The notes beneath the pieces were generated by a model, which worked only from the letters and a program-made list of their open reading frames with translations, made no database searches and was not told where the DNA came from. From IMG/VR virus record IMGVR_UViG_3300049020_000031, positions 1 to 64,000 of that record: a stretch of 64,000 bases of DNA. The stretch is one strand, 5' to 3'. The translations under genes were made by a program, and so were the position numbers. Within the stretch, counting starts at the first letter, position 1; the number at the start of each line of letters is the position of its first letter. The DNA is from a virus. This document shows, one piece after another, positions 1 to 64,000 of the stretch.

Positions 1-33
1 GTTCTACGATAGTCGCGCCTTGCACCCATAATC

Positions 34-573
34 ATGAACATCAATTACGAAGAACCAGAGGAATTCTGGGAGACTCCATGTGACAAAAAATATGACGTAT
101 GGCACCTTCGATTCGGACGAAGGTACATGATGTTGGATCTGGGGTCTTGGTTCTTTCAAGGACGAATTAGTTGTCATCTATCAGTGGAGCATGGAACAGT
201 TGATGAAACAAATCCACGAGTGGCGGCGCTAGTCAAGAAGGTTATCGTCGGTGATTCTCAGGATCTTCCCAACATGGTGTGGGAGTTGAACGCACACCCG
301 GAAACCATGGCCGAAGAATTCAAGGCGCTGCAATCAATGGATAGACTGGTCAGAGATCGTCTGATGCAATTGTATCGAGCAGATGCCCTACAGAGCTGTC
401 TGGAATCCGAGAATGAAATGAAGAAGTGGGAACCACGAGCCCTTTTCCCCGACATGATGTCTTTGGAAAAATGGGAACAACATGGTGGTTGGTATGGCAT
501 GGATGAGCGCGATAAAGTAATTGCCATGTTGTCCAATGACAGGTTGGCTGAATATGTGAGAGACTATGGATGA
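34..573 (+). CDS. hypothetical protein (paralog of next ORF)
   Basis: 179 aa ORF; C-terminal W..H.GWYG(M/L).E..K....LS.D.L shared with 566..1060. Confidence 0.75.
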   Translation: MNINYEEPEEFWETPCDKKYDVWHLRFGRRYMMLDLGSWFFQGRISCHLSVEHGTVDETNPRVAALVKKVIVGDSQDLPNMVWELNAHPETMAEEFKALQSMDRLVRDRLMQLYRADALQSCLESENEMKKWEPRALFPDMMSLEKWEQHGGWYGMDERDKVIAMLSNDRLAEYVRDYG

Positions 574-1060
574 AGTTGTTTACGATTTCAGATCATCGAT
601 CGGCCCACACCAACTTAGTGTTTGTCTGGAGCAATTGTTCCTGAACGGAGTTCTGGTATTAGCTATAAACGGCAAACCTATCAACCTATATCTGAGTGAT
701 AGTAATCTGGGTTCCTTCCCAGACGCGTTCCTGGATATGATCTGTGGTGAAACAAAGGGACGAGGGGAAATGGCTGACCTCATGATTGCCATTGATTGGC
801 CCAGTAAGACCCCCAGTGCAAACATATTGGCAAACTTTGATACCCAGCTTGCCAATATGCGCAGGTACATGAGAACCCAGACCTATTTTCCCAACGAACT
901 ATTGGATTCCAGGGAAAGAATGAATCAATGGATAGCTCATCAGGGTTGGTATGGCCTAGGGGAATCAGAAAAAATTCAACATATACTGAGTGACGATGAA
1001 TTGGGACATTGCTTCAAACAATTTGATCCCAACAAGACCTATTGGATCTGGGAGATGTGA
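566..1060 (+). CDS. hypothetical protein (paralog of previous ORF)
   Basis: 164 aa ORF overlapping upstream stop; WIAHQGWYGLGESEK motif. Confidence 0.75.
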   Translation: MDEVVYDFRSSIGPHQLSVCLEQLFLNGVLVLAINGKPINLYLSDSNLGSFPDAFLDMICGETKGRGEMADLMIAIDWPSKTPSANILANFDTQLANMRRYMRTQTYFPNELLDSRERMNQWIAHQGWYGLGESEKIQHILSDDELGHCFKQFDPNKTYWIWEM

Positions 1061-1087
1061 TGTACAACCAGGGATTCACAATAGGCA

Positions 1088-1127
1088 ATTCAACGAGATT
1101 GTCACGATTATTCAACGAGATTGTCAC
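1088..1127. repeat. 18-bp direct repeat ATTCAACGAGATTGTCAC x2
   Basis: exact copies at 1088-1105 and 1110-1127 (period 22). Confidence 0.9.
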
Positions 1128-1225
1128 TTCGTTCCAGGAATCTCCAGGTAGATTTTGAGGAATTTGACAGGAACTCAACATATGGCGCCACCATAGTGTA
1201 GAGTTATGGCAACTATATCAACCAA

Positions 1226-1636
1226 ATGAATATGCAAGACTACGAAAAACAGATCATCGTATTGAGAAAAGATCTCGATATGGGAAAGGGTAAACTCATC
1301 GCCCAAGGTGCCCACGCAAGTATGGGTGCGATCCTGCGGAATGGATCGTTTCAAACCAATCCTGACGGAAAGACTCAGTTTGTGATTGACCTCGATCCAG
1401 CCATAGAAGGTTGGCTTCGTGGTTCTTTTACCAAGATTGCCGTATGGTGTGCGGATGAAGCCGAGTTGATGGCATTACATCACCAAGCCCTGGATGCTGG
1501 ACTTCATACGATCCTAATCAAGGATAACGGCAAGACTGCCTTCCATGGTGTTCCGACTCATACCGCTATTGCGATTGGTCCGGCACTTGCTTCCGTTCTT
1601 GATCCTATCACCAGACATTTGAAGTTGATTAACTGA
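1226..1636 (+). CDS. pth2: peptidyl-tRNA hydrolase, Pth2 family
   Basis: KQIIVLRKDLDMGKGKLIAQGAHAS, TKIAV, IKDNGKT, TAIAIGP match Pth2 signatures. Confidence 0.92.
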   Translation: MNMQDYEKQIIVLRKDLDMGKGKLIAQGAHASMGAILRNGSFQTNPDGKTQFVIDLDPAIEGWLRGSFTKIAVWCADEAELMALHHQALDAGLHTILIKDNGKTAFHGVPTHTAIAIGPALASVLDPITRHLKLIN

Positions 1637-1854
1637 TGTCATTCTTTACCTCGATGTCTGAGAACCTCATGAGAAAACTTCAGGGGTTGGCGTTTAAACC
1701 CTCCTTCTGGTGTCGAATGGGTATCCACAAGTGGGAGAGATGGAACCATCGAGAGATAAAGCATGAGCTCTACTTAACACGATACATTTGCTCCACAAGA
1801 GAATGTGAATACTGTGGTAAGTTGGAAAAACAAACTCGTGAGTTGTTGAAATGA
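1636..1854 (+). CDS. small Cys/His-rich phage protein
   Basis: WCRMGIHKW...CEYCG; translationally coupled. Confidence 0.7.
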   Translation: MSFFTSMSENLMRKLQGLAFKPSFWCRMGIHKWERWNHREIKHELYLTRYICSTRECEYCGKLEKQTRELLK

Positions 1855-2057
1855 GTGATTCCCAAGATGTAATAGACACATTAACATATGGTGATCGTCA
1901 ACCCAACATGTGGTGCCGTATTGGTATTCATAAGTGGACTAGATGGAAGATAGTCCACTCTGGTAGGTACTCGGACACCAAGAGTTTGTACTACGATATG
2001 CAGACTGACTGTAAACAATGCGGTCTTCCAAAACTAAAAGAAGTGGTTCAGAAATGA
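1851..2057 (+). CDS. small Cys/His-rich phage protein (paralog of previous)
   Basis: WCRIGIHKW...CKQCG; ATGA overlap. Confidence 0.7.
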   Translation: MSDSQDVIDTLTYGDRQPNMWCRIGIHKWTRWKIVHSGRYSDTKSLYYDMQTDCKQCGLPKLKEVVQK

Positions 2058-2623
2058 AAAAGCAAGTTCAATATCGACATGGTGATCTATTGTCACACAA
2101 AGGCCGATTCGTCATGCACGGCTGTAACGCTCAGGGTGTTATGGGTTCCGGTGTTGCAAAAGAAATCAGAGCAACCTATCCATTGGCATACACCAAGTAT
2201 CGAGAAAAGTACGAGGAAGAAAACAAACTGGTGATGGGCTCCGTCGTCGCGGTAGATTGTGGTCGACATGTGATCTTCAATGCCATCACCCAAGAATTCT
2301 TTGGTAAGGATGGTCGGAGGTACGTGGACTACTCCGCGATATCCACCGCCCTTGTTTCGATCAACAAGCTGATCAATGACGCCAAACGAGAATTTGAGGG
2401 TAATCGATTCGCCCAACAAAGTAGGGGATATGGTTGGACTCCTTTTGAAGAAGAGGAACCCATTGAGCTGGCCATGCCCTTGATTGGTGCTGGTCTTGGT
2501 GGTGGGGATTGGGGAATCATTTCCAACATCCTCAGCCAGGACTATGAATTCCAACCAGTTGTCTATATTCGTGAGCTCGAACAATATCAAAAGATTGTTA
2601 AAGAATATCAGCAGGTAGATTGA
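2054..2623 (+). CDS. macro domain protein (ADP-ribose / Appr-1-p processing family)
   Basis: GDLL, HGCNAQGVMGSGVA, MPLIGAGLGGGDW motifs; start moved to ATG 2054 (ATGA overlap). Confidence 0.9.
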   Translation: MKKQVQYRHGDLLSHKGRFVMHGCNAQGVMGSGVAKEIRATYPLAYTKYREKYEEENKLVMGSVVAVDCGRHVIFNAITQEFFGKDGRRYVDYSAISTALVSINKLINDAKREFEGNRFAQQSRGYGWTPFEEEEPIELAMPLIGAGLGGGDWGIISNILSQDYEFQPVVYIRELEQYQKIVKEYQQVD

Positions 2624-2647
2624 AATCTAGAAAATTGGTAGTAGAAT
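2620..2647 (+). promoter_or_regulatory. sigma70-like promoter for the tRNA-like RNA array
   Basis: TTGAAA(2620-2625)-16 nt-TAGAAT(2642-2647), about 10 nt before unit 1. Confidence 0.6.
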
Positions 2648-2656
2648 AGAGTTATT

Positions 2657-2790
2657 AGGATAGATGCAGCAATCTATAACAATGGAATTTGAGAACTAAG
2701 GGTTCGAGCCCCTTTCTAGTGAGCAATCACTAGGTGGCGAAATTGGTAAACGCATCAAATGTTTTGGGTCGAAAGACCTGCTATCCTGTT
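2657..2790 (+). ncRNA. permuted tRNA-like (YrlA/Y-RNA-like) RNA, unit 1
   Basis: outer helix AGGATAG/CTATCCT; CAGCAA; anticodon-like stem ATTTGA/TCAAAT; T arm AAGGG-TTCGAGC-CCCTT; acceptor hairpin TCTAGTGA-GCAA-TCACTAGG; D arm TGGCGAAATTGGTAAACGC; extra GGTC-GAAA-GACC hairpin. Confidence 0.85.
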
Positions 2791-2797
2791 AAAATTT

Positions 2798-2890
2798 GGA
2801 ATGTGCGCAGCAAATAAAATTGCAGGTTCGACTCCTGTTATGAATGGCAACGTTCATAACTTTGCCCATGGAAGGGCATCACATTCCGTT
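2798..2890 (+). ncRNA. permuted tRNA-like RNA, unit 2 (minimal)
   Basis: outer helix GGAATGTG/CACATTCC; CAGCAA; T arm GCAGG-TTCGACT-CCTGT; acceptor hairpin TATGAATG-GCAA-CGTTCATA; D-like hairpin TGCCC-ATGGAA-GGGCA. Confidence 0.8.
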
Positions 2891-2896
2891 AAATTT

Positions 2897-3014
2897 GGGT
2901 TCCGTTCAGCAACTAATTTTCAATCAGCCTGTCGCGGGTTCGAGCCCCGCATAGTTCCTTGGGACTATTAGCTCAGTTGGGAGAGCAGCCGACTCATAAA
3001 AAAGTGAACCCGTT
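2897..3014 (+). ncRNA. permuted tRNA-like RNA, unit 3 (tRNA-CAU-like)
   Basis: outer helix GGGTTC/GAACCC; CAGCAA; T arm GCGGG-TTCGAGC-CCCGC; acceptor ATAGTTC-CTTG-GGACTAT; canonical D arm TAGCTCAGTTGGGAGAGC; GCCGA-CTCATAA. Confidence 0.87.
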
Positions 3015-3028
3015 ATTTTGAAGTTTTT

Positions 3029-3173
3029 TGGATCGATACAGCATACTTAAATGTATATCAAATTGAAATCATGAGGTTCGATTCCTCATAGCCCACCTGG
3101 TGGGTTTGGTCTAGTGGCAGGACATCATTCCCGAAAGGGGCAGCAGGCCGGGATGTTCCCGGAACGATCCAGT
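3029..3173 (+). ncRNA. permuted tRNA-like RNA, unit 4
   Basis: outer helix TGGATCG/CGATCCA; CAGCAT; T arm TGAGG-TTCGATT-CCTCA; acceptor hairpin AGCCCAC-CTG-GTGGGTT; D arm TGGTCTAGTGGCAGGAC; two extra hairpins. Confidence 0.82.
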
Positions 3174-3177
3174 AAAT

Positions 3178-3208
3178 GATGAGCGGAGCAATCCGCTCAT
3201 CGCCTTTT
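3178..3208 (+). terminator. intrinsic terminator closing the RNA array
   Basis: GATGAGCGGA-GCAA-TCCGCTCATC followed by GCCTTTT. Confidence 0.75.
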
Positions 3209-3247
3209 GAGATTGATGAATTCCACTTGTGATGCTAGAGTTGGCTA

Positions 3248-3736
3248 ATGAATATACGTGACTTGAAATCCAAATTTGCGTCTTGGTTGATGCGCGACGC
3301 TATCAACCAAGAGGTTGACCTGCAAGTGAAGAAGTTCTTCGACTCTCGAAACCAGGATCGGCAGAGTTTTCGAGAACACGAGGCGCAATCACGACTTGGT
3401 AAATTGTGGATCGTAGTGTCCAATGAAATCGAAGATATCAGGGTGTGTTACGGGAAAGAATTCATGTTTATCACTATGGATAATACGCCGGCCGTGGTGT
3501 TCCATGATGTGGTAACGGGCGAGGACTTGATATGCGGTGGTGCTATTCTGGCGTATAATGAACAACGATATCTAGCTCTAGTTGGGATGGACCCCAACGC
3601 TAGAATTTCCCTATTCTTCAATCGCGAAGAACACAAACCTACCGATAAAACCAAAACACAAGCCAGGCCAACCACTCCCGTCAGCGAACAGATTGAAAAA
3701 ACTCGCCTCGCTGTAGAAAAATTCATAAAAGTGTAG
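3248..3736 (+). CDS. hypothetical protein
   Basis: 162 aa ORF between RNA array and DUF2828 gene. Confidence 0.7.
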   Translation: MNIRDLKSKFASWLMRDAINQEVDLQVKKFFDSRNQDRQSFREHEAQSRLGKLWIVVSNEIEDIRVCYGKEFMFITMDNTPAVVFHDVVTGEDLICGGAILAYNEQRYLALVGMDPNARISLFFNREEHKPTDKTKTQARPTTPVSEQIEKTRLAVEKFIKV

Positions 3737-3788
3737 TTGCCAGGTTTTCCAGGTGCTACAATGCATTCCTCACAGATAATGAAACCCA

Positions 3789-3823
3789 GGTTGGGTTCAG
3801 CAAACTCAATTTAACCAACCAGT
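3789..3823 (+). promoter_or_regulatory. leader element: scaffold-only copy of the array motif
   Basis: GGTTGG-GTT-CAGCAA...CCAACC-AGT directly before RBS AAGGA (3829-3833) and ATG 3839; extended -10 TGcTACAAT at 3754-3762. Confidence 0.7.
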
Positions 3824-3838
3824 AAACAAAGGAACAAT

Positions 3839-5245
3839 ATGGATCTCGCAAACGCATTCAAGGCTCAAGAAACCACCACCACGAACGGTATGGCCGCTCT
3901 CCAGTCCACCATGGACTCTAACGTGGACCTGTTCTTCAAGATTGGTGCAAGCCGCGGAAAAAACATTGTTCCTCAGTTCACCGCAGCATTCGTGGAAAAT
4001 CGCGAACTGGCTCTGCGTATCGCGCTGTGGGCACGTGACGTTCGCGGTGGTGCAGGTGAACGTCAACTGTTCCGTGATGTTCTGAACTATCTGGAGGGTG
4101 TCGATCCTGATGCAGCTCGCTCCCTGATTCTCTCGACTCCTGAACTGGGTCGTTGGGATGATCTCCTGATTGTGAAGACTCCAGCTCTCCGCGACCTGGC
4201 GTTCAGCTTGATCAAGGCCGGTCTGGAATCCCAGAACGGTCTGTGTGCAAAGTGGATGCCACGTAAGGGCAAGGATGCTGAAGCTCTGCGAGCATACCTG
4301 GGATACAGCCCAAAGCGCTATCGCAAGACTTTGGTTACCTTGACGCAAGTCGTGGAAACCCAAATGTGTGCCAAGGATTGGGATAACATCAACTTCTCCC
4401 ACGTTCCTTCCGTGGCCGCTGGCCGTTACCGCAAGGCATTCAAGAAGAATGCCGAAGAAGCATACACGAAGTATGCTGAAGGTCTGGCTACCGGTGAAAC
4501 CAAGATCAACGCTGGTGCGGTGTTCCCTTATGATGTCCTGAAGGGCAACATGAATGGTTACCAACGAGCAACTCTGACCAAGGTTGAACGCGATGTGATC
4601 TTGGCTCAGTGGGCTGCACTGGAAAATGTGGTTGGTGATGCCAAGATGTTGCCTATGGTTGACGTGTCCGGCTCCATGAGCTGCCCAGCTGGTACCAAGA
4701 GCTCGGTGACTTGTATGGACGTGGCTGTGAGCTTGGGCCTGTATCTGGCTGAAAAGAACACTGGTTCGTTCCGTGATATGTTCATCACGTTCACGGAACA
4801 ACCAACTCTGTATGCTCTGAAGGGTAACGTGTTGGATAAGCTGGACCAGATGACTGGACAGGTTGGTTACAACACGAACCTGGAAGCCGCGTACGATGCG
4901 TTGCTGAAGGTCGCAGTAACCTCCAAGGTTGCTCAGGAAGACATGCCTGAGTACATTGTGATGTTGTCGGATATGCAGTTTGACGGTTGCACTGGTCGCC
5001 CAACGGCTTCCGCGATCGACATGATCCGTGACAAGTACAAGGCTGCTGGTTACACCGCTCCAAAGGTGGTGTTCTGGAACATCAACGCGCACGACAATGT
5101 GCCAGTGAAGTTCAATGATCTGGGCGTTGCTCTGATCAGCGGCTTCTCCCCAACGATCGTTAAGTCGGTCCTGACGGCACAGAAGTTCAGCCCACAAGGC
5201 ATCATGTTGGAAGCTGTGATGTCTGATCGCTACAAGCCACAGTAA
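3839..5245 (+). CDS. DUF2828-type Ro60/TROVE-like helical domain + vWA protein
   Basis: TTNG, DLFF, ARDVRGGAGER, GRWDDL, AKWMPR N-terminal motifs; MIDAS DVSGSM...NTN...SDMQFD, VFWN, SGFSP; strong codon bias. Confidence 0.88.
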   Translation: MDLANAFKAQETTTTNGMAALQSTMDSNVDLFFKIGASRGKNIVPQFTAAFVENRELALRIALWARDVRGGAGERQLFRDVLNYLEGVDPDAARSLILSTPELGRWDDLLIVKTPALRDLAFSLIKAGLESQNGLCAKWMPRKGKDAEALRAYLGYSPKRYRKTLVTLTQVVETQMCAKDWDNINFSHVPSVAAGRYRKAFKKNAEEAYTKYAEGLATGETKINAGAVFPYDVLKGNMNGYQRATLTKVERDVILAQWAALENVVGDAKMLPMVDVSGSMSCPAGTKSSVTCMDVAVSLGLYLAEKNTGSFRDMFITFTEQPTLYALKGNVLDKLDQMTGQVGYNTNLEAAYDALLKVAVTSKVAQEDMPEYIVMLSDMQFDGCTGRPTASAIDMIRDKYKAAGYTAPKVVFWNINAHDNVPVKFNDLGVALISGFSPTIVKSVLTAQKFSPQGIMLEAVMSDRYKPQ

Positions 5246-5259
5246 TGTGGTGAGGATGA

Positions 5260-5289
5260 AATAAAACCGGCCTAATCGCCGGTTTTATT
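5260..5289. terminator. bidirectional-type intrinsic terminator
   Basis: AATAAAACCGGC-CTAATC-GCCGGTTTTATT. Confidence 0.8.
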
Positions 5290-5328
5290 CATTTGTAATG
5301 TAGAATGCCATAACTTTGGAGGAATTTC

Positions 5329-6414
5329 ATGATTGATATCAATAGCCTCAACGTTTCCGATGAAATCAAGGCTACACTGCAAGATATGCGAGATGCTGAC
5401 GTGGATGATAAAACAATTCAATTGTGCCTGAACCTCTACGAATCTATGGCGAAAGAAGGGAAACGAAAACCTCTCCACCCAGATGGCGAAGAAGTGAGTC
5501 GCATCGAAATGAAGAAGATCTTGGGATCACTTGTTGATTCCCGGATGCTAATCATCGAAGATGATTCTCATAAGCAGAGCGAAATGCTAAAGCGGTCTTG
5601 GGCTCTAATCGATGCCCCCAAGAATTACGATTTCCAAGATGACGACTTCCGAAGGCAGGATGTCATGCGCGAGTTGATGCCGGAAGGATACGCAACTAAG
5701 TTCAAAACCGATTCTGGTGAAGACGCATACCAATGGAGTTCGATCTGGAGATGCCCGGAATGTGATGAATTGGTTCATCTTCGTCTGGTCGGTACCACTA
5801 TCTCTTTCCACAGTCATGTGGCATGCGAGAATCATTCCGACTTCAAGGTCACGATTGATTTCCCCACAGGCGAGGTACTGGCGCTTGACTGGTATGATGG
5901 GTTATCCGCTTGGAGAAAGCAATACCCAGAGTTTGAAGATCTCCCATCAGTCAACCAACAGATTGGCATTCATGCCGTGACCGATCTCTATGCTGAACAC
6001 AATATCTGTCACTTCTTTGTGGGTAATACTTGCCCTGGTGTGTATCTCACGGAAGATGGAAAAATTGTGATGCGTCCTGATGAAGGTGTTCGGACCAAAG
6101 ATAATGTCAACGAATTTGATGAAGACGAGCCTACGACCACAAGTGAAACCTTCCTGAATCCAGTCAAACTGAATAACATTTGCACTGATCTCTGGTGGGC
6201 AACTCTGGTGGATCGTAAAACTTGGGAAGGTATGATGAATTCCATTCCGAGAAGAAAGAATGCCAAGGCTCTTGATCTTGACGCTGAGTGGGCGGAATTG
6301 AAAGCAGACAAGCACGTAATTTCCGTACCCGCAGGTAGGTATGAATTCCATTGTAACTCTGGTTTCATGGATGGTGACCACGTTCGTCGAATCACTGGGG
6401 TGAAGGTATCTTGA
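5329..6414 (+). CDS. hypothetical phage protein
   Basis: 361 aa ORF with RBS GGAGG; CPEC and HFFVGNTCP motifs. Confidence 0.8.
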   Translation: MIDINSLNVSDEIKATLQDMRDADVDDKTIQLCLNLYESMAKEGKRKPLHPDGEEVSRIEMKKILGSLVDSRMLIIEDDSHKQSEMLKRSWALIDAPKNYDFQDDDFRRQDVMRELMPEGYATKFKTDSGEDAYQWSSIWRCPECDELVHLRLVGTTISFHSHVACENHSDFKVTIDFPTGEVLALDWYDGLSAWRKQYPEFEDLPSVNQQIGIHAVTDLYAEHNICHFFVGNTCPGVYLTEDGKIVMRPDEGVRTKDNVNEFDEDEPTTTSETFLNPVKLNNICTDLWWATLVDRKTWEGMMNSIPRRKNAKALDLDAEWAELKADKHVISVPAGRYEFHCNSGFMDGDHVRRITGVKVS

Positions 6415-6785
6415 GATCTACGATATCTGATTGGGAAGATATTCCACTGCGTAAGAAATTCGAGATTGCCCAACCGTCATTCAAATGGGCTGATCATCCT
6501 GGAACCATCCGGGTGATTCAAGATTATCCTGATGATACGCTTTTTGGGATTACCAATCCGTCACTGAGTCAACGTGATGCCATCAAGAAGTTTGCGGATT
6601 TGCACTCTTCGGAACAGGTTTCATTGTACTATGGTTACAATGTTGAGTTTTGCTGTGGTCTTGAGGAAGATCTTCAGACTGAAAAAGAGGACTACAAAAA
6701 TTTGTACGAAGTTGAATTCTTCCTCAACGTGAGGACATTTCAAGGAGTTGCATTCAAGTTAGCTTTTTCTGATTGGTTTGAATAA
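6411..6785 (+). CDS. hypothetical protein (FKL-tail family)
   Basis: 124 aa; ends VAFKLAFSDWFE. Confidence 0.65.
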   Translation: MRSTISDWEDIPLRKKFEIAQPSFKWADHPGTIRVIQDYPDDTLFGITNPSLSQRDAIKKFADLHSSEQVSLYYGYNVEFCCGLEEDLQTEKEDYKNLYEVEFFLNVRTFQGVAFKLAFSDWFE

Positions 6786-6789
6786 GCGC

Positions 6790-6817
6790 TTGACTAGTTC
6801 ACCAAATGAACTATAAT
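6790..6817 (+). promoter_or_regulatory. sigma70-like promoter with CCAAATGAA spacer motif
   Basis: TTGACT-agttcaCCAAATGAAc-TATAAT. Confidence 0.8.
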
Positions 6818-6844
6818 CAACTTATCGCAAACAAGGAGTTGAAC

Positions 6845-7192
6845 ATGAACGTAAAGCAAGCAATTATCGAAGTGTGTGTCCGCAAAGCTGAATTTGCTGA
6901 CCAGTCGATGGTGAAGTTTGTTGCAAAGCTCAATGAAAGTCCTATCTACGCTTTGTCGTGGGCTGATACGTTCCTGAAGGTAACCACCGAGAAGCAACTC
7001 TATTCGGGACTGAAGACTTTGTTGGAAACAACGTCTCTAACCATGGCTGATCTGGAAAAAGAATACATGGAACGTCTGATCCGTTTGTCGGGCTCCGGCG
7101 TGTCCAGCTCGGATATGTCAAACGTTATGACCAAGGTTGAACTGGCTGTGACCGGTGAAATCCTGCAAATGGTGTCCTCTTTCAAGGACTGA
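6845..7192 (+). CDS. hypothetical protein
   Basis: RBS AAGGAG before ATG 6845; downstream of promoter. Confidence 0.75.
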   Translation: MNVKQAIIEVCVRKAEFADQSMVKFVAKLNESPIYALSWADTFLKVTTEKQLYSGLKTLLETTSLTMADLEKEYMERLIRLSGSGVSSSDMSNVMTKVELAVTGEILQMVSSFKD

Positions 7193-7223
7193 TTAGTCAT
7201 AAATAGCTGTAAAGGAGGCTTTT

Positions 7224-7463
7224 ATGGCTAAGAAAATTGATGAATCCAAGATCGTACCGGGCTTCAGAGGCCCGGTATTTGTCATTGACGAAGGTAAGGA
7301 TGGTGGCTATTACGGCGTTTGGTTCAAGCACCCAAGCAACATGTGGTCTCATATTTGTTCTGGTCTCGCACCAGAAAATGCAACGGCTATCGCCAATGCG
7401 TTGAATGAACGAACCCTGTTCGGTGGTTTGAACAAGCATTTGAAAGCCCTTAGACTGCACTAA
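7224..7463 (+). CDS. hypothetical protein
   Basis: RBS AAGGAGG; TAAATA box at 7200-7205. Confidence 0.75.
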   Translation: MAKKIDESKIVPGFRGPVFVIDEGKDGGYYGVWFKHPSNMWSHICSGLAPENATAIANALNERTLFGGLNKHLKALRLH

Positions 7464-7481
7464 GTCTTTCAAACCAAGTTT

Positions 7482-7520
7482 ACAATATGGCTAGATGAGT
7501 GTATCATCTAGCCATATTGT
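7482..7520. repeat. 17-bp perfect inverted repeat overlapping a promoter
   Basis: ACAATATGGCTAGATGA-gtgta-TCATCTAGCCATATTGT; overlaps TTTACA-17-TATCAT. Confidence 0.85.
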
Positions 7521-7534
7521 TTTAGGAGTTCAAA

Positions 7535-7768
7535 ATGCTGAAGAAGTTCTTTGTTGGTATGTTTGGCCCCAAGACTATGACTATTCAAATTCATCTTATC
7601 GGCGGCTCCGTGATCACTCTGGATAACGTCATCGAAGTGAAAACGTCCACCAGTAATACCACCAACCGTTTCGTGTCGTACAGTATCGTACGCAAAGAAG
7701 GATGCAAAACATTCTTTGATATCTGCATGTCGGATATCTCGGCAGTTGTTCAAGTTCCAAACAAATAA
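7535..7768 (+). CDS. hypothetical protein
   Basis: 77 aa, RBS AGGAG. Confidence 0.7.
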   Translation: MLKKFFVGMFGPKTMTIQIHLIGGSVITLDNVIEVKTSTSNTTNRFVSYSIVRKEGCKTFFDICMSDISAVVQVPNK

Positions 7769-7777
7769 GAGGAAATC

Positions 7778-8041
7778 ATGGCAAAAAGCAAAAAGTATCG
7801 TGACACACTGGCGATGGCTGGTAGTGACCTCTACAAACTCCTGGATGACGGCGAAGATGCAAAAGCCGAGAAGTCCTATTTCGAGACTGAACAAGCAAGC
7901 AAGAAGACTATGGGCGAACATGCTCATCGAGTGTGGAAAGAGAACAAGAAACATTATGAATTTGCGGCTCGCAAAGCCAGCGAACACATGGCTCACGTTT
8001 ACGCTCGAGTAAACTATTTGCTGACAACTCCGCAAAGTTGA
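7778..8041 (+). CDS. hypothetical protein
   Basis: 87 aa, RBS GAGG. Confidence 0.72.
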   Translation: MAKSKKYRDTLAMAGSDLYKLLDDGEDAKAEKSYFETEQASKKTMGEHAHRVWKENKKHYEFAARKASEHMAHVYARVNYLLTTPQS

Positions 8042-8042
8042 A

Positions 8043-8471
8043 ATGAAACGAGTAGAATCCATCACGGATGTACTACCAGAGACGATATATGAGATCTTCT
8101 TTGGTGCCGCTACCAAAAGTATGTTCATTGATACGGCCAATAATTGGGCCCGTCTCTTGATATATTTCCCCAAAGCAGAAACGCAAGGTTATGATAGGGG
8201 ATGGATTGACGTCGAAGTTTCACGAATGGGGTTTGGTGTAATTACCGCTCACCGAGTTATAGACAAATCCCCAGTTCCAATCAAGGTATTCAAACGGCAT
8301 TTTGATGACTCGTGGTTGATTGACCCCACGAGTCTTCGGTTCAGACTAGCCAATCCCGATTGGCGGAAGCAGACTATGACGAAATGCTTAGAGGAGATTT
8401 TGGAAAAAGAAAAAGAACTTGAGCAGCTTCACGCTCTAGCTGGTATGGTTCAGAACAGCCGTGTTTACTGA
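8043..8471 (+). CDS. hypothetical protein
   Basis: 142 aa, adjacent to upstream stop. Confidence 0.65.
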   Translation: MKRVESITDVLPETIYEIFFGAATKSMFIDTANNWARLLIYFPKAETQGYDRGWIDVEVSRMGFGVITAHRVIDKSPVPIKVFKRHFDDSWLIDPTSLRFRLANPDWRKQTMTKCLEEILEKEKELEQLHALAGMVQNSRVY

Positions 8472-8510
8472 AACCAGGTTTTCTTAAATATGTAACAGTT
8501 GAAAAATAAG

Positions 8511-8549
8511 TTCATTTGGTGTTGATTCTATTTCATTTGGTGTTATAGT
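8511..8549 (+). promoter_or_regulatory. promoter with two inverted copies of the spacer motif (TTCATTTGG)
   Basis: TTCATTTGGTGTT at 8511-8523 and 8532-8544; TTGATT-16-TATAGT. Confidence 0.7.
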
Positions 8550-8606
8550 TGATACATGGTGCAGGTAAACTGCAAAACTTGAAACAAACTGAAAAGGAAA
8601 TAAATC

Positions 8607-8966
8607 ATGGCTGCAAATGTACAAGTTCTGAAGGTTGGTCACGCACTGGTTCAAGGCGCACGCGGTGCAGCTGGTGGCGCTCCTAGTAAGGATAGCGTTT
8701 ACGGTGTGGCGCTGATCCAAGGCAACCTGGTGACATTTGGTGGTCGTCGTGGCGGTACATTGCGTTTCAAGACGTATCGCAAGGCTGATACTGCCAAGGT
8801 TCTGGCTACTTTTGACACCAAGTTGGTGAAAGCACAAGGCGGCTTCAACTACACGGACGTTCAAGAAGTTGAAACTGTGGTGAACCCTGCAGAACTGGGC
8901 CGCATGTTCTACAAGGCAATGGCTCACGGCAAGCTGAACACCAACAGCACCCGCAAAGTCAAGTAA
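8607..8966 (+). CDS. small basic hypothetical protein
   Basis: 119 aa, RBS AAGGA, biased codons, own promoter and terminator. Confidence 0.8.
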   Translation: MAANVQVLKVGHALVQGARGAAGGAPSKDSVYGVALIQGNLVTFGGRRGGTLRFKTYRKADTAKVLATFDTKLVKAQGGFNYTDVQEVETVVNPAELGRMFYKAMAHGKLNTNSTRKVK

Positions 8967-8981
8967 TCCCTTGATCGTTGC

Positions 8982-9004
8982 AAAACCCCACATCGTGGGG
9001 TTTT
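8982..9004 (+). terminator. intrinsic terminator
   Basis: AAAACCCCAC-ATC-GTGGGGTTTT. Confidence 0.75.
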
Positions 9005-9031
9005 CGACCATTGGAGTTGGTAAATAGCTGC

Positions 9032-9610
9032 ATGAATATAGAAAATCTTTTCAATGGAACTGACGGGGTGTTGGTTATCGATCAACAATTTGATGCCAAA
9101 CTCCTCAGAGATGAAATGACTGAAATTCTGGGTGAATCAGAAGCTATGGATGCTTGGTCCACCTTCAGTCAATTGGGTCTCACACACCGCGTGGGAATAG
9201 ATCCCACGACTAGATATCGTGATGGGTGTGGTTCGTTGTATGACAAAGACACTCAAAAGATGCTGGCCGAGACTTCACAATTTTCTCAGTTATCCACTGA
9301 TAAGCCATACATCAATCAAGTCATTGATGTGGTTCGAGAGATCGCAAACACATATGGAAGACAAGTGGGTAGAGTTCGATTCATGAAACAGGATGCCAAA
9401 ACCTGTTTGAGTCTGCATCGTGACCTTGACGAGTTTAGATTCCACGTACCGATTCAGACCTTCAAGACTGCGTTCTTCATCGTTGATGACGTGGTGTGTA
9501 GAATGCCCAGAGAAGGCAATATGTACCTTCTGAATACTAAAGTACCGCACACCGCAGTGAATGCCGATTACACGAAAAGCAGGATTCACCTGCTTTTCGA
9601 TACCTACTAA
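9032..9610 (+). CDS. 2OG-Fe(II) oxygenase, Asp/Asn beta-hydroxylase-like
   Basis: RVRFM..LSLHRD..RFHVPI..NTKVPHTAVN..RIHLLFD (HxD...H, R). Confidence 0.82.
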   Translation: MNIENLFNGTDGVLVIDQQFDAKLLRDEMTEILGESEAMDAWSTFSQLGLTHRVGIDPTTRYRDGCGSLYDKDTQKMLAETSQFSQLSTDKPYINQVIDVVREIANTYGRQVGRVRFMKQDAKTCLSLHRDLDEFRFHVPIQTFKTAFFIVDDVVCRMPREGNMYLLNTKVPHTAVNADYTKSRIHLLFDTY

Positions 9611-10230
9611 TACTCAGTTACCAACAGATCATGATCGTGTATCGATCCGTCAATGACGAACCAGAGGACGACGCTCTGATTGTAGGTTATAAAATGTGGT
9701 CTGAATGATGAATTGAATTCAAACTTCGTTATACCATCTGGATACAGTTTGAGTTCTTGATAATCCAATCCAGAGGGAATTCTTGATGGATCAAGGTACC
9801 AACGTGATGGTCGTTTCACTGAATCCCTGGTTATCATCATAGATGGCAATTCACCATCTTGGGACAACGGTATGGCAAAAGTGGTAGTCATACAAGGATT
9901 GCCGTCAATCATATGATGCACATGTGAGGGACAATTTTGATATCCAAATGGAGCTGAAAACGTGAGGAAGCATTTGCTGTCCGGTGTTCGCTCCACGGTG
10001 CTATACAATTGATCCAACAGCGCCAAAACGTCACCCAGATACCTTGGTGACAGTGCCTTGACGTCATGGATCTTCTTGATCGTAGGTATGCCACTATAAG
10101 CCAAGATGTTGAATGACTTGTCCTTTTCAACATCAACTATTTGCCTGTCATAGAACGATGATCTTGGTTGATAATTGTTCTGTGCCTCCAAGGTCAACTC
10201 GATCAATTCTTCATTAGGAATATTGAGCAT
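9607..10230 (-). CDS. putative 2OG-Fe(II)/cupin-fold protein
   Basis: PSHVHH...TFAIPL...FNSSFRPH; start at 10230 coupled by TAATG. Confidence 0.55.
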   Translation of the reverse strand: MLNIPNEELIELTLEAQNNYQPRSSFYDRQIVDVEKDKSFNILAYSGIPTIKKIHDVKALSPRYLGDVLALLDQLYSTVERTPDSKCFLTFSAPFGYQNCPSHVHHMIDGNPCMTTTFAIPLSQDGELPSMMITRDSVKRPSRWYLDPSRIPSGLDYQELKLYPDGITKFEFNSSFRPHFITYNQSVVLWFVIDGSIHDHDLLVTEY

Positions 10231-11150
10231 TATGGATTCCACATCGTGATCGCGCCAGCCTTCTGTGAATCCGTTGCACCACGACATATCGCTTTTGCTT
10301 TTGCATATGAGGAAACAACGCCGTGCAGATTGATCTTGAAGGGTGCAAGATCGATAGTTCTTTCATTGCCGTTCAGGTTGTCGTAGAGGAAAAGAGTTGC
10401 CACTTCAGTCTTTGTTGGGTTCGCTTCATCAGCGAACGGCAACACGGGGAATGGGCACGGCTTGTTCAATTGTTCACAGGCCAAAACGGCAACCATGAAC
10501 CAATAGAAGTTCACTCTCTTGCTGAGACCTTGTGCCAAGTAATCCGTCTTGATCAACTCCTGATACACCTTGATTACTTCCTGATATCTACCGTCAATGA
10601 ACAGCTTTGCCATCTGTTTGTCAGAGAACTTCATAGGGCTAGTGTCATAGTCCCATTGATTGTCAGACCCAGATTTCTTGTAAGGAGTCTGAATGAAGTG
10701 GTTGGCCTTTGGGAAAGTCAACATGAACTTTGACGCATTCAAGGTATTGATTGGCCAGCAATGTGTATGCCATTTGAATTCCAATTTTATGTTTGAGAAC
10801 ATAATTCTGGAGTAATGATCCACCAGGAAGTAGTTGTCGCAGTTGTTAATCAACCCGTAAGTTACATCGGCGGTGAAGTGCTCGGTGGTTATCTGACCAA
10901 GCGTTCGCAAATCCAATCGCTCATCCAAATCCAACATCAGAGAAGTTTCAAGGTCGTAGTCGACTTTTTCCTGCAGAATATTTCTAGCCTTGTCTTCTTC
11001 GTGAAAGCAAGACGTGGCAATAGTAGTCAATCTGCATTTTGGGTGGTTTGTGACAAAGTCAATGCTGAACTTATCAGCATTGCTCTGAACGAACTCGAAT
11101 CTATCCACCCAGGGTTCATGATATTGCACGAACCCTTGGATGTTGTTCAT
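10230..11150 (-). CDS. putative glycosyltransferase (GT-A / GT2-like)
   Basis: KARN...LMLDLDERL (DxD), WHTH; RBS GAGG before ATG 11150. Confidence 0.6.
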   Translation of the reverse strand: MNNIQGFVQYHEPWVDRFEFVQSNADKFSIDFVTNHPKCRLTTIATSCFHEEDKARNILQEKVDYDLETSLMLDLDERLDLRTLGQITTEHFTADVTYGLINNCDNYFLVDHYSRIMFSNIKLEFKWHTHCWPINTLNASKFMLTFPKANHFIQTPYKKSGSDNQWDYDTSPMKFSDKQMAKLFIDGRYQEVIKVYQELIKTDYLAQGLSKRVNFYWFMVAVLACEQLNKPCPFPVLPFADEANPTKTEVATLFLYDNLNGNERTIDLAPFKINLHGVVSSYAKAKAICRGATDSQKAGAITMWNP

Positions 11151-11154
11151 TTCC

Positions 11155-11757
11155 TCACCTAAAAGGGCGAGGGCAACCAGCTTCTTCTGAATCATATTCA
11201 ATAACCTCCATTAGGGGTTGATGCTTGTCTGTTAAAACGTTCTCGAAAACAAAAATCCAATAAGTTGATTCAGTGGTGTTGTCCACCGCATGCGGTGCCT
11301 TCGAATCAAAGTTCAACACACCGTTATGGATCAAATAATCACTATCGCCCACAGTCAACGTCATTCCTGTCTTTTTCTTATCTGACGGAATGCAAAGAGT
11401 GACTGTGTTATTTTCTCTAAAATGCAGGTGAGAGGGAATCTTCCCACCTGGTGGACACACTATCATGAACGAGATTTCATATTGGCCATAACTCTCCGCC
11501 ACAAAGGATCGAGCGGCGTGCATGAGATCGAAAACTTCTTTCTTGAGTTCCCCACCCAGAGTCAAGTTTGCTGAATACCAAAATCCTGGTCTCAGGGATA
11601 CTTTGGATGAATCATATGGATAATCTAACTCCAAGCCACCGGTGCTGGTCTCGAATGCACTGAACGGCAATTTGCGCGTTTGCAGAGTATCGAGATCAAC
11701 ATAAAGACGTCCGAGCGTCAAAAACTTTTCCAACTCAGGATTGTTGTAATCCAGCAT
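11155..11757 (-). CDS. 2OG-Fe(II)/cupin-fold protein
   Basis: PPGGKIPSHLH...FDSKAPHAVDN. Confidence 0.7.
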   Translation of the reverse strand: MLDYNNPELEKFLTLGRLYVDLDTLQTRKLPFSAFETSTGGLELDYPYDSSKVSLRPGFWYSANLTLGGELKKEVFDLMHAARSFVAESYGQYEISFMIVCPPGGKIPSHLHFRENNTVTLCIPSDKKKTGMTLTVGDSDYLIHNGVLNFDSKAPHAVDNTTESTYWIFVFENVLTDKHQPLMEVIEYDSEEAGCPRPFR

Positions 11758-12328
11758 GATTTTCCTTGTACCAATAATCACTATTTATCGCGAATTCTAT
11801 TGAATAAATGTTCTGTTTAACATGATTGAATTCATGTTCGCCACGGAAGGCTAGGCGTTCCAAGAGCGTCTTTGATAGTTTGTTGGTTTTCTCAGAGTGT
11901 CTCTGTTGTTGAAACATCCTAGGGAGGTGACGGTTATAGGTATTTACCGTCAATACCATGGAATCAACACCTAGTGCAAGAGCTCGATTGTAGAACGCAG
12001 GTAACAGGTCGTTGATGAACGTATGACTATATTTCGACTCACTGTCAAAGGTGCAATAACGAACTCCAAACACCAGTGAATTTTGATACAAATATGCACC
12101 ACAACTCTTTATGGTTTTGCCCGCATCATCAACTGCTTCTAACCATCCACCATCATAAAACTTGTTCTGTTCAAAAAGACTCTGCAGAGTGTTTGTTGGT
12201 GGATTCGATTCATACCATTGATAGTTTTCTTCAGAGAGTCGATCAGTGGCTCTTCTATCAGAAAACAACTCCTTTTGACGCTTCAGAAAGTCCAAGTTCG
12301 AGGTGTCATACGTTGTGACTATTCTCAT
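11735..12328 (-). CDS. putative GNAT-fold acyltransferase
   Basis: SCGAY..GVRYC..LLP..RALALGVDSMVLTVNTYN pattern. Confidence 0.5.
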   Translation of the reverse strand: MRIVTTYDTSNLDFLKRQKELFSDRRATDRLSEENYQWYESNPPTNTLQSLFEQNKFYDGGWLEAVDDAGKTIKSCGAYLYQNSLVFGVRYCTFDSESKYSHTFINDLLPAFYNRALALGVDSMVLTVNTYNRHLPRMFQQQRHSEKTNKLSKTLLERLAFRGEHEFNHVKQNIYSIEFAINSDYWYKENHAGLQQS

Positions 12329-13055
12329 GGAATTCCTCTACTCGATCTAACATCTTCTGGCCGTGAACATCAATGATTAGATGCAAGCGATGGCCATCGC
12401 TCTTATTCTCCGCCCAATGCTTGTGGCCGCTATTGAAGAAGTAAACCGACCCATCTGCTGGTAGGCTTCTACAGTCAACTTCACCATTGGCTATGATACC
12501 AAGAACACATAGGGGATTGGTTAGAATCGGGATATGGTATCTGACAATGTATGATGGATCATAGTCCACATGCTCTTTGATTTTGAATCCCGGCGTCAAG
12601 CACGCCAGCCTGACTCTGGTGACGGTGTCATCAAACATCTGAATTATTTCACGGAGATATTGAGGACAATCGTCCTTGATCTTGCCGTAGTTTCTCTCAT
12701 CGGCAATTGGATCATATTCGCCTCTAGATGGATCAAGTCTGCGGAGTCGATCACGAACAGTAGTGCCATCGCCCAATTGAGGAGTCACTTCTGGTCCTTG
12801 GTATTGAGTCAAATACAGTTGGCGATATCGCTCACCATTCAGTGATCCATCCTCAGAAAAGAATGAACGTTTGCTGAATGAATTGACTGTTGTGAAATCG
12901 ATGTGATCCCCACTGTTTGATTTCTGAACATTGATGTCGTTGTAGATGTCAAAATCCAGCATATTGCTAGATGCCAATTCTGCCATCAATCGATCGATGT
13001 CGATATGAAGACCTGGAACCTTTCCGAAGTTTGGTAATTGCTTTCTTGTTTTCAT
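12306..13055 (-). CDS. 2OG-Fe(II) oxygenase, Asp/Asn beta-hydroxylase-like
   Basis: RVRLACLTPGFKIKEHVD..RYHIPI..NSGHKHWAEN..RLHLIID. Confidence 0.85.
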   Translation of the reverse strand: MKTRKQLPNFGKVPGLHIDIDRLMAELASSNMLDFDIYNDINVQKSNSGDHIDFTTVNSFSKRSFFSEDGSLNGERYRQLYLTQYQGPEVTPQLGDGTTVRDRLRRLDPSRGEYDPIADERNYGKIKDDCPQYLREIIQMFDDTVTRVRLACLTPGFKIKEHVDYDPSYIVRYHIPILTNPLCVLGIIANGEVDCRSLPADGSVYFFNSGHKHWAENKSDGHRLHLIIDVHGQKMLDRVEEFHENSHNV

Positions 13056-13633
13056 TAAATTTTAAATTCCTCAAGAGCTTTGATAGTTTCATTGAATGAC
13101 AACGTACTACCAAAACTAATCATCTGACGATTGAACGCAGATGCATTTCTTGCGTTGTGGGGCTCACGCACATTCACCACAGAAACACAACGCATATTGT
13201 GAGAATATGCGAGTTCACACATCTCCGGTTTAAGGTAGCGCAAATTGTATTCAGATTTTCGCTCCTCCATCAAATGATCCTCTCCTTTGATACGCCAAAA
13301 CTGAGTGTACGCTTCTATGATGGAACAATCATATAGAGGGATGTTGATGGCAGAAACTCTACTATTTCCCCTAGATCCCAACCCATCGATATGAGGGAGT
13401 TCCAGCGAGAGATATGGTGGCATGTTCAACAAGGACGCGATATCAGGGTTCATGAATGGGAGTCTATTTACTAGGTTGGAGAACAGAGCTGATTCAGATA
13501 TTTCAATCTTGGTTGCAAGCAATTCCAAATTTGCCAACCTGTTAAATTCTGCCTGCATGGTTGGGATGTCAAACAGCGAATGGATATCGATGTTGGAAAC
13601 TTCGTGGATATAAGAGTTGCTCACTGGATTCAT
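13055..13633 (-). CDS. 2OG-Fe(II) oxygenase-like protein
   Basis: LPHID..AINIPL..NVREPHNARN..RQMIS. Confidence 0.7.
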   Translation of the reverse strand: MNPVSNSYIHEVSNIDIHSLFDIPTMQAEFNRLANLELLATKIEISESALFSNLVNRLPFMNPDIASLLNMPPYLSLELPHIDGLGSRGNSRVSAINIPLYDCSIIEAYTQFWRIKGEDHLMEERKSEYNLRYLKPEMCELAYSHNMRCVSVVNVREPHNARNASAFNRQMISFGSTLSFNETIKALEEFKI

Positions 13634-13843
13634 ATGGAATTCCTAAATAAATTGTGCGGTCATTCGCTCGATTTTTGGATCAGGTTTGTGCAATATTTAT
13701 TCGCTTTCTATGTTGAAACTCGGTACGGGTTTCTCTATCGTTCACCTGAACCTTGGTTCAATCAAGCATTGGTTAGAGAACAATGTCCTGGTGTGATATT
13801 TCATTGTTCTGAAACGCACGTTCTCCACAAGTACGGTGGCTTT

Positions 13844-14317
13844 ATGAAGAATCTGGGTCTTCGAGCTGCCATGATCCTGGAGACCCACAGTGCTGAAGAA
13901 GCAGTGATGCTCCGTATGATGTCGGAACAAATTGTCCTTCCAGTATCTGGAGTGAAGAGTCGCCCGCCGATACTGCAATTGATATTGGAAGATCCAGACT
14001 GGGATGTATTGGCTGAAATCAGCAAGCCATTGTGGTCTCATCGAGCAAATGAAGTAAAGCGTCGTCAAGATCTCCGAACCATCACCAGCTTGCAAAAGCA
14101 GATTGATAGAATGAATACGGTATTGGAAGATCACTCAGAAACACTAAGTGTTGATTTTATCAGGAACACTACTACGTTCGTCAACGCCAGTTATGATGAA
14201 ATTGATCGAATCAAGAACACTAGTAAGGTTGAATCTAGGAACGCATCAATGGCTAGGCGACAACTCCAGAGAAAGTTGATGAGTTATTCTGTCTTCTCCG
14301 CATCATCTGAAAGATAA
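13844..14317 (+). CDS. hypothetical protein
   Basis: 3' part of 245 aa ORF; start uncertain. Confidence 0.55.
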   Translation: MKNLGLRAAMILETHSAEEAVMLRMMSEQIVLPVSGVKSRPPILQLILEDPDWDVLAEISKPLWSHRANEVKRRQDLRTITSLQKQIDRMNTVLEDHSETLSVDFIRNTTTFVNASYDEIDRIKNTSKVESRNASMARRQLQRKLMSYSVFSASSER

Positions 14318-14359
14318 TTCCTGCTAGAATGGTTCATCTTGAACCAACAAAGGAATTTC

Positions 14360-14572
14360 ATGCCGGCAATCGCAATCGTAGTGGCGCTGATGGTAGGCGC
14401 CGCATCCGTGGAACAATCAACCGTTCCGCCAACCACCACAAACGAAAAGGTGATTTATCAACCTACTGGCAAGGAGATTGCTGAATCTCTGGGTTACCAC
14501 ACTGGGCCAAAGGGTTGGGAGAACGTCGACCCCACTGATCCTTGGATCAAGCGTCGAAACAAATATCAGTAA
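14360..14572 (+). CDS. small exported protein
   Basis: hydrophobic N-terminus MPAIAIVVALMVGAA; RBS AAGGA. Confidence 0.6.
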   Translation: MPAIAIVVALMVGAASVEQSTVPPTTTNEKVIYQPTGKEIAESLGYHTGPKGWENVDPTDPWIKRRNKYQ

Positions 14573-14611
14573 TCGCTTGCATTGATTCATCTGCCATATT
14601 AGAATCCCAAT

Positions 14612-14998
14612 ATGGGAACCAACTATTACGCCACAAAAAAACCACACCTGATTGATAAACTCCGGGGAGCTGAAGATGAATATCTTCACATCGGAAAGAG
14701 TTCTGGTGGGTGGTGTTTTTCTCTTAGGATGCACCGAGAGCATGGATTGGTGAACCTTGCTTCTTGGTACAAATATTTGTCATCTGGGACCGTTATCATC
14801 ACCAATGAATACGATGCCGTGGTAAGCCTAGACGATCTGTTGGTTAAGATTACTAAACGAAAGTGGGATCGTACTGGTCAAAATATACTTGATGATGGTG
14901 ATACTTACCACCCAGATGGTTGCCGACGTCATGCTGTTGAGAGTAGGGTGTTCCACGGAGCAGGAACTTACGATCTGCTCGACGTTGAATTCAGTTAA
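14612..14998 (+). CDS. conserved hypothetical phage protein
   Basis: MGTNYY...HIGKSSGGWCF...EFS; promoter TTGCAT-17-TAGAAT ends 6 nt upstream (leaderless). Confidence 0.8.
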   Translation: MGTNYYATKKPHLIDKLRGAEDEYLHIGKSSGGWCFSLRMHREHGLVNLASWYKYLSSGTVIITNEYDAVVSLDDLLVKITKRKWDRTGQNILDDGDTYHPDGCRRHAVESRVFHGAGTYDLLDVEFS

Positions 14999-15007
14999 GG
15001 AGAAACG

Positions 15008-15508
15008 ATGAACCTGAATCATATGCCTCTTTCTTTACGAACTAGGTATTCTGAAATCAACAAAGACCTTGATGTGGTGTTGAGTCATACCGAAGTTTTG
15101 GAAAAATGGCGCGTCTATCAGAAACTTGAAAATGAAGTTTCGGATCTGGATCAGTCCGTTGGAATGGAGAAGAATCAGGTTGCTGCTATCAACAATGCAG
15201 ACAATCTATATCTGAAGAGTGGATACAATCACTATGACCGTGATTATTATGGCAACATGTCTGCCAATTATGATGCTATTTCGCCATTGTTCTTGAACTT
15301 GCTTAAGAATCAAGCAAACGTCCATTTGGCAAAACGATCGAAGTTTTTGAAATCTCAGCAGTACAAATTGGCTGCCCTCGAGACTGATCTCTTTGGGTAT
15401 ATCTACCAAAATGTCCGCCTTTATGGTCACCCAATAACCAAGACCACGAAAGAGACGATTCGATTCATCATTAAAAATCATGAACCAACAGATCTGTCAA
15501 TATCTTAA
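15008..15508 (+). CDS. hypothetical protein
   Basis: 166 aa, RBS AAGGAG. Confidence 0.7.
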   Translation: MNLNHMPLSLRTRYSEINKDLDVVLSHTEVLEKWRVYQKLENEVSDLDQSVGMEKNQVAAINNADNLYLKSGYNHYDRDYYGNMSANYDAISPLFLNLLKNQANVHLAKRSKFLKSQQYKLAALETDLFGYIYQNVRLYGHPITKTTKETIRFIIKNHEPTDLSIS

Positions 15509-15812
15509 TGTTCACTATCGGATTGATGGTCCCAAGTTGTATCCGTATGACTTGTTTTCTCACACCGAGAAAGATCAACGAATCATGTTTGCGGTTCGTT
15601 CTCATGTAAATTTCGTTGACTCCAAGGGGCATGATTGCTACTTTTGGTTCAACGAGATTCCAATCAAACTCTTGAAAATTGGTGGGACCTGGTCAATCTT
15701 TAAAGACCCTGGCTTCCACTTGAAGTCGATGATTCCCGTTCATGATTTCCCAGCCCAGAAGATGCCATTATGTTTATGGTGCTCAATGGTGGAAAACCAG
15801 GAACTCACTTGA
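15480..15812 (+). CDS. hypothetical protein
   Basis: 110 aa ORF filling gap. Confidence 0.55.
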   Translation: MNQQICQYLNVHYRIDGPKLYPYDLFSHTEKDQRIMFAVRSHVNFVDSKGHDCYFWFNEIPIKLLKIGGTWSIFKDPGFHLKSMIPVHDFPAQKMPLCLWCSMVENQELT

Positions 15813-15837
15813 TGGAATAACCAGATGAATGTATAAT
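15809..15837 (+). promoter_or_regulatory. sigma70-like promoter with CCAGATGAA spacer motif
   Basis: TTGATG-gaataaCCAGATGAAtg-TATAAT. Confidence 0.75.
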
Positions 15838-15862
15838 GGTCATATCGTAACTGAGGTTGAAT

Positions 15863-17020
15863 ATGACCCAAAACACCGCAGACTCCCAGTACCTGATCCC
15901 AGAAAAGAACTTCCCAGCTTTTGAGAAGGCTATCGCCGCTCTTTCGAAGAAATGCCTGAAGTTCACCGGAGAGGAAATTTCCCTGGTGGTGTTTGGTTAC
16001 GAGCTGGTTGAATTCAAGCCACAACAATTCGTCAAATGCTACAACGTTCTGCTCAATACTCCCCAACTTGTGTCTGGAGATTGGAAGTTCGTTGGGGTAC
16101 TGGATCATTCACTTGATCCCAATATTGGAAACCTTGTCCGATCTCTTACTAGCGATCAAGTACCCGTAGAGTTTCGCCACGGATATCGATGCAATCACTG
16201 TTCAGTGAACCGATTCCGCAAGCAGACTTTCTTACTTCGTGAAACGACCAGTGGCGAATACAAGCAAGTTGGTTCCTCTTGCTTGAAAGATTTCACCAAG
16301 ATTGATTCCGTCCATGCTACTGCCAAGGCGGCTGAGCTCTTGTCAGAAGTAAGGTCGTTGGCTCATGCGAGCTCTAGGATATCCGCTTCAGATAACTCTG
16401 GGTTAGATCTTCTCACCTATATGGCTCATGTCGCCAGTATCGTTCGTAAGGACGGTGGTTTTATCTCGGTGTCGGCAGCAAAACAGAATTACAAACTTTC
16501 TCATGAAACTGTTGTGTCAACAGCTGAACAAGCTCGAAACATGATGGCATACGAACGCAACTACGATCTTACACCCGATGATTATTCAATTGCGAATCAC
16601 GTGATAGAATGGGGTAAGGAATTGGTGAATGATCCACGTTCCCAGTGGAGTGATTATTTCTACAACCTCAGTCTGATCGCCAGAAATCCAGTGATTACCT
16701 GGCCGTCAACCAATATGGCAGCGAGCCTGTATAATGCCTGCTTGCCCAGTAGGGTGAAGACTTCTGAGTTCCTGGGTGAGGTTGGTGAAACGGTGACTCT
16801 TACTTTCACAGCCACTCATGTGGAACGCAAGGGCGATGGTTCCGGAGTTTCATATATTCTGCACCGAGGCCACGATGAGCATGGCAATTATGTGACCTTC
16901 ACACGTCAAAGTATTTTTGTAAACCAAGGACAACACGTGAAGATGACTGGAACTATCAAACAACTGGATGTCTGGGGTCGTGACAAATCTACTCGCTTGG
17001 TAAGGATTGCTCGTGTCTAA
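15863..17020 (+). CDS. phage protein with Cys/His zinc-binding motif and probable C-terminal OB fold
   Basis: CNHC..NRFR..VGSSCLKDF; C-terminal SEFLGEVGE...KSTRLVR. Confidence 0.75.
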   Translation: MTQNTADSQYLIPEKNFPAFEKAIAALSKKCLKFTGEEISLVVFGYELVEFKPQQFVKCYNVLLNTPQLVSGDWKFVGVLDHSLDPNIGNLVRSLTSDQVPVEFRHGYRCNHCSVNRFRKQTFLLRETTSGEYKQVGSSCLKDFTKIDSVHATAKAAELLSEVRSLAHASSRISASDNSGLDLLTYMAHVASIVRKDGGFISVSAAKQNYKLSHETVVSTAEQARNMMAYERNYDLTPDDYSIANHVIEWGKELVNDPRSQWSDYFYNLSLIARNPVITWPSTNMAASLYNACLPSRVKTSEFLGEVGETVTLTFTATHVERKGDGSGVSYILHRGHDEHGNYVTFTRQSIFVNQGQHVKMTGTIKQLDVWGRDKSTRLVRIARV

Positions 17021-17663
17021 ACGTACCTACCCAGGCCTCAATCCCTCGATAGCCTATAAGTTGGGGTCCTTCAACGACTATTTGAAGGCTAGGTTCAAAC
17101 AGAAAGTTATCACGAATCAACTGCATCAAATGGCGATGGATGAATACACTCATGAATTTGCCAACGAGATGCTTCTTCTCCCACCTGTGGATTTTGAATC
17201 ACAGAGTGCGGCAAAGTTGATGGTTCGTTCAGCGGTGATTGGTACCCAAAACAGATCAACCTATATTGGTGACAAATACGATGTGGAGTTGCCAACTCAG
17301 TTAGAATGGTACGCGGAAATGATGGGGAGGGGAACCATTACCAGTTACGCTTGGATCTCTGAAGACAGTGTTCTTCCAATCATGTTGGAAAAATATTCAA
17401 CAAGCTCTAGGCGTCCCTACGCACAATGGATGATCAGTTCCATTTGGCGGATCATCGGTGATGGTTGGGACCTAACCTTTGGAGAAGGAATGTTTCAATG
17501 GGACAACGCCGCCGGTGCAGTGTTGTTTGAATATGAAACTCCCGCGGAAGTGAATTACCACGCACTCACTCATAAGGTTTCTAAATTGCAAAGCCCCAGG
17601 CTTATTGGGGATGAAGAAAAGTTTCGTGATGACTTGTGTTTGATTAAACTACTTGAAAGGTAA
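17007..17663 (+). CDS. hypothetical protein
   Basis: 218 aa ORF between flanking genes. Confidence 0.65.
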   Translation: MLVSKRTYPGLNPSIAYKLGSFNDYLKARFKQKVITNQLHQMAMDEYTHEFANEMLLLPPVDFESQSAAKLMVRSAVIGTQNRSTYIGDKYDVELPTQLEWYAEMMGRGTITSYAWISEDSVLPIMLEKYSTSSRRPYAQWMISSIWRIIGDGWDLTFGEGMFQWDNAAGAVLFEYETPAEVNYHALTHKVSKLQSPRLIGDEEKFRDDLCLIKLLER

Positions 17664-17665
17664 GA

Positions 17666-18916
17666 ATGAAGATTGTAACTTTGAACAATGGAGCTCGCCT
17701 CCTTTTCTCTGGACGGACGGACACCCAAGCAGTGGCCGTTTCTGTGTTTGTGAATACCGGTTCTGTCAATGAAACAGAGAAGCTGAATGGCATCAGTCAC
17801 TTCTTGGAACATATGGCTTTCAAGGGCACCCCCACCCGGGACTACACGAAAATCAGTAGCGATGTGGAACGTCTGGGTGCGAACATCAACGCTTATACGA
17901 GCCAACAAAGCACCGCCTACTATGTGACTGGTCTTGCCAAGCACACCGGTATCTTCGTTGACCTGTTGGCAGACATCTTGCTGAACAGTACCTTCCCAGA
18001 AGATCAGATCGAACAAGAGCGTTCGGTGATCATTCAGGAATACGAACAATATGAAGATGACCCCAGTTGGGTGATGTTTTATGGTTTGGCCTCAAAGATC
18101 AACAAGGCCAACGGTTGGAAGAACACCCCACTGGGCCCCAAGAAGAACATCAATTCGTTCGTCAAGGGTGACTTCCAGAAGTACATGAAGGATTTCTACA
18201 CGGCCCCCAACATCATCATCGGCATCGCGGGCAACGTGGATGAAGACGAAGCTATCAAGATGGTTGAAACTGCATTCCGTGATCTGCCACAAGGTACGTT
18301 CACTCCACGTATTGCATCCGTCTATGAGCCTGGTGAATTCCTGAAAACCAAGAAGACACAAAAGCAGACCAAACTGATCACCGTGTTTGGTGGCACTCAG
18401 GACACTCATCACCGAGATCATTACATCGAACAAATCGCATTCTCAGTTATGGGTGGTGGTATGAGTTCGCCACTGTTCAACGAAGTCAGGGAAAAGCGAG
18501 GTCTGGCTTATAGTGTGGGGAGTAGCCATTATTCAGGCCACAATCTGTTGGTCATCAATTGCGCGACTACCGAAGAACATTTGGATGAATACTTCAAGGC
18601 AACGGCAGATGTGATGAAGGGTATGGTCGACAAGGTCGCTGACATTGATCTGGAACGAGCCCAGAACTCTATCGCGGTGGCGTCAACTCGCATCCAGGAA
18701 AGCCGGTTTTCATTCCTGGAACAGAACGTAAGTGATTTGTTCAACTACAACCGGCCCACTGATTTTGATGCCGAGATTGAAAAGTACATGTCAATTACCG
18801 CCCAAGAAGTGAAGGACTGCTTTGCGAGAATCATTACCACACCACCATCCATTGCAATGGTTGGCAAATGCGGAACCAAGGATTATCTGCAGAAGTTCAC
18901 AGAAGCTTTGAAGTAA
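17666..18916 (+). CDS. M16 (pitrilysin/insulinase) family zinc peptidase
   Basis: inverted zincin HFLEH, NAYTS, downstream E, C-terminal REKRGLAY. Confidence 0.93.
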   Translation: MKIVTLNNGARLLFSGRTDTQAVAVSVFVNTGSVNETEKLNGISHFLEHMAFKGTPTRDYTKISSDVERLGANINAYTSQQSTAYYVTGLAKHTGIFVDLLADILLNSTFPEDQIEQERSVIIQEYEQYEDDPSWVMFYGLASKINKANGWKNTPLGPKKNINSFVKGDFQKYMKDFYTAPNIIIGIAGNVDEDEAIKMVETAFRDLPQGTFTPRIASVYEPGEFLKTKKTQKQTKLITVFGGTQDTHHRDHYIEQIAFSVMGGGMSSPLFNEVREKRGLAYSVGSSHYSGHNLLVINCATTEEHLDEYFKATADVMKGMVDKVADIDLERAQNSIAVASTRIQESRFSFLEQNVSDLFNYNRPTDFDAEIEKYMSITAQEVKDCFARIITTPPSIAMVGKCGTKDYLQKFTEALK

Positions 18917-18932
18917 GAAGCACTGAAATAAT

Positions 18933-18957
18933 AAGAGGGAGCAGATGCTCCCTCTTT
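18933..18957. terminator. intrinsic terminator
   Basis: AAGAGGGAGCA-GA-TGCTCCCTCTT. Confidence 0.7.
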
Positions 18958-19022
18958 CCATATCCAAACAATGGATGGTAGAATGGCTCCCCTAGGGGAG
19001 CCATTCTTCACGCATCAAAGCC

Positions 19023-19430
19023 TTATGCGGCTTGCATACGTGGCTTGCGACCACGCTTCGCTGGTGCAGCCTGGGCCTTCGACACCACTTCGTCCATTTC
19101 ACGCCACAGGCGAGCGGTTGGAACGACCTTGCTGGGCTTGCCTTCCACGGCGTCAGCTGCGATCCAGCGATAGCTGGTACCGGCCATTGCCATGTGGGTG
19201 CCACGAGACATCTGGGTGGATTCAAGGAATTGGGAAGCAAATTTCCCGGTCATCGTAATACCCAGCCCGCCACGAGTGCGAGGTGACAGTGGGAAAATAC
19301 CACGGCCGGTTTCTTTGTCGGTGGCCTTGAACAGAACACGACCCGGACCTTCAATCTTGATCTTGACCGCATGGGCCTTGTCAAAGAATTGAGCTGCTGC
19401 TGGCTTGTTGAAAGTGAGATTCAATTGCAT
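19023..19430 (-). CDS. hypothetical protein with basic tail (paralog of 33429..33869)
   Basis: 135 aa; ends KRGRKPR; RBS GGAG. Confidence 0.75.
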   Translation of the reverse strand: MQLNLTFNKPAAAQFFDKAHAVKIKIEGPGRVLFKATDKETGRGIFPLSPRTRGGLGITMTGKFASQFLESTQMSRGTHMAMAGTSYRWIAADAVEGKPSKVVPTARLWREMDEVVSKAQAAPAKRGRKPRMQAA

Positions 19431-19718
19431 TTACGATACTCCAAGAAAAGTTTGTCATATTCGCCAACAACATTGTTGGAGAATTTGCAACAACCATATC
19501 GTCGTTGCATAAGCCGTACTGTAAATGGTAGCCGTAAATATGTCAAACCATAAGGTTAATCACTCTTAAACCTAGAAGGCACGACGTCCGCCATTGATTT
19601 TATGTATGTGTATACAGTATTGCCTACACAGTTCGTTACACAAAATCATGAAGTAATCAAGCATTACTTCATTTCATTTGAATGTTGTAAATACACGAAA
19701 GGAATTTTAAGAATCACC

Positions 19719-19967
19719 ATGTTCGATCATTTACCATTCAAAGTAAGAGTATTGGCCTATGAATCACCGTCCATGACAGCGACAATTAGGCCAGTGAAAA
19801 TCCATAGTCCGGTTTCTCTTAATGAGGATTGGTGTGCGGATAATTGTACAGGTGATTACGACTTTGAGGTTGAAATAGAAGAAGACGAGGATAGTCGTCT
19901 TCATTATATTCTGTATCGTTTCTCTGACGAAACTGATGCCATCTTATTCAAATTAGCGAGATGTTAA
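19719..19967 (+). CDS. hypothetical protein (FKL-tail family)
   Basis: WCADNC...FSDETDAILFKL; TAAATA box at 19688. Confidence 0.7.
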   Translation: MFDHLPFKVRVLAYESPSMTATIRPVKIHSPVSLNEDWCADNCTGDYDFEVEIEEDEDSRLHYILYRFSDETDAILFKLARC

Positions 19968-20027
19968 GTGAGCTTATTGTTATCGACGTTTCACCTATAA
20001 ATATTTCGTGAACAGTCACTTGGAACT

Positions 20028-20276
20028 ATGATGAGCAAAGTAATTAAATTTCCTAGAGCAGAGGAACGGAAACAGTTGGTTGCAAACCCAGAACCGACAC
20101 TGGATAAAATGTATTTGGGATCGTTCACATTCACTTGTTCCTGTGGAGAAACAGGAACATTTGAACCCAAGAACATGATATTCAGAAGCCTGGAGCTGTA
20201 TTGCGCGAAGTGTGGAGTCCCACACAGACTCGTCAATCCAGCTTTTTCCACGCCCAAGACTCCTAGGCAACGATAA
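20028..20276 (+). CDS. small zinc-ribbon protein
   Basis: CSCG...CAKCG; TATAAATA at 19996-20003. Confidence 0.7.
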   Translation: MMSKVIKFPRAEERKQLVANPEPTLDKMYLGSFTFTCSCGETGTFEPKNMIFRSLELYCAKCGVPHRLVNPAFSTPKTPRQR

Positions 20277-20351
20277 ACGTTGGTTGGTATTTTGACAATG
20301 AATTTCCACCAGTTAAAATCTGGTGTGTAAATAATTCACTTCAGGAAATTC

Positions 20352-20801
20352 ATGTCTAAAATTCAAATGAAAATCGTCGATCCGCGCATCCTTGAACTGA
20401 TGCCGGAATACGCAACCGCCGGCTCTGCGGCTTTTGATCTCCGCGCTTGTATCGACTCTCCATTGACTCTTCAACCCAATCAAGTTCAGCTCATTGATAC
20501 GGGTATTTCTATCTTCATGGCCGATCCTGCCATGGCAGCAATGATCCTCCCTCGCTCTGGTATGGGTCACAAGAACGGTATTGTTCTGGGTAACCTAGTT
20601 GGCCTCATCGACAGTGACTATCAGGGCAATCTGAAGGTCAGTTGCTGGAATCGCAGTGAGGTTGAATTCACCATCGATCCCATGGATCGAATTGCTCAAT
20701 TGGTTATTGTTCCAGTCCTTCGCCCTGAATTTGAAATCGTGGATACCTATTCTGAATCAAATCGCGGTGTTGGTGGTTTCGGTTCTTCCGGTACGAAATA
20801 A
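20352..20801 (+). CDS. dut: trimeric dUTPase
   Basis: motifs [33 protein letters not shown]. Confidence 0.97.
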
Positions 20802-21154
20802 TGGATTACCCAGGTCTAGAATTGGACAAATTGTCAGATGACGCCCTGGTCGCCAGGATTTCGGAATTGCACGGCAAGATGGTCCATGTGCAAAACTTTG
20901 GAGGTAATTCCACCGTCATGGATCAGTTGTTTGCGTTATTGGAGACTCTGGAGTTTGAACAAGACACCAGACGCAACAAGAAGGCCTGGGACTCAGAATT
21001 GAAAGCTAAGGGTGTCATGGTAGAAACAGAACCAGACCTAATCGTAAAGAACGAAATCCCACAAGCTCAAAAGAAGTCAAACAAGCCCGGTTATGCCCCA
21101 GGTAGTTTGTTCAAGAAGACGTCGGCCCCGGCCAAAGACAACTTGGACGATTAA
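20801..21154 (+). CDS. hypothetical protein
   Basis: 117 aa, TAATG coupling. Confidence 0.75.
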   Translation: MDYPGLELDKLSDDALVARISELHGKMVHVQNFGGNSTVMDQLFALLETLEFEQDTRRNKKAWDSELKAKGVMVETEPDLIVKNEIPQAQKKSNKPGYAPGSLFKKTSAPAKDNLDD

Positions 21155-21241
21155 AACAGCACTTCATAAATATTCAGTGGGTGGTGGTGAACCATTCCTG
21201 GTCGCTCAAATATCACCACCCACTAACACGAGGAAAACAAA

Positions 21242-21928
21242 ATGAGTATGGAAGACGATTACGACGACGACACCTGTTTCACTTGGGCGCATTTTAAATT
21301 CAAATCCATACGTATCCTTGACAACACATTGATGTCAAGCGTCAGCAGTGTAAAGGCTGAAATCGTACCAATCGACGATGCTACTGATATTGATATCAAA
21401 ACTGTTCTGGATAAGATTCACTTCTGGTTTGATTCTATCGTGGGCACCTCGATCATGTTCGAGCGCGAAAACGAATTCGCGGTGAATCTTATGTTCACAG
21501 AACTGGGTCTGGCTAGAACTGACAATATCCCCATGGTTCTTCCCGCGATCCCATCAGATGACGTACTGGCTAGAATTCTCCATGCCAAGATGAATGCCTT
21601 GGGTAACGGCAAAGTAGTTTTCGGGATGATTGAAATCAACAGCGATAACGATTTCACGGTTACCTTCACTGGTAGTGGTGAGGAAGAGCTTCCTGACATG
21701 GAAACCTGGATCGGAGAACGGTCGTATTATGAAGTTCCTTGGTGGGCCAGAAACGATGGTAGTACACTGGACATTATTCCTGAAGAAGATGCTGATCTCA
21801 CAAACCCACCAAACATTGGTGTTGATTTGAGCTTCATCGAATCACGTTATAAACCACAAGAAGAGGTCGCGATTATTTTGAGACCACGTTTCTCACCTGA
21901 AGTAATCAGCGGCGGAAAGAACGATTAA
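21242..21928 (+). CDS. conserved hypothetical phage protein
   Basis: 228 aa, RBS GAGGA, PWWARND motif. Confidence 0.78.
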   Translation: MSMEDDYDDDTCFTWAHFKFKSIRILDNTLMSSVSSVKAEIVPIDDATDIDIKTVLDKIHFWFDSIVGTSIMFERENEFAVNLMFTELGLARTDNIPMVLPAIPSDDVLARILHAKMNALGNGKVVFGMIEINSDNDFTVTFTGSGEEELPDMETWIGERSYYEVPWWARNDGSTLDIIPEEDADLTNPPNIGVDLSFIESRYKPQEEVAIILRPRFSPEVISGGKND

Positions 21929-21929
21929 A

Positions 21930-22457
21930 ATGCAAAGAGTTGACGAATGGGGGCGAGTCATTCTGGATGATCCAGCCTTGTTGGAATTTTTCTACAAGGA
22001 CTTGGATCAAACCAGTGAATTGTATGTTGATGATTCACCAGCAATCCAACAATACAATCAAATGTGTCAGCTGTTCGATCAACCACAGCTCGTCCTCACT
22101 CCGGTTACCACGCCTGATGTATCCCCTGAAGATTTCCACCGAGAGCGCCAGAAACAGTGGCTGATGCCTCCAGAGTATCAGGAAATCGATCTGGAGTCTT
22201 GGTTGATACAGAAATGCTCATCCGTTGATGAGTGGGATAGAGTCAAATACGAGCTTGAATTATTCCAAAAGCACAATATGATGGATGTGCTTAGATTATT
22301 CATCTATATCACCACTGAACTCAGGGATCATGGAGTTTTGTGGGGAGTGGGTCGTGGTAGCAGTGTGGCGAGCTACTGCCTGTTTCTTATTGGTATCCAT
22401 CGAATTGATAGTATCAAGTACGGCCTTGATATCAAGGAGTTTCTGAGAGATGAGTAA
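21930..22457 (+). CDS. DNA polymerase III alpha-like fragment (stand-alone)
   Basis: RVKYELELF...WGVGRGSSVASYCLFLIGIHRIDSIKYGL...EFL matches DnaE GxGRGS region; only 175 aa. Confidence 0.85.
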   Translation: MQRVDEWGRVILDDPALLEFFYKDLDQTSELYVDDSPAIQQYNQMCQLFDQPQLVLTPVTTPDVSPEDFHRERQKQWLMPPEYQEIDLESWLIQKCSSVDEWDRVKYELELFQKHNMMDVLRLFIYITTELRDHGVLWGVGRGSSVASYCLFLIGIHRIDSIKYGLDIKEFLRDE

Positions 22458-22911
22458 CCTTTCAATAACAACTGGCGTCGTTGATTCAGATCATAAGGGC
22501 ACCACAGGACGCGGTACCATATTCTGGATGGAAATATTGTTTGGTGAAGAACGGCACTACTATGAATGGGGGTTGCTTGAAGAACTAAATGGGTCCTTCA
22601 AACCAGATGAAATCACCAAACCATTCAAAGTTTGGGCTCGGGAACAACAGAAGATTCAAGACGACTCTGAAAGAAAGACCAAAGAGGATGCTCTGTCTAA
22701 AAGAAAATCAGAAGTCTCATTGCCTGGATCTGTAATCCAAGTTATCAACCAAATAGTTGGTGATAACCCGGATATTGTGAATCAATTCAAATCCGGAAAC
22801 GTGAAAGCTCTTAACTCTTTGGTGGGAAAAGTCATAGCCATCACCAAGAAGAATGGAATCGCCTGTGATGCGTTCTCCATCAGCACGTATGTCACCGGCC
22901 AATTGTCCTGA
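22450..22911 (+). CDS. protein with GatB/YqeY-like C-terminal helical domain
   Basis: VINQIVGDNPDIVNQFKSGNVKALNSLVGKVI resembles GatB tail. Confidence 0.6.
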   Translation: MSNLSITTGVVDSDHKGTTGRGTIFWMEILFGEERHYYEWGLLEELNGSFKPDEITKPFKVWAREQQKIQDDSERKTKEDALSKRKSEVSLPGSVIQVINQIVGDNPDIVNQFKSGNVKALNSLVGKVIAITKKNGIACDAFSISTYVTGQLS

Positions 22912-22947
22912 TAACTACGTGTATAAATACGGTATCAGGGAGGCTAT

Positions 22948-23313
22948 ATGAAAGTCAAAAGTATGAGAGGTGTCGTTCTAGACCTCGCACAAATCATGGC
23001 GCAAAACGAAAAGGTTGTTGCTGTGGGTAATGCAAAAATGAATGCTCGAGGCGATCAAGTTGGACCTGGTGGCAAGGTTATCAAACGAAGAGAACAGGTT
23101 GCAAAGGAATACCACGAATCAAACCCCAAGGCTGTAAAGAAGATCAGCTTGAAGGAAGTGGAGCCTGATGTGTTTTTGTCACCAGCAGAAGCCGTTTCTC
23201 AGGCTTTGGCGGCAGTAGAAGCTTCTAAAGCAGAAGCGGCTAAAGTACAAGCCCCCGAAGTCAAAATGGACGAAAAGCCCAACAAGGGCCGAGTAATCAG
23301 AGATAACGACTAA
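22948..23313 (+). CDS. conserved hypothetical phage protein
   Basis: AVGNAKMNARGDQVGPGG; RBS GGAGG; TATAAATA at 22922. Confidence 0.8.
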   Translation: MKVKSMRGVVLDLAQIMAQNEKVVAVGNAKMNARGDQVGPGGKVIKRREQVAKEYHESNPKAVKKISLKEVEPDVFLSPAEAVSQALAAVEASKAEAAKVQAPEVKMDEKPNKGRVIRDND

Positions 23314-23365
23314 AGAGGTAACGCTCTAGCCTGACCCCGCGAATGCGGGGTTTGTGCTTTCTGGC

Positions 23366-23635
23366 TTAGAACCAGGTAAGGTAAAATTCCATCATAGTTT
23401 GTTCATCAGCAAACGGAATCATTATGAAATTCTTATCTACAAACACCTCGACACCCGTTAGCTTTTCAAAGTTTATAACGTAACGGAGAAAGTCACGAGA
23501 TGACTCCATGTGTTCTTCCACAATAAGAGTCAGCTCCGAGATAGTCAGGAACAGATTGCTCCCAACGAATCTATCCGGAGGATCTTTGAGAGAGATGGCA
23601 GAATCGGAGTTTGCGTTTGTAACAGTCATAGCCAA
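23366..23635 (-). CDS. hypothetical protein (FKL-tail family)
   Basis: ends FADEQTMMEFYLTWF. Confidence 0.65.
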   Translation of the reverse strand: MAMTVTNANSDSAISLKDPPDRFVGSNLFLTISELTLIVEEHMESSRDFLRYVINFEKLTGVEVFVDKNFIMIPFADEQTMMEFYLTWF

Positions 23636-23835
23636 GTCAATTTGAATTGAATAAATGCCTCATCGTTGGGAAACTCCACACCCAAAAATCCATGAGTGGG
23701 ATAGGTCAGCAAATCAACACCACAAATATTTTTGAATTCACTACGTACTGTTTCAATTGACTTGAATGTGTACATTTGGGACTTTTTGAAGTCTACGATC
23801 TTCCTGACATCATCCATCGATATTTCGTATTTCAT
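23626..23835 (-). CDS. hypothetical protein (FKL-tail family)
   Basis: ends FPNDEAFIQFKLTWL. Confidence 0.7.
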   Translation of the reverse strand: MKYEISMDDVRKIVDFKKSQMYTFKSIETVRSEFKNICGVDLLTYPTHGFLGVEFPNDEAFIQFKLTWL

Positions 23836-24053
23836 CAAACACCAAACCTCAATTTGAATTCAATCAGTTCCACTTCGGTCTCGAATTTGACGTATCTCGT
23901 GTATTCAATCCATCGATACGTCTTACCAGTAGCTTTCTGGAAGATCACCAATTCAGACATAGGATCATCAACCGGGAAATCAGTACGACTGATATAGTCA
24001 TCCACGATGGCGTGGATTTTATCCGCGGAGAGTATCAAACTGTACATAAGCAT
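23835..24053 (-). CDS. hypothetical protein (FKL-tail family)
   Basis: ends FETEVELIEFKLRFGV. Confidence 0.7.
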   Translation of the reverse strand: MLMYSLILSADKIHAIVDDYISRTDFPVDDPMSELVIFQKATGKTYRWIEYTRYVKFETEVELIEFKLRFGV

Positions 24054-24061
24054 CTTGAAGA

Positions 24062-24083
24062 GAAGGGGCCCTAGGGCCCCTTC
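24062..24083 (-). terminator. intrinsic terminator
   Basis: GAAGGGGCCC-TA-GGGCCCCTTC after TAXI gene. Confidence 0.7.
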
Positions 24084-24104
24084 GTGTTCTACCCAATAGT
24101 GGGT

Positions 24105-25124
24105 TTACTTCTTTGCGCCAACAGGGGCTGGCAGCTCATACCATGGCCACTTGGAGCTACGGGCGTCCAGGGATGGCTTCACGCTTTGTTCACGCCATTT
24201 TGCATGCACCTTGCGGTCATCCTTCATCAGAGGCAGGCTTTCGTTGAAGCACTTACGCAGAGTAGCCAGACCACCTTGCATCACTGGGCTATTGAATTCG
24301 CGAGCCAACAGAGTTGCTGGGATGCTTGCGGTTTCCACACCTTCATTATCGGGACCCATCTTGCGATAGCTGATCTTGGCTGGGTTGTAGAAGCTCAGTG
24401 CAGCTTCCTTGCCCAGATATTGAGCAGGGATGGACAGCAGTTTGTATTCTTCACCCATGTCCTTCATTGGTTCGCCAGGGGAACCAGTCACAGCCAGGAA
24501 CGCATCGATCTTGCCTTCATCAAGAGCTTGTTTGAGCGCAGCGTTGTCCTTGAAGTCACGGACGATCTGATAGTTGATACCAGTCTTCTGTTGCACGATC
24601 AGAGCGGTGGAAGCAGAGCCACCTACAGCACCCAGACGTAGACCAGCAAGGTCATCAATGGTCGAGAGTGGAGCCGCCGTGCCCGTTCCTGGAACCGTCT
24701 TACCAAGGAGGACCTTTGCGCCACGAACAACCGTCTTGCCCTTCAGCGTGACCCAGTGCAGTTCTTCGCTGTGGAGGGTTGCCAGGGTCTTGATACCACT
24801 CAGGCCGTCCATTTCACGATCACGGCGCAGGAACGCGGCGTCAAGTTGTACCGGAGCAATGTCAACCGGACGGTCGCTCTTGCCCGTGAGTGCATCAATG
24901 TTCTCGCTGGAGTTGCCACCAGGTTGCTTGATCAGCTTGAAACCAGCTGCGTTCATGGTTGGGCCGCAGTAGGCGATCAGATTGTTCACCATGGTGTCAT
25001 ACGTGCCACCAGTAGAACCGCCGGAGATCACAAATTCCTGGCTTTGTGCCGGTTGGGCAAGCGCTGCCACGGATACCACACTCAGAGCGAGCGCGGAGAT
25101 CATATTGCGAATAGATTTTTGCAT
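24105..25124 (-). CDS. TAXI-family (TRAP-T) periplasmic solute-binding protein
   Basis: signal peptide; GGSTGGTY, SSENIDAL, VQLD, LHSEELH, IDAF motifs. Confidence 0.8.
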   Translation of the reverse strand: MQKSIRNMISALALSVVSVAALAQPAQSQEFVISGGSTGGTYDTMVNNLIAYCGPTMNAAGFKLIKQPGGNSSENIDALTGKSDRPVDIAPVQLDAAFLRRDREMDGLSGIKTLATLHSEELHWVTLKGKTVVRGAKVLLGKTVPGTGTAAPLSTIDDLAGLRLGAVGGSASTALIVQQKTGINYQIVRDFKDNAALKQALDEGKIDAFLAVTGSPGEPMKDMGEEYKLLSIPAQYLGKEAALSFYNPAKISYRKMGPDNEGVETASIPATLLAREFNSPVMQGGLATLRKCFNESLPLMKDDRKVHAKWREQSVKPSLDARSSKWPWYELPAPVGAKK

Positions 25125-25145
25125 CAGGATTTCCTTTCGAGAATT

Positions 25146-25310
25146 TCAGAACTTCAGGTTACGGGCGGCATCTGCGTCACCGCTCCTTGCGGGAGCGGAA
25201 CGTGTAGGGGGTGTAGGCTTAGCTTGGGTGCCAGTTTCTTCACCGTCAAAGAAGTATAACACCAAAAGCACCAGTGCCAACAGGATGAAACTAAAAATTG
25301 TGGTTTTCAT
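25146..25310 (-). CDS. small membrane-anchored protein (not in ORF track)
   Basis: 54 aa MKTTIFSFILLALVLLVLYFF...; RBS AAGGA. Confidence 0.65.
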   Translation of the reverse strand: MKTTIFSFILLALVLLVLYFFDGEETGTQAKPTPPTRSAPARSGDADAARNLKF

Positions 25311-25325
25311 GTCGTTTCCTTTTGA

Positions 25326-26111
25326 TTACTTGTATTCAGCCGCCACCGGGATCTTGACAGAACCCATGTCCATGATGTTGCCCAGCACCACACGATCGTC
25401 AGCATCGTAAGCCACAGCATGCACTTCGGTATCAGCGATTTGACTGGTCACCACTGCGTCGTCGATCAGCGCCATGCGGAGGTTTGCCATAGCGGTGTTG
25501 TTGGCCTTGTCAATGGCGTCAAAAGCAGTCTTCTCACGGTACAGAGACATGAAGTCATTACCCTTGTTGAAGCTCTTACCCAATGCTGCATCAGCGACTG
25601 CCATCTCATAGATGGCTTCAGCCTTCTCGACTTCACCGATAAATTTCTGGGTTTCCTTCTTGGCGTGCTTGAACAAGTCAATGCGATACGCGAACAACTT
25701 TTCATATCCGGCCAGCTTCTCGGCCATCTGACCAGCATCTTCTGGGAAGCGCTTGGCGAAATTCGCAGCCTTCTTCTTGAACCCTTCCAGGTTCGCAGCC
25801 TGTTCGTTCAACACTTCACGTTGATTGTTCAGCTCTTCAACACGCTCTTTGGCTCGTTGATACAGAGATTCAACTGGTGCTCGACTGATCACCGCATTCA
25901 AAGCCTGGAACTTCAATTGCGTGAGTCGTTCGGTGACTGCTGGGCGGAATGCCAAGAATACCGCACAGACAACTGCCGCAGTTACCAGCCCGATCAATCC
26001 GCTGACTACGTACCAGATGATTGGAGCTACCACAAGGCAGACACCACCGATTGCCAAAACATTTAGCATCTTGCGATACCCTGCTTCAGTCATGTTGCTG
26101 AAAAACTTCAT
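25326..26111 (-). CDS. membrane-anchored coiled-coil protein (PspA-like architecture)
   Basis: two N-terminal TM segments then long helical region; RBS AGGAGG. Confidence 0.7.
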   Translation of the reverse strand: MKFFSNMTEAGYRKMLNVLAIGGVCLVVAPIIWYVVSGLIGLVTAAVVCAVFLAFRPAVTERLTQLKFQALNAVISRAPVESLYQRAKERVEELNNQREVLNEQAANLEGFKKKAANFAKRFPEDAGQMAEKLAGYEKLFAYRIDLFKHAKKETQKFIGEVEKAEAIYEMAVADAALGKSFNKGNDFMSLYREKTAFDAIDKANNTAMANLRMALIDDAVVTSQIADTEVHAVAYDADDRVVLGNIMDMGSVKIPVAAEYK

Positions 26112-26186
26112 TGAACCTCCTATTAAATGTGAACGAACTATAACACTTTGGTGAAAATTTCTATCACCATCGCAAGAAAATTTAGA

Positions 26187-26468
26187 TTACTGGCACTTCA
26201 TGACTTCCATTCGAGCATCAACCACAACCAATCCCTCACTGGAATTCAAAACATGGAGTTCACCATTTTTACAAACTCCAATAACGGCTTGCCTCCCAGC
26301 AGAAGTTGGTTGAGCTTGTTGTACAGGAATGGCCAGGGTGGCATCGTTGGGCCTAGGTGTGTTGAAATACTTCACCAGGTAAAGGGGAACACCTATTGCA
26401 AAGAAGAATACTAGAAAGACCAACCCTATCACTGTGGGGAGTTCTGAACGTCTACCTTGAGTTTTCAT
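26187..26468 (-). CDS. membrane-anchored hypothetical protein
   Basis: single TM segment, ATGA coupling. Confidence 0.65.
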   Translation of the reverse strand: MKTQGRRSELPTVIGLVFLVFFFAIGVPLYLVKYFNTPRPNDATLAIPVQQAQPTSAGRQAVIGVCKNGELHVLNSSEGLVVVDARMEVMKCQ

Positions 26469-27160
26469 GCTGCAACACCTTGAGCGTTTGCGCCTTCAAA
26501 GATGCGCAGTTGGGCAGTCAGAACAAACTTGATGTTTTCGTATGCGAGATCTTGCTCTGGGAAGTTCTTACGAGCAGTCTTCAGCATGCTGAAGAAATAT
26601 GTGCGGGTTTCAACGCAGTATTCAATCTGCTTTTCCAGCTTGAACACACCGGCCATGGTGCTAATGTTGTTGATGCGATCAATACCCTTGGCCAGACTGG
26701 AAACTGGATTACCAGTCATATCAAGGAAGTAGATGTCCATTTCCTTCTTAGTACCGCGGTATTCTTTTGTCAGCAACTCGATGTCATCGCTGCTTTCATG
26801 ACCGAACTTCAACCGAATTTCTTCGTGAGAGATGCGAGTATCTTCCGGAGTATCATGTAGCAGAACAGCTACGATGAGACGAACTTGATGCAGCACATGA
26901 GGCAACAAGGTCAGGGCAAACAACGCCATCTCAACCTGATGCATATAGGACGGGGTGATTTTGTCCTTGCGGAAACCTGGGTGGTGCTTTTCACCAAAGT
27001 TCAGAGCATTTACTGCCCGGAACCAATCCGGATTGGCGATCGCCATACCCTGGAGACGGCCACGGAGAATGCCCTTCTTCTTGGTATACTCCAGAAGTTT
27101 TTCTTGTCGCTGTACCAGAAGAGCGTCATCCATGGTCGTGTTCCTTACTGTTGAAGCCAT
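26465..27160 (-). CDS. HD-domain hydrolase, RelA/SpoT (small alarmone hydrolase)-like
   Basis: H..GFRKD..PSYMH, LLHDTPED (HDxxED), LLTK, KGIDRINN. Confidence 0.88.
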   Translation of the reverse strand: MASTVRNTTMDDALLVQRQEKLLEYTKKKGILRGRLQGMAIANPDWFRAVNALNFGEKHHPGFRKDKITPSYMHQVEMALFALTLLPHVLHQVRLIVAVLLHDTPEDTRISHEEIRLKFGHESSDDIELLTKEYRGTKKEMDIYFLDMTGNPVSSLAKGIDRINNISTMAGVFKLEKQIEYCVETRTYFFSMLKTARKNFPEQDLAYENIKFVLTAQLRIFEGANAQGVAA

Positions 27161-27185
27161 ATGATATGTTCATATGGTAGATTCA

Positions 27186-27929
27186 TCAACAGTTTTTCAG
27201 TTGGAGTTTTAGAAATATGATATCTTTGCGGATCTCTTTGATCTTGTTTGAATATCTGATCATGGTGGCATCATTTATCGTCCAACATTCATAGAACGAC
27301 TCACAGCACAGAATCAGCAACTCAAGCATCCATTGAGGAACAAACGGTTGACTATCTTTTAGCAAAGCTATGAATTGATTTATCGTGGTATCGGAGCGAT
27401 GTGAGTCCACCGCATTGTTCTTCACAAGATGTGCTTTGAAATCATCTTTATTGAACAGTTCTTCCGGGAATTCCCAATCCACGAGATTATTCAAGGTGTC
27501 GATCCTTTTCTTTGATTCCAATGCATTGTGGATCTGGTGTTCCGATGCATGCATGCAAAATTCATAGCCAACATTGTCCTTTGCGTTATTGTTGATGGCG
27601 GTTATGGCATTTTGCAAAGAACGTTTGTGAAATCTTTCTACGATCCTGACGTGGTAATCAGTCACGTACTTCATCCTTTGTCTCCGCTCCTTGGTACCAA
27701 ATTGATAGTAGGGGAGTTGGGAAATATCCCCTTCCACACTATGGAAGAAAGTCGTTGGGAAGAATCTTGTTCCTATCAGATCGAAATTGCTATGTGGGGA
27801 ATACATGAGTTCAAAAAGGAATTGAGATGCCCATTCTTCCTTTGTGTGGCGGTAATACTCATGATTGAATCTACTCCGAGACCAGAACCATTCCGTGCAG
27901 ACGGCGTGAAACGGATGTGGTTTGATCAT
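27186..27929 (-). CDS. hypothetical protein
   Basis: 247 aa, ATGA coupling. Confidence 0.7.
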   Translation of the reverse strand: MIKPHPFHAVCTEWFWSRSRFNHEYYRHTKEEWASQFLFELMYSPHSNFDLIGTRFFPTTFFHSVEGDISQLPYYQFGTKERRQRMKYVTDYHVRIVERFHKRSLQNAITAINNNAKDNVGYEFCMHASEHQIHNALESKKRIDTLNNLVDWEFPEELFNKDDFKAHLVKNNAVDSHRSDTTINQFIALLKDSQPFVPQWMLELLILCCESFYECWTINDATMIRYSNKIKEIRKDIIFLKLQLKNC

Positions 27930-28375
27930 TGCCAGTTGACCTGATAGTCAATAGGGTTGAGAGTTTCCCAATACAAGGCATCGATAACATTGCGCCAATC
28001 CACATAGGGATCAAAGCCAGCCTTATCGTCGATCAGAATACTAAAGTAGAACTTCTTCGAGAAGTCGCCCGTGGTGGTGCTGGCCTCCAGTGGGTTCTCA
28101 TTGAAGAACGCGACCTTGATCATGTTGTCATCGAAGAACTTGATGATCTTTTGTTGTTCTTCTGGGTAGCAACCAGACCACAGAATGATCTTGGAATCTT
28201 CCCGGTCTGAAATTTTCTGTAACGCCCTGATTGTTTCTTCGTTGATGAATTCGTAGCTGCCGTTTTCGTAATTTGATTTCAGGCAGGTACCATGAAGATC
28301 AATTGCCCAGTAGATGGTGTCATAGCCACGCTCACGCTTTACGGTAAAGGCTCGTTCAATTGCTTTGCTGATCAT
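27926..28375 (-). CDS. HAD-superfamily phosphatase-like protein
   Basis: AIDLHGT, IILWS, NENP, K, ILIDDKAG. Confidence 0.75.
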   Translation of the reverse strand: MISKAIERAFTVKRERGYDTIYWAIDLHGTCLKSNYENGSYEFINEETIRALQKISDREDSKIILWSGCYPEEQQKIIKFFDDNMIKVAFFNENPLEASTTTGDFSKKFYFSILIDDKAGFDPYVDWRNVIDALYWETLNPIDYQVNWQ

Positions 28376-28494
28376 TTTGTTTTATCGAAATTGATTGCTC
28401 GAATTTGATGGAATATGAGGGCCACCACTTTGTTGCCGCCCAACGACACAAGACTGCATCAAGGCAACCACGATCATCACAAGAAAAATGCCCT

Positions 28495-28749
28495 TCATTT
28501 GCATGATATGGATACCCCATCTTTAAGATATTTGTCTATGACTATCATCCCGTCTTCAATGGCAAATGCCAATCGCACTTGGAGCATATCGGATTCATTC
28601 TCAAAAGTGAATGTTAAAATTGCACCAGGAGGAGTGTCAATATGCACCGGAACACCGGCCAGCCCACAGTAATGAACGATTCTGGCCACATTGTTGGCCA
28701 CCACTCTGGGGGCCAGGCCAGAGCAGTTAATTTTCAATTGATGAGCCAT
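28495..28749 (-). CDS. hypothetical protein (FKL-tail-like)
   Basis: FENESDMLQVRLAF. Confidence 0.55.
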   Translation of the reverse strand: MAHQLKINCSGLAPRVVANNVARIVHYCGLAGVPVHIDTPPGAILTFTFENESDMLQVRLAFAIEDGMIVIDKYLKDGVSISCK

Positions 28750-29167
28750 CCGAATGTTCTGCGTTGTATTGATCGACATGCTTGCATCGTCCTCGGAATC
28801 CAAAACCAGGACAAGTGCAAGTCTTCGTGCCGTCCCCAGAAATCGTGATTTGATAACTGTTGGAATTGCTTCCCTGAACTATAACATATTCCGGCATACT
28901 GGCTTTCAGTACTTCATGCGACGTGTAGTGGAATTTGTTGCCATTCCAGGAAAGAATGTTCTTGAACATGATGACTCGAAGATCAACCATGGGGTCGTCA
29001 CTGGTGATTCGAACGCTGTCATGTGGATCGTAATCCGCCTTGGGCAGAACTTCACCCTCGAAAGTAACAGTCTTGGGGATATGTTTGAACTTGCCAGGGA
29101 GCAGTGGGCTATTGTGCTTCACCGTGATAATGACTTTGTCACCAACTTTGATCTTTGTGTTTGCCAT
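28727..29167 (-). CDS. SWIM zinc-finger protein
   Basis: CTCPGFGFRGRCKH; RBS GGAG. Confidence 0.82.
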   Translation of the reverse strand: MANTKIKVGDKVIITVKHNSPLLPGKFKHIPKTVTFEGEVLPKADYDPHDSVRITSDDPMVDLRVIMFKNILSWNGNKFHYTSHEVLKASMPEYVIVQGSNSNSYQITISGDGTKTCTCPGFGFRGRCKHVDQYNAEHSDGSSIEN

Positions 29168-29271
29168 GTCAAGCTCCAAAATACGACAGCCAGATGATAC
29201 ACTCATCTGGCTGTTTCATCAAGTTGGATCAGAGATAAATTGGAGTACCAATCGTTACCCCTTCCAACAAC

Positions 29272-29772
29272 TTACACCAGGGTCAGTTGCTTTGCGTCAG
29301 CCTTCTTTGCGCGAGGCTTGCGGGTCTTCACAGGGGCAACCACCACCGGAGCAGGAGTGCTAACTACCATCTTCGCAGCCAGAGCACGACTTGCTGCCTT
29401 GATTTCATCAGCGGTCAGCTTGGCGGTCACACCATGACGCTTAGGGGCGCGCTTCATCTTGGGACGCTTCACTTGTTGTTCGCGAACTTCGAACATCAGC
29501 TTGATCAGAGCCGCATCTTCTTCGCTGCTCAGATAGATTTTGTCGATGAACACGTACTTTTCAGTGAACACCCCACCAACCTTCACGCTGTCTTCGTGGG
29601 TATAGCAGGTGATCTTGTAATAGCCTTGGCAGTGTTCACGGCACCAGGTCAGCACATCTTCTGGGTGCACCATGCTTTGACCGAACCAGAACTTGATCGG
29701 GAAAGCGTAGTAGAAACCAATGTTACCGAAACGTTCGCTGTTGTGGCCAAAGTCTTTGATCGTAGTGGACAT
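29272..29772 (-). CDS. hypothetical protein with basic C-tail
   Basis: WCREHC...SEEDAALIKLMF then Lys/Arg/Ala-rich tail; RBS AAGGA. Confidence 0.8.
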   Translation of the reverse strand: MSTTIKDFGHNSERFGNIGFYYAFPIKFWFGQSMVHPEDVLTWCREHCQGYYKITCYTHEDSVKVGGVFTEKYVFIDKIYLSSEEDAALIKLMFEVREQQVKRPKMKRAPKRHGVTAKLTADEIKAASRALAAKMVVSTPAPVVVAPVKTRKPRAKKADAKQLTLV

Positions 29773-29792
29773 TTTCGTTTCCTTCTATACTG

Positions 29793-29835
29793 TGTTGCGA
29801 TGTATGTATTCTAGTTCATTTGGCGAACAAGTCAA
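29793..29835 (-). promoter_or_regulatory. sigma70-like promoter with CCAAATGAA motif (near copy of 51322-51364)
   Basis: minus strand TTGACT-tgttcgCCAAATGAAc-TAGAAT. Confidence 0.8.
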
Positions 29836-29862
29836 CACCAGGTGAAGAAAAAGTTGAACTAT

Positions 29863-30567
29863 TTAAAACCAATCTTTGAACTTTTCCTGAAAAGCTGGTG
29901 CGGCGTCATAGGGCATCAATACTTCGATATAGAACTGATTTTCACCGGCGAATATTTCACCCTTCTTGGGGGCGGTGAAATATCCCGGCATCATTGCAAT
30001 TTTAGACAGTTCGATAACCCTACGAGCTGATTGTCCTATGACCCAAGAACCCTTGGGGATAATTTCCCCAGTGACCAAATCCTTCATTGGTGAACCACAG
30101 AATTCATAAAGCCAACTACAGAGAGCATCATATTGTTTCTGGGAGATGGTAGATGTGGAAAAGATCGCTCCATTTTTCCCCATACCTTCGACCTTAAAAA
30201 TACCATCCTTGGTATCAAATTGGAAAGGTATTGGGGGAATAACCGGTTCCGTTGTCAGCTCTGAGGTTGGCGAACTTTTGTATCTGGTTACTGCGGCCAT
30301 CCCCAGCAACCAGGCTTTTTTATCAGGATGCGTTTGTGAGGACAGATCTCTGAGATCTTGTCTTTGCTGTTTCACGAGCTCGGTATTCTTACCATCTAGA
30401 CTCACGGAGTCGAATGCCTTCAAAGCACCAATGATTTCTCCAAGACGAAATGCTTCTTCAAGAGAATTGAAGGATTGCAGAGCCTCAATGGTAAGCCGAT
30501 CCAGAGGGTCATTGACAGAAATTGGATCACCCTCTGGGGTTGTTCCAAATACGGTGATGGTCGTCAT
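29863..30567 (-). CDS. hypothetical protein
   Basis: 234 aa; RBS GAGG; motif promoter at 30611-30638. Confidence 0.75.
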   Translation of the reverse strand: MTTITVFGTTPEGDPISVNDPLDRLTIEALQSFNSLEEAFRLGEIIGALKAFDSVSLDGKNTELVKQQRQDLRDLSSQTHPDKKAWLLGMAAVTRYKSSPTSELTTEPVIPPIPFQFDTKDGIFKVEGMGKNGAIFSTSTISQKQYDALCSWLYEFCGSPMKDLVTGEIIPKGSWVIGQSARRVIELSKIAMMPGYFTAPKKGEIFAGENQFYIEVLMPYDAAPAFQEKFKDWF

Positions 30568-30669
30568 ATCGTGATTTCCTCGAAGTGATGTTCATACAAA
30601 AGATGAACACAGTCTACTTCATTTGGCTAAAAAATCAAGTAGTTACCGTTGTGTGAATTCAACGAACAA

Positions 30670-31107
30670 TCACCCAGTAAATTTCTTTTTCTTAGGGTTC
30701 TCAATATAGTAGCAATGTTCTTGGATGTGCCCTCTAGACTCCAGAGAACCATGGGGATAAACTTCGTATCCCAATATAGGCGCGTTGATCAAGTAAACCT
30801 TGTACCAATCATCATATTTCTGACATTCGAATTTGTTGTGCGCTTCTTCAACCGCTCGAAAGATGGTACTGGTTTTCCCCATCTGTCTAATTGCTGATAA
30901 CGGGATGAGGTTAGCTATCTTCTTATAATCTCTTGTTGAATCCCACATCGAATAGAGTTCTTGAACTGGAATAAGAGCTCTCAACCGTTCCTTCTCTTTA
31001 CTCACTTCAGTCGTCATACGGTCAATCGCGTGATCGTAATCTGAGTGGGTGGAAACTTGTTCTTCAAATACATTTCCGTGTGGAATTCGCATCAGCAAAT
31101 ATGCCAT
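30670..31107 (-). CDS. hypothetical protein
   Basis: 145 aa ORF. Confidence 0.65.
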   Translation of the reverse strand: MAYLLMRIPHGNVFEEQVSTHSDYDHAIDRMTTEVSKEKERLRALIPVQELYSMWDSTRDYKKIANLIPLSAIRQMGKTSTIFRAVEEAHNKFECQKYDDWYKVYLINAPILGYEVYPHGSLESRGHIQEHCYYIENPKKKKFTG

Positions 31108-31400
31108 CATTTCACCTGTAAGTAAAACTGAACCGCATCGATTTCATCCACGAACTGAACACTTGTGAAATAATTCCCACATTCAAGATTCCAACTTCCT
31201 TCTGGGAGGTGGTTCAACTCTTTCATTATGGCCATTTGCATGTATTTCTGGTATCCGGTATATCTCAAATCCTTCACTGCTATATGTTCAATCTGGACAA
31301 CATGGGAAAAAGATGGGCCATATCTCTTTACTATGACCGGTTCCAGTTTGGTCAGGTTAACGGTGAACTTGGCGAAATGTTCTTTGAATAGAATCATCAC
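31107..31400 (-). CDS. hypothetical protein (FKL-tail family)
   Basis: ends FVDEIDAVQFYLQVK. Confidence 0.68.
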   Translation of the reverse strand: MMILFKEHFAKFTVNLTKLEPVIVKRYGPSFSHVVQIEHIAVKDLRYTGYQKYMQMAIMKELNHLPEGSWNLECGNYFTSVQFVDEIDAVQFYLQVK

Positions 31401-31442
31401 ACATTATACTGGAAATGGCGAAAGCGGCTTAGCCGCTTTCCT

Positions 31443-31724
31443 TTAGAAGTGAGTCGTGTAGTTATTCACGATGTAATTCGATATGTCCCGTAGCCTGGCG
31501 TAGTTTTCACCCGGCGCTAAGTGTAGGACATTACGCCATCCGCTTTTCACCTTGGTGATGATGTCCATGAGTTCAGCATCGGTGATCGCATGGATGCGAA
31601 TCAGATCAGGACGTTTCAGCTTCACTTCCTTGAAGATCTGATTGGCAGTCAGAGGTTGTTCGCTCATACGGTAGAGGTTGTTGCGAACATCATATTCAAT
31701 CCGACCAGAGATTCTGATTGCCAT
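31443..31724 (-). CDS. hypothetical protein
   Basis: 93 aa; terminator GAAAGCGGC-TTA-GCCGCTTTC at 31420-31440. Confidence 0.68.
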   Translation of the reverse strand: MAIRISGRIEYDVRNNLYRMSEQPLTANQIFKEVKLKRPDLIRIHAITDAELMDIITKVKSGWRNVLHLAPGENYARLRDISNYIVNNYTTHF

Positions 31725-31726
31725 GA

Positions 31727-31954
31727 TTAACCCTTTGAGTTCAGGTGATCCAACCACATGGGTTTCACGGCTGAGCGAGTAGAAACTACTTTCGCAGCAT
31801 CGTCAGCTGACAACCCGGAGTCGTGAATCACTTCATCGTCAGACGTACCGTCCAGAACATCGCACAGAGAAAAAGCCACGTCGTTATAGGTTGGCAAACC
31901 CATGTCAGTTAGTGCCTTGTTGATATCAGCCAGTGTCAGTGTTGTTTGTGCCAT
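31727..31954 (-). CDS. hypothetical protein
   Basis: RBS AAGGAG; motif promoter at 31979-32006. Confidence 0.72.
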   Translation of the reverse strand: MAQTTLTLADINKALTDMGLPTYNDVAFSLCDVLDGTSDDEVIHDSGLSADDAAKVVSTRSAVKPMWLDHLNSKG

Positions 31955-32019
31955 AATTTTCTCCTTTGTGATAATCAAATTATAGTTCATCTGGCAGATT
32001 AGTCAACACTCACCATCAA

Positions 32020-32679
32020 TTAAGTTGGTGTGAAGTTGCTAGTTTGAGCAAAACCCTTGGTGATGGTCATCGGACCGTAATAGCCATTACCATTGAGGCT
32101 TTGGCCTGTTCTCGCACCGATTTCCCAGCTACTTGCCGTATAGTTTCTGAAGTCTGGTCTGGCCGCTGAAGTGGCTACCACAGTACCGTTCTTGAACATT
32201 CTAAAAATATTGGTTGTGACGTCATGTGACAAAGTCATGTTCACCCAAGTATTGAGCGTAGGCGTTTCAGTGTATGTAATAACATTGACTATCGCATCAC
32301 CACAATTCCAAGTACCAAAAGAACCGTAATACTGCAATGGATAGAACACATCTGCTCCAAATACACCCAAAAGGTTGTTGAATGTATTGGTTGATGGATA
32401 CAACCACCCACTTATGGTATATGAGTCAGTTCTGATGTTGAGAGATTTCGACAATGTGAAACGCAACCCGCCAGAAGAACCGACCATTCTCAACGAACCA
32501 TCCTGCCCTGGTCTAGTGACCGTCGTAGATATGCTGGCGCCACCAGCAACCGTGAATGCACCCGCGGTTCCTGTTGAATCTACCGGTACTACCGAGGTCC
32601 CGTTATTGGTAAACCCCAGAGAGAATATCACTTCTTGATTGGCTACCACTGTTGATTTCTTCTTACTAATGTATATCAT
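32020..32679 (-). CDS. LamG / concanavalin A-like lectin domain protein
   Basis: YTISGWLYP, LNTWVNM, FRMFKNG, WEIGA, NGYYGPMTITKG..NFTP. Confidence 0.78.
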   Translation of the reverse strand: MIYISKKKSTVVANQEVIFSLGFTNNGTSVVPVDSTGTAGAFTVAGGASISTTVTRPGQDGSLRMVGSSGGLRFTLSKSLNIRTDSYTISGWLYPSTNTFNNLLGVFGADVFYPLQYYGSFGTWNCGDAIVNVITYTETPTLNTWVNMTLSHDVTTNIFRMFKNGTVVATSAARPDFRNYTASSWEIGARTGQSLNGNGYYGPMTITKGFAQTSNFTPT

Positions 32680-32861
32680 AATTTCCTTCTTATGGCTAGA
32701 TGTCTAACTCTTTCTAATTCAAAAATCTCAGTGTCAAGCTCGTGATCTTCTTGATGCTTCTTCAGGAAAACCACACATTCATCAACAAAGGCTTCTATAT
32801 CCTGGATCGTAATCCGGGCGTCCTTACCCATATCTTCTATCAGTTTCAGTATCGAGCTCAT
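32676..32861 (-). CDS. hypothetical protein
   Basis: 61 aa, ATGA coupling. Confidence 0.55.
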   Translation of the reverse strand: MSSILKLIEDMGKDARITIQDIEAFVDECVVFLKKHQEDHELDTEIFELERVRHLAIRRKL

Positions 32862-33330
32862 TGCATTCCTGGAACGTGTATGGTTGCAACCTGCTTTTAA
32901 TCTTCACAGGGGTGACCACCAGTCCGTAATCTCTGGCACTATTCACCAGCATGTGATATTTATGGTCGCAGTAACGCGCCAACATGGTGAAATATATGTG
33001 AACGAATATGCCACCATGCATCACATTGCCCCAAGGATCAATCAAACCGGATATGTTGTGCGCGAGTTCATGCGTAATCACCGTGATGTTTCTGCTCCAG
33101 CGGGGCATTGAAATGACCCCAGTTTCAGATCGAGCAGATATTGAACCCCGACCATCACGAACTCTTGGCGGCTCCAGGTTAATACCCAGGTCACCCCATA
33201 TTTCATTTACGTGTCTTTGGCATCCATCTAGAGTCAGGTAGGTTCTTTTGCAATCTGGGAGGACTGAATCTTCCCAGGAATAGAACGGAAATGTCTGATC
33301 CATCGATACCGATGATCTCATCACAGTCAT
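32824..33330 (-). CDS. SprT-like HEXXH metallopeptidase domain protein
   Basis: ITHELAH...HGGIF. Confidence 0.72.
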   Translation of the reverse strand: MTVMRSSVSMDQTFPFYSWEDSVLPDCKRTYLTLDGCQRHVNEIWGDLGINLEPPRVRDGRGSISARSETGVISMPRWSRNITVITHELAHNISGLIDPWGNVMHGGIFVHIYFTMLARYCDHKYHMLVNSARDYGLVVTPVKIKSRLQPYTFQECNELDTETDRRYG

Positions 33331-33428
33331 GACGAAGCCTCCCCTATACCCAACACTTTACTGGATATTTAAGGGGAGGCCAGGGACCTATAACAACCAC
33401 GTTTGTGTGGTTGTTGAGTTGCAGGAGC

Positions 33429-33869
33429 TTAGGCTGCTGACGGCTCTTGGCTTGCGTCGCCGGATACTTCCTTGACGATCACATCGTTGGTTTTGGTGAT
33501 TTCATGAGTGTCAGATGCTTGTGGGGCTTGGTACTCGGAGACCGTGAACGTTTCTTCGGTCTGATCTTCGGCTTCCAAGGCTTTGACTGTAAACCAGCCA
33601 TAGCCAACGTCCACCAGCTTGTAGGTGGTGCCAATCTCGAGAGCCGGTGCACCTGCAGCGGCCACATCAGCATCGTCGATTTGAACTTCAGATGTTCCAC
33701 CATCACGGAGAGCCACCATCACCTTGGTGTTCTTGCCGCTGACTCGATAGCTGGGGCGCAGAGCCAAGTAGGCTTGGCCACCACGAGTCAGGCTCTTGAG
33801 GCGGAGTCGGGTATTGGAACCCAGGAGTGAAGTTGCTTGTTTGTTGAGAGTAAGAGCTAGCACGGTCAT
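33429..33869 (-). CDS. hypothetical protein (paralog of 19023..19430)
   Basis: LALTLNKQA...RDGG...GTTY..VGYGW. Confidence 0.72.
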   Translation of the reverse strand: MTVLALTLNKQATSLLGSNTRLRLKSLTRGGQAYLALRPSYRVSGKNTKVMVALRDGGTSEVQIDDADVAAAGAPALEIGTTYKLVDVGYGWFTVKALEAEDQTEETFTVSEYQAPQASDTHEITKTNDVIVKEVSGDASQEPSAA

Positions 33870-34078
33870 CGGAGGGATCCCTTCTGAAGTAAAACGAATG
33901 AAAAGTATGACTAATGAAATATCATCAGCCGCAATTGAATTTAACACAGTTCATTCATTTGTCAAAGCATTTTCAGCGCTAATTGAACATTTTTCAAGTA
34001 AGCAAAACTTTACATTACCTTGGTAGAAAATCGAGGATTCAATCACATAAATAGAAACATTAAAGGAGGCTTTTTGCC

Positions 34079-34789
34079 ATGAACTTTCTCACTAAACTGT
34101 TTCAGAAAATTACCGCTCTGCTTCTGGGTAAGAAGCGTGAACCAGACTTGACCGAAGCCATCAAGGTCAAGTATCCAGATGCTCTTTATATCAAGGACAT
34201 TTTCCCTGCATCCACTTTGAACATCGAATTCGTAGTTCTCCCAAGTGTAGCAGATGGTGGCCTTCCTGATGATCTCAAGGAAGTCATTCAACGTAAGGAC
34301 GGATATGTCACCGTGGTATTCACTGGTGAAACTGCCGTGGCAGTTGCTGCCCTGAAGGATGACCCAGCAAGCGTTGCTGAAATCCTGACTGACAAGCTGT
34401 TGTCTATGACAACCATTGACGAAACGATCGTCAAGGTTCTGGATCAACTGACAGAAGCATACAACAAGATTATCCCAGGCAAGAAGCTGGCCGAAGACGC
34501 TCTGATGAAGAAGCTGTTGGGTATGGCTGCTGCTCTGATGAAGCGTAGCGAGACTTTTGCCTCAGCGAAAGAACTGTATGCCGCTCTGTTGTCAACTGTG
34601 CTGGTAAACGGCCACGTTCAAATCGAATTGCCAGAAAAGCTGGAAGGCAAGTTGGCTAAGTTGGGTCTGGCTAAGCTGGCTGAAAAGAATGAAACCGCTG
34701 CTTTGGCAGTTAAGATGTTGGAAGGTCAAATCAACAACATCCTGGAAGCTGTTCTGAAGAACCTGAAGGGTGACGTAGTAGTCGTCTAA
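34079..34789 (+). CDS. hypothetical protein
   Basis: 236 aa; RBS AAGGAGG; TAAATA at 34048; biased codons. Confidence 0.8.
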   Translation: MNFLTKLFQKITALLLGKKREPDLTEAIKVKYPDALYIKDIFPASTLNIEFVVLPSVADGGLPDDLKEVIQRKDGYVTVVFTGETAVAVAALKDDPASVAEILTDKLLSMTTIDETIVKVLDQLTEAYNKIIPGKKLAEDALMKKLLGMAAALMKRSETFASAKELYAALLSTVLVNGHVQIELPEKLEGKLAKLGLAKLAEKNETAALAVKMLEGQINNILEAVLKNLKGDVVVV

Positions 34790-34803
34790 GGTTTTACCAA
34801 AAT

Positions 34804-34831
34804 AAAAGATCCCACATCGTGGGATCTTTTT
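34804..34831. terminator. bidirectional intrinsic terminator
   Basis: AAAAGATCCCAC-ATC-GTGGGATCTTTT between convergent genes. Confidence 0.8.
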
Positions 34832-35076
34832 CATGGAAGAAATTTGTATGAAGTCATCGCCATTCTGAATCCATACACATCAGCCTCGTCGTACAAATAT
34901 ACTAGACTGAATGACATCCGCGCGAGTTGATGGTAAGAACCATCAGGAAGCCCATTCAAATATTCCGTGACTTCAGTTCCTGGGAACTGAATCATGAATA
35001 CCCCCGCTGGTTCCCTTTCATCCCCAGGAAACCGGTCTAATGGTTTCTTGGGTTTTATCAGGGCGAAATGGATCAT
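34831..35076 (-). CDS. hypothetical protein (FKL-tail-like)
   Basis: YLYDEADVYGFRMAM. Confidence 0.6.
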   Translation of the reverse strand: MIHFALIKPKKPLDRFPGDEREPAGVFMIQFPGTEVTEYLNGLPDGSYHQLARMSFSLVYLYDEADVYGFRMAMTSYKFLP

Positions 35077-35465
35077 CAAATCTTCGAGATATCACCCAGA
35101 AGAGCTGGCAGTTCCTTTTCACCAAAGAAACTATGCAGAACTTCACTCATCTTGATGACCTTCTGAACAACCAGATAGGGCTCTTGACCCAGGATGTCTG
35201 GGATCTGGGTGGAATCAAGGAACGTGGCCAGTGGCATTTCAACATTGTACTTGTTGAGGGCACCGTTATTGTGTGAACCAGTAGCAGTCGATTTGGTAAC
35301 CGTACCAAACGAAAGTTTCACCAACGAACCAGTGACAATCATTTCGATTTCACGGTACACCTTGGCCGATGGATTCAGTGCCAGTTCTTTATCAGCACCG
35401 GGGGTTTTCACATACTTGACGAACTTGATTTCTGCGACGTTCAGGAGTTCTTCTACTTGGGACAT
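35076..35465 (-). CDS. hypothetical protein
   Basis: RBS AAGGA; promoter with inverted motif at 35501-35528. Confidence 0.72.
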   Translation of the reverse strand: MSQVEELLNVAEIKFVKYVKTPGADKELALNPSAKVYREIEMIVTGSLVKLSFGTVTKSTATGSHNNGALNKYNVEMPLATFLDSTQIPDILGQEPYLVVQKVIKMSEVLHSFFGEKELPALLGDISKI

Positions 35466-35524
35466 CGTGGTTTCCTTAAAAGGGTTGTTGCGTTGACTCA
35501 ACTATAACACCAAATGAATAGAGA

Positions 35525-36862
35525 TCAACGTTTTTTCATTTGCTGTTCTGCCACACCGAACGCCGTATAGTCAAACTTTAGATCGACAGCTTGTTTTGAA
35601 TCAAGAGCATTTGTGACATCATAGATGAATCTAGATCTCATGGTGAGCATCAGGGAGTTGAGTTCGATTTCTTTAAATTCTGGCTCATGGGTCATCACAA
35701 CCAACAGATCACTATCGACCACACTGTCGTAAGGGTCGAAATATTCGATGCCACGACTATGGGTCATTTGAGCACCATTGGGATCGTAGTATCGAACTTC
35801 AAAATTTCTAGATGAAAACCATTGAGCAACTTTCATTGATGGTGACTCTCTGGTATCGGCAGAACCAGCTTTGAATCCCATCCCCCAGAAGGTAATGGTT
35901 TTGCCCTTGTTTCCGTTCTTCTCCAGAATCCGTTTCACTTCACTAATTATGTGATGTGCGGCATTGTTGTTGCTTGAAACTATTTGATTCACCATACTCT
36001 CATGCATTGCATTGTTGGCGATTTGTGACCCAAGGGCATGTACATCCTTGGGTAGACAATAACCACCAAAACCAGGACCATGTTTCAAATATTGATCTCC
36101 GATTCGTGGATCAATGGAAATTCCAGTCACGACATCACGAATGTCAGCATCGTAGTTTTCACACAGTTGTGCCAACTCATTCACCATAGCGATACGAGCT
36201 GCTAAAAAGGTGTTCGCAGCCAGCTTGGTTATGACAGCGGAATTGAAACTCATGGGGATGATTGGTGCCCCATTTGCCAGCACCTCGATGACATCGACTA
36301 CATGGGGTTCAAGTGAGTCAAGGGTGCTGGTGGTGGTCCCTACCACCAGCCTATGGGGATGGTTAGCATCATGTAGTGCCTTACCTTCCTGAAAGAATTC
36401 CGGGAGTACCACTAGGCTGGCGAATGTTTTCTCAGGCTCCTTTAGGATATTCTGAATCGTATCCACGGCCATGGTAGAACGAACGAATACATAATGTGGG
36501 GAAATTTCTGTTTCCTTGAGGCCATACCTACAGCTATTGAATACGGATGAGATGGCATAAGAATCAAGATGTGTGCGGACTGACTGTGGTGTACCAACAC
36601 AGATGAACACCAACATACTCTCGTCCATTTCTTCAGGCCAGAAATTATTTTTGTGATCTCTACAGATCTCCAGAGACCCGTCAGAGATAAGTTCTGAAAC
36701 CGCCTCCTTGACTCCAGGCTCATCGATGTGGCAGTCACCATTCAAGAGTTTGCTGATGACCGTTTTGTTCGTGTCAAACCCGATGACTTTGTATCCAGAT
36801 TTGGCGAGGGTGATAGCGGTCGCCAATCCTGAATAACCCAGACCAAACACAGCCGCTCTCAT
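35525..36862 (-). CDS. ugd: UDP-glucose/GDP-mannose dehydrogenase family protein
   Basis: GLGYSG, ICVGTP, RST, PEFFQEG, KLAAN, GPGFGGYCLPKD, FK..SAD.RESP. Confidence 0.93.
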   Translation of the reverse strand: MRAAVFGLGYSGLATAITLAKSGYKVIGFDTNKTVISKLLNGDCHIDEPGVKEAVSELISDGSLEICRDHKNNFWPEEMDESMLVFICVGTPQSVRTHLDSYAISSVFNSCRYGLKETEISPHYVFVRSTMAVDTIQNILKEPEKTFASLVVLPEFFQEGKALHDANHPHRLVVGTTTSTLDSLEPHVVDVIEVLANGAPIIPMSFNSAVITKLAANTFLAARIAMVNELAQLCENYDADIRDVVTGISIDPRIGDQYLKHGPGFGGYCLPKDVHALGSQIANNAMHESMVNQIVSSNNNAAHHIISEVKRILEKNGNKGKTITFWGMGFKAGSADTRESPSMKVAQWFSSRNFEVRYYDPNGAQMTHSRGIEYFDPYDSVVDSDLLVVMTHEPEFKEIELNSLMLTMRSRFIYDVTNALDSKQAVDLKFDYTAFGVAEQQMKKR

Positions 36863-37812
36863 TTATGATAGTCCTTATACCATTCCACGAAATTTTTCAA
36901 ACCTTCCGCCATCGAAGTTGTCTTGCAATAGCCGATTCTGGATTGTAACTTATCAACAGACGATCTGGTGATGGAAGATTCATATACTGGCAAATCTATT
37001 TCAATAATTTCTGGTTTCTTTCCCAGTATTTCACCAATCGTCATGATCATCGACTCGACGGAAATAGATCTGCCAGATCCCAGATTGTAGATTTCGTGCG
37101 TACCGGGAACTGCCTTATCCAAGATACCAACTACCATATCAACCAGATCATCCACATATGTGAAGTCCCGTCTAGTCATTATACCACGGAGTAGAACTGG
37201 CTTGTCTTCCATGATAGCCTTGGTGAATAGCCAATATGCCATATCAGGTCGCCCCCATGGTCCGTATGCTGTGAAAAACCGCATACCTACCATAGTCCCA
37301 CCATAACTTTGGTGATGCATGTCGGCCTGTTGTTCGTTCGTGAGTTTACTCAAAGCGTAATTGCTACTGGGGAAAGTTTGATCATGTTCTTTTACTGAGC
37401 TGGTACCCGCACCGTAAACACTTGAGCTACTGGCGTAGAAGATTCTTTCTACGCCATATTTCTGGCAGGCGTCAAGTACCGCTGCCGTCCCCACGACGTT
37501 TGTTTTATACGTTCTGGCTGGATCAACCATTGATGCCGTAACTCCAGGTTGAGCGGCTAGGTGAATTACGGTCTTGATATCGTTTTCCGAAAACAACCTA
37601 TTGAGGTAATCCTGATTCGTGATGTCAGCGTAGAAGAATTTTACCTTACCACCGGTCATCAAAGAATTGAGACGATCTCGTTTTAGCTGCGGTGCGTAAT
37701 AGTTGTTCAAACTATCGACAAGAACCAGGTCCTCACCCATTGCTAGAAGTCGCTCCGAGACTGCTCTACCGATGAAACCTGCCGCCCCAGTGATTAGAAT
37801 TTTACCGTTCAT
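36859..37812 (-). CDS. NAD-dependent epimerase (UDP-glucuronate 4-epimerase-like)
   Basis: TGAAGFIG, HLAAQPGV, ASSSSVYG, YALSK, RFFTAYGPWGRPDMA, RDFTYVDD. Confidence 0.93.
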   Translation of the reverse strand: MNGKILITGAAGFIGRAVSERLLAMGEDLVLVDSLNNYYAPQLKRDRLNSLMTGGKVKFFYADITNQDYLNRLFSENDIKTVIHLAAQPGVTASMVDPARTYKTNVVGTAAVLDACQKYGVERIFYASSSSVYGAGTSSVKEHDQTFPSSNYALSKLTNEQQADMHHQSYGGTMVGMRFFTAYGPWGRPDMAYWLFTKAIMEDKPVLLRGIMTRRDFTYVDDLVDMVVGILDKAVPGTHEIYNLGSGRSISVESMIMTIGEILGKKPEIIEIDLPVYESSITRSSVDKLQSRIGYCKTTSMAEGLKNFVEWYKDYHK

Positions 37813-37933
37813 TTTTATGCCATTAGTTACCTGGAATTGTACGTTTGGCGTCAATAAATCACAATAAACATCAGATATACCGGTTTAATCTTCGAGGAAA
37901 CTCCCGTAAATAAAGGAAACTTCATCGGGGATT

Positions 37934-38602
37934 ATGATGGCAACTTATTCAACATGGTGGTATTCCAGATGGGAAAAGCTCACCACCCTTGTTTCCAGTA
38001 TCGAATGGACCAAGTTCAGATCGATAGTTCGTGGCGGCAAGAACGGCTACGACCTCACGGAAGCTGATCACGAACTCATCAAACAAAGATTGGCATCCGG
38101 TTACTACATTATCCTCACCAAGAGAGAAACCCATCTTACTACCTACTTCATCTCTCTGATGAGTTTGGTTAAGACTGGAAAGCCATCTGAATACACTCAT
38201 GCCTTGATGAATCTGGACTTGGTCGAGAATCCAGATTCTTTCGAGAAGTTCAAGCTGATGGAAGCAACCAGCAAGGGTGTGCATCTTTCATCTTTCCTGA
38301 ATGTCTTTGATTGCGATTCAGTATGTCTGCTTCAACCTAAGAATGTTAAGGAAGATCACTGGGATGAGATCATGGCCGGGTTGGCTCAGCAAATGGGAAA
38401 GAAGTACGACAACTTGTTCAATATCAACGACGACACATATGTGAGCTGCGTTGAGATGGTTCTAGATGCACTTCGTTTCAGTCCTCAGTATTGGGATGCG
38501 TTTCCACATTTGGAGGAAATGATTAAGAATGTGGGCAACTTGACTCCACAAATGTATCGAGACTGTTCTGATTTTTCAGTAGTGTTGGAAATCAAGAGAT
38601 AA
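37934..38602 (+). CDS. permuted papain-like NlpC/P60 (YiiX/YaeF-like) amidase
   Basis: His before Cys: YTHA...MEA...GKKYDNLF...SCVEMV...TPQ. Confidence 0.75.
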   Translation: MMATYSTWWYSRWEKLTTLVSSIEWTKFRSIVRGGKNGYDLTEADHELIKQRLASGYYIILTKRETHLTTYFISLMSLVKTGKPSEYTHALMNLDLVENPDSFEKFKLMEATSKGVHLSSFLNVFDCDSVCLLQPKNVKEDHWDEIMAGLAQQMGKKYDNLFNINDDTYVSCVEMVLDALRFSPQYWDAFPHLEEMIKNVGNLTPQMYRDCSDFSVVLEIKR

Positions 38603-38606
38603 AGAA

Positions 38607-38630
38607 ATAGGGGAGCAAACGCTCCCCTAT
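38607..38630. terminator. terminator hairpin between convergent genes
   Basis: ATAGGGGAGC-AAAC-GCTCCCCTAT. Confidence 0.7.
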
Positions 38631-38923
38631 CCCAATTTGGTCCCATAACCATCCCACCTTAGATAGAACGTCGTCGCATCTTCCTTGTGGTCGAAATAAA
38701 CGGTGTGGCTTGTGATTACATCATCATTGAACCAATAATTTGATGGCTTTTCAAAATCCCTACAAAGAACCGTGTCTAGATTATCTGATAAGAATTGTTC
38801 CAATTCTTTGCGATCTTCTTCGGTTGTTGGGACGGGGATGATGACGAGGAATTTGTCGTCAAGATGCTTATTTCGTGGTTGATATGAATAGCTGTTAGCC
38901 ACGATGCTCTTCCAGATTGCCAC
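38627..38923 (-). CDS. hypothetical protein (FKL-tail family)
   Basis: FDHKEDATTFYLRWDG. Confidence 0.68.
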   Translation of the reverse strand: MAIWKSIVANSYSYQPRNKHLDDKFLVIIPVPTTEEDRKELEQFLSDNLDTVLCRDFEKPSNYWFNDDVITSHTVYFDHKEDATTFYLRWDGYGTKLG

Positions 38924-38924
38924 T

Positions 38925-39230
38925 TCAAATATCCAGTGATAGTTTGAATCTCACTAGAGATTCAGCCCACATAAAATAGAAATCCGTGTAGCCTGCTGCG
39001 TTCTTGATCATTCTATAGGGTTTACACGTATCAAGGATTTCTTTGATTTCTGGCTTCAATACTGCCAATGAAGATGAGTAATGGGGGTTTATACTAGTGT
39101 GCAGACCCCAGATGTAGCCAAGTTCTGGTTCGAACAACCGATCGCGCTTTGGTTCATCAACTCGGATGTGAAACCCATCCCGGAAATTTCTCCGAAACTT
39201 CTTCTCTTGAAAATAGTGGCTAGTGGTCAT
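38925..39230 (-). CDS. hypothetical protein (FKL-tail family)
   Basis: EILDTCKPY...FMWAESLVRFKL. Confidence 0.68.
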   Translation of the reverse strand: MTTSHYFQEKKFRRNFRDGFHIRVDEPKRDRLFEPELGYIWGLHTSINPHYSSSLAVLKPEIKEILDTCKPYRMIKNAAGYTDFYFMWAESLVRFKLSLDI

Positions 39231-39245
39231 CTTGCCAGTGTAACA

Positions 39246-39605
39246 TCAATCTAATGATCCATTACCACCAAACATCAACTTAAACTTGATGGCATCTGAG
39301 GAATCCAGAAACCATATAGTCTTCGTCACATCAAGTCGAGTATTGGTGGTGTGGGAGTACCATCTGATGATTTTGAATGGTTGACATTCACTTAGGAAAA
39401 CTAACACGTCCTCGGAAAAATCAATGATCATCATCAATTCTTTCAACGAATAAGTTCGTATCCAGGTGATAGTTTTTGGAGGGAGTTCACTCCAATCACC
39501 GTTGAAATTGAACTTGTTCTCTTCAGTGATGTGAACGCATGATGCGCCAACCAGTTGTGGGCGAATAAGGAAAAGAACTTCTTTGCAGATACGAATAATA
39601 TTCAT
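39246..39605 (-). CDS. hypothetical protein (FKL-tail family)
   Basis: FLSECQPF...FLDSSDAIKFKLMFGG. Confidence 0.7.
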   Translation of the reverse strand: MNIIRICKEVLFLIRPQLVGASCVHITEENKFNFNGDWSELPPKTITWIRTYSLKELMMIIDFSEDVLVFLSECQPFKIIRWYSHTTNTRLDVTKTIWFLDSSDAIKFKLMFGGNGSLD

Positions 39606-39629
39606 ATGTGCATGATAGCACCATTCCAA

Positions 39630-39785
39630 ATAGGAGAGCCCCTAATGGCGTTAGGGGCTCAACGTAGCCTTCACAAAAGAGGGGGTAGCTGTCCCTCTTT
39701 GTCTCGCGTGCTACCGCGAGTTTGACACCTGCATCGCTATAACATAACGGTCCTAAGGTGAAACTTTTTGGTTATTGCTAACCTT
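39630..39785 (-). ncRNA. candidate structured small RNA with 23S rRNA H69/H70-complementary segment
   Basis: TAAATA box (39791-39796, minus), four hairpins ending in GAGCCCCTAA/TTAGGGGCTC, no ORF; plus strand ATAACGGTCCTAAGGT at 39744-39759. Confidence 0.6.
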
Positions 39786-39796
39786 CAATCTATTTA

Positions 39797-40213
39797 TTAT
39801 CCAATGTAGGTAATCTTGTCATAAACCGGCCCCTTGTCGTCACCACTGAATGCCAATTTGAAACAGATCAGATCATGCATTGAGATGAAATACAATGGAT
39901 AGACAATTGCGAAGCAATCCCTTGCGTGGCCGGATATCTTAATTTCTTCAGAGGACGAAGGCTTGACATCATACTGTTTTCCCATCTCATATCCCTGACA
40001 AGACTCAAGGAAATCATGTATTTCTGGTTTCCATCCATACTCCAATCCATATTCCAAATTCATACCGTTATGATATGAATTGAAAACTCGGTTGCCATTC
40101 TGATAATTGATGTAGTCGTGTTGATAGATGGGATAAAGATGACCAAACACTCTGGGAAGAAGGCGAAACAACCGTAGATGAATAGCTGCCTTGATCTCTA
40201 GGAATGTTTTCAT
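39797..40213 (-). CDS. hypothetical protein (FKL-tail family)
   Basis: KPEIHDFLESCQGY...FISMHDLICFKLAFSG. Confidence 0.7.
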   Translation of the reverse strand: MKTFLEIKAAIHLRLFRLLPRVFGHLYPIYQHDYINYQNGNRVFNSYHNGMNLEYGLEYGWKPEIHDFLESCQGYEMGKQYDVKPSSSEEIKISGHARDCFAIVYPLYFISMHDLICFKLAFSGDDKGPVYDKITYIG

Positions 40214-40238
40214 GTTTGGTATGATAGCATCATCGTGA

Positions 40239-40265
40239 AAAAGCCACTATTTTGTAGTGGCTTTT
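40239..40265 (-). terminator. intrinsic terminator
   Basis: AAAAGCCACTA-TTTTG-TAGTGGCTTTT. Confidence 0.72.
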
Positions 40266-40278
40266 GTGGGGAACTTAT

Positions 40279-40665
40279 TTAATAAGGATCGTATGAATCA
40301 CGATCATCATATTGATCAGACTTGGAATCTGCATCTTCCCAAGCCTTCTCACCCAATTGATTCATCACCGCTGGGGGAACTGCATCCGTGATGTCTTCAC
40401 CAGTGGAAAGACGGAAGACTGAAAGGCTTTCCAGTTCCGGATATTCCGCTGGGTGACTGTCACCCGGATCTGCGGTAATCTTTGCTGGGCGATACTTTCC
40501 AGATATGGAATAGTTGATGCCCACATCAAACTCTTCCTCATAATCAGGATCATTGCCCGGATCTTTGAATGGGTTATCGATTGTCCAGTTAAAGTCGTAA
40601 CGTGCTGGAGCTTCAGAAAGACCTTGAATAAGGTCCATGCTTTCTCTTAGGGAAATTCTTTTCAT
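40279..40665 (-). CDS. acidic protein, putative internal virion protein
   Basis: N-terminus MKRISLRESMDLIQGLSEA (L-x-E sites); late operon. Confidence 0.7.
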   Translation of the reverse strand: MKRISLRESMDLIQGLSEAPARYDFNWTIDNPFKDPGNDPDYEEEFDVGINYSISGKYRPAKITADPGDSHPAEYPELESLSVFRLSTGEDITDAVPPAVMNQLGEKAWEDADSKSDQYDDRDSYDPY

Positions 40666-41387
40666 TATGATACCGCAATGTTGAGGCCTGGTTCGCCCAT
40701 ACTAACACGTTCGCTCTTGTCGCCCACGATGCTATCGAAGACCAGTTTGAATGTGAGATGACCGTAATCACGATCATGGCTCAGATAATCCAAAGTGTAG
40801 CGACCGTTAGGTTGGAGACCCAAGTCTTGGATTTGTTTCCCCGTCAGAGAGGAACTATAGAGAGTGGTGGCCTTACCATCTTCACCTTCAGTGCTTCCAC
40901 CCATTCTGCGATGGAGCTTGGTGAATTGATCGGGACCAGTGCCGTAAACTTCGCCACCGAATGCATCCAAGTATTCAGCACCACAAAGAATCAACACTAC
41001 TTCACCACCCCTGCGAGTGATACGAACACCAGTCACACCGTGACTGAATTCGCTGTTGTCCTTGATGATCTGATTAGTGAATGCTGCATTGTAGTCGATA
41101 GTGGCCTTGCTTGCGCCTAGGGCTCTTTTATCGTGCTCCATGTGCTTATCAATCTGCGTTTGCACATTCCTAACTGCTTCATCAGCAGTTGTGCCCTGGC
41201 CAATTGGTGCATTGGGGTTACGGGGATGTGAACCCATAGCCTTGAATGTCTTCCCATCAACCTCTGGCTTCAGCTTTGCTTTGATGGTCCAAGCGCCGTA
41301 CTTTACTTCCTTGATTGGAATTTCAGGCTTTTTCTTTGGGGCTTCTTTGATTGCTCTAGGAGCATCAAACAATTCAAATAGTTTCAT
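40665..41387 (-). CDS. putative internal virion protein
   Basis: MKLFELF...IKEA leader; RBS AAGGAG. Confidence 0.72.
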   Translation of the reverse strand: MKLFELFDAPRAIKEAPKKKPEIPIKEVKYGAWTIKAKLKPEVDGKTFKAMGSHPRNPNAPIGQGTTADEAVRNVQTQIDKHMEHDKRALGASKATIDYNAAFTNQIIKDNSEFSHGVTGVRITRRGGEVVLILCGAEYLDAFGGEVYGTGPDQFTKLHRRMGGSTEGEDGKATTLYSSSLTGKQIQDLGLQPNGRYTLDYLSHDRDYGHLTFKLVFDSIVGDKSERVSMGEPGLNIAVS

Positions 41388-41402
41388 TATCCCGGCTCCT
41401 TA

Positions 41403-42803
41403 TTAGACTTGCCATTCTCTGGAGCGGGCTTCGTCTTCCAATTCTTGACCGAATTGCATCAAAGCCATTGTTTCCGGACTTGATGAGTCACGGATATGGT
41501 TCTTAGCAATCTTCCAGTGGTTCAAGTATTGTTCCAATTCTGCGTCATCCAATGTGGCAGCAACAGGATACATGCTTTCCGCTGCATCTTCATATTCGGT
41601 AAGACCCTGATTGTCGTCACCCATTTCCAAATCTTCGTCTTCCAGGCTGAGTTCTTTCTGGTTTGCAACTTGCTGGTATTCATAGTCGCTCTTCAACATG
41701 GCAACCGCGTCACTGTAATTCTTGGGTTCACGATGCCATTGCAACTTCTTACCAGCACTATTAACCATGGAGATGGTTTCACGACCATCTTGAACGGCAC
41801 GCCAGATGTAAACTTTTGATCCTTCATGGGTTTGCCATGTGGAGATCAATGCTGGCTCATCCATGGACTTTTGCGTACCATGATTCTGAGCTATACCTTG
41901 GTCATATGGCGTCTTCTTGGTTTGGAAATCACGACCAACCTTGTCATATGCACTGGAGCCGTATTCGTCAACCAATTGTTCTTCCAAGGACTTTTCACCG
42001 TCTTTCTTATCGCCGCACTTGTCACAAACATGATAGTCGTCGCTATCGATTTTTGCACCACATTCCGTGCATTCGTTGCGATCGTCTTGTTTGGCTTCAG
42101 CAAATGCTTGCCAAGGGGACTTGCTTTCTGGAGCTGCCCAACGCATGTCAACGTTTGATTCCAAGGCAGTGATGGATTCGCCCAGAGCAGCTTGCGCCTT
42201 CAGGGAGTCCAGCTTGGAGTCATATTTTCCAGCCCAGTTGCTAACCGCAGCGGCGAATTTGGCAAACTTTGCCTTCAACTCATCCCAGAATCCTTCGTTG
42301 AGTGATTCTTCTGTGGCTACTGGCTTGATGGACAGAGCGGGTTCTTTATTAGTGACGGATTTGTATTTTTCCTTCAGAGATTCCATGACCTTGATCAGCT
42401 CAGGAGTCAGGCTGGATTCAAGTTCACCAAGAATCTTAGCATACGAATATGTTTCTGTGGCTTTGGGATTCTTGGTCAATGTGAAGATGAAACTGCAAGT
42501 TTCCACGATACGGGTTCTAACCACGTCGTCAGCTGAAAACAAATCAGCAACCTTTTCTCTGCCCAATTGCTTTACTTCTTCTTTGAGCGCCTTGGCTTCT
42601 TTTTCCAATTCGGAAATACGTTCAATCTTCTGTGCCAATTTGGTGTATGACTGGCTGTCATAGCTCTTGAGTGTGGCAACCACTTTGTCTGGTGTCGACA
42701 CATATTGAATGTCTGGTGAAGCAGCGCGACCATCATCACCTCTAGGCAGAGCAGGAGCGGTGTCTTCCATCAAATTCATGAACTTGCGGATATCGTTTGT
42801 CAT
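41403..42803 (-). CDS. multi-segment protein, putative internal virion protein
   Basis: MTNDIRKFMNLMED; repeated LNE/LGE/LEE/LTE; CTEC..CDKC zinc ribbon; TATAAATA upstream. Confidence 0.75.
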   Translation of the reverse strand: MTNDIRKFMNLMEDTAPALPRGDDGRAASPDIQYVSTPDKVVATLKSYDSQSYTKLAQKIERISELEKEAKALKEEVKQLGREKVADLFSADDVVRTRIVETCSFIFTLTKNPKATETYSYAKILGELESSLTPELIKVMESLKEKYKSVTNKEPALSIKPVATEESLNEGFWDELKAKFAKFAAAVSNWAGKYDSKLDSLKAQAALGESITALESNVDMRWAAPESKSPWQAFAEAKQDDRNECTECGAKIDSDDYHVCDKCGDKKDGEKSLEEQLVDEYGSSAYDKVGRDFQTKKTPYDQGIAQNHGTQKSMDEPALISTWQTHEGSKVYIWRAVQDGRETISMVNSAGKKLQWHREPKNYSDAVAMLKSDYEYQQVANQKELSLEDEDLEMGDDNQGLTEYEDAAESMYPVAATLDDAELEQYLNHWKIAKNHIRDSSSPETMALMQFGQELEDEARSREWQV

Positions 42804-42881
42804 ATAGGATCCTTGAAATTTCGACTGGCAAAACACTTCCAGTTAACTCGTGTTATTTATACGCAGACGAAAGTTCGTGGC

Positions 42882-44438
42882 TCAGGAACGATGCACGTAT
42901 CGTTTCCCCATATGGTTATATCCCTCTGCCGTGATTCCTCGATGTTTCTCGATTCGATGAATCAAATCTGCGAATTTCTTTTGTCTGTCTAGTTGCGAAT
43001 GTATGGCAATCGTTCGTATTTCGCAAAATAATTGGCCAAAATTTACATAGACGTCGGTCTGGCCCGTAAACGACAATTCACTATCTGAGTGTATGACCGT
43101 GACCTCCATTCTGGCGTATTTGTCTAGGGCCCGTTTGAATTCCAGCTCCCCACCAAACTCCTTGATGGTATTCTCCCAGAGAACCCTCCGAACATTCTCA
43201 TCAAGACCAATTCGATATTGCGCCATCAATGAATCCACAAATTCATGATGCCTGTCATATCCAGTACGAAGCTGTTGGCAATTTTCCCTAGCGGGGTTGT
43301 TTCTCAGATAGATCACTTTCGTACCATCATTAGTGCGATTGTAGTGAAGGAGCTTGATGGTATCAATGATTGGCAGTGTGGAATAAAATACGCCTATATC
43401 AATCTGCCGCCTATTTTTCAAAATCGAAGATCGAAAGCCATAACTCATCAAGTTGCCAGCAGTTTGCTTTCCTGGTTTATGGTTTGTATCGGATGCTACC
43501 AACCATTCTGCCCAATTGGATGATTCCAAATCATTATCGGAAAGTGATGCCAGTTTCAAATCAACTTTGTTGTTGATTGAGTGGAAGGCATTGTGGTAAT
43601 AGACTCGATTGGTATCTAACCAAACTTGAAGAATAGTAGAATTGATACTCCCTTGATTTGGTAAACCAGTAGATACCCCGGGTTGATCTCGATTCAACAA
43701 GTCTCGGATCATGACGGGTTCGTGTTGACCCCAGGTAGCGTCAGGACCGGTATAGGTTTTACTGTTCCAGAGTGCGTAATAATCACCGTTCAGGAGGCTG
43801 GGATTGCTGCCATCAAATGCCGCTTCTCTATTTCCATAGAAGGGTTCAGAGCAATTATCTGCCAACATGATAAGTCTGAACCATTGTTGATCAGCTGATA
43901 GATTATTATTCTGGTGTACATCAGTTCCATCATTTTTGAACTTGTTCACAAAATAAATTGGCATGTTCAAATAGTTGTTGAAGCTACTTCCTCCAAGATA
44001 TTGAAACTTGATATCTCTGAGAAAGATCGAAGCAACCAGAGAATTCATATCCTTGGCGACACCTACCGAGAAGAGGACATTTTCTGATGGATCGTACCAA
44101 GTGTTCGTCTTTGAAACAAAGTAAGCACTCGGTGTATCATCAGGTTCCGTGTTATCGCCGTCACTGCGATACACTGCACCATGTGGGTAGGTGGTTGCAC
44201 AAAACAATTGTTTCAGATCCACATTGGGTTTCATCAAGATGCCAGTTTCAACTGCTATCAACCGTTTGTTCGGTGAACGCTCGAACCCCTTCATCATTGA
44301 ACCAAAGTCATCAAAAAAGTGAATCGTTTGGGCGCCAACTTTATACAAACTTGATGCGGTGAGATCTTCCACTCGCTCTTGGATAAAGGAATCCAAATGA
44401 CGAGTCTTTATGACAGCAAAGAATACGTCTCCGTACAT
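42882..44438 (-). CDS. hypothetical protein
   Basis: about 518 aa uninterrupted ORF. Confidence 0.75.
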   Translation of the reverse strand: MYGDVFFAVIKTRHLDSFIQERVEDLTASSLYKVGAQTIHFFDDFGSMMKGFERSPNKRLIAVETGILMKPNVDLKQLFCATTYPHGAVYRSDGDNTEPDDTPSAYFVSKTNTWYDPSENVLFSVGVAKDMNSLVASIFLRDIKFQYLGGSSFNNYLNMPIYFVNKFKNDGTDVHQNNNLSADQQWFRLIMLADNCSEPFYGNREAAFDGSNPSLLNGDYYALWNSKTYTGPDATWGQHEPVMIRDLLNRDQPGVSTGLPNQGSINSTILQVWLDTNRVYYHNAFHSINNKVDLKLASLSDNDLESSNWAEWLVASDTNHKPGKQTAGNLMSYGFRSSILKNRRQIDIGVFYSTLPIIDTIKLLHYNRTNDGTKVIYLRNNPARENCQQLRTGYDRHHEFVDSLMAQYRIGLDENVRRVLWENTIKEFGGELEFKRALDKYARMEVTVIHSDSELSFTGQTDVYVNFGQLFCEIRTIAIHSQLDRQKKFADLIHRIEKHRGITAEGYNHMGKRYVHRS

Positions 44439-44663
44439 CATTTGATATCAAGAAAATGCAAGAGCCAGAATTATGATAGCCAACAGAAAGATTACTCCGG
44501 TGAGAAACGGAATCAGAGTGGCGTCCTTGGTGTGGTTGTTATTTTTCATATAAAGAATCCATCAGTGGGGGATTGGGGAAAGTTGAAATCGTCAAGGGTG
44601 AAGTCGGCAGATTCTTTGGTGATCCAGGCCCAATTCACATATGCGATTACCAACAGAATGATC

Positions 44664-45158
44664 TCAAAGGTCATGAGCTATACCACTATTGAACATGACC
44701 GGCGTTACGATTGATCCTGACCAAAATCTAAGACTCACACCACAATCAGCCATCATCTCCTTGGCATAATTGATAGACTCTGACCACCTGGAGTCCACGT
44801 TATTCTTGGGGTGTTCGGCGTGTAGGATGATTTCCGTGAGACCGCTTTGGATGATGCCTCGAGCACAATCGGAACAGGGACACCAGGGAGAATAAATCTT
44901 GCAGCCCTTTATGCTCACACCCATTCTGGCTGCGTTATAAATGGCATTTCGTTCCGCGTGTTCAAAGAAGGCGTATTTCTTTGGACGCTCATGAATATCT
45001 TCACGATTGTCATCAATGCCTCGTACTGGGCTGTTATATCCAGTCGATCTGATTTCATTGTCAGGACCGACGATAATAGCACCAACTTTGGTGCTTCTGT
45101 CCTTGCTTTTCATCGAAGCCAGATACGCCTGGCTCATAAAATATTGGTCCCAATCCAT
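44664..45158 (-). CDS. dCMP deaminase family protein
   Basis: SKDRSTKVGA, TGYN, HAERNA, PCSDC. Confidence 0.92.
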   Translation of the reverse strand: MDWDQYFMSQAYLASMKSKDRSTKVGAIIVGPDNEIRSTGYNSPVRGIDDNREDIHERPKKYAFFEHAERNAIYNAARMGVSIKGCKIYSPWCPCSDCARGIIQSGLTEIILHAEHPKNNVDSRWSESINYAKEMMADCGVSLRFWSGSIVTPVMFNSGIAHDL

Positions 45159-45224
45159 TGTTCTGCCGTAAAAAGAGCGGAGTTATTTCCGCTCTTATTG
45201 TGGCAGTGGTATCAACTTACCGCA

Positions 45225-45491
45225 TTATTTTTCCATGTTCTTTTTCAACTTGTCAAACAGTTCCCAGAAATCACTAAGATCGCCCAAACTAAGATCACGG
45301 ATGCGAAGGGCTCGCATGTTCGTCTGGTCACATGGAGCTGGAATAGGCTCGCCTACATACAAACGACCATCACCGTATTCTTCAATAGTGCGGCAGTACA
45401 GGTGGATTCGTTCGATATCAAAATTGGTAACACCGTTACCACCTTGAGAGAAATGTTCTAGATGTTTGGTTTGACGAGAGACTCCGGACAT
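45225..45491 (-). CDS. hypothetical protein
   Basis: 88 aa; RBS GAGG. Confidence 0.65.
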   Translation of the reverse strand: MSGVSRQTKHLEHFSQGGNGVTNFDIERIHLYCRTIEEYGDGRLYVGEPIPAPCDQTNMRALRIRDLSLGDLSDFWELFDKLKKNMEK

Positions 45492-45493
45492 GT

Positions 45494-45697
45494 TTAATCC
45501 TCTGTACGTTTATGGTTACCAAATAAGATATCAAGCAACAAGGTCACGATGACAATTGGCGCAACAATTGTCAGAATAATGATAATCAACTCCGAAGTCA
45601 AGGCAGGAATTTCTTTTGGCACCGGATTCATCTTTCGGATGACAATCGAACCAAGGATAAGGTAGACCAAAGCCAGGATGAGAAAAGTTATGTCCAT
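45494..45697 (-). CDS. small two-TM membrane protein
   Basis: two hydrophobic segments. Confidence 0.65.
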   Translation of the reverse strand: MDITFLILALVYLILGSIVIRKMNPVPKEIPALTSELIIIILTIVAPIVIVTLLLDILFGNHKRTED

Positions 45698-45698
45698 A

Positions 45699-46409
45699 TC
45701 AGGTATTTCTAAGAGCGTTTCTGATCCGCTCCTCTGTTGTTTTATATAAGGTTTCCGTTATTGGACATTGCACGATGAACTTCCAAATTCTGGCTCTGGG
45801 TTGGTATGTGATGATCTGCAATTTTCCAAACTTAGGGCTCTGATAAAATTTACCCAGCCATTCATGTTCGTGTCTGATCGATATCTTGGCAACCGGGGCA
45901 CCCAGCGCTTCTTTGTCAACAAGCGTATTTACAAATTCATCCCTGAATTGAACGTAGATGTTCTTGAAAAAATCTCCATGATCACCGGACCAATTACCCA
46001 ATCCCTGAAATGCGTTAGGGGAAGCCAACGCAAGTTTGTTGGATCTACCATTGAGAGAAAACTGCACGACGTGGCTGTATTCATGAGCCATTAAAGTAGT
46101 GACATAGACTCGCCAGTCACTTGATGCCACATTCCCAATCCTCTTGTGTTTCGAGTATCGAGCGTATTCAGGGAAACCATGGGGGCGGTATTTTTGAAGC
46201 ACACCCAGATACAAAGTCATTGAGGGGCGATTCATGGAATCCACCCCACCGAAAGAACGACCCGTAGTATCTTTGAAATCAAGTTTAATTTGTGGTACCC
46301 AGTCATCCGGGAGATCAAACTGTTCTCTGGAAAATACGTTCATCATATACGCATTTTCATATACGAGGGTCGTCAACTCTTGTTGTGACGGGAATGAATC
46401 TTCGTTCAT
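45699..46409 (-). CDS. SprT-like HEXXH metallopeptidase domain protein
   Basis: AHEYSH...HGDFF. Confidence 0.7.
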   Translation of the reverse strand: MNEDSFPSQQELTTLVYENAYMMNVFSREQFDLPDDWVPQIKLDFKDTTGRSFGGVDSMNRPSMTLYLGVLQKYRPHGFPEYARYSKHKRIGNVASSDWRVYVTTLMAHEYSHVVQFSLNGRSNKLALASPNAFQGLGNWSGDHGDFFKNIYVQFRDEFVNTLVDKEALGAPVAKISIRHEHEWLGKFYQSPKFGKLQIITYQPRARIWKFIVQCPITETLYKTTEERIRNALRNT

Positions 46410-46472
46410 GTTTGCTTGCAAAAGAATACTGCTGTAAGTAAGCTAAACGTTCCAAAATCAATGGAGCGCTTT

Positions 46473-47207
46473 ATGATTACCAGGATACGATGGAATCAAG
46501 AGGAAAATGTTTTAGTGGCAAAAAAATGGATAGAAATTTGCACCTATCAGTTTCAAAATCCTCTGAGTCCCGGAAGTCTAGTTGAGACTGCTATGGCAGC
46601 ACAAAATGTTCTTCCGGAAACAAGACGGCGACCAAGATCATCGCTACAGGGGAAACAGGGAATGTCTACCCTGTTTCGGACCATCGAACAAATTATCAAC
46701 GAACCGAAAGTTAAGCAAGAACAAGCTATTCCTATTAAGGAAGACAAGGTCGAAACTATCGATTCAATCATTAGGGATTTGAACCTGGATTCAGTAGCTG
46801 GTGAATTAGGTAAACGAATCGGAGCTGTAATAGTCCGAGAAGCCATGGCTGCTTTGACCACTGAATTCAATACACGACTACCAGAGTTACAAAAGAAAGC
46901 AACCATGATATCAAGGAAGCTGCCTAAAGTGCTAGTCATTGGGCCTTTGAACGGACAACAGGAAATCTTGGAAAAAGCTGTTGACGGCATGCTGGATCTC
47001 AGATTTGTGTCCAGTGCCGAGGGGGCTCAACTAATCGACCTTAGGGGAAAGCATTGTGATGCGTGTTTCCTATGGACCGATTATATGAATCATTCACATC
47101 AGAGCGTGGCAAAGAGAACATTCACCAGCGAGCAAATAACATTCATCAACGGTGGTGTTGACAAGTTAAAGAACCATCTTGAAGAATTTGCGATATCAGT
47201 CATGTAG
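46473..47207 (+). CDS. hypothetical protein (DUF2325-like C-terminus)
   Basis: KVLVIG...WTDYMNHS..INGG; start uncertain. Confidence 0.65.
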   Translation: MITRIRWNQEENVLVAKKWIEICTYQFQNPLSPGSLVETAMAAQNVLPETRRRPRSSLQGKQGMSTLFRTIEQIINEPKVKQEQAIPIKEDKVETIDSIIRDLNLDSVAGELGKRIGAVIVREAMAALTTEFNTRLPELQKKATMISRKLPKVLVIGPLNGQQEILEKAVDGMLDLRFVSSAEGAQLIDLRGKHCDACFLWTDYMNHSHQSVAKRTFTSEQITFINGGVDKLKNHLEEFAISVM

Positions 47208-47294
47208 ATAAACCAGGTTGGTGGCTCAGTTTACTCTGAGCCACCTTTCGAGTTGCCAATATAGCATAAATATTCCAAATCTTTGGAATATGGC

Positions 47295-48446
47295 ATGTCT
47301 TATTATCTCGATGACGCAATTGTTTTTCACAACACCCTAAACCCCAAGCTGTGGGATAGAAATGGAGCAATGCATTCCAATATTTTGCAGGGTTTGCGGA
47401 ATATGGCGGCTGAATTCCAGGACTTCTTGGGTCTAGAAGAATTGGATGTTCTGGATATAACCATATCTGGGTCAAACGCGGCATACACGTACACACCACA
47501 TTCTGACATCGATCTGCACTTGGTTGTGAAAGTTCCAGAGGATGCCAAAACTCTGTACAAGGAGTTGTTCGATGCCAAGAAGAACCTCTACAACTTGGTG
47601 CATGATCAGAAGATCAAAGGATTTGACGTAGAATTCTACGTGCAGAATGACAGCGATCCTGTCCAATCAATGGGTATTTTCTCAGTGATGCGCAATCGTT
47701 GGATCAGTGTGCCAAAGAAAATAAAAGCCACGATTGACGATCAAAGTGTGAAGAGTAAGGTAGCCGATTTCAAGAGTAGAATCCAAGAAGCCTTGAACTC
47801 AGATGATTACTTGATGGCTCAGAAAGCATGGGACGACTTTAAGAACATGCGACGTAGTGGATTGGAACGTGGTGGTGAGTTCTCTCCTGAAAATCTGGCT
47901 TTCAAGATCTTGCGAACACAGGGTTACCAGGACTCACTATATGATCACATCAAGAGTTTGAAAGACAGAGAACTAAGTGTTGAAAGCCTGCAGGAAACAC
48001 CTACCACTCCCTCAATTTCATATCAAGAACTTGATGGTTCCACGTTCTATTATCAGTACATTGGTGGTGATGATACTGCCAGAAAGAGACTGAAGTACCT
48101 GAGCCAGGGATATGATCTTCAACATGAAACCAATCTGATTGCTCTTCAGGGCGATAAGGTCATTGGTGCCGTGGGCCTTCAGAAATCACCATACGAGGAA
48201 AATGTTCTATGGATGCTTTTCGTATCAGTAGATCCAGAATTCCAAGGCAAGGGCGTGGCTAAGAATTTGGTTCAAATGATCTTTGAATACGCGAAGAAGA
48301 ACGATCTCCGTCTTAGAATCAGTTCATACTCAGATATGGGTGAGAAATATTTGAAGAAAGTATTCGATCACTACCAGGAAGTCTATAGTGATGTGCAGGT
48401 CAAGGACTCCACCGACCATCACCAATTCGATCAAGATATCAAATAA
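47295..48446 (+). CDS. Pol-beta superfamily nucleotidyltransferase fused to GNAT acetyltransferase
   Basis: ISGSNAAYTYTPHSDIDLH...VEFY; C-terminal VSVDPEFQGKGVA acetyl-CoA motif; TAAATA at 47267. Confidence 0.85.
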   Translation: MSYYLDDAIVFHNTLNPKLWDRNGAMHSNILQGLRNMAAEFQDFLGLEELDVLDITISGSNAAYTYTPHSDIDLHLVVKVPEDAKTLYKELFDAKKNLYNLVHDQKIKGFDVEFYVQNDSDPVQSMGIFSVMRNRWISVPKKIKATIDDQSVKSKVADFKSRIQEALNSDDYLMAQKAWDDFKNMRRSGLERGGEFSPENLAFKILRTQGYQDSLYDHIKSLKDRELSVESLQETPTTPSISYQELDGSTFYYQYIGGDDTARKRLKYLSQGYDLQHETNLIALQGDKVIGAVGLQKSPYEENVLWMLFVSVDPEFQGKGVAKNLVQMIFEYAKKNDLRLRISSYSDMGEKYLKKVFDHYQEVYSDVQVKDSTDHHQFDQDIK

Positions 48447-48450
48447 TCGC

Positions 48451-48478
48451 TTGACTCATTTACCAAATGAACTATAAT
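48451..48478 (+). promoter_or_regulatory. sigma70-like promoter with CCAAATGAA motif
   Basis: TTGACT-catttaCCAAATGAAc-TATAAT. Confidence 0.8.
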
Positions 48479-48511
48479 CATCCTTAACGCAAACAAACGA
48501 GGATGATGAAA

Positions 48512-48747
48512 ATGGACTTCAGCAAGTACGAAAACAAGGTTCCCTATCCCAGCCGCGATGAAGCGTACACGACGAAGAACGTCGAATCATGGACCAGTTC
48601 TACACCGATGTCAAGGACGATCTGGGCATCACCAATAACCCCAAGGCCGACAAGCTCATGAGCAAGGCTTGGGAACGAGGTCACAGCAGTGGTTACCAGG
48701 AAGTCTACAACTGCGCTTGTGACCTCGTGGAACTGATTGAAGACTAA
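48512..48747 (+). pseudogene. frameshifted small phage gene
   Basis: MDFSKYENKVPYPSRDEAY in one frame, DEERRIMDQF...AWERGHSSGYQEV...IED* in another; span 236 nt. Confidence 0.65.
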
Positions 48748-49298
48748 CCCTGGGTGGTCAATGGGTCGTTCATAACCAACGTCCCATTCTTTCGTTTCAT
48801 GATGTTGTCTGGGTGAAGATCAAAATTACACCCTCCCTTGGAGCTCTTGATTAATTCAAGGGCTTCAGCTATTTCTGGTTCTTCCACATCCAACATGTTG
48901 GCGAGCTTCGTGATCTGGCCTGGTGAATACTTGCCCAGATAGACATCCCGCGGTGTTTTCCAGTTGGCGTTCACAACCAACCATGCCGCGATCTTTTGAT
49001 ACAACGGCGACTTGAAGAAGTTCTCTGGAACATCATAGAGTCGTTCTATCTTAGCCAGATAATGGTTACCCATGATTTCAATGTCTTCAATTTGCGGAAG
49101 ATGTTTGTTGCCAGAACCTTTGGCATTCTTGGCAAAAGCCAACCAACAGTCCTTGGTTGGTCCAATCTTTATCACAGTAGCACCGTCACTGAGTACTAAG
49201 GCAGACGCACCACGAGCTACAATCTTGAAACCCTTGGCAGCATAGTCTCTAGCTGCCTGTCTTATTGGTGATATCTGTTCAAATTCATAAAGCCGCAT
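48744..49298 (-). CDS. protein kinase-like fold protein (T7 gp0.7-like pattern)
   Basis: ARGASALV, VIKIG, HLPQI, DLHPDNIM, VMNDP. Confidence 0.75.
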   Translation of the reverse strand: MRLYEFEQISPIRQAARDYAAKGFKIVARGASALVLSDGATVIKIGPTKDCWLAFAKNAKGSGNKHLPQIEDIEIMGNHYLAKIERLYDVPENFFKSPLYQKIAAWLVVNANWKTPRDVYLGKYSPGQITKLANMLDVEEPEIAEALELIKSSKGGCNFDLHPDNIMKRKNGTLVMNDPLTTQG

Positions 49299-49345
49299 GG
49301 CAAAATACTCCACAAAGTGGAGTATTTATGAGTTAGAGTTGAAAC

Positions 49346-49678
49346 TTAGAAGCCGAACAAGATCGAGAATTCACCACTTACTGTGATCTGCTTGATTGGA
49401 CGGCCCATCAGTTCTTCCAACTTGGTGAGATCACCAGGGGTGAAGGAATGGATATCTGGCATCAGGACTTCAATTTCCCGTTCACTCCAGTAGAAGTTGT
49501 ATGAGTGTTGTTCACCACGGAACACGTCAATCCCGTTCATTGCTTGTTTGAGCTTGATACCAAACGCACGCTCTTTTGCGACTTGTTGATCCAGTAGGCG
49601 CTCATCTTCTGGCCGGTCGTCAACTGGTGCTTCGTTCAGTCCCGCGAGTTCACGAATTCTATTCATATTGATTGGCAT
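49346..49678 (-). CDS. putative internal virion protein
   Basis: MPINMNRIRELAGLNEA; RBS AAGGAG; TAAATA at 49696-49701. Confidence 0.72.
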   Translation of the reverse strand: MPINMNRIRELAGLNEAPVDDRPEDERLLDQQVAKERAFGIKLKQAMNGIDVFRGEQHSYNFYWSEREIEVLMPDIHSFTPGDLTKLEELMGRPIKQITVSGEFSILFGF

Positions 49679-49706
49679 ATCATGCTCCTTTGGAATATTT
49701 ATGCAA

Positions 49707-49949
49707 TCAAACCAACTTACTAAGAAGGTACCAGGAAACGGCCATCCAGGTAAGCAAACTAACTCCCAGACCAAAATTGGTGAACTTGCCTCGATGCTCA
49801 CGCGGAACTTTCCTCTCGAAACGCATGATGAAAAGAAATACAACTAGGGCGATGCACGCACCCAAAATAATGGGAAAGAATTCTCCACTGGAAAGACCCT
49901 GCCAGATAGCAGCTTCCAGCGGGCTGCGATACACAATAATTTCCTGCAT
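49707..49949 (-). CDS. two-TM membrane protein
   Basis: MQEIIVYRSPLEAAIW plus two hydrophobic segments. Confidence 0.7.
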   Translation of the reverse strand: MQEIIVYRSPLEAAIWQGLSSGEFFPIILGACIALVVFLFIMRFERKVPREHRGKFTNFGLGVSLLTWMAVSWYLLSKLV

Positions 49950-50143
49950 CAGGCACCTTTCGTGAGTTCCAAGCCGATCAGAAAAGACAGGGCTTGGTTA
50001 GCTCGAACACTGGTTTCCACCGCACTCCAGAGATTTACCGCGTCATCAGAAACGGTCACATCTGGACGGCCAACCAGATGAGCAATACCACCGGTGCCAC
50101 CGATAGCAAGCAATTTGAGAAGTTTTTCAAGAGTGATGTGCAT
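49949..50143 (-). CDS. hypothetical protein
   Basis: 64 aa; RBS AAGGA. Confidence 0.6.
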   Translation of the reverse strand: MHITLEKLLKLLAIGGTGGIAHLVGRPDVTVSDDAVNLWSAVETSVRANQALSFLIGLELTKGA

Positions 50144-50153
50144 GATTTTTCCT

Positions 50154-50495
50154 TCAGACGGTTACTTTGATTTCCAGGGTCTTCTTCAGAGGAACTGCTC
50201 GGGCCACATTCAGATTGTGATCCCAGGCATCCACCATTTCAATAACGATGGTGTGCTCTCCAGTCCGACCTTCGCGTTCGATGACTTGACGAACACAGGC
50301 TTGTACCAACTTCTTCAGGCTTTTCACCTTGAAGTGATCAACTCGCCCGATGCGCACTCCATCGGGCAGGATAGTGCTGCATTCACGTGTCTTCCAGAAC
50401 TCAGTCAGACCTGTCATCGTCTCCCAGGAATTGGTGAGATCGTTGAAAGTTTGGAAAGAGTTGATCGTTGCGTCAGAAAACTTTTGAACTTGCAT
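50154..50495 (-). CDS. hypothetical protein
   Basis: RBS GAGGA; motif promoter at 50524-50551. Confidence 0.72.
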   Translation of the reverse strand: MQVQKFSDATINSFQTFNDLTNSWETMTGLTEFWKTRECSTILPDGVRIGRVDHFKVKSLKKLVQACVRQVIEREGRTGEHTIVIEMVDAWDHNLNVARAVPLKKTLEIKVTV

Positions 50496-50558
50496 TTGGT
50501 TATCCTCTAAAGTTGATAACTCAATTATAGTTCATTTGGTGAGCCAGTCAAGTGAATT

Positions 50559-50726
50559 TCACTTATTTTGTTCCAGTGCTGCCTTGATTCGCTCAGCCAG
50601 AAGTTCTCGATTCTTAGAACGAGTCGTGACGTATCCTGCACGAATGCAATCATCCGCGTAATCGTCGGCCGTGCGAACCAAATAGTCGATGATTTGGTCC
50701 TGAGTCATATCGGAAAAGTCTTCCAT
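50559..50726 (-). CDS. hypothetical protein
   Basis: 55 aa; RBS GAGG. Confidence 0.6.
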   Translation of the reverse strand: MEDFSDMTQDQIIDYLVRTADDYADDCIRAGYVTTRSKNRELLAERIKAALEQNK

Positions 50727-50774
50727 GATTGTTCCCTCAATGAATGAGACCCCGAAGGGTCTCATGTTTGCTAA

Positions 50775-51302
50775 TTACCAGCCCTTGCCGTTGGTGCGGC
50801 TTACTTCCAGACCGTCAACACGGATAGTCTGGATGCTGTCGCACTTGAATGTACGGATGATCACCTTGTTTTCCAGACCACCTTGCGATTCTTCCTTGAC
50901 AGCAGCTGGTTCCAGACCTTCGATTTCAGCAGCATCAACTTCCTTGCCGTCCAGCAGGAATACGGTTTCCTTGGGAGCCTTCAGGAAGATCACTTCCAGA
51001 TACGTTTCGCCCTTGTGCTCGATGAACGGAGTTCCGGTAATACGGGTACCCCAAGCACGTTCACCAAGGGTAAAGGAAGCTGGATCCTTACCTTCAGCCT
51101 TCAGACGACGCTCAACCATGTTTTCGTAAGCGTTGCTATTCTTGTTTTGGAACACCATAACACTTGCACCCTTGCTGATCTTGGTCACTCGACCTTGATG
51201 TGGGTTCTTCTTGCCACCCTTCAGGACTGGCACAGTTTCCGTGTCGATGGAGATGAACGATGCGCCGTTGACGTCAGCCAGGAGTTTTTGCAGCTTGTTC
51301 AT
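50775..51302 (-). CDS. conserved hypothetical phage protein
   Basis: GGKKNPHQGRVTK...YENMVERRL...RAWG; RBS AAGGA; biased codons. Confidence 0.82.
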   Translation of the reverse strand: MNKLQKLLADVNGASFISIDTETVPVLKGGKKNPHQGRVTKISKGASVMVFQNKNSNAYENMVERRLKAEGKDPASFTLGERAWGTRITGTPFIEHKGETYLEVIFLKAPKETVFLLDGKEVDAAEIEGLEPAAVKEESQGGLENKVIIRTFKCDSIQTIRVDGLEVSRTNGKGW

Positions 51303-51321
51303 TTTGTTTCCTTCAGTTGTT

Positions 51322-51364
51322 TGTTGCGATGTATGTATTATAGTTCATTTGGCTAAAATGTCAA
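51322..51364 (-). promoter_or_regulatory. sigma70-like promoter with CCAAATGAA motif
   Basis: minus strand TTGACA-ttttagCCAAATGAAc-TATAAT. Confidence 0.85.
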
Positions 51365-51766
51365 CTGTTCCTTGGATTCATCTTGTGACGGATAGCGGGC
51401 ATATCCAAGGTTGCATTCATCCCAAGTCAACTTGGACAACGCGATGTCTTGATTTCGTTTGAAGAGGATCGAACACCCATCCGACCAACCAAGATAAACG
51501 AGCATCTGAATATCGTTCAGAAACACCCACTCTAGGTATTCCTCCCCAGGCATGAGAAGATTATGAATCTCACTCAGTGTTAATGTGATGCCGTATTCTT
51601 TCAACCTCTTGTGAAATTTCGGATTGTTGGGGATGGGTTGGCACAGGTTAGGTCTCATGAAACATCCCCAACTCCCTGGATAACTTTGCGGATCGCCTTT
51701 GGTAAACAGGATATCCGGATCGTCTATTACCATCTGGGTGTAGGGCCCAATTACAGTCATGTCCAA
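51353..51766 (-). CDS. hypothetical protein (FKL-tail-like)
   Basis: FKRNQDIALSKLTW. Confidence 0.6.
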   Translation of the reverse strand: MDMTVIGPYTQMVIDDPDILFTKGDPQSYPGSWGCFMRPNLCQPIPNNPKFHKRLKEYGITLTLSEIHNLLMPGEEYLEWVFLNDIQMLVYLGWSDGCSILFKRNQDIALSKLTWDECNLGYARYPSQDESKEQLTF

Positions 51767-51978
51767 GTTCTCGCGATGTCGACCAATCGATCTTCTTCCC
51801 CTAGGTAGAACTTACCATAGAAGTGAGGTTCTCCACCATATTGAGGAACTTCGTAGAGTTCGTAACCATCAGATATTCGATGAACTTCTCCACCGCCTTC
51901 TTCTGACCAGAAAACAGTCGTGGTTTCACCAAACAACAAATCCTTGACTGCTTGGATATCTTGATCTCGAGTTCTCAC
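51757..51978 (-). CDS. hypothetical protein
   Basis: LYEVPQYGGE...WT. Confidence 0.68.
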   Translation of the reverse strand: MRTRDQDIQAVKDLLFGETTTVFWSEEGGGEVHRISDGYELYEVPQYGGEPHFYGKFYLGEEDRLVDIARTWT

Positions 51979-51986
51979 GGTAGTCC

Positions 51987-52373
51987 TTAGATTACGATAA
52001 ATTTCTTGCGGTTCTTGATTTGTTTGTGCATTTCAAGAAGTTGCAAGTGAGATTCAACGGCCTTCTTATAGGCCAGATAGAGATCACCACCCAATTCATT
52101 CTTTTCAGAATCACTGAGTTGGTTCCAGTGGTGATGGAAGTTCACCACATAGTCATTGGTGTTCTCCAGATGCTTCTCATAGTCTACCAAGTTTTCGTCA
52201 GTAACTTCTTGGAGAACCCCGTTGACCATTGCGAGATTCTTCACCACTGGTTTGGCTGTGGACGGGATGATGGTAAACACGCCATCGATTTCTCGAGCCA
52301 TGTTGACGCCTGGATTCTCTTCATGGAGCTCCATGATAGAATGGGCATATTGTTGACCTTGAATGAATGGCAT
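51987..52373 (-). CDS. hypothetical protein
   Basis: 128 aa; motif promoter at 52401-52428. Confidence 0.68.
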   Translation of the reverse strand: MPFIQGQQYAHSIMELHEENPGVNMAREIDGVFTIIPSTAKPVVKNLAMVNGVLQEVTDENLVDYEKHLENTNDYVVNFHHHWNQLSDSEKNELGGDLYLAYKKAVESHLQLLEMHKQIKNRKKFIVI

Positions 52374-52424
52374 GTGGTATCCGTTATCGTTGTTGATGCC
52401 AGTCTAGTTCATTTGACGATAAAG

Positions 52425-52973
52425 TCAAGGTCTCCAGTTCATCTTGGCAACTTTTCTAAAATCTGGTTGGTCTTTTATCGCAACCAAGAAGTCTGCGAGG
52501 TTCAAAAGCTCGTCATCATCCAAATCACCCAACCATTCCGTGATGGGGATATAGTTGTTGATGATGTTCTGGTAGTTCTGCTGGTAGTCATCCACTGCCA
52601 TGATTCTTGACATTGGATATTTGGCACCATATTGTGATGCCTCGATAAGTCTGCCCTCTTTGATTCTTCTCACGGATGAGCTGAATGCATACGGCGTACT
52701 ATCTACAGTTTCGGTCGTGTGGGAACGGTCCCACAGGAAGACCAATTTAGACCTGAGGTCCAGGTCGATCTCACGCTTAATCGTTGCCAAACCCTCTTCT
52801 GCCCAATCCAGGGTAGCTGCCGTCCATACCGCAAGATCGTACCATGGGCTGACCGTATCAATGAAATGCCGAAGATGAGGACGAAGATAGAATACGTTGG
52901 AATAATTGTCATCAGAGACAATGCCATACCACAACGTTTCGTCCAGATCCAAAATCAGAAGAGGCTTGTTCAT
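52425..52973 (-). CDS. HAD phosphatase, NIF/FCP1-like
   Basis: LILDLDETL, LRPHL, VWTAA, AVDD, DDDELL. Confidence 0.87.
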   Translation of the reverse strand: MNKPLLILDLDETLWYGIVSDDNYSNVFYLRPHLRHFIDTVSPWYDLAVWTAATLDWAEEGLATIKREIDLDLRSKLVFLWDRSHTTETVDSTPYAFSSSVRRIKEGRLIEASQYGAKYPMSRIMAVDDYQQNYQNIINNYIPITEWLGDLDDDELLNLADFLVAIKDQPDFRKVAKMNWRP

Positions 52974-53279
52974 TTAAGGTTCAACAGCGATGCATTTTCC
53001 ATAGATTGAATTTAAACCTGTCCAGCCGTTTGTCCCACCTCGATTGTTACCAATGAGAAAACGGTTATCTTGCTTGGCTTGAATCAAATGCAAATATTGA
53101 TTACCACGAACCTTGCAAAGGACGATGTCACCTGGTTCCAGTGTAACGTCTTCTGTGATTGGTACGACGGTGCAGAGATCGCCAGATTCTACCCGTCCTT
53201 TCATGGAACTTCCACGTGGTCGAAACTTTACTGTCTGACCAGCCAGTAGATCCCTGATGTAGTAAGTAGCCCAACTCAT
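52974..53279 (-). CDS. peptidase S24/S26-like domain protein
   Basis: RGSSM, GDIVLCKV, YLHLI, NNRG. Confidence 0.65.
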   Translation of the reverse strand: MSWATYYIRDLLAGQTVKFRPRGSSMKGRVESGDLCTVVPITEDVTLEPGDIVLCKVRGNQYLHLIQAKQDNRFLIGNNRGGTNGWTGLNSIYGKCIAVEP

Positions 53280-54109
53280 GGGTTTGCTTCCTCGAGTGCC
53301 ATTACCAACTTCTGAAGGTCTGCGGCGTAGAAACCAGAACTATTGATGGTGTTGACCTCTACGATCTTCCAACCCTCTGAGGTTTCACAAACATCTAGAC
53401 AGAATGCATCGTGGGGGACCCATACATCTTTGATGATTGACCATGCGAAATTTCTAGCCCTATCACCCAACAACCCATCCATGTTTTCATAGACGACGCG
53501 ATTGCCTCGTTTGTACAAAGACATGGTGATCAATTCGCGACTAACAACCCAGCAACGGTATTCCGTGTAAATTTCCTTGGGCTTGGCGATTTGAATCAAG
53601 GTTTCTGGTGTCAAACTGTTGCCGTAGTCAAGACCAAGAACACAAACGTTCGTTTGCCATTCCTTGAATTCGCCAGCATCAATCAACTTACCAGCAAAAT
53701 ATTTGGAGTCGTTCGTGGGGCGAATAAATCTCTCACCGCCACTCCATTGTGCATCTCGAAATGACATCACAACAGAGTCAGCATTCAGCATCAGGTTTCC
53801 CCAATGTTTGAAGCAGTTGTCAAAGTCGCCAACCTCCATGAGGTCATAGACGCCAGGAGTCCAATCATATTTCTTAGCGGAATGGCGCATGGAATATGAA
53901 CCCATACATATCACCGGACCAGCCAACTCCTTGAACATTGGGTTCTCGTAGTTCTCCACGTCATCAATCACTTCACCAACTGGCAGAAGATTTCCGATAA
54001 ACGGGACTACCTTGTGTTCGCTGTGAGGGATATCAAAACGGCGCAAGACTGCAAGCAAATTTTCAAATGCCTGCTCCTTGAAAATATTGTTCTGTAGAAT
54101 CCAGTGCAT
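53276..54109 (-). CDS. ATP-grasp domain protein (DUF4343-like)
   Basis: FIRP..DSKYFAG, EYRCWVV, LDV, KIVEVNTINSSGFY. Confidence 0.82.
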   Translation of the reverse strand: MHWILQNNIFKEQAFENLLAVLRRFDIPHSEHKVVPFIGNLLPVGEVIDDVENYENPMFKELAGPVICMGSYSMRHSAKKYDWTPGVYDLMEVGDFDNCFKHWGNLMLNADSVVMSFRDAQWSGGERFIRPTNDSKYFAGKLIDAGEFKEWQTNVCVLGLDYGNSLTPETLIQIAKPKEIYTEYRCWVVSRELITMSLYKRGNRVVYENMDGLLGDRARNFAWSIIKDVWVPHDAFCLDVCETSEGWKIVEVNTINSSGFYAADLQKLVMALEEANP

Positions 54110-54110
54110 A

Positions 54111-54335
54111 TCAGTACCAAGCCACGCAGCGCACGTCACCAGGCTTCACCGTATCCTGATATACAACTTGAGTGGAGCCATCAGTGTACTTAATGATGGC
54201 ATTTCGATATTCAACAGACAATATCGAAACAACCGTCTTCTCTAGAGCACACTTTTTGGCCGGCATCGTCCCGACGACAAAAAATACCATAAGGGACAAT
54301 AACAATGGTACACCAAGAGCAATCCACAATCTCAT
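54111..54335 (-). CDS. small membrane-anchored protein
   Basis: N-terminal TM segment. Confidence 0.62.
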   Translation of the reverse strand: MRLWIALGVPLLLSLMVFFVVGTMPAKKCALEKTVVSILSVEYRNAIIKYTDGSTQVVYQDTVKPGDVRCVAWY

Positions 54336-54682
54336 TGGAAAATTTCCTTCCTAATATCGGGCCACAGTTCATCAGCTTGTTTCAGATATTCCTCGTAGAC
54401 CAATCCGTGAACTGCGGCAGTCATAGTCTCAAAGGACAGTTTGTAGACAGGCAAATTATCAACAGTCACTTGGGTTTTTGTGAGCTTGATCATTTGCAGA
54501 TCATCAAGTTGTGAACCCAAGATCATTTGATCAATGCCCAAATCTGGGAAGCGGGAATCGTCATCCCATTCAAATACCTTGCCAGAATGGCTTACTTGAC
54601 CATTGACAATTGGCAACAACGCATATGCGAACTTTCGATCCACTGGATTAATCCGGATGACGGCTACATTGATGACTTGCAT
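54332..54682 (-). CDS. hypothetical protein
   Basis: 116 aa; RBS GAGG. Confidence 0.68.
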   Translation of the reverse strand: MQVINVAVIRINPVDRKFAYALLPIVNGQVSHSGKVFEWDDDSRFPDLGIDQMILGSQLDDLQMIKLTKTQVTVDNLPVYKLSFETMTAAVHGLVYEEYLKQADELWPDIRKEIFQ

Positions 54683-54712
54683 TTTATTCCTCTTTTATTC
54701 TTGATATGGAAA

Positions 54713-55747
54713 TCAGACGTCGCTGACCTTCAATTTATTTACCGTCATGGGGCCGCGCTGCCAATGATGGGCTGATGGTTGAACGTGATCTTTTCTCACA
54801 AACTTGGCAACACTTCCGCGAAATTGAGAATAAGCAAATTCATCAGCCAATCGAACCACATAACCTTCACAAGTTTTGGAACTCTTGGTTTTCCACAGTG
54901 CTCTGATTGCCTTTTCATCCCAGATACCATCGTACCACACGGGCACTTGTTCAATATCAAGAAGTTGGAAGAATTGAACAGTGGTATCCCAATCCAAGCA
55001 AACGTTCCGTTCATTCCAAATGCTGTAGCCCATAACGTATGAATTCAGGGAATCATACTCAATGGAATGTTTGGCGTACAGGTTTTCCAAACAGATTCGC
55101 CAATATTCCGGAATATCACCACATCGTTTCGCCCACTCGGCCTTCATCCAGTTTCTGGAGGGGTGATTCTTGCTGTCAACGCTTCGGGCATGGCAATAGT
55201 CCTGATACCATGTGGTATTTTCACCATCCATCTTCTCGGTGACTATGACTCTTCGACCTTCGAACTGACTCACGGATTCAATCATACGATCATCCGATGT
55301 CATGTTTTCCGACCATGGGAGATGGTAAGTTCTTGGATATTTGACGTGATGGGTGAAGTCTTTCAGGAATCCACCAGAATTCAGAATCTTCTGAACCGAC
55401 TCATCAAAGAACAGATCACCCTTGAGCCTTTGACCATTTGGCATGACTGGGTTTCCCCACTTGTCATATTCTTGGTCTGGGTATAGGTGTGGGGGAATTG
55501 GAAACTTGGTGATGCCACAGGCGTCACGAACTTGACTCAACGAAATCGTGGTCTGTTCACAGAGGATGTGATGTTCTTCACAAACTGATGCACCGTTCTC
55601 CAGATAGTAACCACCGTCTGGCCACAGTTTTCGTTCCATTATGTGATGGGCATCCTTTGCGTCTTTGTCACAGAAGACGCATTTGTGATTGTCGCGAGAG
55701 AAAACACCTTCTCTGAAGTCGTCGCGTGATAAGAGTTTGAATGCCAT
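54713..55747 (-). CDS. HNH-like domain fused to ATP-dependent RNA ligase
   Basis: N-terminal RDNHKCVFC..AHH..NGASVCEEHH; ligase KYPRT, TEKMDGEN, EGYVVR, AKFVR. Confidence 0.87.
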   Translation of the reverse strand: MAFKLLSRDDFREGVFSRDNHKCVFCDKDAKDAHHIMERKLWPDGGYYLENGASVCEEHHILCEQTTISLSQVRDACGITKFPIPPHLYPDQEYDKWGNPVMPNGQRLKGDLFFDESVQKILNSGGFLKDFTHHVKYPRTYHLPWSENMTSDDRMIESVSQFEGRRVIVTEKMDGENTTWYQDYCHARSVDSKNHPSRNWMKAEWAKRCGDIPEYWRICLENLYAKHSIEYDSLNSYVMGYSIWNERNVCLDWDTTVQFFQLLDIEQVPVWYDGIWDEKAIRALWKTKSSKTCEGYVVRLADEFAYSQFRGSVAKFVRKDHVQPSAHHWQRGPMTVNKLKVSDV

Positions 55748-55808
55748 AATATCGCGAGTATACGCTATATGGCATATTACTCAAGTGACTTTTCTCTCCC
55801 AGATACCG

Positions 55809-56021
55809 TCAGTCTCTCGCAGCTGGTATGACGTCACCCAACGCTTGCCTGGCTTGCAACCATGGGCAATCATGATCGTGATCTGTCAGGTACCGATAGG
55901 CGTTTGAATATCGCCTACCGGGTTCCCCACCACCACACCATACACACCCACCTTGTTCGTCCTGATTGATGGGTGAATACGGTGCGAGTGCTTCCAGAAG
56001 AAGCCGGGTTTCTTCATTCAT
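55809..56021 (-). CDS. small Cys/His protein
   Basis: CVWC...HDHDCPW. Confidence 0.62.
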   Translation of the reverse strand: MNEETRLLLEALAPYSPINQDEQGGCVWCGGGEPGRRYSNAYRYLTDHDHDCPWLQARQALGDVIPAARD

Positions 56022-56890
56022 GGTGCTGATTGCAATTGTTGATCATCAGCTACTGCACCATCGTCGAATGGAATTGCCGAATAGATGTTGGTGATCATGT
56101 CGTTGAACAGAATATTGCTCTTCTGTGAGCCATCATCAGTAATTACCTGACCGGAGAAGGTCACGACGTCACCGTAGATCTTGTCGACCCAGATTTCGTC
56201 CACCGAATCACGTGAACCGTAAAGCGTGGTGCCTTTCCACTGAACAGCAACAACAATCTTCTTGCCGTTGATATCCAGAGTCAGCATGGCGTTTGGAACG
56301 TAGTTTGCTTCCAGATCATCCTTGTTCGCCAAGATGTTATCAATGGTCTGCGAACCATCCTGATATGTCTTCACGCGCACGTCAGTGACTGCCATGCCGT
56401 CTTCACCCACTTCTTTGCGTGGGCTAAAGGAGTCTTCGCTGACTTCACCCTTCTTGCGCAGCTCGTCCATCATCTTCTTGATTTCAAGATCCTTGGCTTT
56501 TTCTTCGTCAGTACGCTTGTCGTACTTGTCGTCATCACCCAAGTTGTAAATCTCGGCGATGGTTCTCATGTCGTTGATGTCATATGGATCTGGGGTGTCC
56601 CAGTTCACCATGTCAGTGTGGCGATCTGCTGCGCGGCTGTAAGTGCCAACCAGGAGATCGTGCTTCTTGACAAATGCTTCTTGATCCGCCGCGGTGGCGT
56701 GATCAAAAACATACACGGTGGTTTTGAACAGTTCGAAGTCTGGGTCACACAGGTGATCCATGATTTCTGTTTCACGCGAAGATGTGAAATGTTCAGTACC
56801 CACATTCAGATACCATGATTCGAACGTTGCTCGATTCTGGGCTGCGGCAACCACAGTTACCAGTGGGGATGGAAGGTGAGCGTAAATCAT
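56018..56890 (-). CDS. acidic hypothetical protein
   Basis: 290 aa; RBS GGAG. Confidence 0.75.
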   Translation of the reverse strand: MIYAHLPSPLVTVVAAAQNRATFESWYLNVGTEHFTSSRETEIMDHLCDPDFELFKTTVYVFDHATAADQEAFVKKHDLLVGTYSRAADRHTDMVNWDTPDPYDINDMRTIAEIYNLGDDDKYDKRTDEEKAKDLEIKKMMDELRKKGEVSEDSFSPRKEVGEDGMAVTDVRVKTYQDGSQTIDNILANKDDLEANYVPNAMLTLDINGKKIVVAVQWKGTTLYGSRDSVDEIWVDKIYGDVVTFSGQVITDDGSQKSNILFNDMITNIYSAIPFDDGAVADDQQLQSAP

Positions 56891-56941
56891 TGAAACTCCA
56901 GTTGAACAGATTGTGCCATTATACACAATCGTGCCAAAGTT

Positions 56942-57202
56942 TCACGACCTCGTTTGAGACAATTGACGGAAGACTTCAGCATCAATGCTGTCGCTCATTT
57001 CTTTGTGAAACTTGTTCATGGTCTCCTGAAGCATCTTATCACGCTGCTCCTTGTCATAGGCCTTGATAGCATTAGACAAGATCAAATACGCTTTTTCATT
57101 TTCAGGATTGTTATCAAGTGATGTTCGGAGATCTGTAGACAACTGACGAACTTGTTTACTAACGTCATCTGTCCAATATTTAATTTGAGGAATCTTAATC
57201 AT
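56942..57202 (-). CDS. hypothetical protein
   Basis: 86 aa. Confidence 0.6.
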   Translation of the reverse strand: MIKIPQIKYWTDDVSKQVRQLSTDLRTSLDNNPENEKAYLILSNAIKAYDKEQRDKMLQETMNKFHKEMSDSIDAEVFRQLSQTRS

Positions 57203-57602
57203 CTAATGGGCCTACCTGGGTGGAAATATAGAACGGGTTTGGTGAATTCACCATATTCAAAACGTTCATATAGTAACTTCCAGGTTGAGCATCTATCAAA
57301 TAGCTCTTCGTCATTGGATTCAATATGGGTTCAGTCGTCGATGCAATCACGATTTCAAAGGTCGCGACTCGATTCAAATGCCAATATGATTCAACGGGTT
57401 CCAGGGTGATACTTTCACCACCAGGATACTTACTGATCCAACACCGCAGACTGAAATCTTGAGTGGGGTTCATTCGGACCATCCTGAATCGAATGGTCTC
57501 ATCTTCAGGTAAAACAAATTGCCCACAAGCAAGGCAACCCTCCAGAAGAGGGTTGTTTCCTTCAATCAGGGGGTTGAAATAGGAGATAGGATATGCAGCC
57601 AT
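57195..57602 (-). CDS. hypothetical protein
   Basis: 135 aa. Confidence 0.65.
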   Translation of the reverse strand: MAAYPISYFNPLIEGNNPLLEGCLACGQFVLPEDETIRFRMVRMNPTQDFSLRCWISKYPGGESITLEPVESYWHLNRVATFEIVIASTTEPILNPMTKSYLIDAQPGSYYMNVLNMVNSPNPFYISTQVGPLDD

Positions 57603-57609
57603 CAGCTAC

Positions 57610-58224
57610 TTATCTTCTCAGCTTGAGAAAGGTGTGATTGCCTACCTTTGATATATGAATCATCGTTCCGTTGTTAGACCACGCAGGTGTGACCTGACGA
57701 TGACTATAAAAGTGAGTCGCGCCCTTGGCAACTCCGGAGAAGTTGTTGTGATAAACGATGATTGCCGCCATGATACTCTGATACCATTCCACGTGATTGG
57801 CGGTACCTTCCTTGACCTTGGGGGCTTGTACTCCGCGGGTGCACACCCAAGAGAATTGACACACCTTGGTACCAGAACGAACTGACGACTGTTTGACAAC
57901 TTCACATGGTGTGTTGGGATAAGCTGGGTGTGACGAACGATTCACAACCACTTCACTTACTGCAATCTTACCCTGAAGGCCTTCTCCCCTGGCTTCATAG
58001 TAGTTGTTGACTGCTAGACACAGCAAGTCTTGATTTGTTGCTTTCATATTTTCAACAAATTCTTCATCTAATTGAATCTCATTTACCAATTGAGCAATTT
58101 GTTCTTTAGTTGATAATGGTTTCCCATTTTCAACTTCCTGGGCATACACGCCAGTTCCTAGAAAGATCATAGCAACCATAAGAAATGGTGTTATCATCTT
58201 CAACAATATGTTGTATTGTTTCAT
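57610..58224 (-). CDS. cell wall hydrolase, SleB/Hydrolase_2 family
   Basis: signal peptide; CLAVNNYYEARGE, VVVNR, CQFSW, GATHFY, VGNHTF. Confidence 0.9.
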   Translation of the reverse strand: MKQYNILLKMITPFLMVAMIFLGTGVYAQEVENGKPLSTKEQIAQLVNEIQLDEEFVENMKATNQDLLCLAVNNYYEARGEGLQGKIAVSEVVVNRSSHPAYPNTPCEVVKQSSVRSGTKVCQFSWVCTRGVQAPKVKEGTANHVEWYQSIMAAIIVYHNNFSGVAKGATHFYSHRQVTPAWSNNGTMIHISKVGNHTFLKLRR

Positions 58225-58360
58225 GTTTTCGATCCTCAAAAAAATATGATCTGCTCACCTCAACGAAGTGGCAGATCGAACGTTTATTTAAGAGGGTTAG
58301 ATGAACAGTAAAACCGCTCTTTAACCACGATAAATATTCGAATAACCATTTTAACACCAT

Positions 58361-58939
58361 ATGCCAAAGATCAAAACTTTCAGTAATCTTTTCAAGATCG
58401 CATTTATTACGGCAGCATTATCTGCTTCTTTCGCCCACGCAAATACATTCAAGGCATCTGGATCTTGTGAAGTATATTTCAGCCCCAAGGGAGGCGCTAC
58501 TCAAGCAACAGTTGGCCACATCAACAGAGCAAAGAGTGAAATCAAGGTATTGGCTTTTTACTTCACGTCAAAACCAATTGCACAAGCGATTGAATACGCC
58601 CGCTCCAAGGGAGTAAATGTTCGCATCGTATTGGATCGTAGTCAACCAACTGCTAAGGGTAATCGCATCAAGGAACTACAGGATAGTGGTGCGGAAGTAC
58701 GCATCGATTCCACTCATCCAATCATGCACAACAAAGTCATCATCATTGATAACGAAATTGTGATTACCGGATCATTCAACTTCTCAGCTACTGCTGAAAC
58801 CAGAAACGCAGAAAACCTGCTCATCTGTAAGAACAAAGAGCAGGCAGCATTGTACAGTGAGAACTGGAATTACCTATGGGGTATCGCTCGTGATCCCAAG
58901 GATGCACCTGCTCCATTGAAGCGAACGAGCAGTGAATAA
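58361..58939 (+). CDS. phospholipase D family nuclease (Nuc-like)
   Basis: signal peptide; YFSP, HNKVIIID (HKD), TGSFNFS, NAENL. Confidence 0.9.
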   Translation: MPKIKTFSNLFKIAFITAALSASFAHANTFKASGSCEVYFSPKGGATQATVGHINRAKSEIKVLAFYFTSKPIAQAIEYARSKGVNVRIVLDRSQPTAKGNRIKELQDSGAEVRIDSTHPIMHNKVIIIDNEIVITGSFNFSATAETRNAENLLICKNKEQAALYSENWNYLWGIARDPKDAPAPLKRTSSE

Positions 58940-58965
58940 AAAGGGGAGCAGTTGCTCCCCTTTTT
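58938..58965. terminator. bidirectional intrinsic terminator
   Basis: AAAAAGGGGAGCA-GT-TGCTCCCCTTTTT between convergent genes. Confidence 0.82.
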
Positions 58966-58970
58966 CAATG

Positions 58971-59600
58971 TCAACAACTTCTACTGATTGATGCTGGTAT
59001 CAATGAGTGAAAACGTTTCAACATGCTAATCATCTGATCTTTATCCCACACGTGAACGTAGTAATATGGACCAAATTCTGGTTCGTCATCACTTGACTGT
59101 GAGAAACCCTTGGTATCATCAACATCAGTGAAATGCGCGGAGAGATCACCAGCACGGTGAAGGCGTAACTCCCACACACGCTTTCGTCTACCGATCACCA
59201 ACCGATATCCTGAATCAGAACGGGCAGCATCATTCAACATAATTGTGATGCGCTGCCAAGGGGTACTGTGTGGATATCTCGGTGGAACCTCTTCCATTTT
59301 GAATAGGAAGCCAGCTTCAATACAAGCATTGCTGATGTCTCGGTATGCGTTCATCTTCATGACGCCTTCGTGACACGACCGATGCATGACTCGATCATCA
59401 ACATGGGTTTGATTTAGCAATTCATCTGTGGTGTTTCCCCAGCCCTTACCACAGATGTAACACTCACAGGATCGTACATCCGCAATCATCCTCATGGTAG
59501 TGTAGCCATGAGGATCAGGTAGGGTAACTGACATCAATTGATTATAGGTGTCAAACCCCGTTCGGCCATCAGGGGTGATGGGCTTAACGATTTGATTCAT
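58971..59600 (-). CDS. hypothetical protein with Cys/His motif
   Basis: CYICG...HRSC; PW..IGRRKRV..YVHVW. Confidence 0.72.
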   Translation of the reverse strand: MNQIVKPITPDGRTGFDTYNQLMSVTLPDPHGYTTMRMIADVRSCECYICGKGWGNTTDELLNQTHVDDRVMHRSCHEGVMKMNAYRDISNACIEAGFLFKMEEVPPRYPHSTPWQRITIMLNDAARSDSGYRLVIGRRKRVWELRLHRAGDLSAHFTDVDDTKGFSQSSDDEPEFGPYYYVHVWDKDQMISMLKRFHSLIPASISRSC

Positions 59601-59612
59601 TGATTCTCCCAG

Positions 59613-59885
59613 TTAGTGATAGACGCGGGGGATGCCCATCGCCTCTTGTAGAATCAAAGTGTCCCAGTATTTCTGGTGGGGATCAGTTTCTTCTTCTGAA
59701 CTCATACGCATCATCAATGCAGTAAGTTCCGGGTCGTCCACAATATCAAGATCATCCCACTCCAGATTGGGGTCTTGATATTGCTTCCGGATGTGGTCCA
59801 AGAGGACTGCCTGATTTTCCTCAGTCACCGATGACATTCCACCACTGATGACAACTTTGAGTTTTTCGGATTTTTGATCAGGCAT
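59613..59885 (-). CDS. acidic hypothetical protein
   Basis: 90 aa; RBS AAGGA. Confidence 0.65.
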   Translation of the reverse strand: MPDQKSEKLKVVISGGMSSVTEENQAVLLDHIRKQYQDPNLEWDDLDIVDDPELTALMMRMSSEEETDPHQKYWDTLILQEAMGIPRVYH

Positions 59886-59895
59886 TACCAGTCCT

Positions 59896-60072
59896 TTAGT
59901 TCTTTTCGTTGCGGTCGCCGCGTTCCTTGCGAGCAGGAGCTTCGCTGCCTTGCAGCTCTGCTTGAATCATGGCGCGACGGAATTCACCACGGGCGTGAGC
60001 GTCCACGATGGTGGCGCACAGGCGCTTGGCTTGCTTGCTCAGACGAAAAGATTTGGTAGTTTTGCGATCCAT
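59896..60072 (-). CDS. small basic protein (not in ORF track)
   Basis: 58 aa MDRKTTKSFRLSKQAKR...RRAMIQAEL; RBS GGAG. Confidence 0.72.
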   Translation of the reverse strand: MDRKTTKSFRLSKQAKRLCATIVDAHARGEFRRAMIQAELQGSEAPARKERGDRNEKN

Positions 60073-60133
60073 TAAGTTCTCCGGTTAAAAAATGCATTGT
60101 AGCATGGCAAATCATCATGATGAATGAAGTTCA

Positions 60134-60745
60134 TCATTTTGTCAACATGTCACCCCATCTGAGCTTAAACAACACGAGATCATCAGGGTCTTGACACATC
60201 ATGTGAACCAAGCATGGGTTTGAATTGTGAACCCTGGTTCTGAACTTGCCAGCAAAATTGTCAGTACACCACCGATTGATTTCTTCTTCAAATTTCCTAG
60301 GATCATCGTTCTCAGAAACTTTCACGAATGGAAACGGACGTTGCCCTCTCTTTTGAATCCAGTCCTGAAACATCTGCCAATCCGTTGAATTCAGAAACGA
60401 CATACTCCAATCTTCACCACCAGTTCGTCTTGCGAAACAAAGGTCTTCACAGTTGTCTTCGATCCATTGACTGATCTCTCTTTGATGCCAGAAGCAATTG
60501 TGAATCAACCAACTATGCACCTGTGAGGTGTATAAGGGGGAGTTGGAATTTGCATACCAGGAAACATAGGTAGTCAATGGATCATATATCAGTTCGCTAT
60601 TGAATCTAGTTTGCTCAACTGAAATGTGACCAGCGTCTTGGGTAGTATAAACACCCGGTCGGGTGAATTCTGCCACCGCTCCGCCTGACCTAATACACGA
60701 GCCGGAGAAGTAGATTGTCTCTGGCACTAGGATGAATTTATTCAT
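60134..60745 (-). CDS. hypothetical protein with two FKL-family repeats
   Basis: WIEDNC...FLNSTDWQMF and WCTDNF...DPDDLVLFKLRWG. Confidence 0.72.
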   Translation of the reverse strand: MNKFILVPETIYFSGSCIRSGGAVAEFTRPGVYTTQDAGHISVEQTRFNSELIYDPLTTYVSWYANSNSPLYTSQVHSWLIHNCFWHQREISQWIEDNCEDLCFARRTGGEDWSMSFLNSTDWQMFQDWIQKRGQRPFPFVKVSENDDPRKFEEEINRWCTDNFAGKFRTRVHNSNPCLVHMMCQDPDDLVLFKLRWGDMLTK

Positions 60746-61317
60746 TTCTTGAATGTGAAATTCTTCACAAGGTTTACTGTTTCATTAGACAACAATACTT
60801 CAAAGTGATTGAGTGGTATCGCTACCTTTTCACCATATTGCAAAGCTGTCTGACTCTTGAGTGACACCACACCATCATTTTTCTCAAACATCATGGGGTT
60901 GTTGCCAACTGTCGTGATGATACTCTTTAGATCACATTCAAGAGGTTTCCTAGATATCGCAGTCAATATAGGATTGTTTGAAGCCAGACTGCGATATAGT
61001 TCATGCGTGTTGAACCATCTAAGAGTATTGGCCAACCGGCTTCCACCAAAAGGTGTACTCATAGTCAGGACAGATTTCACTCGATCGTTGATGTGCGCCA
61101 CGCCAACACCCACAATGCCGCCAAGACTGTGAGATACGATGTGAACATCGCTATCAAGTTCTATGATAAGATCGTTGACTGCATCAATGATGTCTCCGAG
61201 TGATTGCTTGACATCATATTGTGGGGTGATCATTTCGTGTTTGGGTAAGGCTTCCATAATTCTCTGGAAGCTGACTCCCGAACTGAACGCCCCATGGATG
61301 TAAACAACTTTCTTCAT
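60742..61317 (-). CDS. alpha/beta hydrolase (lipase-like)
   Basis: YIHG, SHSLGG nucleophile elbow, STPFGGS, NDGVV, NHFE. Confidence 0.87.
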   Translation of the reverse strand: MKKVVYIHGAFSSGVSFQRIMEALPKHEMITPQYDVKQSLGDIIDAVNDLIIELDSDVHIVSHSLGGIVGVGVAHINDRVKSVLTMSTPFGGSRLANTLRWFNTHELYRSLASNNPILTAISRKPLECDLKSIITTVGNNPMMFEKNDGVVSLKSQTALQYGEKVAIPLNHFEVLLSNETVNLVKNFTFKK

Positions 61318-62552
61318 AGGTCCTTCTTGATAATTACGCCATTCTTGGTGGTCAGTTCAAATTCCAATTTGAAAAAGTGGTCAGTATCTGATGAGTCAAC
61401 GCATACTCCATATCGATGTGCGGTTGGAATTTCTCTCACGATTCCCTGACTCAACAAGCTGTCCTCAATTGGCGTCATAGACAGATCTTTGCTGGTCACA
61501 TAACCTCGATTATGAATATATCGACTAGTGCCATTTATGGAATAGCTGAAATTAGCCAAACTAACATGATGCGCCTGGTTTGCCAGTGGCGCGGGATCTA
61601 GATGATTGGTTTTGATTGGAGCTGGGCTTCTGTAGAGAATTTGATGATGCGTTTCACTCCAGATATTCTTACCATTGATGTCATTCTTCAAGTCATCGTA
61701 ATCAAGAGCTATTTCCGCCACTTTGGTGGTCACTTCTTCAGAAGCAATAAAAGCCAGAACTCGTTCACGATAATTTCGCATCCCCTGCAGACGACATTTG
61801 TCAGTAGAGGTTGAGATCAACAATTCAACATCTCGCAGAGTCATCTTCTCTGTGGTTGGTTCCAGGATATCAGATACTTTGAAACTCGAAATACCCTGGA
61901 AAAATGTTTCACCATTATCACTGGTGATTTTCAATACATGGACTTTCTTCTCAACTACTCTGGGTTGCCAGGAGTTACTACTAGAAGACAGACTGGTAGA
62001 GAAGATTACGGGGTGGAGATACCCCATATAGATACCAACTAGAGCTTTATCGGTTTGAACCTTATCACCAATATTAAGGGTTCTAGTGGATACCTTGGTG
62101 GTAACGCGGCGTGTGTTTTCTTTCGCTTCCTTGTATGGTTCGCTGTTTACTGGCAACAACACATTGAACGAACCATCTCGAGCCCAAACACATTCTTGGA
62201 GAATCTCACCATTTTGGATTAGCGCGTTATCGGTCAACATTACCAAATTGGTCATCGTGATTTCGATTTCGAATCCACGAGGATCTTCCATCATAATCGA
62301 GGTAATTACGTTCTTCCAACCAGCGTGTCGCTGGGCTCTGCTTACCTTGAAACCAGAGATGGGCTTGTTCTCCAGAATCACCCGGCTCTTTTCTCTTCCC
62401 CAATGATCAACATTGGCCATTCTTTTCCTACCTGCGGCATTATCTTCATACGGAATCATATACCCATGAGCCACACTACCTTTACGTGACTGCACACCCA
62501 GGTACAACTTATCAAAGATTCGAATTGAGAGATTATCTTGTTTGGTAGTCAT
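61314..62552 (-). CDS. conserved hypothetical phage protein
   Basis: 412 aa; EDPRGFEIEIT..NL..CVWARDG. Confidence 0.78.
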   Translation of the reverse strand: MTTKQDNLSIRIFDKLYLGVQSRKGSVAHGYMIPYEDNAAGRKRMANVDHWGREKSRVILENKPISGFKVSRAQRHAGWKNVITSIMMEDPRGFEIEITMTNLVMLTDNALIQNGEILQECVWARDGSFNVLLPVNSEPYKEAKENTRRVTTKVSTRTLNIGDKVQTDKALVGIYMGYLHPVIFSTSLSSSSNSWQPRVVEKKVHVLKITSDNGETFFQGISSFKVSDILEPTTEKMTLRDVELLISTSTDKCRLQGMRNYRERVLAFIASEEVTTKVAEIALDYDDLKNDINGKNIWSETHHQILYRSPAPIKTNHLDPAPLANQAHHVSLANFSYSINGTSRYIHNRGYVTSKDLSMTPIEDSLLSQGIVREIPTAHRYGVCVDSSDTDHFFKLEFELTTKNGVIIKKDL

Positions 62553-62558
62553 GATGTA

Positions 62559-62804
62559 TTAGCTGATTAGTGAGAGGAGCATTGAATATGCGGCTTCTTG
62601 TTCTGCGAGTTCTTCTTTGTATTTTTCATCAATTGCAATACAAGCTGCCACCTTCTCGGCGTTGATCTTGGCTCTGATGTCACTCATATCGTTGAATGCT
62701 TCTGCAAATTCTTCTCTCGTGGAGATCAATTCTGGTTCGGAAAGGTCGGATGAACTAATGGCACCAGCAGTTCGAGCAGACTTCAGATAATTCTTTTCAC
62801 TCAT
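62559..62804 (-). CDS. hypothetical coiled-coil protein
   Basis: 81 aa. Confidence 0.6.
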   Translation of the reverse strand: MSEKNYLKSARTAGAISSSDLSEPELISTREEFAEAFNDMSDIRAKINAEKVAACIAIDEKYKEELAEQEAAYSMLLSLIS

Positions 62805-62930
62805 TGTTGTTCTTATAAAATGGAATGGCAATATGGAAGTCATGATACTAATGGCAAAACATATTTGCAAAATAGGTTTACTTTTTATTCAAATGAACAT
62901 ATAATGGAGTTAATGAAACACGGAGCTAAC

Positions 62931-64000
62931 ATGCACACTACGATTCTCAATCAGGACCTCATGACGTTGCGACAAGCCTTTCTGGATGCTGGTCGGGACA
63001 TCCGTTTGGTTGGTGGTGTAGTTCGTGACCTTATCATGGGGCAAACACCCAAGGACATCGACCTTTGCACTGATGCAACTCCAGACGAACAGCATGCGAT
63101 CTACATGAATGCTGGTTTGCAGTACGTTGACACTGGCATTGATCACGGCACTATCACGGTGGTGATGAATGGTGAAGGTTACGAAATCACCAGCTTGCGC
63201 ACTGAAAGCCAACATGATGGCCGTCATGCTGTGGTGGCGTTTACTCGTGATTGGACGGAAGACTTGAGTCGTCGTGACCTCACAATCAATGCAATTTCAA
63301 TGACGTTTGATGGTGAAATCCATGATCCTTTTGGTGGTGTCCAGGATATCGAGAACAATGTTGTTCGATTCGTGGGTAATCCACAGGAACGTATGACCGA
63401 AGACTACTTGCGCATCATGCGTTACTTCCGATTCCTTGGTCGTATGGCCGGTGAACGTGATGAAGACTATGACCGCTATCTTGATATCAAGATCGATCCA
63501 GTGACTGTTAATGCAATCTACCAGTGTGTTGATGGATTGGCCGGAGTCAGTGCTGAGCGTATCTGGGTGGAATTGAAGAAGATCGTTGCTCACCCATCAG
63601 CATTTGTTGTTTTGACACACATGAAGCGTTTGGGAGTGTTTTCTCCTGCTCGTATCCCATACAGCTTGGACCCCGATGAAGTTCATGATGCTGGTGTGGG
63701 TGTTGGCATCAACGACCCAATCGTGATCTTGGCTTCATGCTTGGATAAGAGCGCGGTACGTAAAATCAGCACGGACTTGAAGTGGAGTTCCGAAGAAGTG
63801 AAGTGGGCTTTGGAATTCCAACGCATGCGGGAACACACTGCGGAAGACTTGTTCCGCGAAGTCATCCTGAATGGTACTCGGACGGATCATGCTTCGAAGG
63901 TGGCTCGCTTGAATGGATACCACTATGTCGCGACGTTGTTGACACAACCATTGCCCGTATGCCCGGTCAATGGGGCGACGTTGGCAGCTCGTGGTATGAA
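62931..64000 (+). CDS. cca: CCA-adding tRNA nucleotidyltransferase (class II), runs off window end; not in ORF track
   Basis: translated by hand: VGGVVRD..PKDIDL, EITSLR..DGRHA, RRDLTINA, EDYLRIMRYFRF; RBS GGAG. Confidence 0.9.
   Translation, partial: MHTTILNQDLMTLRQAFLDAGRDIRLVGGVVRDLIMGQTPKDIDLCTDATPDEQHAIYMNAGLQYVDTGIDHGTITVVMNGEGYEITSLRTESQHDGRHAVVAFTRDWTEDLSRRDLTINAISMTFDGEIHDPFGGVQDIENNVVRFVGNPQERMTEDYLRIMRYFRFLGRMAGERDEDYDRYLDIKIDPVTVNAIYQCVDGLAGVSAERIWVELKKIVAHPSAFVVLTHMKRLGVFSPARIPYSLDPDEVHDAGVGVGINDPIVILASCLDKSAVRKISTDLKWSSEEVKWALEFQRMREHTAEDLFREVILNGTRTDHASKVARLNGYHYVATLLTQPLPVCPVNGATLAARGM

What the first reader, a model, noticed from the sequence alone, without database searches (positions are those of the whole stretch)
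2922..2999. Unit 3 re-assembles into a canonical 73-nt tRNA with CAU anticodon
Seen: placing 2962-2999 before 2924-2958 gives GGACTAT-TA-GCTC AGTTGGGA GAGC-A-GCCGA CTCATAA TCAGC-CTGTC-GCGGG TTCGAGC CCCGC-ATAGTTC-C. That is a 7-bp acceptor stem, standard D and T arms, a 5-nt variable loop and a 7-nt anticodon loop with CAT, with one C-A mismatch in the anticodon stem. The break falls at the 3' edge of the anticodon loop, and AA is present on both halves. Established: permuted tRNA genes matured through a circular intermediate exist in some algae and archaea. Inference: this is either a recently captured tRNA-Met/Ile2 in the Y-like scaffold or a pre-tRNA matured by cut, ligation, acceptor-loop opening and CCA addition. 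This window encodes an RNA ligase and a CCA enzyme. Units 1, 2 and 4 do not give clean anticodon loops, which favours mimicry for them.
Basis: partly seen in the sequence, partly recalled or inferred. Interest (0 to 1): 0.75.

Follow-up and report, generated by a model that had tools for sequence, protein, structure and literature searches.

The report
Permuted tRNA-Lys mimic in Y-like RNA
Unit 3 is not a hidden tRNA gene. It is one of four small RNAs that most likely partner a phage Ro60-like protein, and its inner part is a circularly rearranged copy of a phage lysine tRNA whose anticodon loop now reads CAU.

Summary
Joining 2962-2999 to 2924-2958 gives a 73-nt cloverleaf that ARAGORN calls tRNA-Met(CAT).

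The call does not discriminate. ARAGORN reports a tRNA for almost any junction, and unit 3 reads UUC, CAU or UCA depending on where it is cut.

Unit 3 (2895-3016) belongs to an RNA family with a shared "handle": a covarying closing stem, CAGCA, an A-rich linker, and GTT after the stem. The family lies beside a DUF2828 gene whose predicted fold matches Ro60.

In 20 homologues the handle, T arm, loop-closed acceptor stem, D arm and anticodon-like stem all covary.

The cargo of unit 3 is 62/73 identical to genuine phage tRNA-Lys(CUU) genes. Its best match among CAU tRNAs is 54/73. Its CUCAUAA differs from the Lys loop CUCUUAA at one base. So the loop is a real anticodon-loop relic, on a Lys body rather than a Met/Ile2 body.

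The closest orthologue (L047) keeps the same stem strands, mismatch included, but has lost the loop.

I found nothing that supports cutting and ligation into a tRNA. Acceptor-loop opening by RNase P and CCA addition remains plausible by precedent (M. smegmatis YrlA).

This scan has noted the same RNA family on other phage genomes.

The parts
2620..2647 (+). Sigma-70-like promoter ahead of the four-unit RNA array
   Evidence: TTGAAA, 16-nt spacer, TAGAAT, 10 of 12 matches. This is a consensus match only, and the number of such sites in the region is no more than the shuffles give.
2657..2791 (+). Unit 1: handle RNA with a permuted cloverleaf cargo and an extra GAAA-capped hairpin at 2767-2778
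   Evidence: The closing stem 2657-2663 pairs with 2781-2787 and CAGCA starts at 2667. Model R2 scores it 42.8 bits.
2798..2891 (+). Unit 2: handle RNA with T arm, closed acceptor stem and D arm, but no anticodon-like stem
   Evidence: The closing stem 2798-2805 pairs with 2880-2887. R2 scores it 36.8 bits. Rfam YrlA gives 19 bits over the full model length.
2895..3016 (+). Unit 3, whole RNA: handle plus permuted tRNA-Lys-like cargo
   Evidence: R2 scores it 96.6 bits. All its helices covary in 20 homologues.
2896..2911 (+). Unit 3 handle, 5' side: stem strand 2896-2902, two bases, then TTCAGCA with CAGCA at 2907-2911
   Evidence: The stem strand pairs with 3006-3012. Handle columns are 100% paired in 20 homologues, and 4 of 7 pairs change on both sides. 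CAGCA is nearly invariant.
2924..2992 (+). Unit 3 cargo: circularly permuted cloverleaf. Order: anticodon-stem 3' strand, variable loop, T arm, acceptor stem closed by CTTG, D arm, anticodon-stem 5' strand
   Evidence: Rfam YrlA gives 33.5 bits over model positions 24-84. ARAGORN calls the re-joined form a tRNA. It is 62/73 identical to phage tRNA-Lys(CUU) genes.
2993..2999 (+). CTCATAA: anticodon-loop relic, open on its 3' side, running into the A-rich linker 3000-3005
   Evidence: It differs at one base from the CTCTTAA loop of the most similar tRNA-Lys genes. It is absent from the orthologue L047.
3006..3016 (+). Unit 3 handle, 3' side: stem strand 3006-3012, then the conserved GTT tail
   Evidence: The GTT tail is invariant in the alignment.
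3029..3175 (+). Unit 4: handle RNA with T arm, closed acceptor stem, D arm and long extra hairpins
   Evidence: Closing stem and CAGCA at 3039. R2 scores it 33.9 bits.
3178..3208 (+). Terminator-like hairpin (10-bp stem, GCAA loop) followed by TTTT, closing the array
   Evidence: Read directly. The pattern scan did not flag it, because the T run has only four bases.
3789..3824 (+). Fifth, cargo-less handle in the 5' leader of the Ro-like gene
   Evidence: The stem 3789-3794 pairs with 3815-3820, CAGCA is at 3798, and AGTA follows the stem.
3839..5245 (+). Ro60-like protein gene (DUF2828 + DUF7788), the presumed partner of the RNAs
   Evidence: Pfam. PHROG 850, 'RNA-binding protein'. The AlphaFold2 model (pLDDT 79) matches Ro60/TROVE structures over its full length: 9kop, 9l5y, 1yvr, E 2e-9 to 2e-7.

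Best explanation
Unit 3 is a non-coding partner RNA of the phage's Ro60-like protein, comparable to a Y RNA. It is not a tRNA gene. The four units lie between a promoter-like site and a terminator-like hairpin and are probably transcribed together. Each unit is closed by a handle (covarying stem, CAGCA, A-rich linker, GTT tail), which I infer is what the Ro-like protein grips. Inside the handle of unit 3 sits a circularly permuted copy of a phage-type tRNA-Lys(CUU). The natural tRNA ends are joined by a 4-nt loop, and the molecule is opened after position 38 of the anticodon loop, where both strands run into the handle. The cargo keeps everything needed for the tRNA L-shape, so it should attract proteins that recognise the tRNA body. 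CUCAUAA is what remains of the Lys anticodon loop after one substitution. It is not closed into a loop and is not conserved, so it probably does not decode. Shown: the anatomy, the covariation, the Lys ancestry and the Ro-like fold next door. Inferred: binding of the handle by the Ro-like protein, and the job of the mimic. That job may be recruiting or diverting tRNA-processing, repair or tRNA-cleaving enzymes.
For: The T arm, closed acceptor stem and D arm match Rfam YrlA at 33.5 bits. Twenty homologous units lie upstream of homologous Ro-like genes on the same strand. Their handle, T arm, acceptor stem, D arm and anticodon-like stem are 92% paired, and 22 of 27 pairs change on both sides. 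No shuffle out of 500 reaches this, and slid controls pair at 30-50%. RNAalifold recovers the handle and three arms independently. The neighbouring protein folds like Ro60, including a phage Ro60. The re-joined cargo is 62/73 identical to phage tRNA-Lys(CUU) genes. It is 58/73 identical to a tRNA-Lys(CUU) in a set of tRNAs not selected on unit 3's own sequence. Lys(CUU) remains the best match with the loop masked: score 35 against a median of 3. Related units carry other tRNA parts on the same handle. Some are whole cloverleaves opened at positions 26/27 to 29/30. Others are bare anticodon arms. Among the bare arms, 23 of 52 hairpins have YU-NNN-RA loops, against 0.6 expected. The window also holds a handle with no cargo.
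Against: No experiment shows that the Ro-like protein binds these RNAs. The single-sequence fold of unit 3 is no more stable than shuffles (z = -0.46), and its minimum-energy structure is not the cloverleaf. The family does display intact anticodon loops, including CUCAUAA in L065 3678-3740. Selection for a CAU-type loop in unit 3 therefore cannot be ruled out. The window's phage has no close relative in the collections (best Ro-like identity 65%), so the conservation of this exact loop could be tested in only one orthologue.
Confidence: 0.75

Rival explanations
1. Unit 3 is a true permuted tRNA gene. The transcript is cut at both edges of the anticodon loop, the ends are sealed by a phage RNA ligase, RNase P opens the acceptor loop, CCA is added, and a 73-nt tRNA(CAU) decodes AUG or AUA.
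For: The re-joined sequence is a flawless cloverleaf with U33, CAU and A37. The record encodes an Rnl2-type ligase, RtcB and a CCA-adding enzyme. ARAGORN finds only one ordinary tRNA in the 141.5-kb record.
Against: The body is Lys-type, not Met/Ile-type. By my own reading, position 73 would be C, which is unusual for bacterial Met, Ile or Lys tRNAs. The flanks form the conserved handle with a large asymmetric internal loop, not a bulge-helix-bulge or any other known cleavage motif. The orthologue L047 keeps the stems but not the loop. Sister RNAs on the same handle carry only anticodon arms or nothing. Other junctions give UUC or UCA equally cleanly.
Confidence: 0.03
2. Unit 3 stays on its handle, but RNase P opens its acceptor loop and the end is CCA-tailed, as in Mycobacterium smegmatis YrlA. 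This would give a two-piece RNA with a free acceptor end that might be charged, or might bind factors that need CCA.
For: Unit 3 has the 7-bp acceptor stem that Chen et al. 2014 (PMC4201824) name as the determinant of RNase P cleavage. That paper shows cleavage and CCA addition for M. smegmatis YrlA in vivo. The window encodes a CCA-adding enzyme at 63000-63368. All four units have 7-8-bp acceptor stems.
Against: The closing loop has only 4 nt, which may be too tight for RNase P. S. Typhimurium YrlA and D. radiodurans Yrn1 are not cleaved. Nothing in the sequence can show processing.
Confidence: 0.15
3. Unit 3 is a decaying remnant of two tandem tRNA-Lys genes (3' half of one, 5' half of the next) with no function of its own.
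For: Tandem identical tRNA genes yield exactly this order of parts. Relatives carry dense tRNA arrays around the Ro-like gene. My first model also scored across neighbouring tRNAs.
Against: The acceptor strands are joined by 4 nt and pair perfectly. The unit is framed by the conserved, covarying handle. The orthologue L047 has a different acceptor sequence that still pairs, and identical anticodon-stem strands. All tertiary-contact bases are intact.
Confidence: 0.05

Closest known systems
YrlA-type bacterial and mycobacteriophage Y RNAs (Rfam RF02553; Chen et al. 2014, PMC4201824; Wang et al. 2018, bioRxiv 10.1101/312249)
   Same: The 5'-to-3' order is the same: anticodon-like stem strand, variable loop, T arm, loop-closed acceptor stem, D arm, stem strand. 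The ends are closed by a terminal stem. The RNA is encoded on the same strand within 1 kb of a Ro60-fold gene. Several such RNAs occur per locus.
   Different: The GNCGAAN0-1G motif is missing, with CAGCA in its place. The Rfam score is 33.5 bits against a threshold of 69. The partner protein is DUF2828-type rather than Pfam TROVE. The cargo is much closer to a real tRNA, retains an anticodon-loop relic, and in the wider family is exchangeable (whole tRNA, anticodon arm, or nothing).
Mycobacterium smegmatis YrlA (cleaved by RNase P and CCA-tailed in vivo; PMC4201824)
   Same: It has a 7-bp acceptor stem closed by a loop.
   Different: Processing there gives a two-piece Y RNA, not a tRNA. No processing has been shown for unit 3.
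Permuted tRNA genes of Cyanidioschyzon merolae and some archaea (my own knowledge; no paper read here)
   Same: The 3' half is encoded ahead of the 5' half. The acceptor ends are linked by a short spacer. The break lies in the anticodon loop.
   Different: Those precursors form a bulge-helix-bulge that a splicing endonuclease cuts, and they give conserved, essential tRNAs. Here the flanks form a protein-binding handle, the anticodon is not conserved, and no such endonuclease is known in phages or bacteria.
Phage tRNA-Lys(CUU) genes (e.g. L090 4165-4240, L118 897-972, L079 1100-1175)
   Same: 62/73 (or 58/73) identical bases, including the D arm, the anticodon-stem 5' strand, the variable loop, the T arm and most of the acceptor stem. 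The loop differs at one base.
   Different: Unit 3 is circularly permuted and has no free ends. It carries a G-to-A change that creates a C.A mismatch in the anticodon stem, and a U35-to-A change.
Ro60-like gp130 of Escherichia phage Bas63 (PMC11482910)
   Same: It is a phage Ro60-fold protein next to a tRNA island. The authors suggest that some 'tRNA genes' there are Y RNAs. Felixounavirus proteins are 37-38% identical to the window's protein.
   Different: The reported role, countering the ppl defence, is genetic only, with no RNA partner defined. My handle scan found no clear unit beside the gene in one related felixounavirus, Escherichia phage Andreotti.

Membership tests
YrlA (Rfam RF02553) | tRNA-like domain with a T arm, a loop-closed acceptor stem and a D arm, in that order | tested here: met
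   Model positions 24-84 align at 33.5 bits, E 3e-5. The helices covary in homologues.
YrlA (Rfam RF02553) | Encoded within about 4 kb of a Ro60 orthologue, on the same strand | tested here: met
   The gene at 3839-5245 (+) has a Ro60/TROVE + vWA fold. Pfam, however, names it DUF2828/DUF7788, not TROVE.
YrlA (Rfam RF02553) | GNCGAAN0-1G motif near the 5' end (proposed Rsr contact; PMC4201824) | tested here: not met
   2895-2923 holds no such motif and has TTCAGCA in its place. Only unit 1 has GTCGAAAG, and there it sits in a 3'-side hairpin loop at 2768-2775.
YrlA (Rfam RF02553) | Rfam gathering score of 69 bits over the whole model | tested here: not met
   33.5 bits, partial match. There is no YrlA hit at the gathering threshold.
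CAGCA-handle RNAs beside DUF2828 Ro-like genes (no Rfam family, and none in the papers I searched) | Covarying 6-8-bp closing stem, CAGCA 1-4 nt after its 5' strand, A-rich 3' linker, G/TGTT after its 3' strand | tested here: met
   Unit 3 scores 96.6 bits with the family model R2.
CAGCA-handle RNAs beside DUF2828 Ro-like genes (no Rfam family, and none in the papers I searched) | Same strand as, and close to, a DUF2828 Ro-like gene | tested here: met
   Unit 3 ends 823 nt upstream of the gene. Homologous units lie upstream of homologous genes in the related loci.
Permuted tRNA gene (C. merolae / archaeal type) | 3' half upstream of 5' half, with the re-joined halves forming a canonical cloverleaf | tested here: met
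   ARAGORN calls tRNA-Met(cat), 73 nt.
Permuted tRNA gene (C. merolae / archaeal type) | Flanks of the two halves pair into a bulge-helix-bulge splice motif | tested here: not met
   The flanks form the handle plus a large asymmetric internal loop (about 21 nt on the 5' side and 13 nt on the 3' side). There is no arrangement of two 3-nt bulges around a 4-bp helix.
Permuted tRNA gene (C. merolae / archaeal type) | Anticodon and loop conserved in orthologues | tested here: not met
   L047 has the same stem strands, but its loop region lacks U33 and CAU. Other relatives have CAAAAAG-type linkers there.
Permuted tRNA gene (C. merolae / archaeal type) | A mature, CCA-ended, chargeable tRNA is produced | not testable with these tools
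   This needs RNA sequencing or Northern analysis of infected cells.
Ordinary tRNA gene | Detected in genomic order by tRNA finders | tested here: not met
   ARAGORN finds no tRNA in the window. The Rfam tRNA hit at 2962-3095 joins parts of units 3 and 4 across insertions of about 36 and 37 nt.

The most novel reading that the evidence does not exclude
Unit 3 becomes a working acceptor-ended molecule. RNase P opens the 4-nt acceptor loop, the phage CCA enzyme tails it, and either a phage ligase closes the anticodon loop to give a true tRNA(CAU), or the two-piece RNA is charged while still held on its Ro handle. This would be the first permuted or split tRNA made by a bacteriophage.
Probability: 0.04. 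Interest if true: 0.9.

Novelty: new variant of a known kind. Interest (0 to 1): 0.45.

Why it matters
Chen et al. (2014) proposed that YrlA-type Y RNAs arose from tRNAs. Unit 3 is an unusually clear intermediate. It is 85% identical to living phage tRNA-Lys genes, including a one-base-different anticodon loop, yet it is circularly permuted and mounted on a conserved handle beside a Ro60-fold gene.

Taken with its relatives, it suggests that these phages display exchangeable tRNA parts on one scaffold. That is what one would expect of a bait, decoy or recruiter for enzymes that recognise particular tRNAs: repair enzymes, modification enzymes, or host anticodon nucleases such as those that target tRNA-Lys.

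That function is untested. The system has at least one cultured carrier (Synechococcus phage BUCT-ZZ01), so it can be tested.

For annotation, the practical lesson is that a cloverleaf obtained by re-joining does not make a tRNA gene.

Tried and rejected
- **MAFFT on the four window units.** It misaligned the arms, so I built covariance models instead.
- **Core model R1.** It also scored across neighbouring ordinary tRNAs in relatives, taking the T arm of one and the D arm of the next. I removed those hits by overlap with ARAGORN calls.
- **ARAGORN on re-joined sequences as a test of tRNA-hood.** Rejected. It calls a tRNA for most junctions in nearly every related unit.
- **Similarity to CAU tRNAs.** 50 distinct CAU tRNAs of relatives score at most 23, against 43 for a tRNA-Lys. 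This argues against a Met/Ile2 origin.
- **The 38 loci.** They were selected with 24 nt of unit 3's own 5' half, so the identities are inflated for that half. The unselected set and the 3' half give the same answer.
- **Megablast of 2000-5300 against isolated phages.** No match.
- **phmmer of the Ro-like protein against PDB sequences.** No match. Only the fold search showed the Ro60 relationship.
- **Single-sequence folding of unit 3.** Uninformative, z = -0.46.
- **Literature search with 'TROVE'.** Swamped by the everyday word. 'DUF2828' alone returned only plant and tardigrade papers.
- **Matching the cargo bodies of relatives to the tRNA species of their displayed anticodon.** Mixed results, so I draw no conclusion.
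- **Handle scan beside the homologous genes of Vibrio phage KVP40 and a felixounavirus.** No convincing unit found.

Full report
**What is in the sequence.** The window is the first 64 kb of a 141.5-kb IMG/VR virus record that CheckV rates 33% complete, so it is a large phage. Four units lie between a promoter-like site at 2620-2647 and a hairpin plus T run at 3178-3208. Each unit has a T arm, a hairpin made of two acceptor-like strands, and a D arm, in that order.

The finding concerns the third unit. Joining 2962-2999 to 2924-2958 gives a 73-nt cloverleaf that ARAGORN calls tRNA-Met(cat), with a single C.A mismatch in the anticodon stem. In genomic order ARAGORN finds no tRNA in the window. 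The only Rfam hit at the gathering threshold is a tRNA match at 2962-3095 (29.2 bits, threshold 29). It joins unit 3's 5' half to unit 4's T arm across insertions of about 36 and 37 nt, and its acceptor strands pair poorly. I treat it as an artefact.

**What kind of RNA it is.** At a relaxed threshold, the core 2927-2989 matches Rfam YrlA, the tRNA-like Y RNA of bacteria and mycobacteriophages. The score is 33.5 bits against model positions 24-84, well under the family threshold of 69.

The next sizeable gene downstream (3839-5245, same strand) carries DUF2828 and DUF7788 and belongs to PHROG 850, 'RNA-binding protein'. An AlphaFold2 model built on 28 homologues (pLDDT 79) matches Ro60/TROVE structures over its full length. 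These include the Ro60 of Thermus phage phiLo, Xenopus Ro60 and Deinococcus Rsr. Upstream lie a PTH2 peptidyl-tRNA hydrolase and a macro-domain gene. Elsewhere the record encodes an Rnl2-type ligase, a CCA-adding enzyme and, outside the window, RtcB.

**Comparative evidence.** The viral collection holds 338 stretches that encode a relative of the Ro-like protein. I kept 80 of them, at 54-65% identity. A covariance model of the unit 3 core, and then a model of the whole unit, found homologous units upstream of the gene and always on its strand.

The homologues share a frame that I call the handle:
- a 6-8-bp closing stem whose sequence changes while its pairing is kept;
- CAGCA one to four bases after the 5' strand;
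- an A-rich linker before the 3' strand;
- G/TGTT after the 3' strand.

In 20 distinct homologues, 92% of cells in the proposed structure form standard pairs, against 68% in shuffles. Of 27 pairs, 22 change on both sides. No shuffle out of 500 reaches the observed values, and sliding the partners by 1-3 columns drops pairing to 30-50%. RNAalifold predicts the handle, T arm, acceptor stem and D arm on its own. All four window units have the handle. A fifth handle with no cargo sits at 3789-3824 in the leader of the Ro-like gene.

**What the handle carries.** The enclosed part varies across relatives.
- Some units hold a whole cloverleaf with an intact 5-bp, 7-nt-loop anticodon arm. These are opened inside the 5' strand of the anticodon stem, at 26/27, 27/28, 28/29 or 29/30 depending on the unit, while the total of 5 pairs is kept.
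- Others, like unit 3, make the anticodon stem from the incoming and outgoing strands and leave the loop open.
- Many short units hold only an anticodon arm. Of 52 such hairpins, 23 have a YU-NNN-RA loop, against 0.6 expected from shuffled interiors (maximum 4 in 200 trials). The displayed triplets include UGA, UCU, UUU, UGU, UGG, GUA, GUU, GCA, GAA, CUU and CAU.

The family therefore displays tRNA parts. It cannot in general be a way of making tRNAs.

**Where unit 3's cargo came from.** I compared the re-joined sequence with 504 distinct tRNAs called in the related loci. The best match is a tRNA-Lys(CUU) at 58/73 identity. The best of 50 CAU tRNAs scores far lower, 23 against 43.

A scan of the viral collection with 24 nt of unit 3's D arm and stem strand returned 38 loci. 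In 19 of them the pattern is followed by CTCTTAA and in 5 by CTTTTAA; most of these are genuine tRNA-Lys genes. Only one locus has CTCATAA. The closest tRNA-Lys(CUU) genes are 62/73 identical. The differences are one base in the loop (U35 to A) and one in the 3' stem strand. The stem change is what creates the C.A mismatch.

With the loop masked, Lys(CUU) genes still lead by about six standard deviations. Units 1, 2 and 4 have no close tRNA relative. CUCAUAA is therefore not a chance string. It is the remnant of a lysine tRNA's anticodon loop.

**Why I do not read it as a tRNA gene.**
1. L047 carries an orthologous unit with identical stem strands, including the same mismatch. Its acceptor stem has a different sequence that still pairs. 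The loop position there lacks both U33 and CAU. L047's Ro-like protein is only 57% identical, so the cargo is old. Selection has kept the arms but not the anticodon.
2. The reading is not unique. ARAGORN returns UUC, CAU or UCA for unit 3 depending on the junction, and it returns a tRNA for nearly every related unit.
3. The two flanks do not form a splice motif. They run through a large asymmetric internal loop, which contains the conserved CAGCA, into the handle stem.
4. By my own reading, position 73 would be C on a Lys-type body. That does not fit bacterial Met, Ile or Lys tRNAs.

**What remains open.** Chen et al. (PMC4201824) showed that M. smegmatis YrlA, which has a 7-bp acceptor stem, is cut by RNase P and CCA-tailed in vivo. 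The product there is a two-piece Y RNA, not a tRNA.

Wang et al. (bioRxiv 10.1101/312249) describe a kink in the YrlA stem that corresponds to the anticodon stem. The conserved C.A mismatch may play that part here.

A Ro60-like protein of phage Bas63 counters the ppl defence (PMC11482910). The window's protein has homologues in 710 isolated phages. The closest of these is in Synechococcus phage BUCT-ZZ01, which has three unannotated handle units just upstream of its gene.

I found no paper and no Rfam family describing the CAGCA handle. Other agents of this scan have noted the same family on several other phage genomes. Their notes agree with what I derived here before reading them.

**Verdict.** It is a tRNA-Lys-derived, circularly permuted tRNA mimic on a Y-RNA-like handle. 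It is not a permuted tRNA-Met/Ile2 gene.

Noticed in passing
window 3789-3824: A fifth handle with no cargo at all: a 6-bp stem, TTCAGCA, a 12-nt linker, the stem's 3' strand, then AGTA. It ends 15 nt before the start codon of the Ro-like gene. If the protein binds handles, it could regulate its own mRNA.
   Followed up: partly
G000:C1:111849-111923 (-) and 125769-126195 (-), outside the window: ARAGORN finds only one tRNA in the 141.5-kb record, with anticodon CUA (amber-suppressor type), plus a call of a permuted tmRNA (tag ANDNSYNQAIAA). Relatives carry as many as 27 ordinary tRNAs around the Ro-like gene. I did not check for stop-codon recoding.
   Followed up: no
window 1226-1636, 2018-2623, 54797-55252 (-), 63000-63368; G000:C1:105681-106811 (-): The record holds a set of RNA-end and tRNA-care genes: PTH2 peptidyl-tRNA hydrolase and a macro-domain protein just upstream of the RNA array, an Rnl2-type RNA ligase, a CCA-adding enzyme, and RtcB outside the window.
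   Followed up: partly
window 2767-2778 (unit 1) and about 3130-3139 (unit 4): Two units carry an extra GAAA-capped hairpin between the D arm and the handle. The one in unit 1 reads GTCGAAAG, which fits the GNCGAAN0-1G motif of YrlA. It lies on the 3' side rather than near the 5' end.
   Followed up: no
L085 2642-2819, 2828-2888, 2902-2969 (Synechococcus phage BUCT-ZZ01, ON615601.1): A cultured cyanophage has three unannotated handle units directly upstream of its DUF2828 gene, which is 48% identical to the window's. The middle unit shows a Lys-like CTTTTAC loop on a 6-bp stem.
   Followed up: partly
L065 3678-3740; L023 1426-1478, L025 3920-3972, L038 3919-3972: Short handle units in relatives display a closed CUCAUAA loop (L065) or a UUCAUAA-containing loop directly upstream of the Ro-like gene. 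CAU-type loops are therefore part of the family's repertoire.
   Followed up: partly
window 2759-2971 (+): A 70-codon open frame runs across units 1 to 3. It is almost certainly spurious, because the region is covered by covarying RNA structure.
   Followed up: no

What the first reader, a model, noticed from the sequence alone, without database searches (positions are those of the whole stretch)
3789..3841. Fifth, scaffold-only copy of the array motif in the DUF2828 gene leader: likely autoregulatory binding site
Seen: GGTTGG-GTT-CAGCAA-actcaatttaa-CCAACC-AGT has the same grammar as the four array units (GG-starting helix, short linker, CAGCAA, 3' strand followed by (A)GT). It has no tRNA domain and ends 5 nt before the RBS. 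Inference: helix+CAGCA is the protein recognition element, and free protein would bind its own mRNA leader to match its level to the RNA pool. This is the best internal evidence that the RNAs and this protein form one system.
Basis: partly seen in the sequence, partly recalled or inferred. Interest (0 to 1): 0.85.

Follow-up and report, generated by a model that had tools for sequence, protein, structure and literature searches.

The report
Partner-RNA handle in Ro60-like gene's leader
Just before the start of a phage gene for a Ro60-shaped RNA-binding protein lies a stripped-down copy of the "handle" carried by that protein's presumed partner RNAs. Nearly all close relatives keep such a copy there, so the protein probably binds its own message and limits its own synthesis, although no binding has been shown.

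Summary
Window 3787-3822 (+) is an 8-position helix (7 pairs, 6 contiguous), then GTT, then CAGCAA. It uses the same frame as the four tRNA-like units at 2656-3172: 11 nt from helix start to the C of CAGCA. It ends 6 nt before the SD (3829-3833) of the DUF2828/DUF7788 gene.

- **Conservation:** 57 of 58 non-redundant homologous loci (54-65% identity) have a unit ending 5-35 nt before the ATG. The helix covaries strongly.
- **Independent model:** a covariance model built without the window ranks 3785-3826 first in the 141.5-kb virus record.
- **Protein:** its model matches Ro60 structures only (Foldseek E 1.6e-8).
- **Link to the gene:** unrelated ORFs separate the array from the gene in four loci, and each time one unit stays on the gene. 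In three of them a perfect TTGACA-17-TATAAT promoter sits just upstream. Cargo-less units occur only at this position.

Autoregulation is plausible (about 0.45) but untested. Hairpin-only units also occur away from the gene, so a co-transcribed YrlB-like RNA remains a serious rival. The same leader handle was noted earlier in this scan on other phage genomes. I found no paper describing it.

The parts
2620..2647 (+). Sigma-70-like promoter (TTGAAA-16-TAGAAT) in front of the RNA array
   Evidence: Consensus match only.
2656..2788 (+). Array unit 1: helix TAGGATAG/CTATCCTG, linker ATG, CAGCAA, tRNA-like cargo
2797..2888 (+). Array unit 2: helix TGGAATGTG/CACATTCCG, CAGCAA, T-arm-like cargo
   Evidence: Rfam YrlA 19 bits, below threshold.
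2896..3012 (+). Array unit 3: helix TGGGTTC/GAACCCG, CAGCAA, tRNA-like cargo
   Evidence: Rfam YrlA 33.5 bits, E 7e-5, below the gathering score of 69.
3028..3172 (+). Array unit 4: helix TTGGATCG/CGATCCAG, CAGCA, tRNA-like cargo. Its 3' flank AGTAAA is the same as that of the leader unit.
3178..3209 (+). Terminator-like hairpin (10-bp stem, then GCCTTTTG) that closes the array
   Evidence: Read. Not picked up by the scan, because the T run has only 4 T.
3248..3736 (+). ORF of 162 aa with no family match, separating the array from the leader unit
   Evidence: No relative in any of the 80 related loci.
3754..3762 (+). Extended -10-like TGcTACAAT, 24 nt upstream of the unit. A second -10-like GATAAT is at 3775-3780.
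   Evidence: Consensus match only; the transcription start is not mapped.
3787..3794 (+). Leader unit, 5' strand (CAGGTTGG)
3795..3803 (+). Leader unit, linker GTT plus conserved core CAGCAA
   Evidence: C, G and C of the core are invariant in 33 of 33 aligned leaders.
3804..3814 (+). Leader unit, 11-nt remainder of the loop. No cargo and no inner hairpin.
3815..3822 (+). Leader unit, 3' strand (CCAACCAG), followed by TAAA
3829..3833 (+). Shine-Dalgarno AAGGA, 6 nt after the helix and 5 nt before the ATG
3839..5245 (+). Gene for the Ro60-like protein (468 aa; DUF2828 + DUF7788; vWA MIDAS D-x-S-x-S at 275-279)
5260..5289 (+). Terminator-like hairpin after the gene

Best explanation
The element at 3787-3822 is the gene-proximal, cargo-less member of the family of Y-RNA-like units encoded next to this phage's Ro60-like protein. 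It is transcribed as the first structured part of the protein's own mRNA, and its helix ends 6 nt before the SD.

It keeps only what all units share: a short terminal helix, a 3-nt linker and C(A/C)GCAA. This shared part is most likely the protein's binding site.

**Proposed mechanism (inferred, not shown).** Protein not occupied by the array RNAs binds this handle on its own message. By its bulk next to the SD it hinders 30S binding. Synthesis of the protein is thereby matched to the pool of partner RNAs. This would be autogenous translational repression by mimicry of the protein's RNA ligand, as in ribosomal-protein and ThrRS operators.

**Shown:** homology of the element to the array units; its conservation at this position; helix covariation; the Ro60-like fold of the protein.

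**Inferred:** binding and repression.
For: 1. **Same architecture as the four array units, to the nucleotide.** There are 11 nt from helix start to the core, pair 3 is G-C and pair 6 is U-A.
2. **Position is conserved.** 57 of 58 non-redundant homolog loci have a unit ending 5-35 nt before the ATG. In the one exception, L055, the unit abuts an 89-aa ORF that ends 2 nt before the gene's ATG.
3. **The abutment is specific to this gene.** Other units are followed by an SD plus ATG ORF in 3 of 96 cases, the same as random positions at 3.1%.
4. **The helix covaries**, and model R1, built without the window, ranks the element first in 141.5 kb.
5. **One unit stays with the gene.** In WIN, L002, L013 and L012 the array is separated from the gene by mutually unrelated ORFs, yet exactly one unit remains on the gene. 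In L002, L012 and L013 a perfect TTGACA-17-TATAAT promoter ends 10-13 nt before that unit, so the unit would start the mRNA.
6. **Cargo-less units occur only in the leader position.** Units of 48 nt or less are found only there (WIN, L002, L012, L031, L051), with at least 4 independent origins on the protein tree. This suggests that only the handle is needed at this site.
7. **The helix is close to the SD.** The helix-to-SD distance is 0-17 nt and is 2 nt or less in 8 of 48 leaders. In L015, L036 and Stenotrophomonas phage DLP_6 the last helix G is the first G of GGAG.
8. **The protein folds like Ro60.** The top 13 PDB matches are all Ro60, E 1.6e-8 to 2.5e-5. Ro60 proteins bind a terminal helix plus adjacent motif in Y RNAs (PMC4201824, PMC12135203).
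9. **The grammar follows the protein family** down to 31% identity, in mycobacteriophage Rumpelstiltskin.
Against: - There are no binding, transcript-end or expression data. No RNA run was listed for this phage.
- Hairpin-only units also stand inside arrays and far from the gene, for example L005 1503-1570, L012 431-502 and L003 3956-4023. A tRNA-less unit is therefore not by itself an operator.
- The unit-to-SD spacer (0-17 nt, often TTAAA- or TTGAA-like) resembles the 6-8-nt inter-unit linkers. If units are cut out of a precursor, as in M. smegmatis (PMC4201824), the same cut would sever the handle from the mRNA.
- In about ten loci the unit abutting the SD is a full tRNA-like one.
- More distant homologs lack a leader unit: KVP40, S13, RSP15, Ahp1, FelixO1 and Rumpelstiltskin.
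- The window's copy has an A.A mismatch and only 6 contiguous pairs. Its folding energy is not distinguishable from shuffles and its R1 score is modest at 18.6 bits.
Confidence: 0.48

Rival explanations
1. It is simply one more partner RNA. In this reading it is a minimal hairpin-type Y-like RNA, comparable to YrlB or Yrn2, that is co-transcribed with the gene and then cut out. Its place next to the SD reflects tight packing of the operon and coupled expression of protein and RNA, not control of translation.
For: - Hairpin-type Y RNAs encoded between YrlA and rsr and processed from one precursor are documented (PMC4201824).
- Short hairpin-only units occur at non-leader places in these phages.
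- Inter-unit gaps of 6-8 nt are like the unit-to-SD spacer.
- Full tRNA-like units can occupy the same place.
Against: - Units do not abut other genes more often than chance, 3 of 96.
- One unit stays on the gene after four independent ORF insertions.
- Cargo-less forms occur only here. A 36-nt RNA with nothing but the handle has no obvious job as a free Y RNA, except to plug the protein.
Confidence: 0.3
2. It is a protein-independent 5'-terminal stem-loop. It would protect the mRNA from 5'-end-dependent decay, or mark a processing site, and it resembles the array units only through common descent.
For: In L002, L012 and L013 the predicted transcription start lies about 3-6 nt before the helix. 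That is the geometry of known 5' stabilising hairpins (established knowledge, for example the ompA leader).
Against: - The unpaired C(A/C)GCAA core and the linker are conserved along with the helix: C, G and C are invariant in 33 of 33 aligned leaders. A plain stabiliser would not need this.
- The window's hairpin is weak, -8.6 kcal/mol.
Confidence: 0.1
3. The handle acts positively or in cis. It would capture the nascent protein for co-translational assembly, or protein binding would open or stabilise the leader and raise translation.
For: The evidence for binding is the same as for the main explanation. Nothing in the sequence fixes the sign of the effect.
Against: No alternative structure that hides the SD is predicted or conserved. 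A bulky protein 0-17 nt from the SD is more likely to hinder than to help.
Confidence: 0.08
4. It is a chance look-alike of the array motif.
For: A loose grammar is common, about 1 per 18 kb per strand. The folding z-score is weak.
Against: The same place carries a unit in 57 of 58 relatives, with covariation. It is the top R1 hit in 283 kb of searched strands and lies exactly in the leader.
Confidence: 0.02

Closest known systems
Ro60 (Rsr) with Y RNAs: bacterial and phage YrlA, YrlB, Yrn1 and Yrn2 (Chen et al. 2014, PMC4201824; Rfam RF02553), and Thermus phage phiLo Ro60 with Yrl1 and Yrl2 (PMC12135203)
   Same: - A ring-shaped HEAT-repeat plus vWA protein (Foldseek).
- Small RNAs on the same strand next to the gene, closed by a 5'/3' terminal helix with a conserved motif beside its 5' strand.
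- Both tRNA-like and hairpin-only forms exist.
- RNAs lie upstream of the gene in one transcription unit.
   Different: - The protein has no sequence-level match to TROVE or to Ro60 chains.
- The motif is C(A/C)GCAA rather than GNCGAA or CGAA.
- Array units fall below the YrlA gathering score, and the leader unit gives no YrlA hit.
- In the papers I read, no Y RNA is described as abutting the ribosome-binding site or as an operator.
Autogenous translational operators that mimic the protein's RNA ligand (ribosomal-protein leaders such as S8, S15, L1 and L20; the thrS leader that mimics tRNA-Thr; phage T4 RegA and gp32; MS2 coat protein). Cited from established knowledge.
   Same: A stripped-down copy of the protein's presumed RNA target lies in its own 5' leader next to the SD, and it is conserved with the gene.
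   Different: Repression and binding are not shown here. The same kind of element also exists as free-standing units.
Class I RNAs of dictyostelid social amoebae (Rfam RF01414; Kjellin et al. 2021, PMC7919456)
   Same: - A 6-bp terminal stem whose sequence covaries.
- A conserved motif ending in ACAGCAA right after the 5' strand, a variable A-rich interior, and an end in CUG(U).
- RF01414 is the top Rfam hit, over its full length, for the leader unit of L041 (18.9 bits).
   Different: - The score is below the gathering score of 41.5, and there is no hit for the window's own leader unit.
- These are eukaryotic stand-alone genes. Their known binder is an RRM protein, and no link to a Ro-like protein is published.
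- This is a resemblance only, not membership.

Membership tests
YrlA-type Y RNA (Rfam RF02553) | Reaches the family's gathering score (69 bits) | tested here: not met
   Leader unit: no YrlA hit at E up to 10. Array units: 33.5 and 19 bits.
YrlA-type Y RNA (Rfam RF02553) | tRNA-like domain (T arm, D arm, acceptor-like stem) | tested here: not met
   The leader unit has an 11-nt loop remainder and no cargo. The four array units do carry GGTTCGA T-arm-like parts.
YrlA-type Y RNA (Rfam RF02553) | GNCGAAN0-1G motif near the 5' end | tested here: not met
   The motif here is GTT-CAGCAA. Relatives have C(A/C)GCAA.
Y RNAs in the broad sense (partner RNAs of a Ro60-fold protein) | Encoded within a few kb of a Ro60-type gene, on the same strand | tested here: met
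   The unit ends 16 nt before the gene's ATG. All 120 R1 hits in 52 loci are on the gene's strand.
Y RNAs in the broad sense (partner RNAs of a Ro60-fold protein) | Bound by the Ro60-type protein | not testable with these tools
   No tool here models protein-RNA complexes, and there are no RIP or CLIP data.
Hairpin-type Y RNAs (YrlB, Yrn2) | [quoted passage not shown] | tested here: inconclusive
   There is no tRNA-like domain (met). The helix has only 6-8 positions and the loop is 20 nt and A-rich (not met). Stability is unknown, because no RNA run was listed.
Autogenous translational operators by RNA mimicry | The leader element resembles the protein's primary RNA ligand | tested here: met
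   Same frame and invariant positions as the array units. That the array RNAs are the ligand is itself an inference.
Autogenous translational operators by RNA mimicry | Element overlaps or adjoins the ribosome-binding site | tested here: met
   6 nt from helix to SD in the window. The range in relatives is 0-17 nt.
Autogenous translational operators by RNA mimicry | The protein represses translation of its own mRNA through the element | not testable with these tools
   Needs reporter, toeprint or binding assays.
Ro60 / TROVE protein family (for the gene 3839-5245) | HEAT-repeat ring plus vWA fold | tested here: met
   AF2 model with pLDDT 79.7. The Foldseek top 13 PDB hits are all Ro60, over the full length, TM 0.43-0.58.
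Ro60 / TROVE protein family (for the gene 3839-5245) | Pfam TROVE (PF05731) match or sequence similarity to Ro60 | tested here: not met
   Only DUF2828 and DUF7788 match at E up to 0.01. No Ro60 chain is found by phmmer or by profile search.
Ro60 / TROVE protein family (for the gene 3839-5245) | MIDAS motif D-x-S-x-S in the vWA domain | tested here: met
   D275, S277 and S279 are invariant in 40 sequences.
Dictyostelid Class I RNA (Rfam RF01414) | Reaches the gathering score (41.5 bits) | tested here: not met
   No hit for the window's leader. 18.9 bits for the L041 leader unit.

The most novel reading that the evidence does not exclude
A Ro60-fold protein controls its own translation through a minimal Y-RNA mimic in its mRNA leader, so that free protein is titrated against the pool of partner RNAs. 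This would be the first autogenous operator described for the Ro60/Y-RNA world. It would also define the minimal RNA determinant (short helix plus 3 nt plus CAGCAA) of a large, undescribed DUF2828 branch that is present in more than 700 phage records, including FelixO1, A511 and KVP40.
Probability: 0.4. Interest if true: 0.8.

Novelty: new variant of a known kind. Interest (0 to 1): 0.65.

Why it matters
- **The minimal binding determinant.** Ro60 and Y RNAs have been studied for decades, yet what sets the protein-to-RNA ratio is unknown. A 36-nt cargo-less handle against the ribosome-binding site would isolate the minimal binding determinant of a divergent Ro60 branch.
- **A testable feedback circuit.** It offers a simple, testable link between protein level and the partner-RNA pool.
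- **A practical marker.** The handle can be used to find and orient these RNA arrays in phage genomes, where some units are currently annotated as odd tRNAs.
- **Experiments are possible now.** Three cultured phages carry the arrangement: Aeromonas phage 4_4572, Stenotrophomonas phage DLP_6 and Synechococcus phage BUCT-ZZ01.

Tried and rejected
- **Thermodynamics alone:** folding of 3770-3845, 3785-3825 and 3740-3860 gives z-scores of 0.38, -1.66 and 0.17, which are not informative.
- **ARAGORN:** no tRNA in 1-9000.
- **Sequence searches of the protein against PDB chains:** neither the single sequence nor the profile finds Ro60. Only the fold search does.
- **NCBIfam:** no family for the protein or for the 162-aa ORF.
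- **Sequencing runs:** no RNA holder listed. The one strong DNA holder is probably the source sample, so no read laying was done.
- **Complex prediction:** not used, because it takes no RNA chain.
- **Regulon idea** (handles in front of other genes): rejected. R1 finds only two hits in the 141.5-kb record, and non-leader units abut ORFs at the chance rate.
- **Leader-specific core variant:** I first took CCGCA for CAGCA to be strongly leader-specific. On distinct sequences it is 12 of 40 against 10 of 86, Fisher p = 0.02 without correction for relatedness. It is suggestive only.
- **Alternative hairpin at 3783-3797** (AACCC/GGGTT) that would compete with the helix: not conserved in relatives, so dropped.
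- **Literal search for the Class I motif in papers:** found nothing relevant. The motif was read instead from the Rfam consensus.

Full report
**What is there.**
The window belongs to a 141.5-kb virus record. It codes on the + strand for the following, in order:
- a PTH2 peptidyl-tRNA hydrolase (1226-1636);
- a macro-domain protein (2018-2623);
- a promoter-like site (2620-2647);
- four RNA units (2656-2788, 2797-2888, 2896-3012, 3028-3172);
- a terminator-like hairpin (3178-3209);
- an orphan 162-aa ORF (3248-3736);
- the element in question;
- a 468-aa gene (3839-5245) with Pfam DUF2828 and DUF7788, PHROG 850 'RNA-binding protein'.

**The shared grammar is tighter than stated.**
In an 8-position frame, all five copies in the window share three features:
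- the C of CAGCA lies 11 nt after the first helix position;
- pair 3 is G-C;
- pair 6 is U-A.

The leader copy spans 3787-3822, with C-G at position 1, an A.A mismatch at position 2 and six contiguous pairs after that. Its 3' flank AGTAAA equals that of unit 4.

**Is it more than chance?**
Not on its own. Its folding energy is ordinary, and a loose form of the grammar turns up about once per 18 kb per strand.

The weight comes from relatives. I fetched 80 IMG/VR loci with homologs of 54-65% identity.
- In 57 of 58 non-redundant loci, a unit with the same frame ends 5-35 nt before the homolog's ATG.
- In the 58th, L055, the unit abuts an 89-aa ORF that ends 2 nt before the gene's ATG.
- An alignment of 33 such leaders, without the window, shows that the helix covaries. 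89.9% of cells are paired and 49 cells changed on both sides. None of 500 shuffles reached this, and slid registers gave at most 47%.
- A covariance model built from that alignment (R1) places 3785-3826 first in the 64-kb window (18.6 bits) and in the whole record.
- In 52 loci all 120 of its hits lie on the gene's strand.

**What the protein is.**
Sequence methods see no Ro60. An AlphaFold2 model from a 40-sequence alignment (pLDDT 79.7) finds only Ro60 structures as its 13 best PDB matches. These are Thermus phage phiLo, human, Xenopus and Deinococcus Ro60, aligned over the full length at E 1.6e-8 to 2.5e-5. The vWA MIDAS residues D275, S277 and S279 are invariant.

The locus is therefore a divergent Ro60-like protein with Y-RNA-like units. 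Two array units give sub-threshold YrlA hits.

The helix-plus-CAGCAA grammar follows the protein family a long way. Mycobacteriophage Rumpelstiltskin, at 31% identity, has three such units, each ending in CCAGT (two in CCAGTAAA), just downstream of its 'Ro-like RNA binding protein'. This co-occurrence is the main argument that the handle is the protein's recognition element. Binding itself is not shown.

**Is the leader copy special, or just the last unit of an array?**

Evidence that it is tied to the gene:
1. Units do not generally abut genes. Only 3 of 96 non-leader units are followed by an SD plus ATG ORF within 5-35 nt, equal to random positions at 3.1%.
2. In WIN, L002, L013 and L012 the array is separated from the gene by ORFs that are unrelated to one another. 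These are independent events, and each left exactly one unit on the gene.
3. In L002, L012 and L013 a perfect TTGACA-17-TATAAT promoter ends 10-13 nt before that unit, so the unit would begin the mRNA. The window has TGcTACAAT 24 nt upstream.
4. Cargo-less units of 48 nt or less occur only in the leader position (WIN, L002, L012, L031, L051). They arose at least four times on the protein tree. The window's nearest relative, L001, has a long unit there.
5. The helix lies 0-17 nt from the SD. In several lineages, including cultured Stenotrophomonas phage DLP_6, its last G is the first G of GGAG.

Evidence against a pure operator reading:
- Hairpin-only units of 50-70 nt also stand inside arrays and far from the gene. 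This matches the documented YrlB/Yrn2 class, which lies upstream of rsr and is processed from one precursor (PMC4201824).
- Inter-unit gaps of 6-8 nt resemble the unit-to-SD spacer, so a processing cut could detach the handle from the mRNA.
- About ten loci have a full tRNA-like unit at the leader position.
- More distant homologs have no leader unit: KVP40, S13, RSP15, Ahp1, FelixO1 and Rumpelstiltskin.
- A leader-biased core variant (CCGCA) is only weakly supported: 12 of 40 against 10 of 86, p = 0.02, uncorrected for relatedness.

**Most likely mechanism.**
The handle is part of the 5' UTR and binds the Ro60-like protein. I put the element being real and homologous to the array units at about 0.95, and binding at about 0.8.

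The position next to the SD, the retention after rearrangements and the loss of cargo only at this site all point the same way. The most likely role is feedback repression of translation by free protein, relieved when the array RNAs soak up the protein. I put this at about 0.45-0.5. The main rival is a co-transcribed minimal partner RNA with no role in cis (0.3).

**Comparison with what is known.**
- Ro60 with YrlA, YrlB or Yrn RNAs, and phiLo Ro60 with two upstream Yrl RNAs, are the closest systems (PMC4201824, PMC12135203).
- The papers I read describe neither a unit against the ribosome-binding site nor autoregulation.
- Full-text searches for DUF2828 returned only plant and tardigrade papers.
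- The Rfam Class I RNA model of Dictyostelium has the same layout (6-bp stem, motif ending in ACAGCAA, end in CUG). It is the top hit for one relative's leader unit, though below threshold, and it does not hit the window's copy. This is a resemblance only.

**Earlier notes of this scan.**
The same idea, a handle-only hairpin on the DUF2828 leader, was noted and followed up on other phage genomes. Those are unchecked AI notes and I did not count them as evidence. My results agree with them. They add four points: the independent ORF insertions, the consensus promoters, the chance-level control for other genes, and the cultured phages that carry the arrangement.

**Verdict.**
This is a real, conserved, cargo-less copy of the partner-RNA handle in the leader of a Ro60-like gene. 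Autoregulation is the best-supported reading but remains untested. I class it as a new variant of a known kind, with interest 0.65.

Noticed in passing
L041 1037-1100, L038 900-964, L025 2413-2476, L085 1438-1495 and other short units in the related loci: Many hairpin-only units carry an inner 5-bp stem with a 7-nt loop of the form C-U-N-N-N-A-A (CTTGAAA, CTGTAAA, CTCATAA, CTGAAAA, CTTCTAA and others). This is the layout of a tRNA anticodon loop. By RNAfold, 21 of 41 leader short units and 12 of 31 other short units have 7-nt loops. The window's leader unit lacks this hairpin.
   Followed up: partly
L082 3360-3480 and 3490-3602 (Cronobacter phage S13): Features annotated tRNA-Ser (121 nt) and tRNA-OTHER (113 nt) lie just downstream of the DUF2828 gene. 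They match the tRNA model only with a large insertion. They are probably tRNA-like partner RNAs annotated as tRNAs.
   Followed up: partly
L090 about 2930-3230 (Mycobacterium phage Rumpelstiltskin, downstream of gp54): Three units with a GG-helix, TAA or TA linker and CAGCAA, each ending in CCAGT (two in CCAGTAAA). One has a GGGTTCGAGTCCC T arm. They lie beside a 'Ro-like RNA binding protein' that is only 31% identical to the window's protein.
   Followed up: partly
L084 1325-1393 and 1399-1474; L085 520-1495; L086 1426-1473: Three cultured phages carry the leader arrangement. Synechococcus phage BUCT-ZZ01 has two short units, the second ending 18 nt before the ATG. Aeromonas phage 4_4572 has six R1 hits, the last ending 9 nt before the ATG. 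Stenotrophomonas phage DLP_6 has a near-minimal unit whose helix overlaps GGAG.
   Followed up: yes
L055 2134-2201, ORF 2221-2490, gene at 2492: This is the only close relative without a unit against the gene. Its unit instead abuts an 89-aa ORF that ends 2 nt before the DUF2828 ATG, which looks like a two-gene operon behind the handle.
   Followed up: partly
window 1226-1636 and 2018-2623: A PTH2 peptidyl-tRNA hydrolase and a macro-domain protein (PHROG 335 'phosphatase') lie directly upstream of the RNA array. This is a tRNA and RNA-repair flavoured neighbourhood.
   Followed up: no
L041 1041-1096: Rfam's Dictyostelium Class I RNA model (RF01414) is the best Rfam hit for this leader unit, over the model's full length. 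The score is 18.9 bits, below the gathering score of 41.5. The model's consensus shows a 6-bp stem, CUUACAGCAA and an end in CUG.
   Followed up: partly
window 3783-3797: [quoted passage not shown] It is not seen in relatives.
   Followed up: partly
L083 3948-4009 (Ralstonia phage RSP15): A short hairpin-only unit (R1 41.1 bits) lies about 1 kb downstream of the DUF2828 gene, among tRNA genes. This gene has no leader unit.
   Followed up: no

Follow-up and report, generated by a model that had tools for sequence, protein, structure and literature searches.

A structured intergenic RNA of an uncultured phage, probably a divergent member of a large uncatalogued small-RNA family with complementarity to rRNA

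The window analyzed here, meaning the whole 64,000-nt stretch of DNA (positions 1 to 64,000 of IMG/VR virus record IMGVR_UViG_3300049020_000031), contains a 187-nt gap between two minus-strand genes. Both flanking ORFs are orphans with no relatives in PHROGs, Pfam, or IMG/VR; the upstream ORF, compared with 5.8 billion proteins, matched only itself, and a larger neighboring gene gave a single irrelevant 21-residue match. Searches of the neighboring genes turned up no nuclease or integrase domain, and the site contains no tRNA or tmRNA. As predicted, the gap holds no credible ORF, the only listed frames being a 56-aa plus-strand TTG frame and a TTG extension of the downstream gene. This intergenic region is a real structured RNA. 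The minus strand from 39626 to 39796 would encode a molecule of ~135 to 170 nt, with the following parts and neighbors:

39797 to 40213, minus strand: upstream orphan ORF, 138 aa (88-aa version on record); the RNA lies in or past its 3′ end.
39791 to 39798, minus strand: AATAAATA box, a possible late-type promoter judging by sequence, overlapping the end of the upstream ORF.
39770 to 39783, minus strand: small phage-specific 5′ hairpin, GGUUA-GCAA-UAACC, from folding; the family alignment has no counterpart.
39726 to 39760, minus strand: P1, the conserved module, a CACCU/AGGUG stem around UAGGACCG plus an inner hairpin CGUUAU-GUU-AUAGCG, from folding and alignment to family P1 by covariance model R2.
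39744 to 39759, minus strand: ACCUUAGGACCGUUAU, a 16-nt perfect complement of 23S rRNA 1916 to 1931.
39748 to 39758, minus strand: core CCUUAGGACCG, conserved in the family.
39703 to 39720, minus strand: P2′, CUCGCG-GUAGCA-CGCGAG, from folding, in place of family P2; R2 treats it as a 26-nt insertion.
39676 to 39700, minus strand: P3′, AAAGAGGG-ACAGCUACC-CCCUCUUU, from folding and R2 alignment to family P3.
39661 to 39675, minus strand: linker UGUGAAGGCUACGUU, poorly conserved, aligned by R2 to the family 3′ tail AAGUGAGC.
39626 to 39660, minus strand: P4, a 10-bp hairpin GAGCCCCUAA-CGCCA-UUAGGGGCUC followed by UCCUAUUUGG, terminator-like by terminator scan.
39246 to 39605, minus strand: downstream orphan ORF, 119 aa from the ATG at 39605, from the ORF list and protein searches.

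The four-hairpin fold that had been proposed for the gap was recovered with every hairpin where it had been placed, including the P3′ stem AAGAGGG/CCCTCTT (39677 to 39699) and the 10-bp P4 hairpin (39636 to 39660). The minus-strand RNA folded to −62.1 kcal/mol, compared with −48.0 ± 4.5 kcal/mol for shuffles (z = −3.13), and the plus strand to −58.8 (z = −2.95). Three terminator-like sites were found versus 0.4 expected in shuffles, and a terminator-like hairpin with a U-rich tail lies at the 3′ side of the RNA. The loops GUAGC and GCUAC are both present as predicted, and a contact between them in the folded RNA is plausible; the family counterpart of this contact is pairing of the P3 loop with the 3′ tail.

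The claim of a late promoter ahead of the RNA fared less well. TAAATA does lie on the minus strand at 39796 to 39791, immediately past the stop TAA of the upstream ORF (39799 to 39797), but the box here is AATAAATA and not TATAAATA, the first T-A being missing, and the call is weak. TATAAATA marks the likely late promoters of this genome, occurring five times, always intergenic and in four of five cases 26 to 58 nt before an ORF; AATAAATA also stands 8 nt ahead of the RNA in elements L148 to L150. The window RNA may derive from the 3′ end of a late operon starting near 42861, or else be transcribed from its own AATAAATA box; in either case, its end would be at the P4 hairpin and U-rich tract.

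The plus strand at 39740 to 39759 reads TAACATAACGGTCCTAAGGT, within which ATAACGGTCCTAAGGT (39744 to 39759) equals Escherichia coli 23S rRNA 1916 to 1931 at 16 of 16 positions; the longer predicted match of 20/21 was confirmed with a single gap at U1915 of 23S. The expected number of such 16-mer matches per window is 0.14 (~128,000 positions × 4,566 rRNA nt/4^16), in agreement with the rough chance first estimated, and other 8- to 10-mer rRNA complements within the element are as frequent as chance predicts (12 observed versus ~13 expected). The 141.5-kb genome has a single copy of the element and no complement of the core CCUUAGGACCG elsewhere; at ~14796, a 10-nt stretch matches the GGACCGUUAU end.

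To place the element among other phages, we used a pattern made of the P3 loop and tail only, excluding the bases of the P1 motif. This pattern retrieved >119 IMG/VR loci, representing 103 distinct elements, and a second pattern (P1 + P2) added 42 further elements. The P1 hairpin with core CCUUAGGACCG recurs in >140 distinct elements of uncultured phages, often very large ones. In the 103 elements retrieved without P1, CCUUAGGACC was exact in 93 and one base off in the other 10; CCTTAGGACC was likewise exact in 93 and differed by one base in 10, bearing out the predicted conservation of ACCTTAGGACCG in phage intergenic regions. Pattern matches in coding sequence (L014, L015, L074, L081, L093, L101, L107, L118, and L135) were set aside as chance matches.

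Most copies are three-hairpin RNAs of 85 to 110 nt with strong covariation. A covariance model, R1, detected 91 members (E = 1e-9 to 1e-26). Pairs form in 87.7% of cells versus 34 to 43% with slid partners, the covariation score was 0.80 versus 0.04 to 0.13, and double changes were seen at 16/17 pairs, in counts whose members are not phylogenetically independent. Helices contain 86 G.U pairs versus 41 A.C pairs. Flanking ORFs are co-oriented with the element in 92/97 cases upstream and 91/103 downstream. Covarying stems together with G.U pairs thus indicate selection at the RNA level on one strand and, since the gene-sense strand is the one that carries the elements, the RNA has the antisense orientation to 23S, as the original prediction had held.

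The elements are tightly packed against their neighbors. The upstream stop lies ≤14 nt from the loop in 82/97 elements, the loop's own UAG serves as that stop codon in 21/97, and the downstream start follows a median of 23 nt past the element. On the 3′ side, an ATAAATA box was found in 33/105 cases, a sigma70-like promoter in 15/105, and a U-run in 23/105, with clear terminators in several. Most members lack their own promoter and are located at the 3′ end of the transcript of the upstream gene. Genomes carry one or two copies; in a 352-kb phage, the second copy has lost the P1 motif. The 3′ tail AAGUGAGC is invariant in 132/134 elements, and the P3 loop pairs with it in 103/103 sequences (UUCGCU:AGUGAG); the variant CUCGCU (L153, L167, L170) improves this loop-tail pairing and breaks one 23S pair. 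The P1 and P2 loops have no partner within the RNA. P1 also occurs apart from the canonical arrangement, next to a plain terminator in L004 to L008 and, in L151, within a phage tRNA array between tRNA-Tyr and tRNA-Glu. This portability fits a trans-acting seed hairpin.

The window RNA is probably a divergent member of this large uncatalogued phage small-RNA family. Its 20-nt P1 sequence CACCUUAGGACCGUUAUGUU is identical to that of L010, L011, and L147 to L156, and like other members it occupies an intergenic position at the end of a transcription unit, runs in the gene-sense direction, and is low in copy number. The remaining hairpins differ. Where the family has a P2 loop GGCUGCU closed by C-G, the window has GUAGCA, which is complementary to its own P3′ loop. 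Family P3 loops fall into types a (UCGCUACC), b (ACGCCAUU), c, and d. The P3′ loop ACAGCUACC retains GCUACC from the family P3 loop AUUCGCUACC, a complement of 23S 1929 to 1934, and the type b motif ACGCCAUU, a complement of 23S 1969 to 1976, is present but in the next hairpin, within the P4 loop UAACGCCAUUA. The same motif is found in family A (L002, L012, L013) and in P3 of family C elements L180, L189, L190, L196, and L205. In place of the invariant tail the window has UGUGAAGGCUACGUUGAGC, in which only scattered letters align.

The narrow model R1 missed the element (local 13-nt match only; 6.1 bits; E = 8.8). With the broad model R2, the top match in the 128 kb of window searched was full length at 39661 to 39769 on the minus strand, with P1 and P3 aligned (16.6 bits; E = 0.04, a borderline value from a short calibration that makes E-values rough). 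Family A scored in a similar range under R2 (18.7 to 22.3 bits). A weak R1/R2 match at 19331 to 19425 lies inside a minus-strand ORF and was rejected.

The family is supported by covariation, has >140 distinct members so far confined to uncultured phages, and is new to Rfam 15 and to the literature searched. Rfam 15, searched at both gathering and E-value thresholds, gave no family for the window or canonical members, the best local matches being to miRNA or FinP models (E = 0.05 to 10). A blastn search of the window locus against 50,697 phage records gave no match, nor did one of a canonical member against cultured phages. Patterns with the window's own loop combination returned only chance matches in IMG/VR (L137 to L140) and none in metagenomes. 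In the nearest named relatives by DNA polymerase (Phosso, Atu_ph07, Vibrio 2.275.O, and PBECO4), R1 and a 10-mer search yielded no credible match. Among cellular genomes, a pattern covering long RNA forms only gave one match, on a Haliscomenobacter metagenome-assembled contig. Likenesses to SRP RNA, RNase P RNA, 5S rRNA, the sarcin-ricin loop, and an anticodon loop were 6- to 7-mers, at chance level, and were discarded.

We quantified rRNA complementarity of the conserved loops against all E. coli rRNA, which stood in for host rRNA. The P1 loop matched at 11/11 positions (P ~0.001, within a range of 1e-3 to 4e-5), the P2 loop at 9/9 (P ~0.018), and the P3 loop at 9/10 (P ~0.03 to 0.05), while sense-orientation controls gave 6- to 7-mers at most. 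Family-wide, P1 complements 23S 1920 to 1930; P3 types complement 23S 1929 to 1937 or 1966 to 1976; and P2, in most members, complements 16S 519 to 527 (the 530 loop). Clustering was then evaluated conditional on the P1 site, within a 91-nt stretch (23S 1900 to 1990) picked after the P1 match was known: P3a matched as a 9-mer (P = 2.6e-4), P3b as an 8-mer (P = 1.2e-3), and P3c as a 6-mer (P = 0.05), and conditional P values across the conserved loops ranged from 1e-3 to 1e-5. P3 types c and d and the tail AAGUGAGC had no significant complement in E. coli rRNA. Beyond the P1 core, the 5′ flank adds ≥3 nt to the 23S complement in 20% of elements (1.6% expected) and the 3′ flank adds ≥4 nt in 8.6% (0.4% expected), far more often than chance, with the direction of extension varying by sublineage. 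Some loop variants are incompatible with rRNA pairing (CCCUAGGACC in five elements, GGCUACUG, and GGCUUCUG).

These results refine the H69/H70 complementarity first noted in the window. The part that stands family-wide is 11 of the 16 nt (23S 1920 to 1930, the H69 3′ strand and linker), whereas the part facing the H69 loop (UUAU, 1916 to 1919) occurs in few lineages only. That the complementarity is directed at 23S is strengthened by other conserved loops matching the same 23S neighborhood and the 16S 530 loop.

We regard it as very likely that the conserved RNA module is real, and we lean slightly toward a function through rRNA pairing. What defines the superfamily is a 5′ hairpin, P1, that exposes CCUUAGGACCG and is succeeded by more hairpins whose loops are invariant; these loops are probably antisense seeds for host rRNA. 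In the main family, P1 would target 23S 1920 to 1930, P3 23S 1929 to 1937, and P2 16S 519 to 527. In the window RNA, P1 would pair with 23S 1916 to 1931 (the H69 3′ strand plus the linker to H70), the P3′ loop with 1929 to 1934, and the P4 loop with 1969 to 1976; the P2′ loop (GGUAGC, identical to 23S 1929 to 1934) may keep the anti-23S P3′ loop covered before it encounters its target. In mature ribosomes, the target segments are base paired or at the subunit interface. Access to them is therefore uncertain, and binding to nascent 23S or free subunits is proposed because these segments are paired or buried in the mature 70S. The bound RNA would hold domain IV (H69 to H71, the intersubunit bridge region) in a nonnative state, and host ribosome assembly or subunit joining would be disturbed or reprogrammed. 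Tentatively, the small RNAs of large phages might act as a multipoint antisense clamp on both strands of 23S H70, the H69 3′ strand, and the 16S 530 loop, capturing, blocking, or remodeling host subunits or their precursors, with the window RNA as a 23S-only variant of such a clamp. The explanation as a whole, a phage RNA with loops as antisense seeds against host rRNA, appears to us evenly poised between right and wrong. The data show the RNA module and its family, their fold and strand, and the complementarity with its statistics; transcription, pairing in vivo, and a consequence for the ribosome are all three steps that we infer.

Invariant loops could instead serve the RNA's own fold or a protein partner, as in an element for self-cleavage or processing, a scaffold for an RNP, or a cap that protects the 3′ end of the upstream mRNA, with rRNA complementarity incidental. 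We consider this unlikely, although several features suit it. Ribozymes and aptamers typically combine invariant loop and junction nucleotides with a pseudoknot, and here the P3 loop pairs with the tail in every sequence; the elements end transcription units, with the stop close to the loop and the next promoter often following; some loop variants break rRNA pairing; and the tail is invariant yet has no significant rRNA complement. However, a single 60-nt patch of 23S is complemented by three to four distinct loop motifs (conditional P = 2.6e-4 and 1.2e-3, atop 1e-3 to 4e-5 for P1), the sense-orientation controls are empty, flank extensions favor longer 23S pairing, and P1 and P2 loops have no internal partner. 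In addition, no neighboring protein gene is conserved across the family, and no known ribozyme or riboswitch model matched.

The tight stop spacing, the use of the loop UAG as a stop, and the short distance to the next start also raise the idea of a cis-acting tether, in which rRNA of just-terminated ribosomes is paired and subunits are kept on the mRNA for the next cistron. The TURBS of caliciviruses and influenza B, which acts through complementarity to 18S rRNA, is likewise a viral RNA motif complementary to conserved rRNA beside a stop codon (PMC6393290, PMC3035654). TURBS is a eukaryotic signal that relies on 18S alone, sits within the upstream ORF, and has a strictly cis mode of action; in contrast, the phage element has loops against both 23S and 16S, which would itself suit a tether, is often at a transcript end, and also occurs in a tRNA array, where there are no ORFs to couple. 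Promoters, U-runs, and terminators between element and gene mean that the downstream gene is often a separate transcript, the window element is followed by a terminator-like hairpin and has a stop-to-loop gap of 38 nt, and dense gene packing alone explains the short distances. A tether thus seems distinctly improbable.

Selection could in principle act on DNA, at a homing-endonuclease target or mimic of the I-CeuI type or at a recombination site common to the phage and rDNA. The I-CeuI recognition sequence listed in PMC2790883 does include the 16-mer, and CCTNAGG is palindromic. Nevertheless, the full site TAACTATAACGGTCCTAAGGTAGCGAA is absent (16 contiguous of ~26 bp, one gap upstream, and no 3′ AGCGAA half), the neighbors carry no nuclease or integrase domain, and covarying stems, G.U use, and strong strand bias relative to genes point to RNA, leaving a DNA-level site highly improbable. 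The suggestion that the RNA is a decoy for rRNA-site nucleases does not fit either, since the transcribed strand is antisense to rRNA and so no mimic, and since the I-CeuI site is present for 16 of ~26 bp only. Last, a terminator hairpin cluster bearing a chance 16-mer match, to which the ~0.14 expected matches per window, the excess of terminator-like sites, and the chance rate of other complements lend some color, is very unlikely, a chance match being ruled out by conservation of the motif in other phages: the same hairpin, with 17 to 20 identical nt, recurs in unrelated phages and always intergenically, the core is found in >140 elements with covarying stems, and the motif in the P4 loop recurs as well.

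Known phage contributions include tRNAs, tmRNA, ribosomal proteins, and translation factors, but no phage RNA is known to pair with rRNA itself. The literature searched described none that complements H69 or the 530 loop, or that contains the motif in this sense. The present data suggest that phages may produce RNAs that base pair with ribosomal RNA of the host, the invariant loops reading as complements of rRNA segments that rank among the most conserved and most central to function (the 530 loop and the bridge region of H69-H70-H71). Real pairing would represent a new viral route to control of the host ribosome and a natural case of antisense targeting of rRNA, with evolution-tested sequences reaching these sites. 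Even should the function lie elsewhere, this large new class of structured phage RNA calls for an explanation, and models R1 and R2 make the family directly testable.

Among known systems, ribosome-associated ncRNAs (rancRNAs), including a Haloferax Val-tRNA fragment and yeast rancRNA_18, are similar in that small RNAs have the ribosome itself, not mRNA, as the proposed target (PMC8938821, PMC5711459, PMC8632108). These are cellular and mostly fragments of other RNAs, and several loops serving as long perfect rRNA complements are not reported for them, whereas the phage RNA is a dedicated gene with a covarying three- or four-hairpin fold, for which ribosome binding is predicted. Base-pairing sRNAs, including 3′-UTR-derived sRNAs and phage anti-sRNAs, share the 5′ seed hairpin, the 3′ terminator, and the position at an operon 3′ end (PMC4104026, PMC12197685). 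They have mRNA or sRNA targets in one host lineage and a narrow distribution; in contrast, the seed of the phage family is invariant across very different phages and matches universal rRNA sequence. The tRNA cluster of phage T4 encodes small stable RNAs of unknown function that are cotranscribed with tRNAs; they too are phage encoded, and the P1 module of L151 likewise lies among tRNAs.

The original prediction placed here a structured intergenic RNA antisense to helices H69 and H70 of 23S rRNA, and the match reported with it was reproduced: plus-strand positions 39744 to 39759 (ATAACGGTCCTAAGGT) are identical over 16 nt to E. coli 23S rRNA 1916-1931, extending to 20 of 21 nt, beginning at 23S 1911, when one gap is allowed. 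All four proposed hairpins lie in the gap separating two ORFs:

39797-40213, minus strand, upstream flanking ORF, orphan
39246-39605, minus strand, downstream flanking ORF, orphan

Compared to shuffled sequences, RNA from this gap folds stably on both the minus strand (-62.1 kcal/mol; z = -3.13) and the plus strand (-58.8 kcal/mol; z = -2.95). The chance of such a 16-mer is ~0.14 per window, in agreement with the earlier estimate; sequence alone is therefore unable to settle the question.

Conservation of the motif in phage intergenic regions, proposed originally as a check, was borne out. A 17-mer query with its last base changed, excluding matches to rRNA genes, identified 11 loci in IMG/VR that fall into four unrelated groups, and at all 11 the motif was intergenic, on the gene-sense strand, antisense to 23S, and within a hairpin with a CACC/GGUG-type closing stem. 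An independent search pattern, ATTCGCTAC...AAGTGAGC, which includes none of the bases of the motif in the first hairpin (P1), matched more than 119 loci representing at least 103 distinct elements. Among the 103 listed, every one carried a P1-type hairpin 40 to 70 nt upstream, with CCUUAGGACC exact in 93 and altered by one change in 10. A further query, combining the P1 core with the P2 loop, added at least 42 distinct elements, and the 20-mer common to the window and locus L010 was present in ten metagenome contigs, each time in a structured-RNA context. Family size is thus a lower bound, the true family being larger than the elements counted.

These elements constitute a conserved, structured RNA family of 83 to 112 nt, arranged on the gene-sense strand as follows:

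Leader, AAGAAC
P1, variable stem enclosing CCUUAGGACCG, inner hairpin optional
P2, stem with loop GGCUGCU
P3, two-tier stem with loop of ~9 nt
Tail, AAGUGAGC

A narrow covariance model (R1), built from 15 minimal members, detected 91 members among 100 loci (E 1e-9 to 1e-26). In the alignment of these members, 87.7% of cells pair, compared to 34-43% once the partners were slid; covariation scored 0.80 versus 0.04-0.13, and 16 of 17 base pairs showed changes on both sides. The excess of G.U over A.C in helices (86 versus 41), together with the co-orientation of neighboring ORFs (92/97 and 91/103), indicates that the gene-sense strand is the RNA. No matching family was present in Rfam 15, and the family was not found by blastn against 50,697 cultured-phage records or in the four named jumbo phages with the closest DNA polymerases. 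GTDB species genomes, searched with a pattern covering long forms only, gave one match (L146:4107-4202; NZ_JBBAKG010000001.1, a 183-kb contig of a Haliscomenobacter sp. MAG); this contig may represent a phage sequence assigned to a Bacteroidota MAG during binning, which would give a possible hint of the host. Genomes carry one or two copies, with two in a 352,754-bp jumbo phage with terminal repeats (IMGVR_UViG_3300023184_000024; L145:1501-1582 and L143), the second of which has lost the CCUUAGGACC loop while retaining its P2 loop, P3 loop (UCGCUAC), and tail.

We compared the loops to E. coli 16S, 23S, and 5S rRNA, standing in for the rRNA of the hosts, with P values calculated against random or shuffled loops.

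Complementarity of family parts to E. coli rRNA
P1 loop, CCUUAGGACCG: 23S 1920-1930 (11/11), P ~0.001
P2 loop, CGGCUGCUG: 16S 519-527 (9/9), P ~0.018
P3 type a loop, (A)UUCGCUACC: 23S 1929-1937 (9/10), P 0.03-0.05
Tail, AAGUGAGC: no rRNA target, not significant

In the sense orientation, the same loops gave only 6- to 7-mers against E. coli rRNA. P3 loops fell into several types, counted among the matches listed in a set chosen without regard to P3.

P3 loop types
Type a, at least 109 elements
Type b, at least 5 elements: ACGCCAUU(CG), complement of 23S 1966-1976 over 8 to 11 nt
Type c, at least 18 elements: 6-mer against 23S 1963-1968
Type d, at least 2 elements: no complement

Given the P1 site, the chance of a complement falling inside 23S 1900-1990, a neighborhood picked after that first match, was 2.6e-4 (type a), 1.2e-3 (type b), and 0.05 (type c). 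Complementarity of the loops to a compact 23S region and to the 16S 530 loop is highly nonrandom. Read from the sequence, 23S 1934-1941 and 1968-1975 are able to pair around the H71 hairpin; if so, P3 types a and b would target opposite strands of a single helix, read here as H70. Extension of the 23S complement into the sequence flanking the P1 core is likewise more frequent than expected by chance (5' CUA in 19/93 elements, 3' UUAU(A) in 8/93; family members are related, so these, like the other family percentages, are nonindependent counts), and P1 matches as a whole measure 10 to 16 nt across elements, the longest being that of the window. Since the window RNA also contains GCUACC (against 23S 1929-1934) and ACGCCAUU (against 1969-1976), three of the four loops are directed at a single patch of domain IV. 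No complement of the family core was found elsewhere in the phage genome; a single stretch of 10 nt, at ~14796, matches the 16-mer at its 3' end.

We lean somewhat toward rRNA pairing as the function of this RNA. The stretch from H69, which forms intersubunit bridge B2a, to H71 lies along the subunit interface, with most target bases paired or buried in 70S ribosomes. Once transcribed, the RNA would therefore be expected to pair through its loops with nascent 23S or free subunits, and the likely effect would be to disturb the folding of domain IV or the joining of subunits. Alternatively, the element could be driven by its fold or by a protein (a ribozyme, an RNP, or a 3'-end cap), the rRNA complementarity being incidental. 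Loop-tail pairing, a tail that is invariant yet lacks an rRNA match, and a few loop variants incompatible with rRNA pairing all favor this alternative; the clustering statistics weigh against it.

The relation of the window element to the family is mixed. R1 gave just a 13-nt local match (E = 8.8). In contrast, the broad model R2, built from all 91 members, ranked minus-strand positions 39661-39769 first in the whole window, both strands considered, with a full-length match of 16.6 bits (E = 0.04, the E values of both models being rough); another divergent branch, family A (L002, L003, L012, and L013), scored 18.7 to 22.3 bits. In the R2 alignment, the first hairpin of the window aligns with P1 and the third with P3, leaving the second as an insertion. 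The window P1 shares 20 consecutive nt with L010, L011, and L147-L156, and GCUACC is retained in the third loop of the window element. In the fourth hairpin, the loop UAACGCCAUUA contains ACGCCAUU, which is also the inner-hairpin loop of family A and the P3 loop of L180, L189, L190, L196, and L205. The family P2 loop and tail are absent. These features suggest a distant relative, which has in common with the family its overall order and two of its loop modules. As a phage RNA, the element is very probably real and under selection. The proposed GUAGC/GCUAC kissing contact is plausible, since the second loop with its closing G (GGUAGC) is the partner of the third; GGUAGC is also identical to 23S 1929-1934, and the second loop could mask the third by such a contact.

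Family elements are flanked by diverse genes. The distance from the upstream stop codon to the loop is at most 14 nt in 82/97 elements, and the loop's own UAG serves as that stop codon in 21/97. Downstream (n = 105) we found an ATAAATA box in 33, a sigma70-like promoter in 15, and a U-run in 23, while only 4 elements had an upstream ATAAATA box. Together, these positions indicate that most copies end a transcription unit. In 20 of 102 loci (L009, L019, L029, L035, L043, and ~15 more), a sigma70-like promoter and then a gene of ~86 aa (phrog_12534/phrog_639, "transcriptional regulator"; 60-80% identity between phages) lie directly downstream of the RNA. P1 also occurs with a strong terminator and no other hairpins (L004-L008) and, in L151 (JAANMU010000689.1, 400-780), at 513-532 on the minus strand, where its neighbors, tRNA-Tyr on one side and tRNA-Glu on the other, share its strand and belong to an eight-gene phage tRNA array; tRNA processing could release P1 from this array as a small stable RNA. 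P1 thus behaves as a portable module. L004:3381-3453 (identical in L005-L008) gave subthreshold Rfam matches to FinP (30.9 bits) and the traJ 5' UTR (32.3 bits), probably mere two-hairpin resemblance. The position beside stop codons would suit a cis tether for terminating ribosomes, similar to TURBS, but promoters and terminators that come after the elements, and the P1 copy in a tRNA array, fit it poorly. Chance matching and a homing site acting at the DNA level are both very unlikely explanations.

The window element occurs once in its 141.5-kb phage genome (a single contig), where all genes from ~42836 down to 38627 are on the minus strand. A terminator scan scored the 10-bp hairpin (39660-39636), together with the UCCUAUUUGG that follows it, as terminator-like; in the simplest reading, the element is predicted to form the 3' end of a transcript from a late operon. 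The late box claimed for it is present as AATAAATA at 39791-39798, overlapping the upstream stop codon, and a putative promoter of its own is only possible. The related box TATAAATA occurs five times in the genome, always intergenic and in 4/5 cases 26 to 58 nt ahead of an ATG ORF:

19996, plus strand, TATAAATA
22922, plus strand, TATAAATA
42861, minus strand, TATAAATA, same strand as the gene run
78916, minus strand, TATAAATA
129795, minus strand, TATAAATA

These sites are probably T4-type late promoters; TAAATA overall is underrepresented (54 observed versus 119 expected). Elsewhere in the window, a DUF2828/DUF7788 gene (3839-5245, plus strand) is next to a weak Rfam tRNA match (2962-3095, plus strand; 29.2 bits), and further genes encode an RNA ligase (54713-55747, minus strand), a nucleotidyltransferase-GNAT fusion (47283-48446, plus strand), an M16 peptidase (17666-18916, plus strand), and a UDP-glucose dehydrogenase plus nucleotide-sugar epimerase (35525-37854, minus strand).
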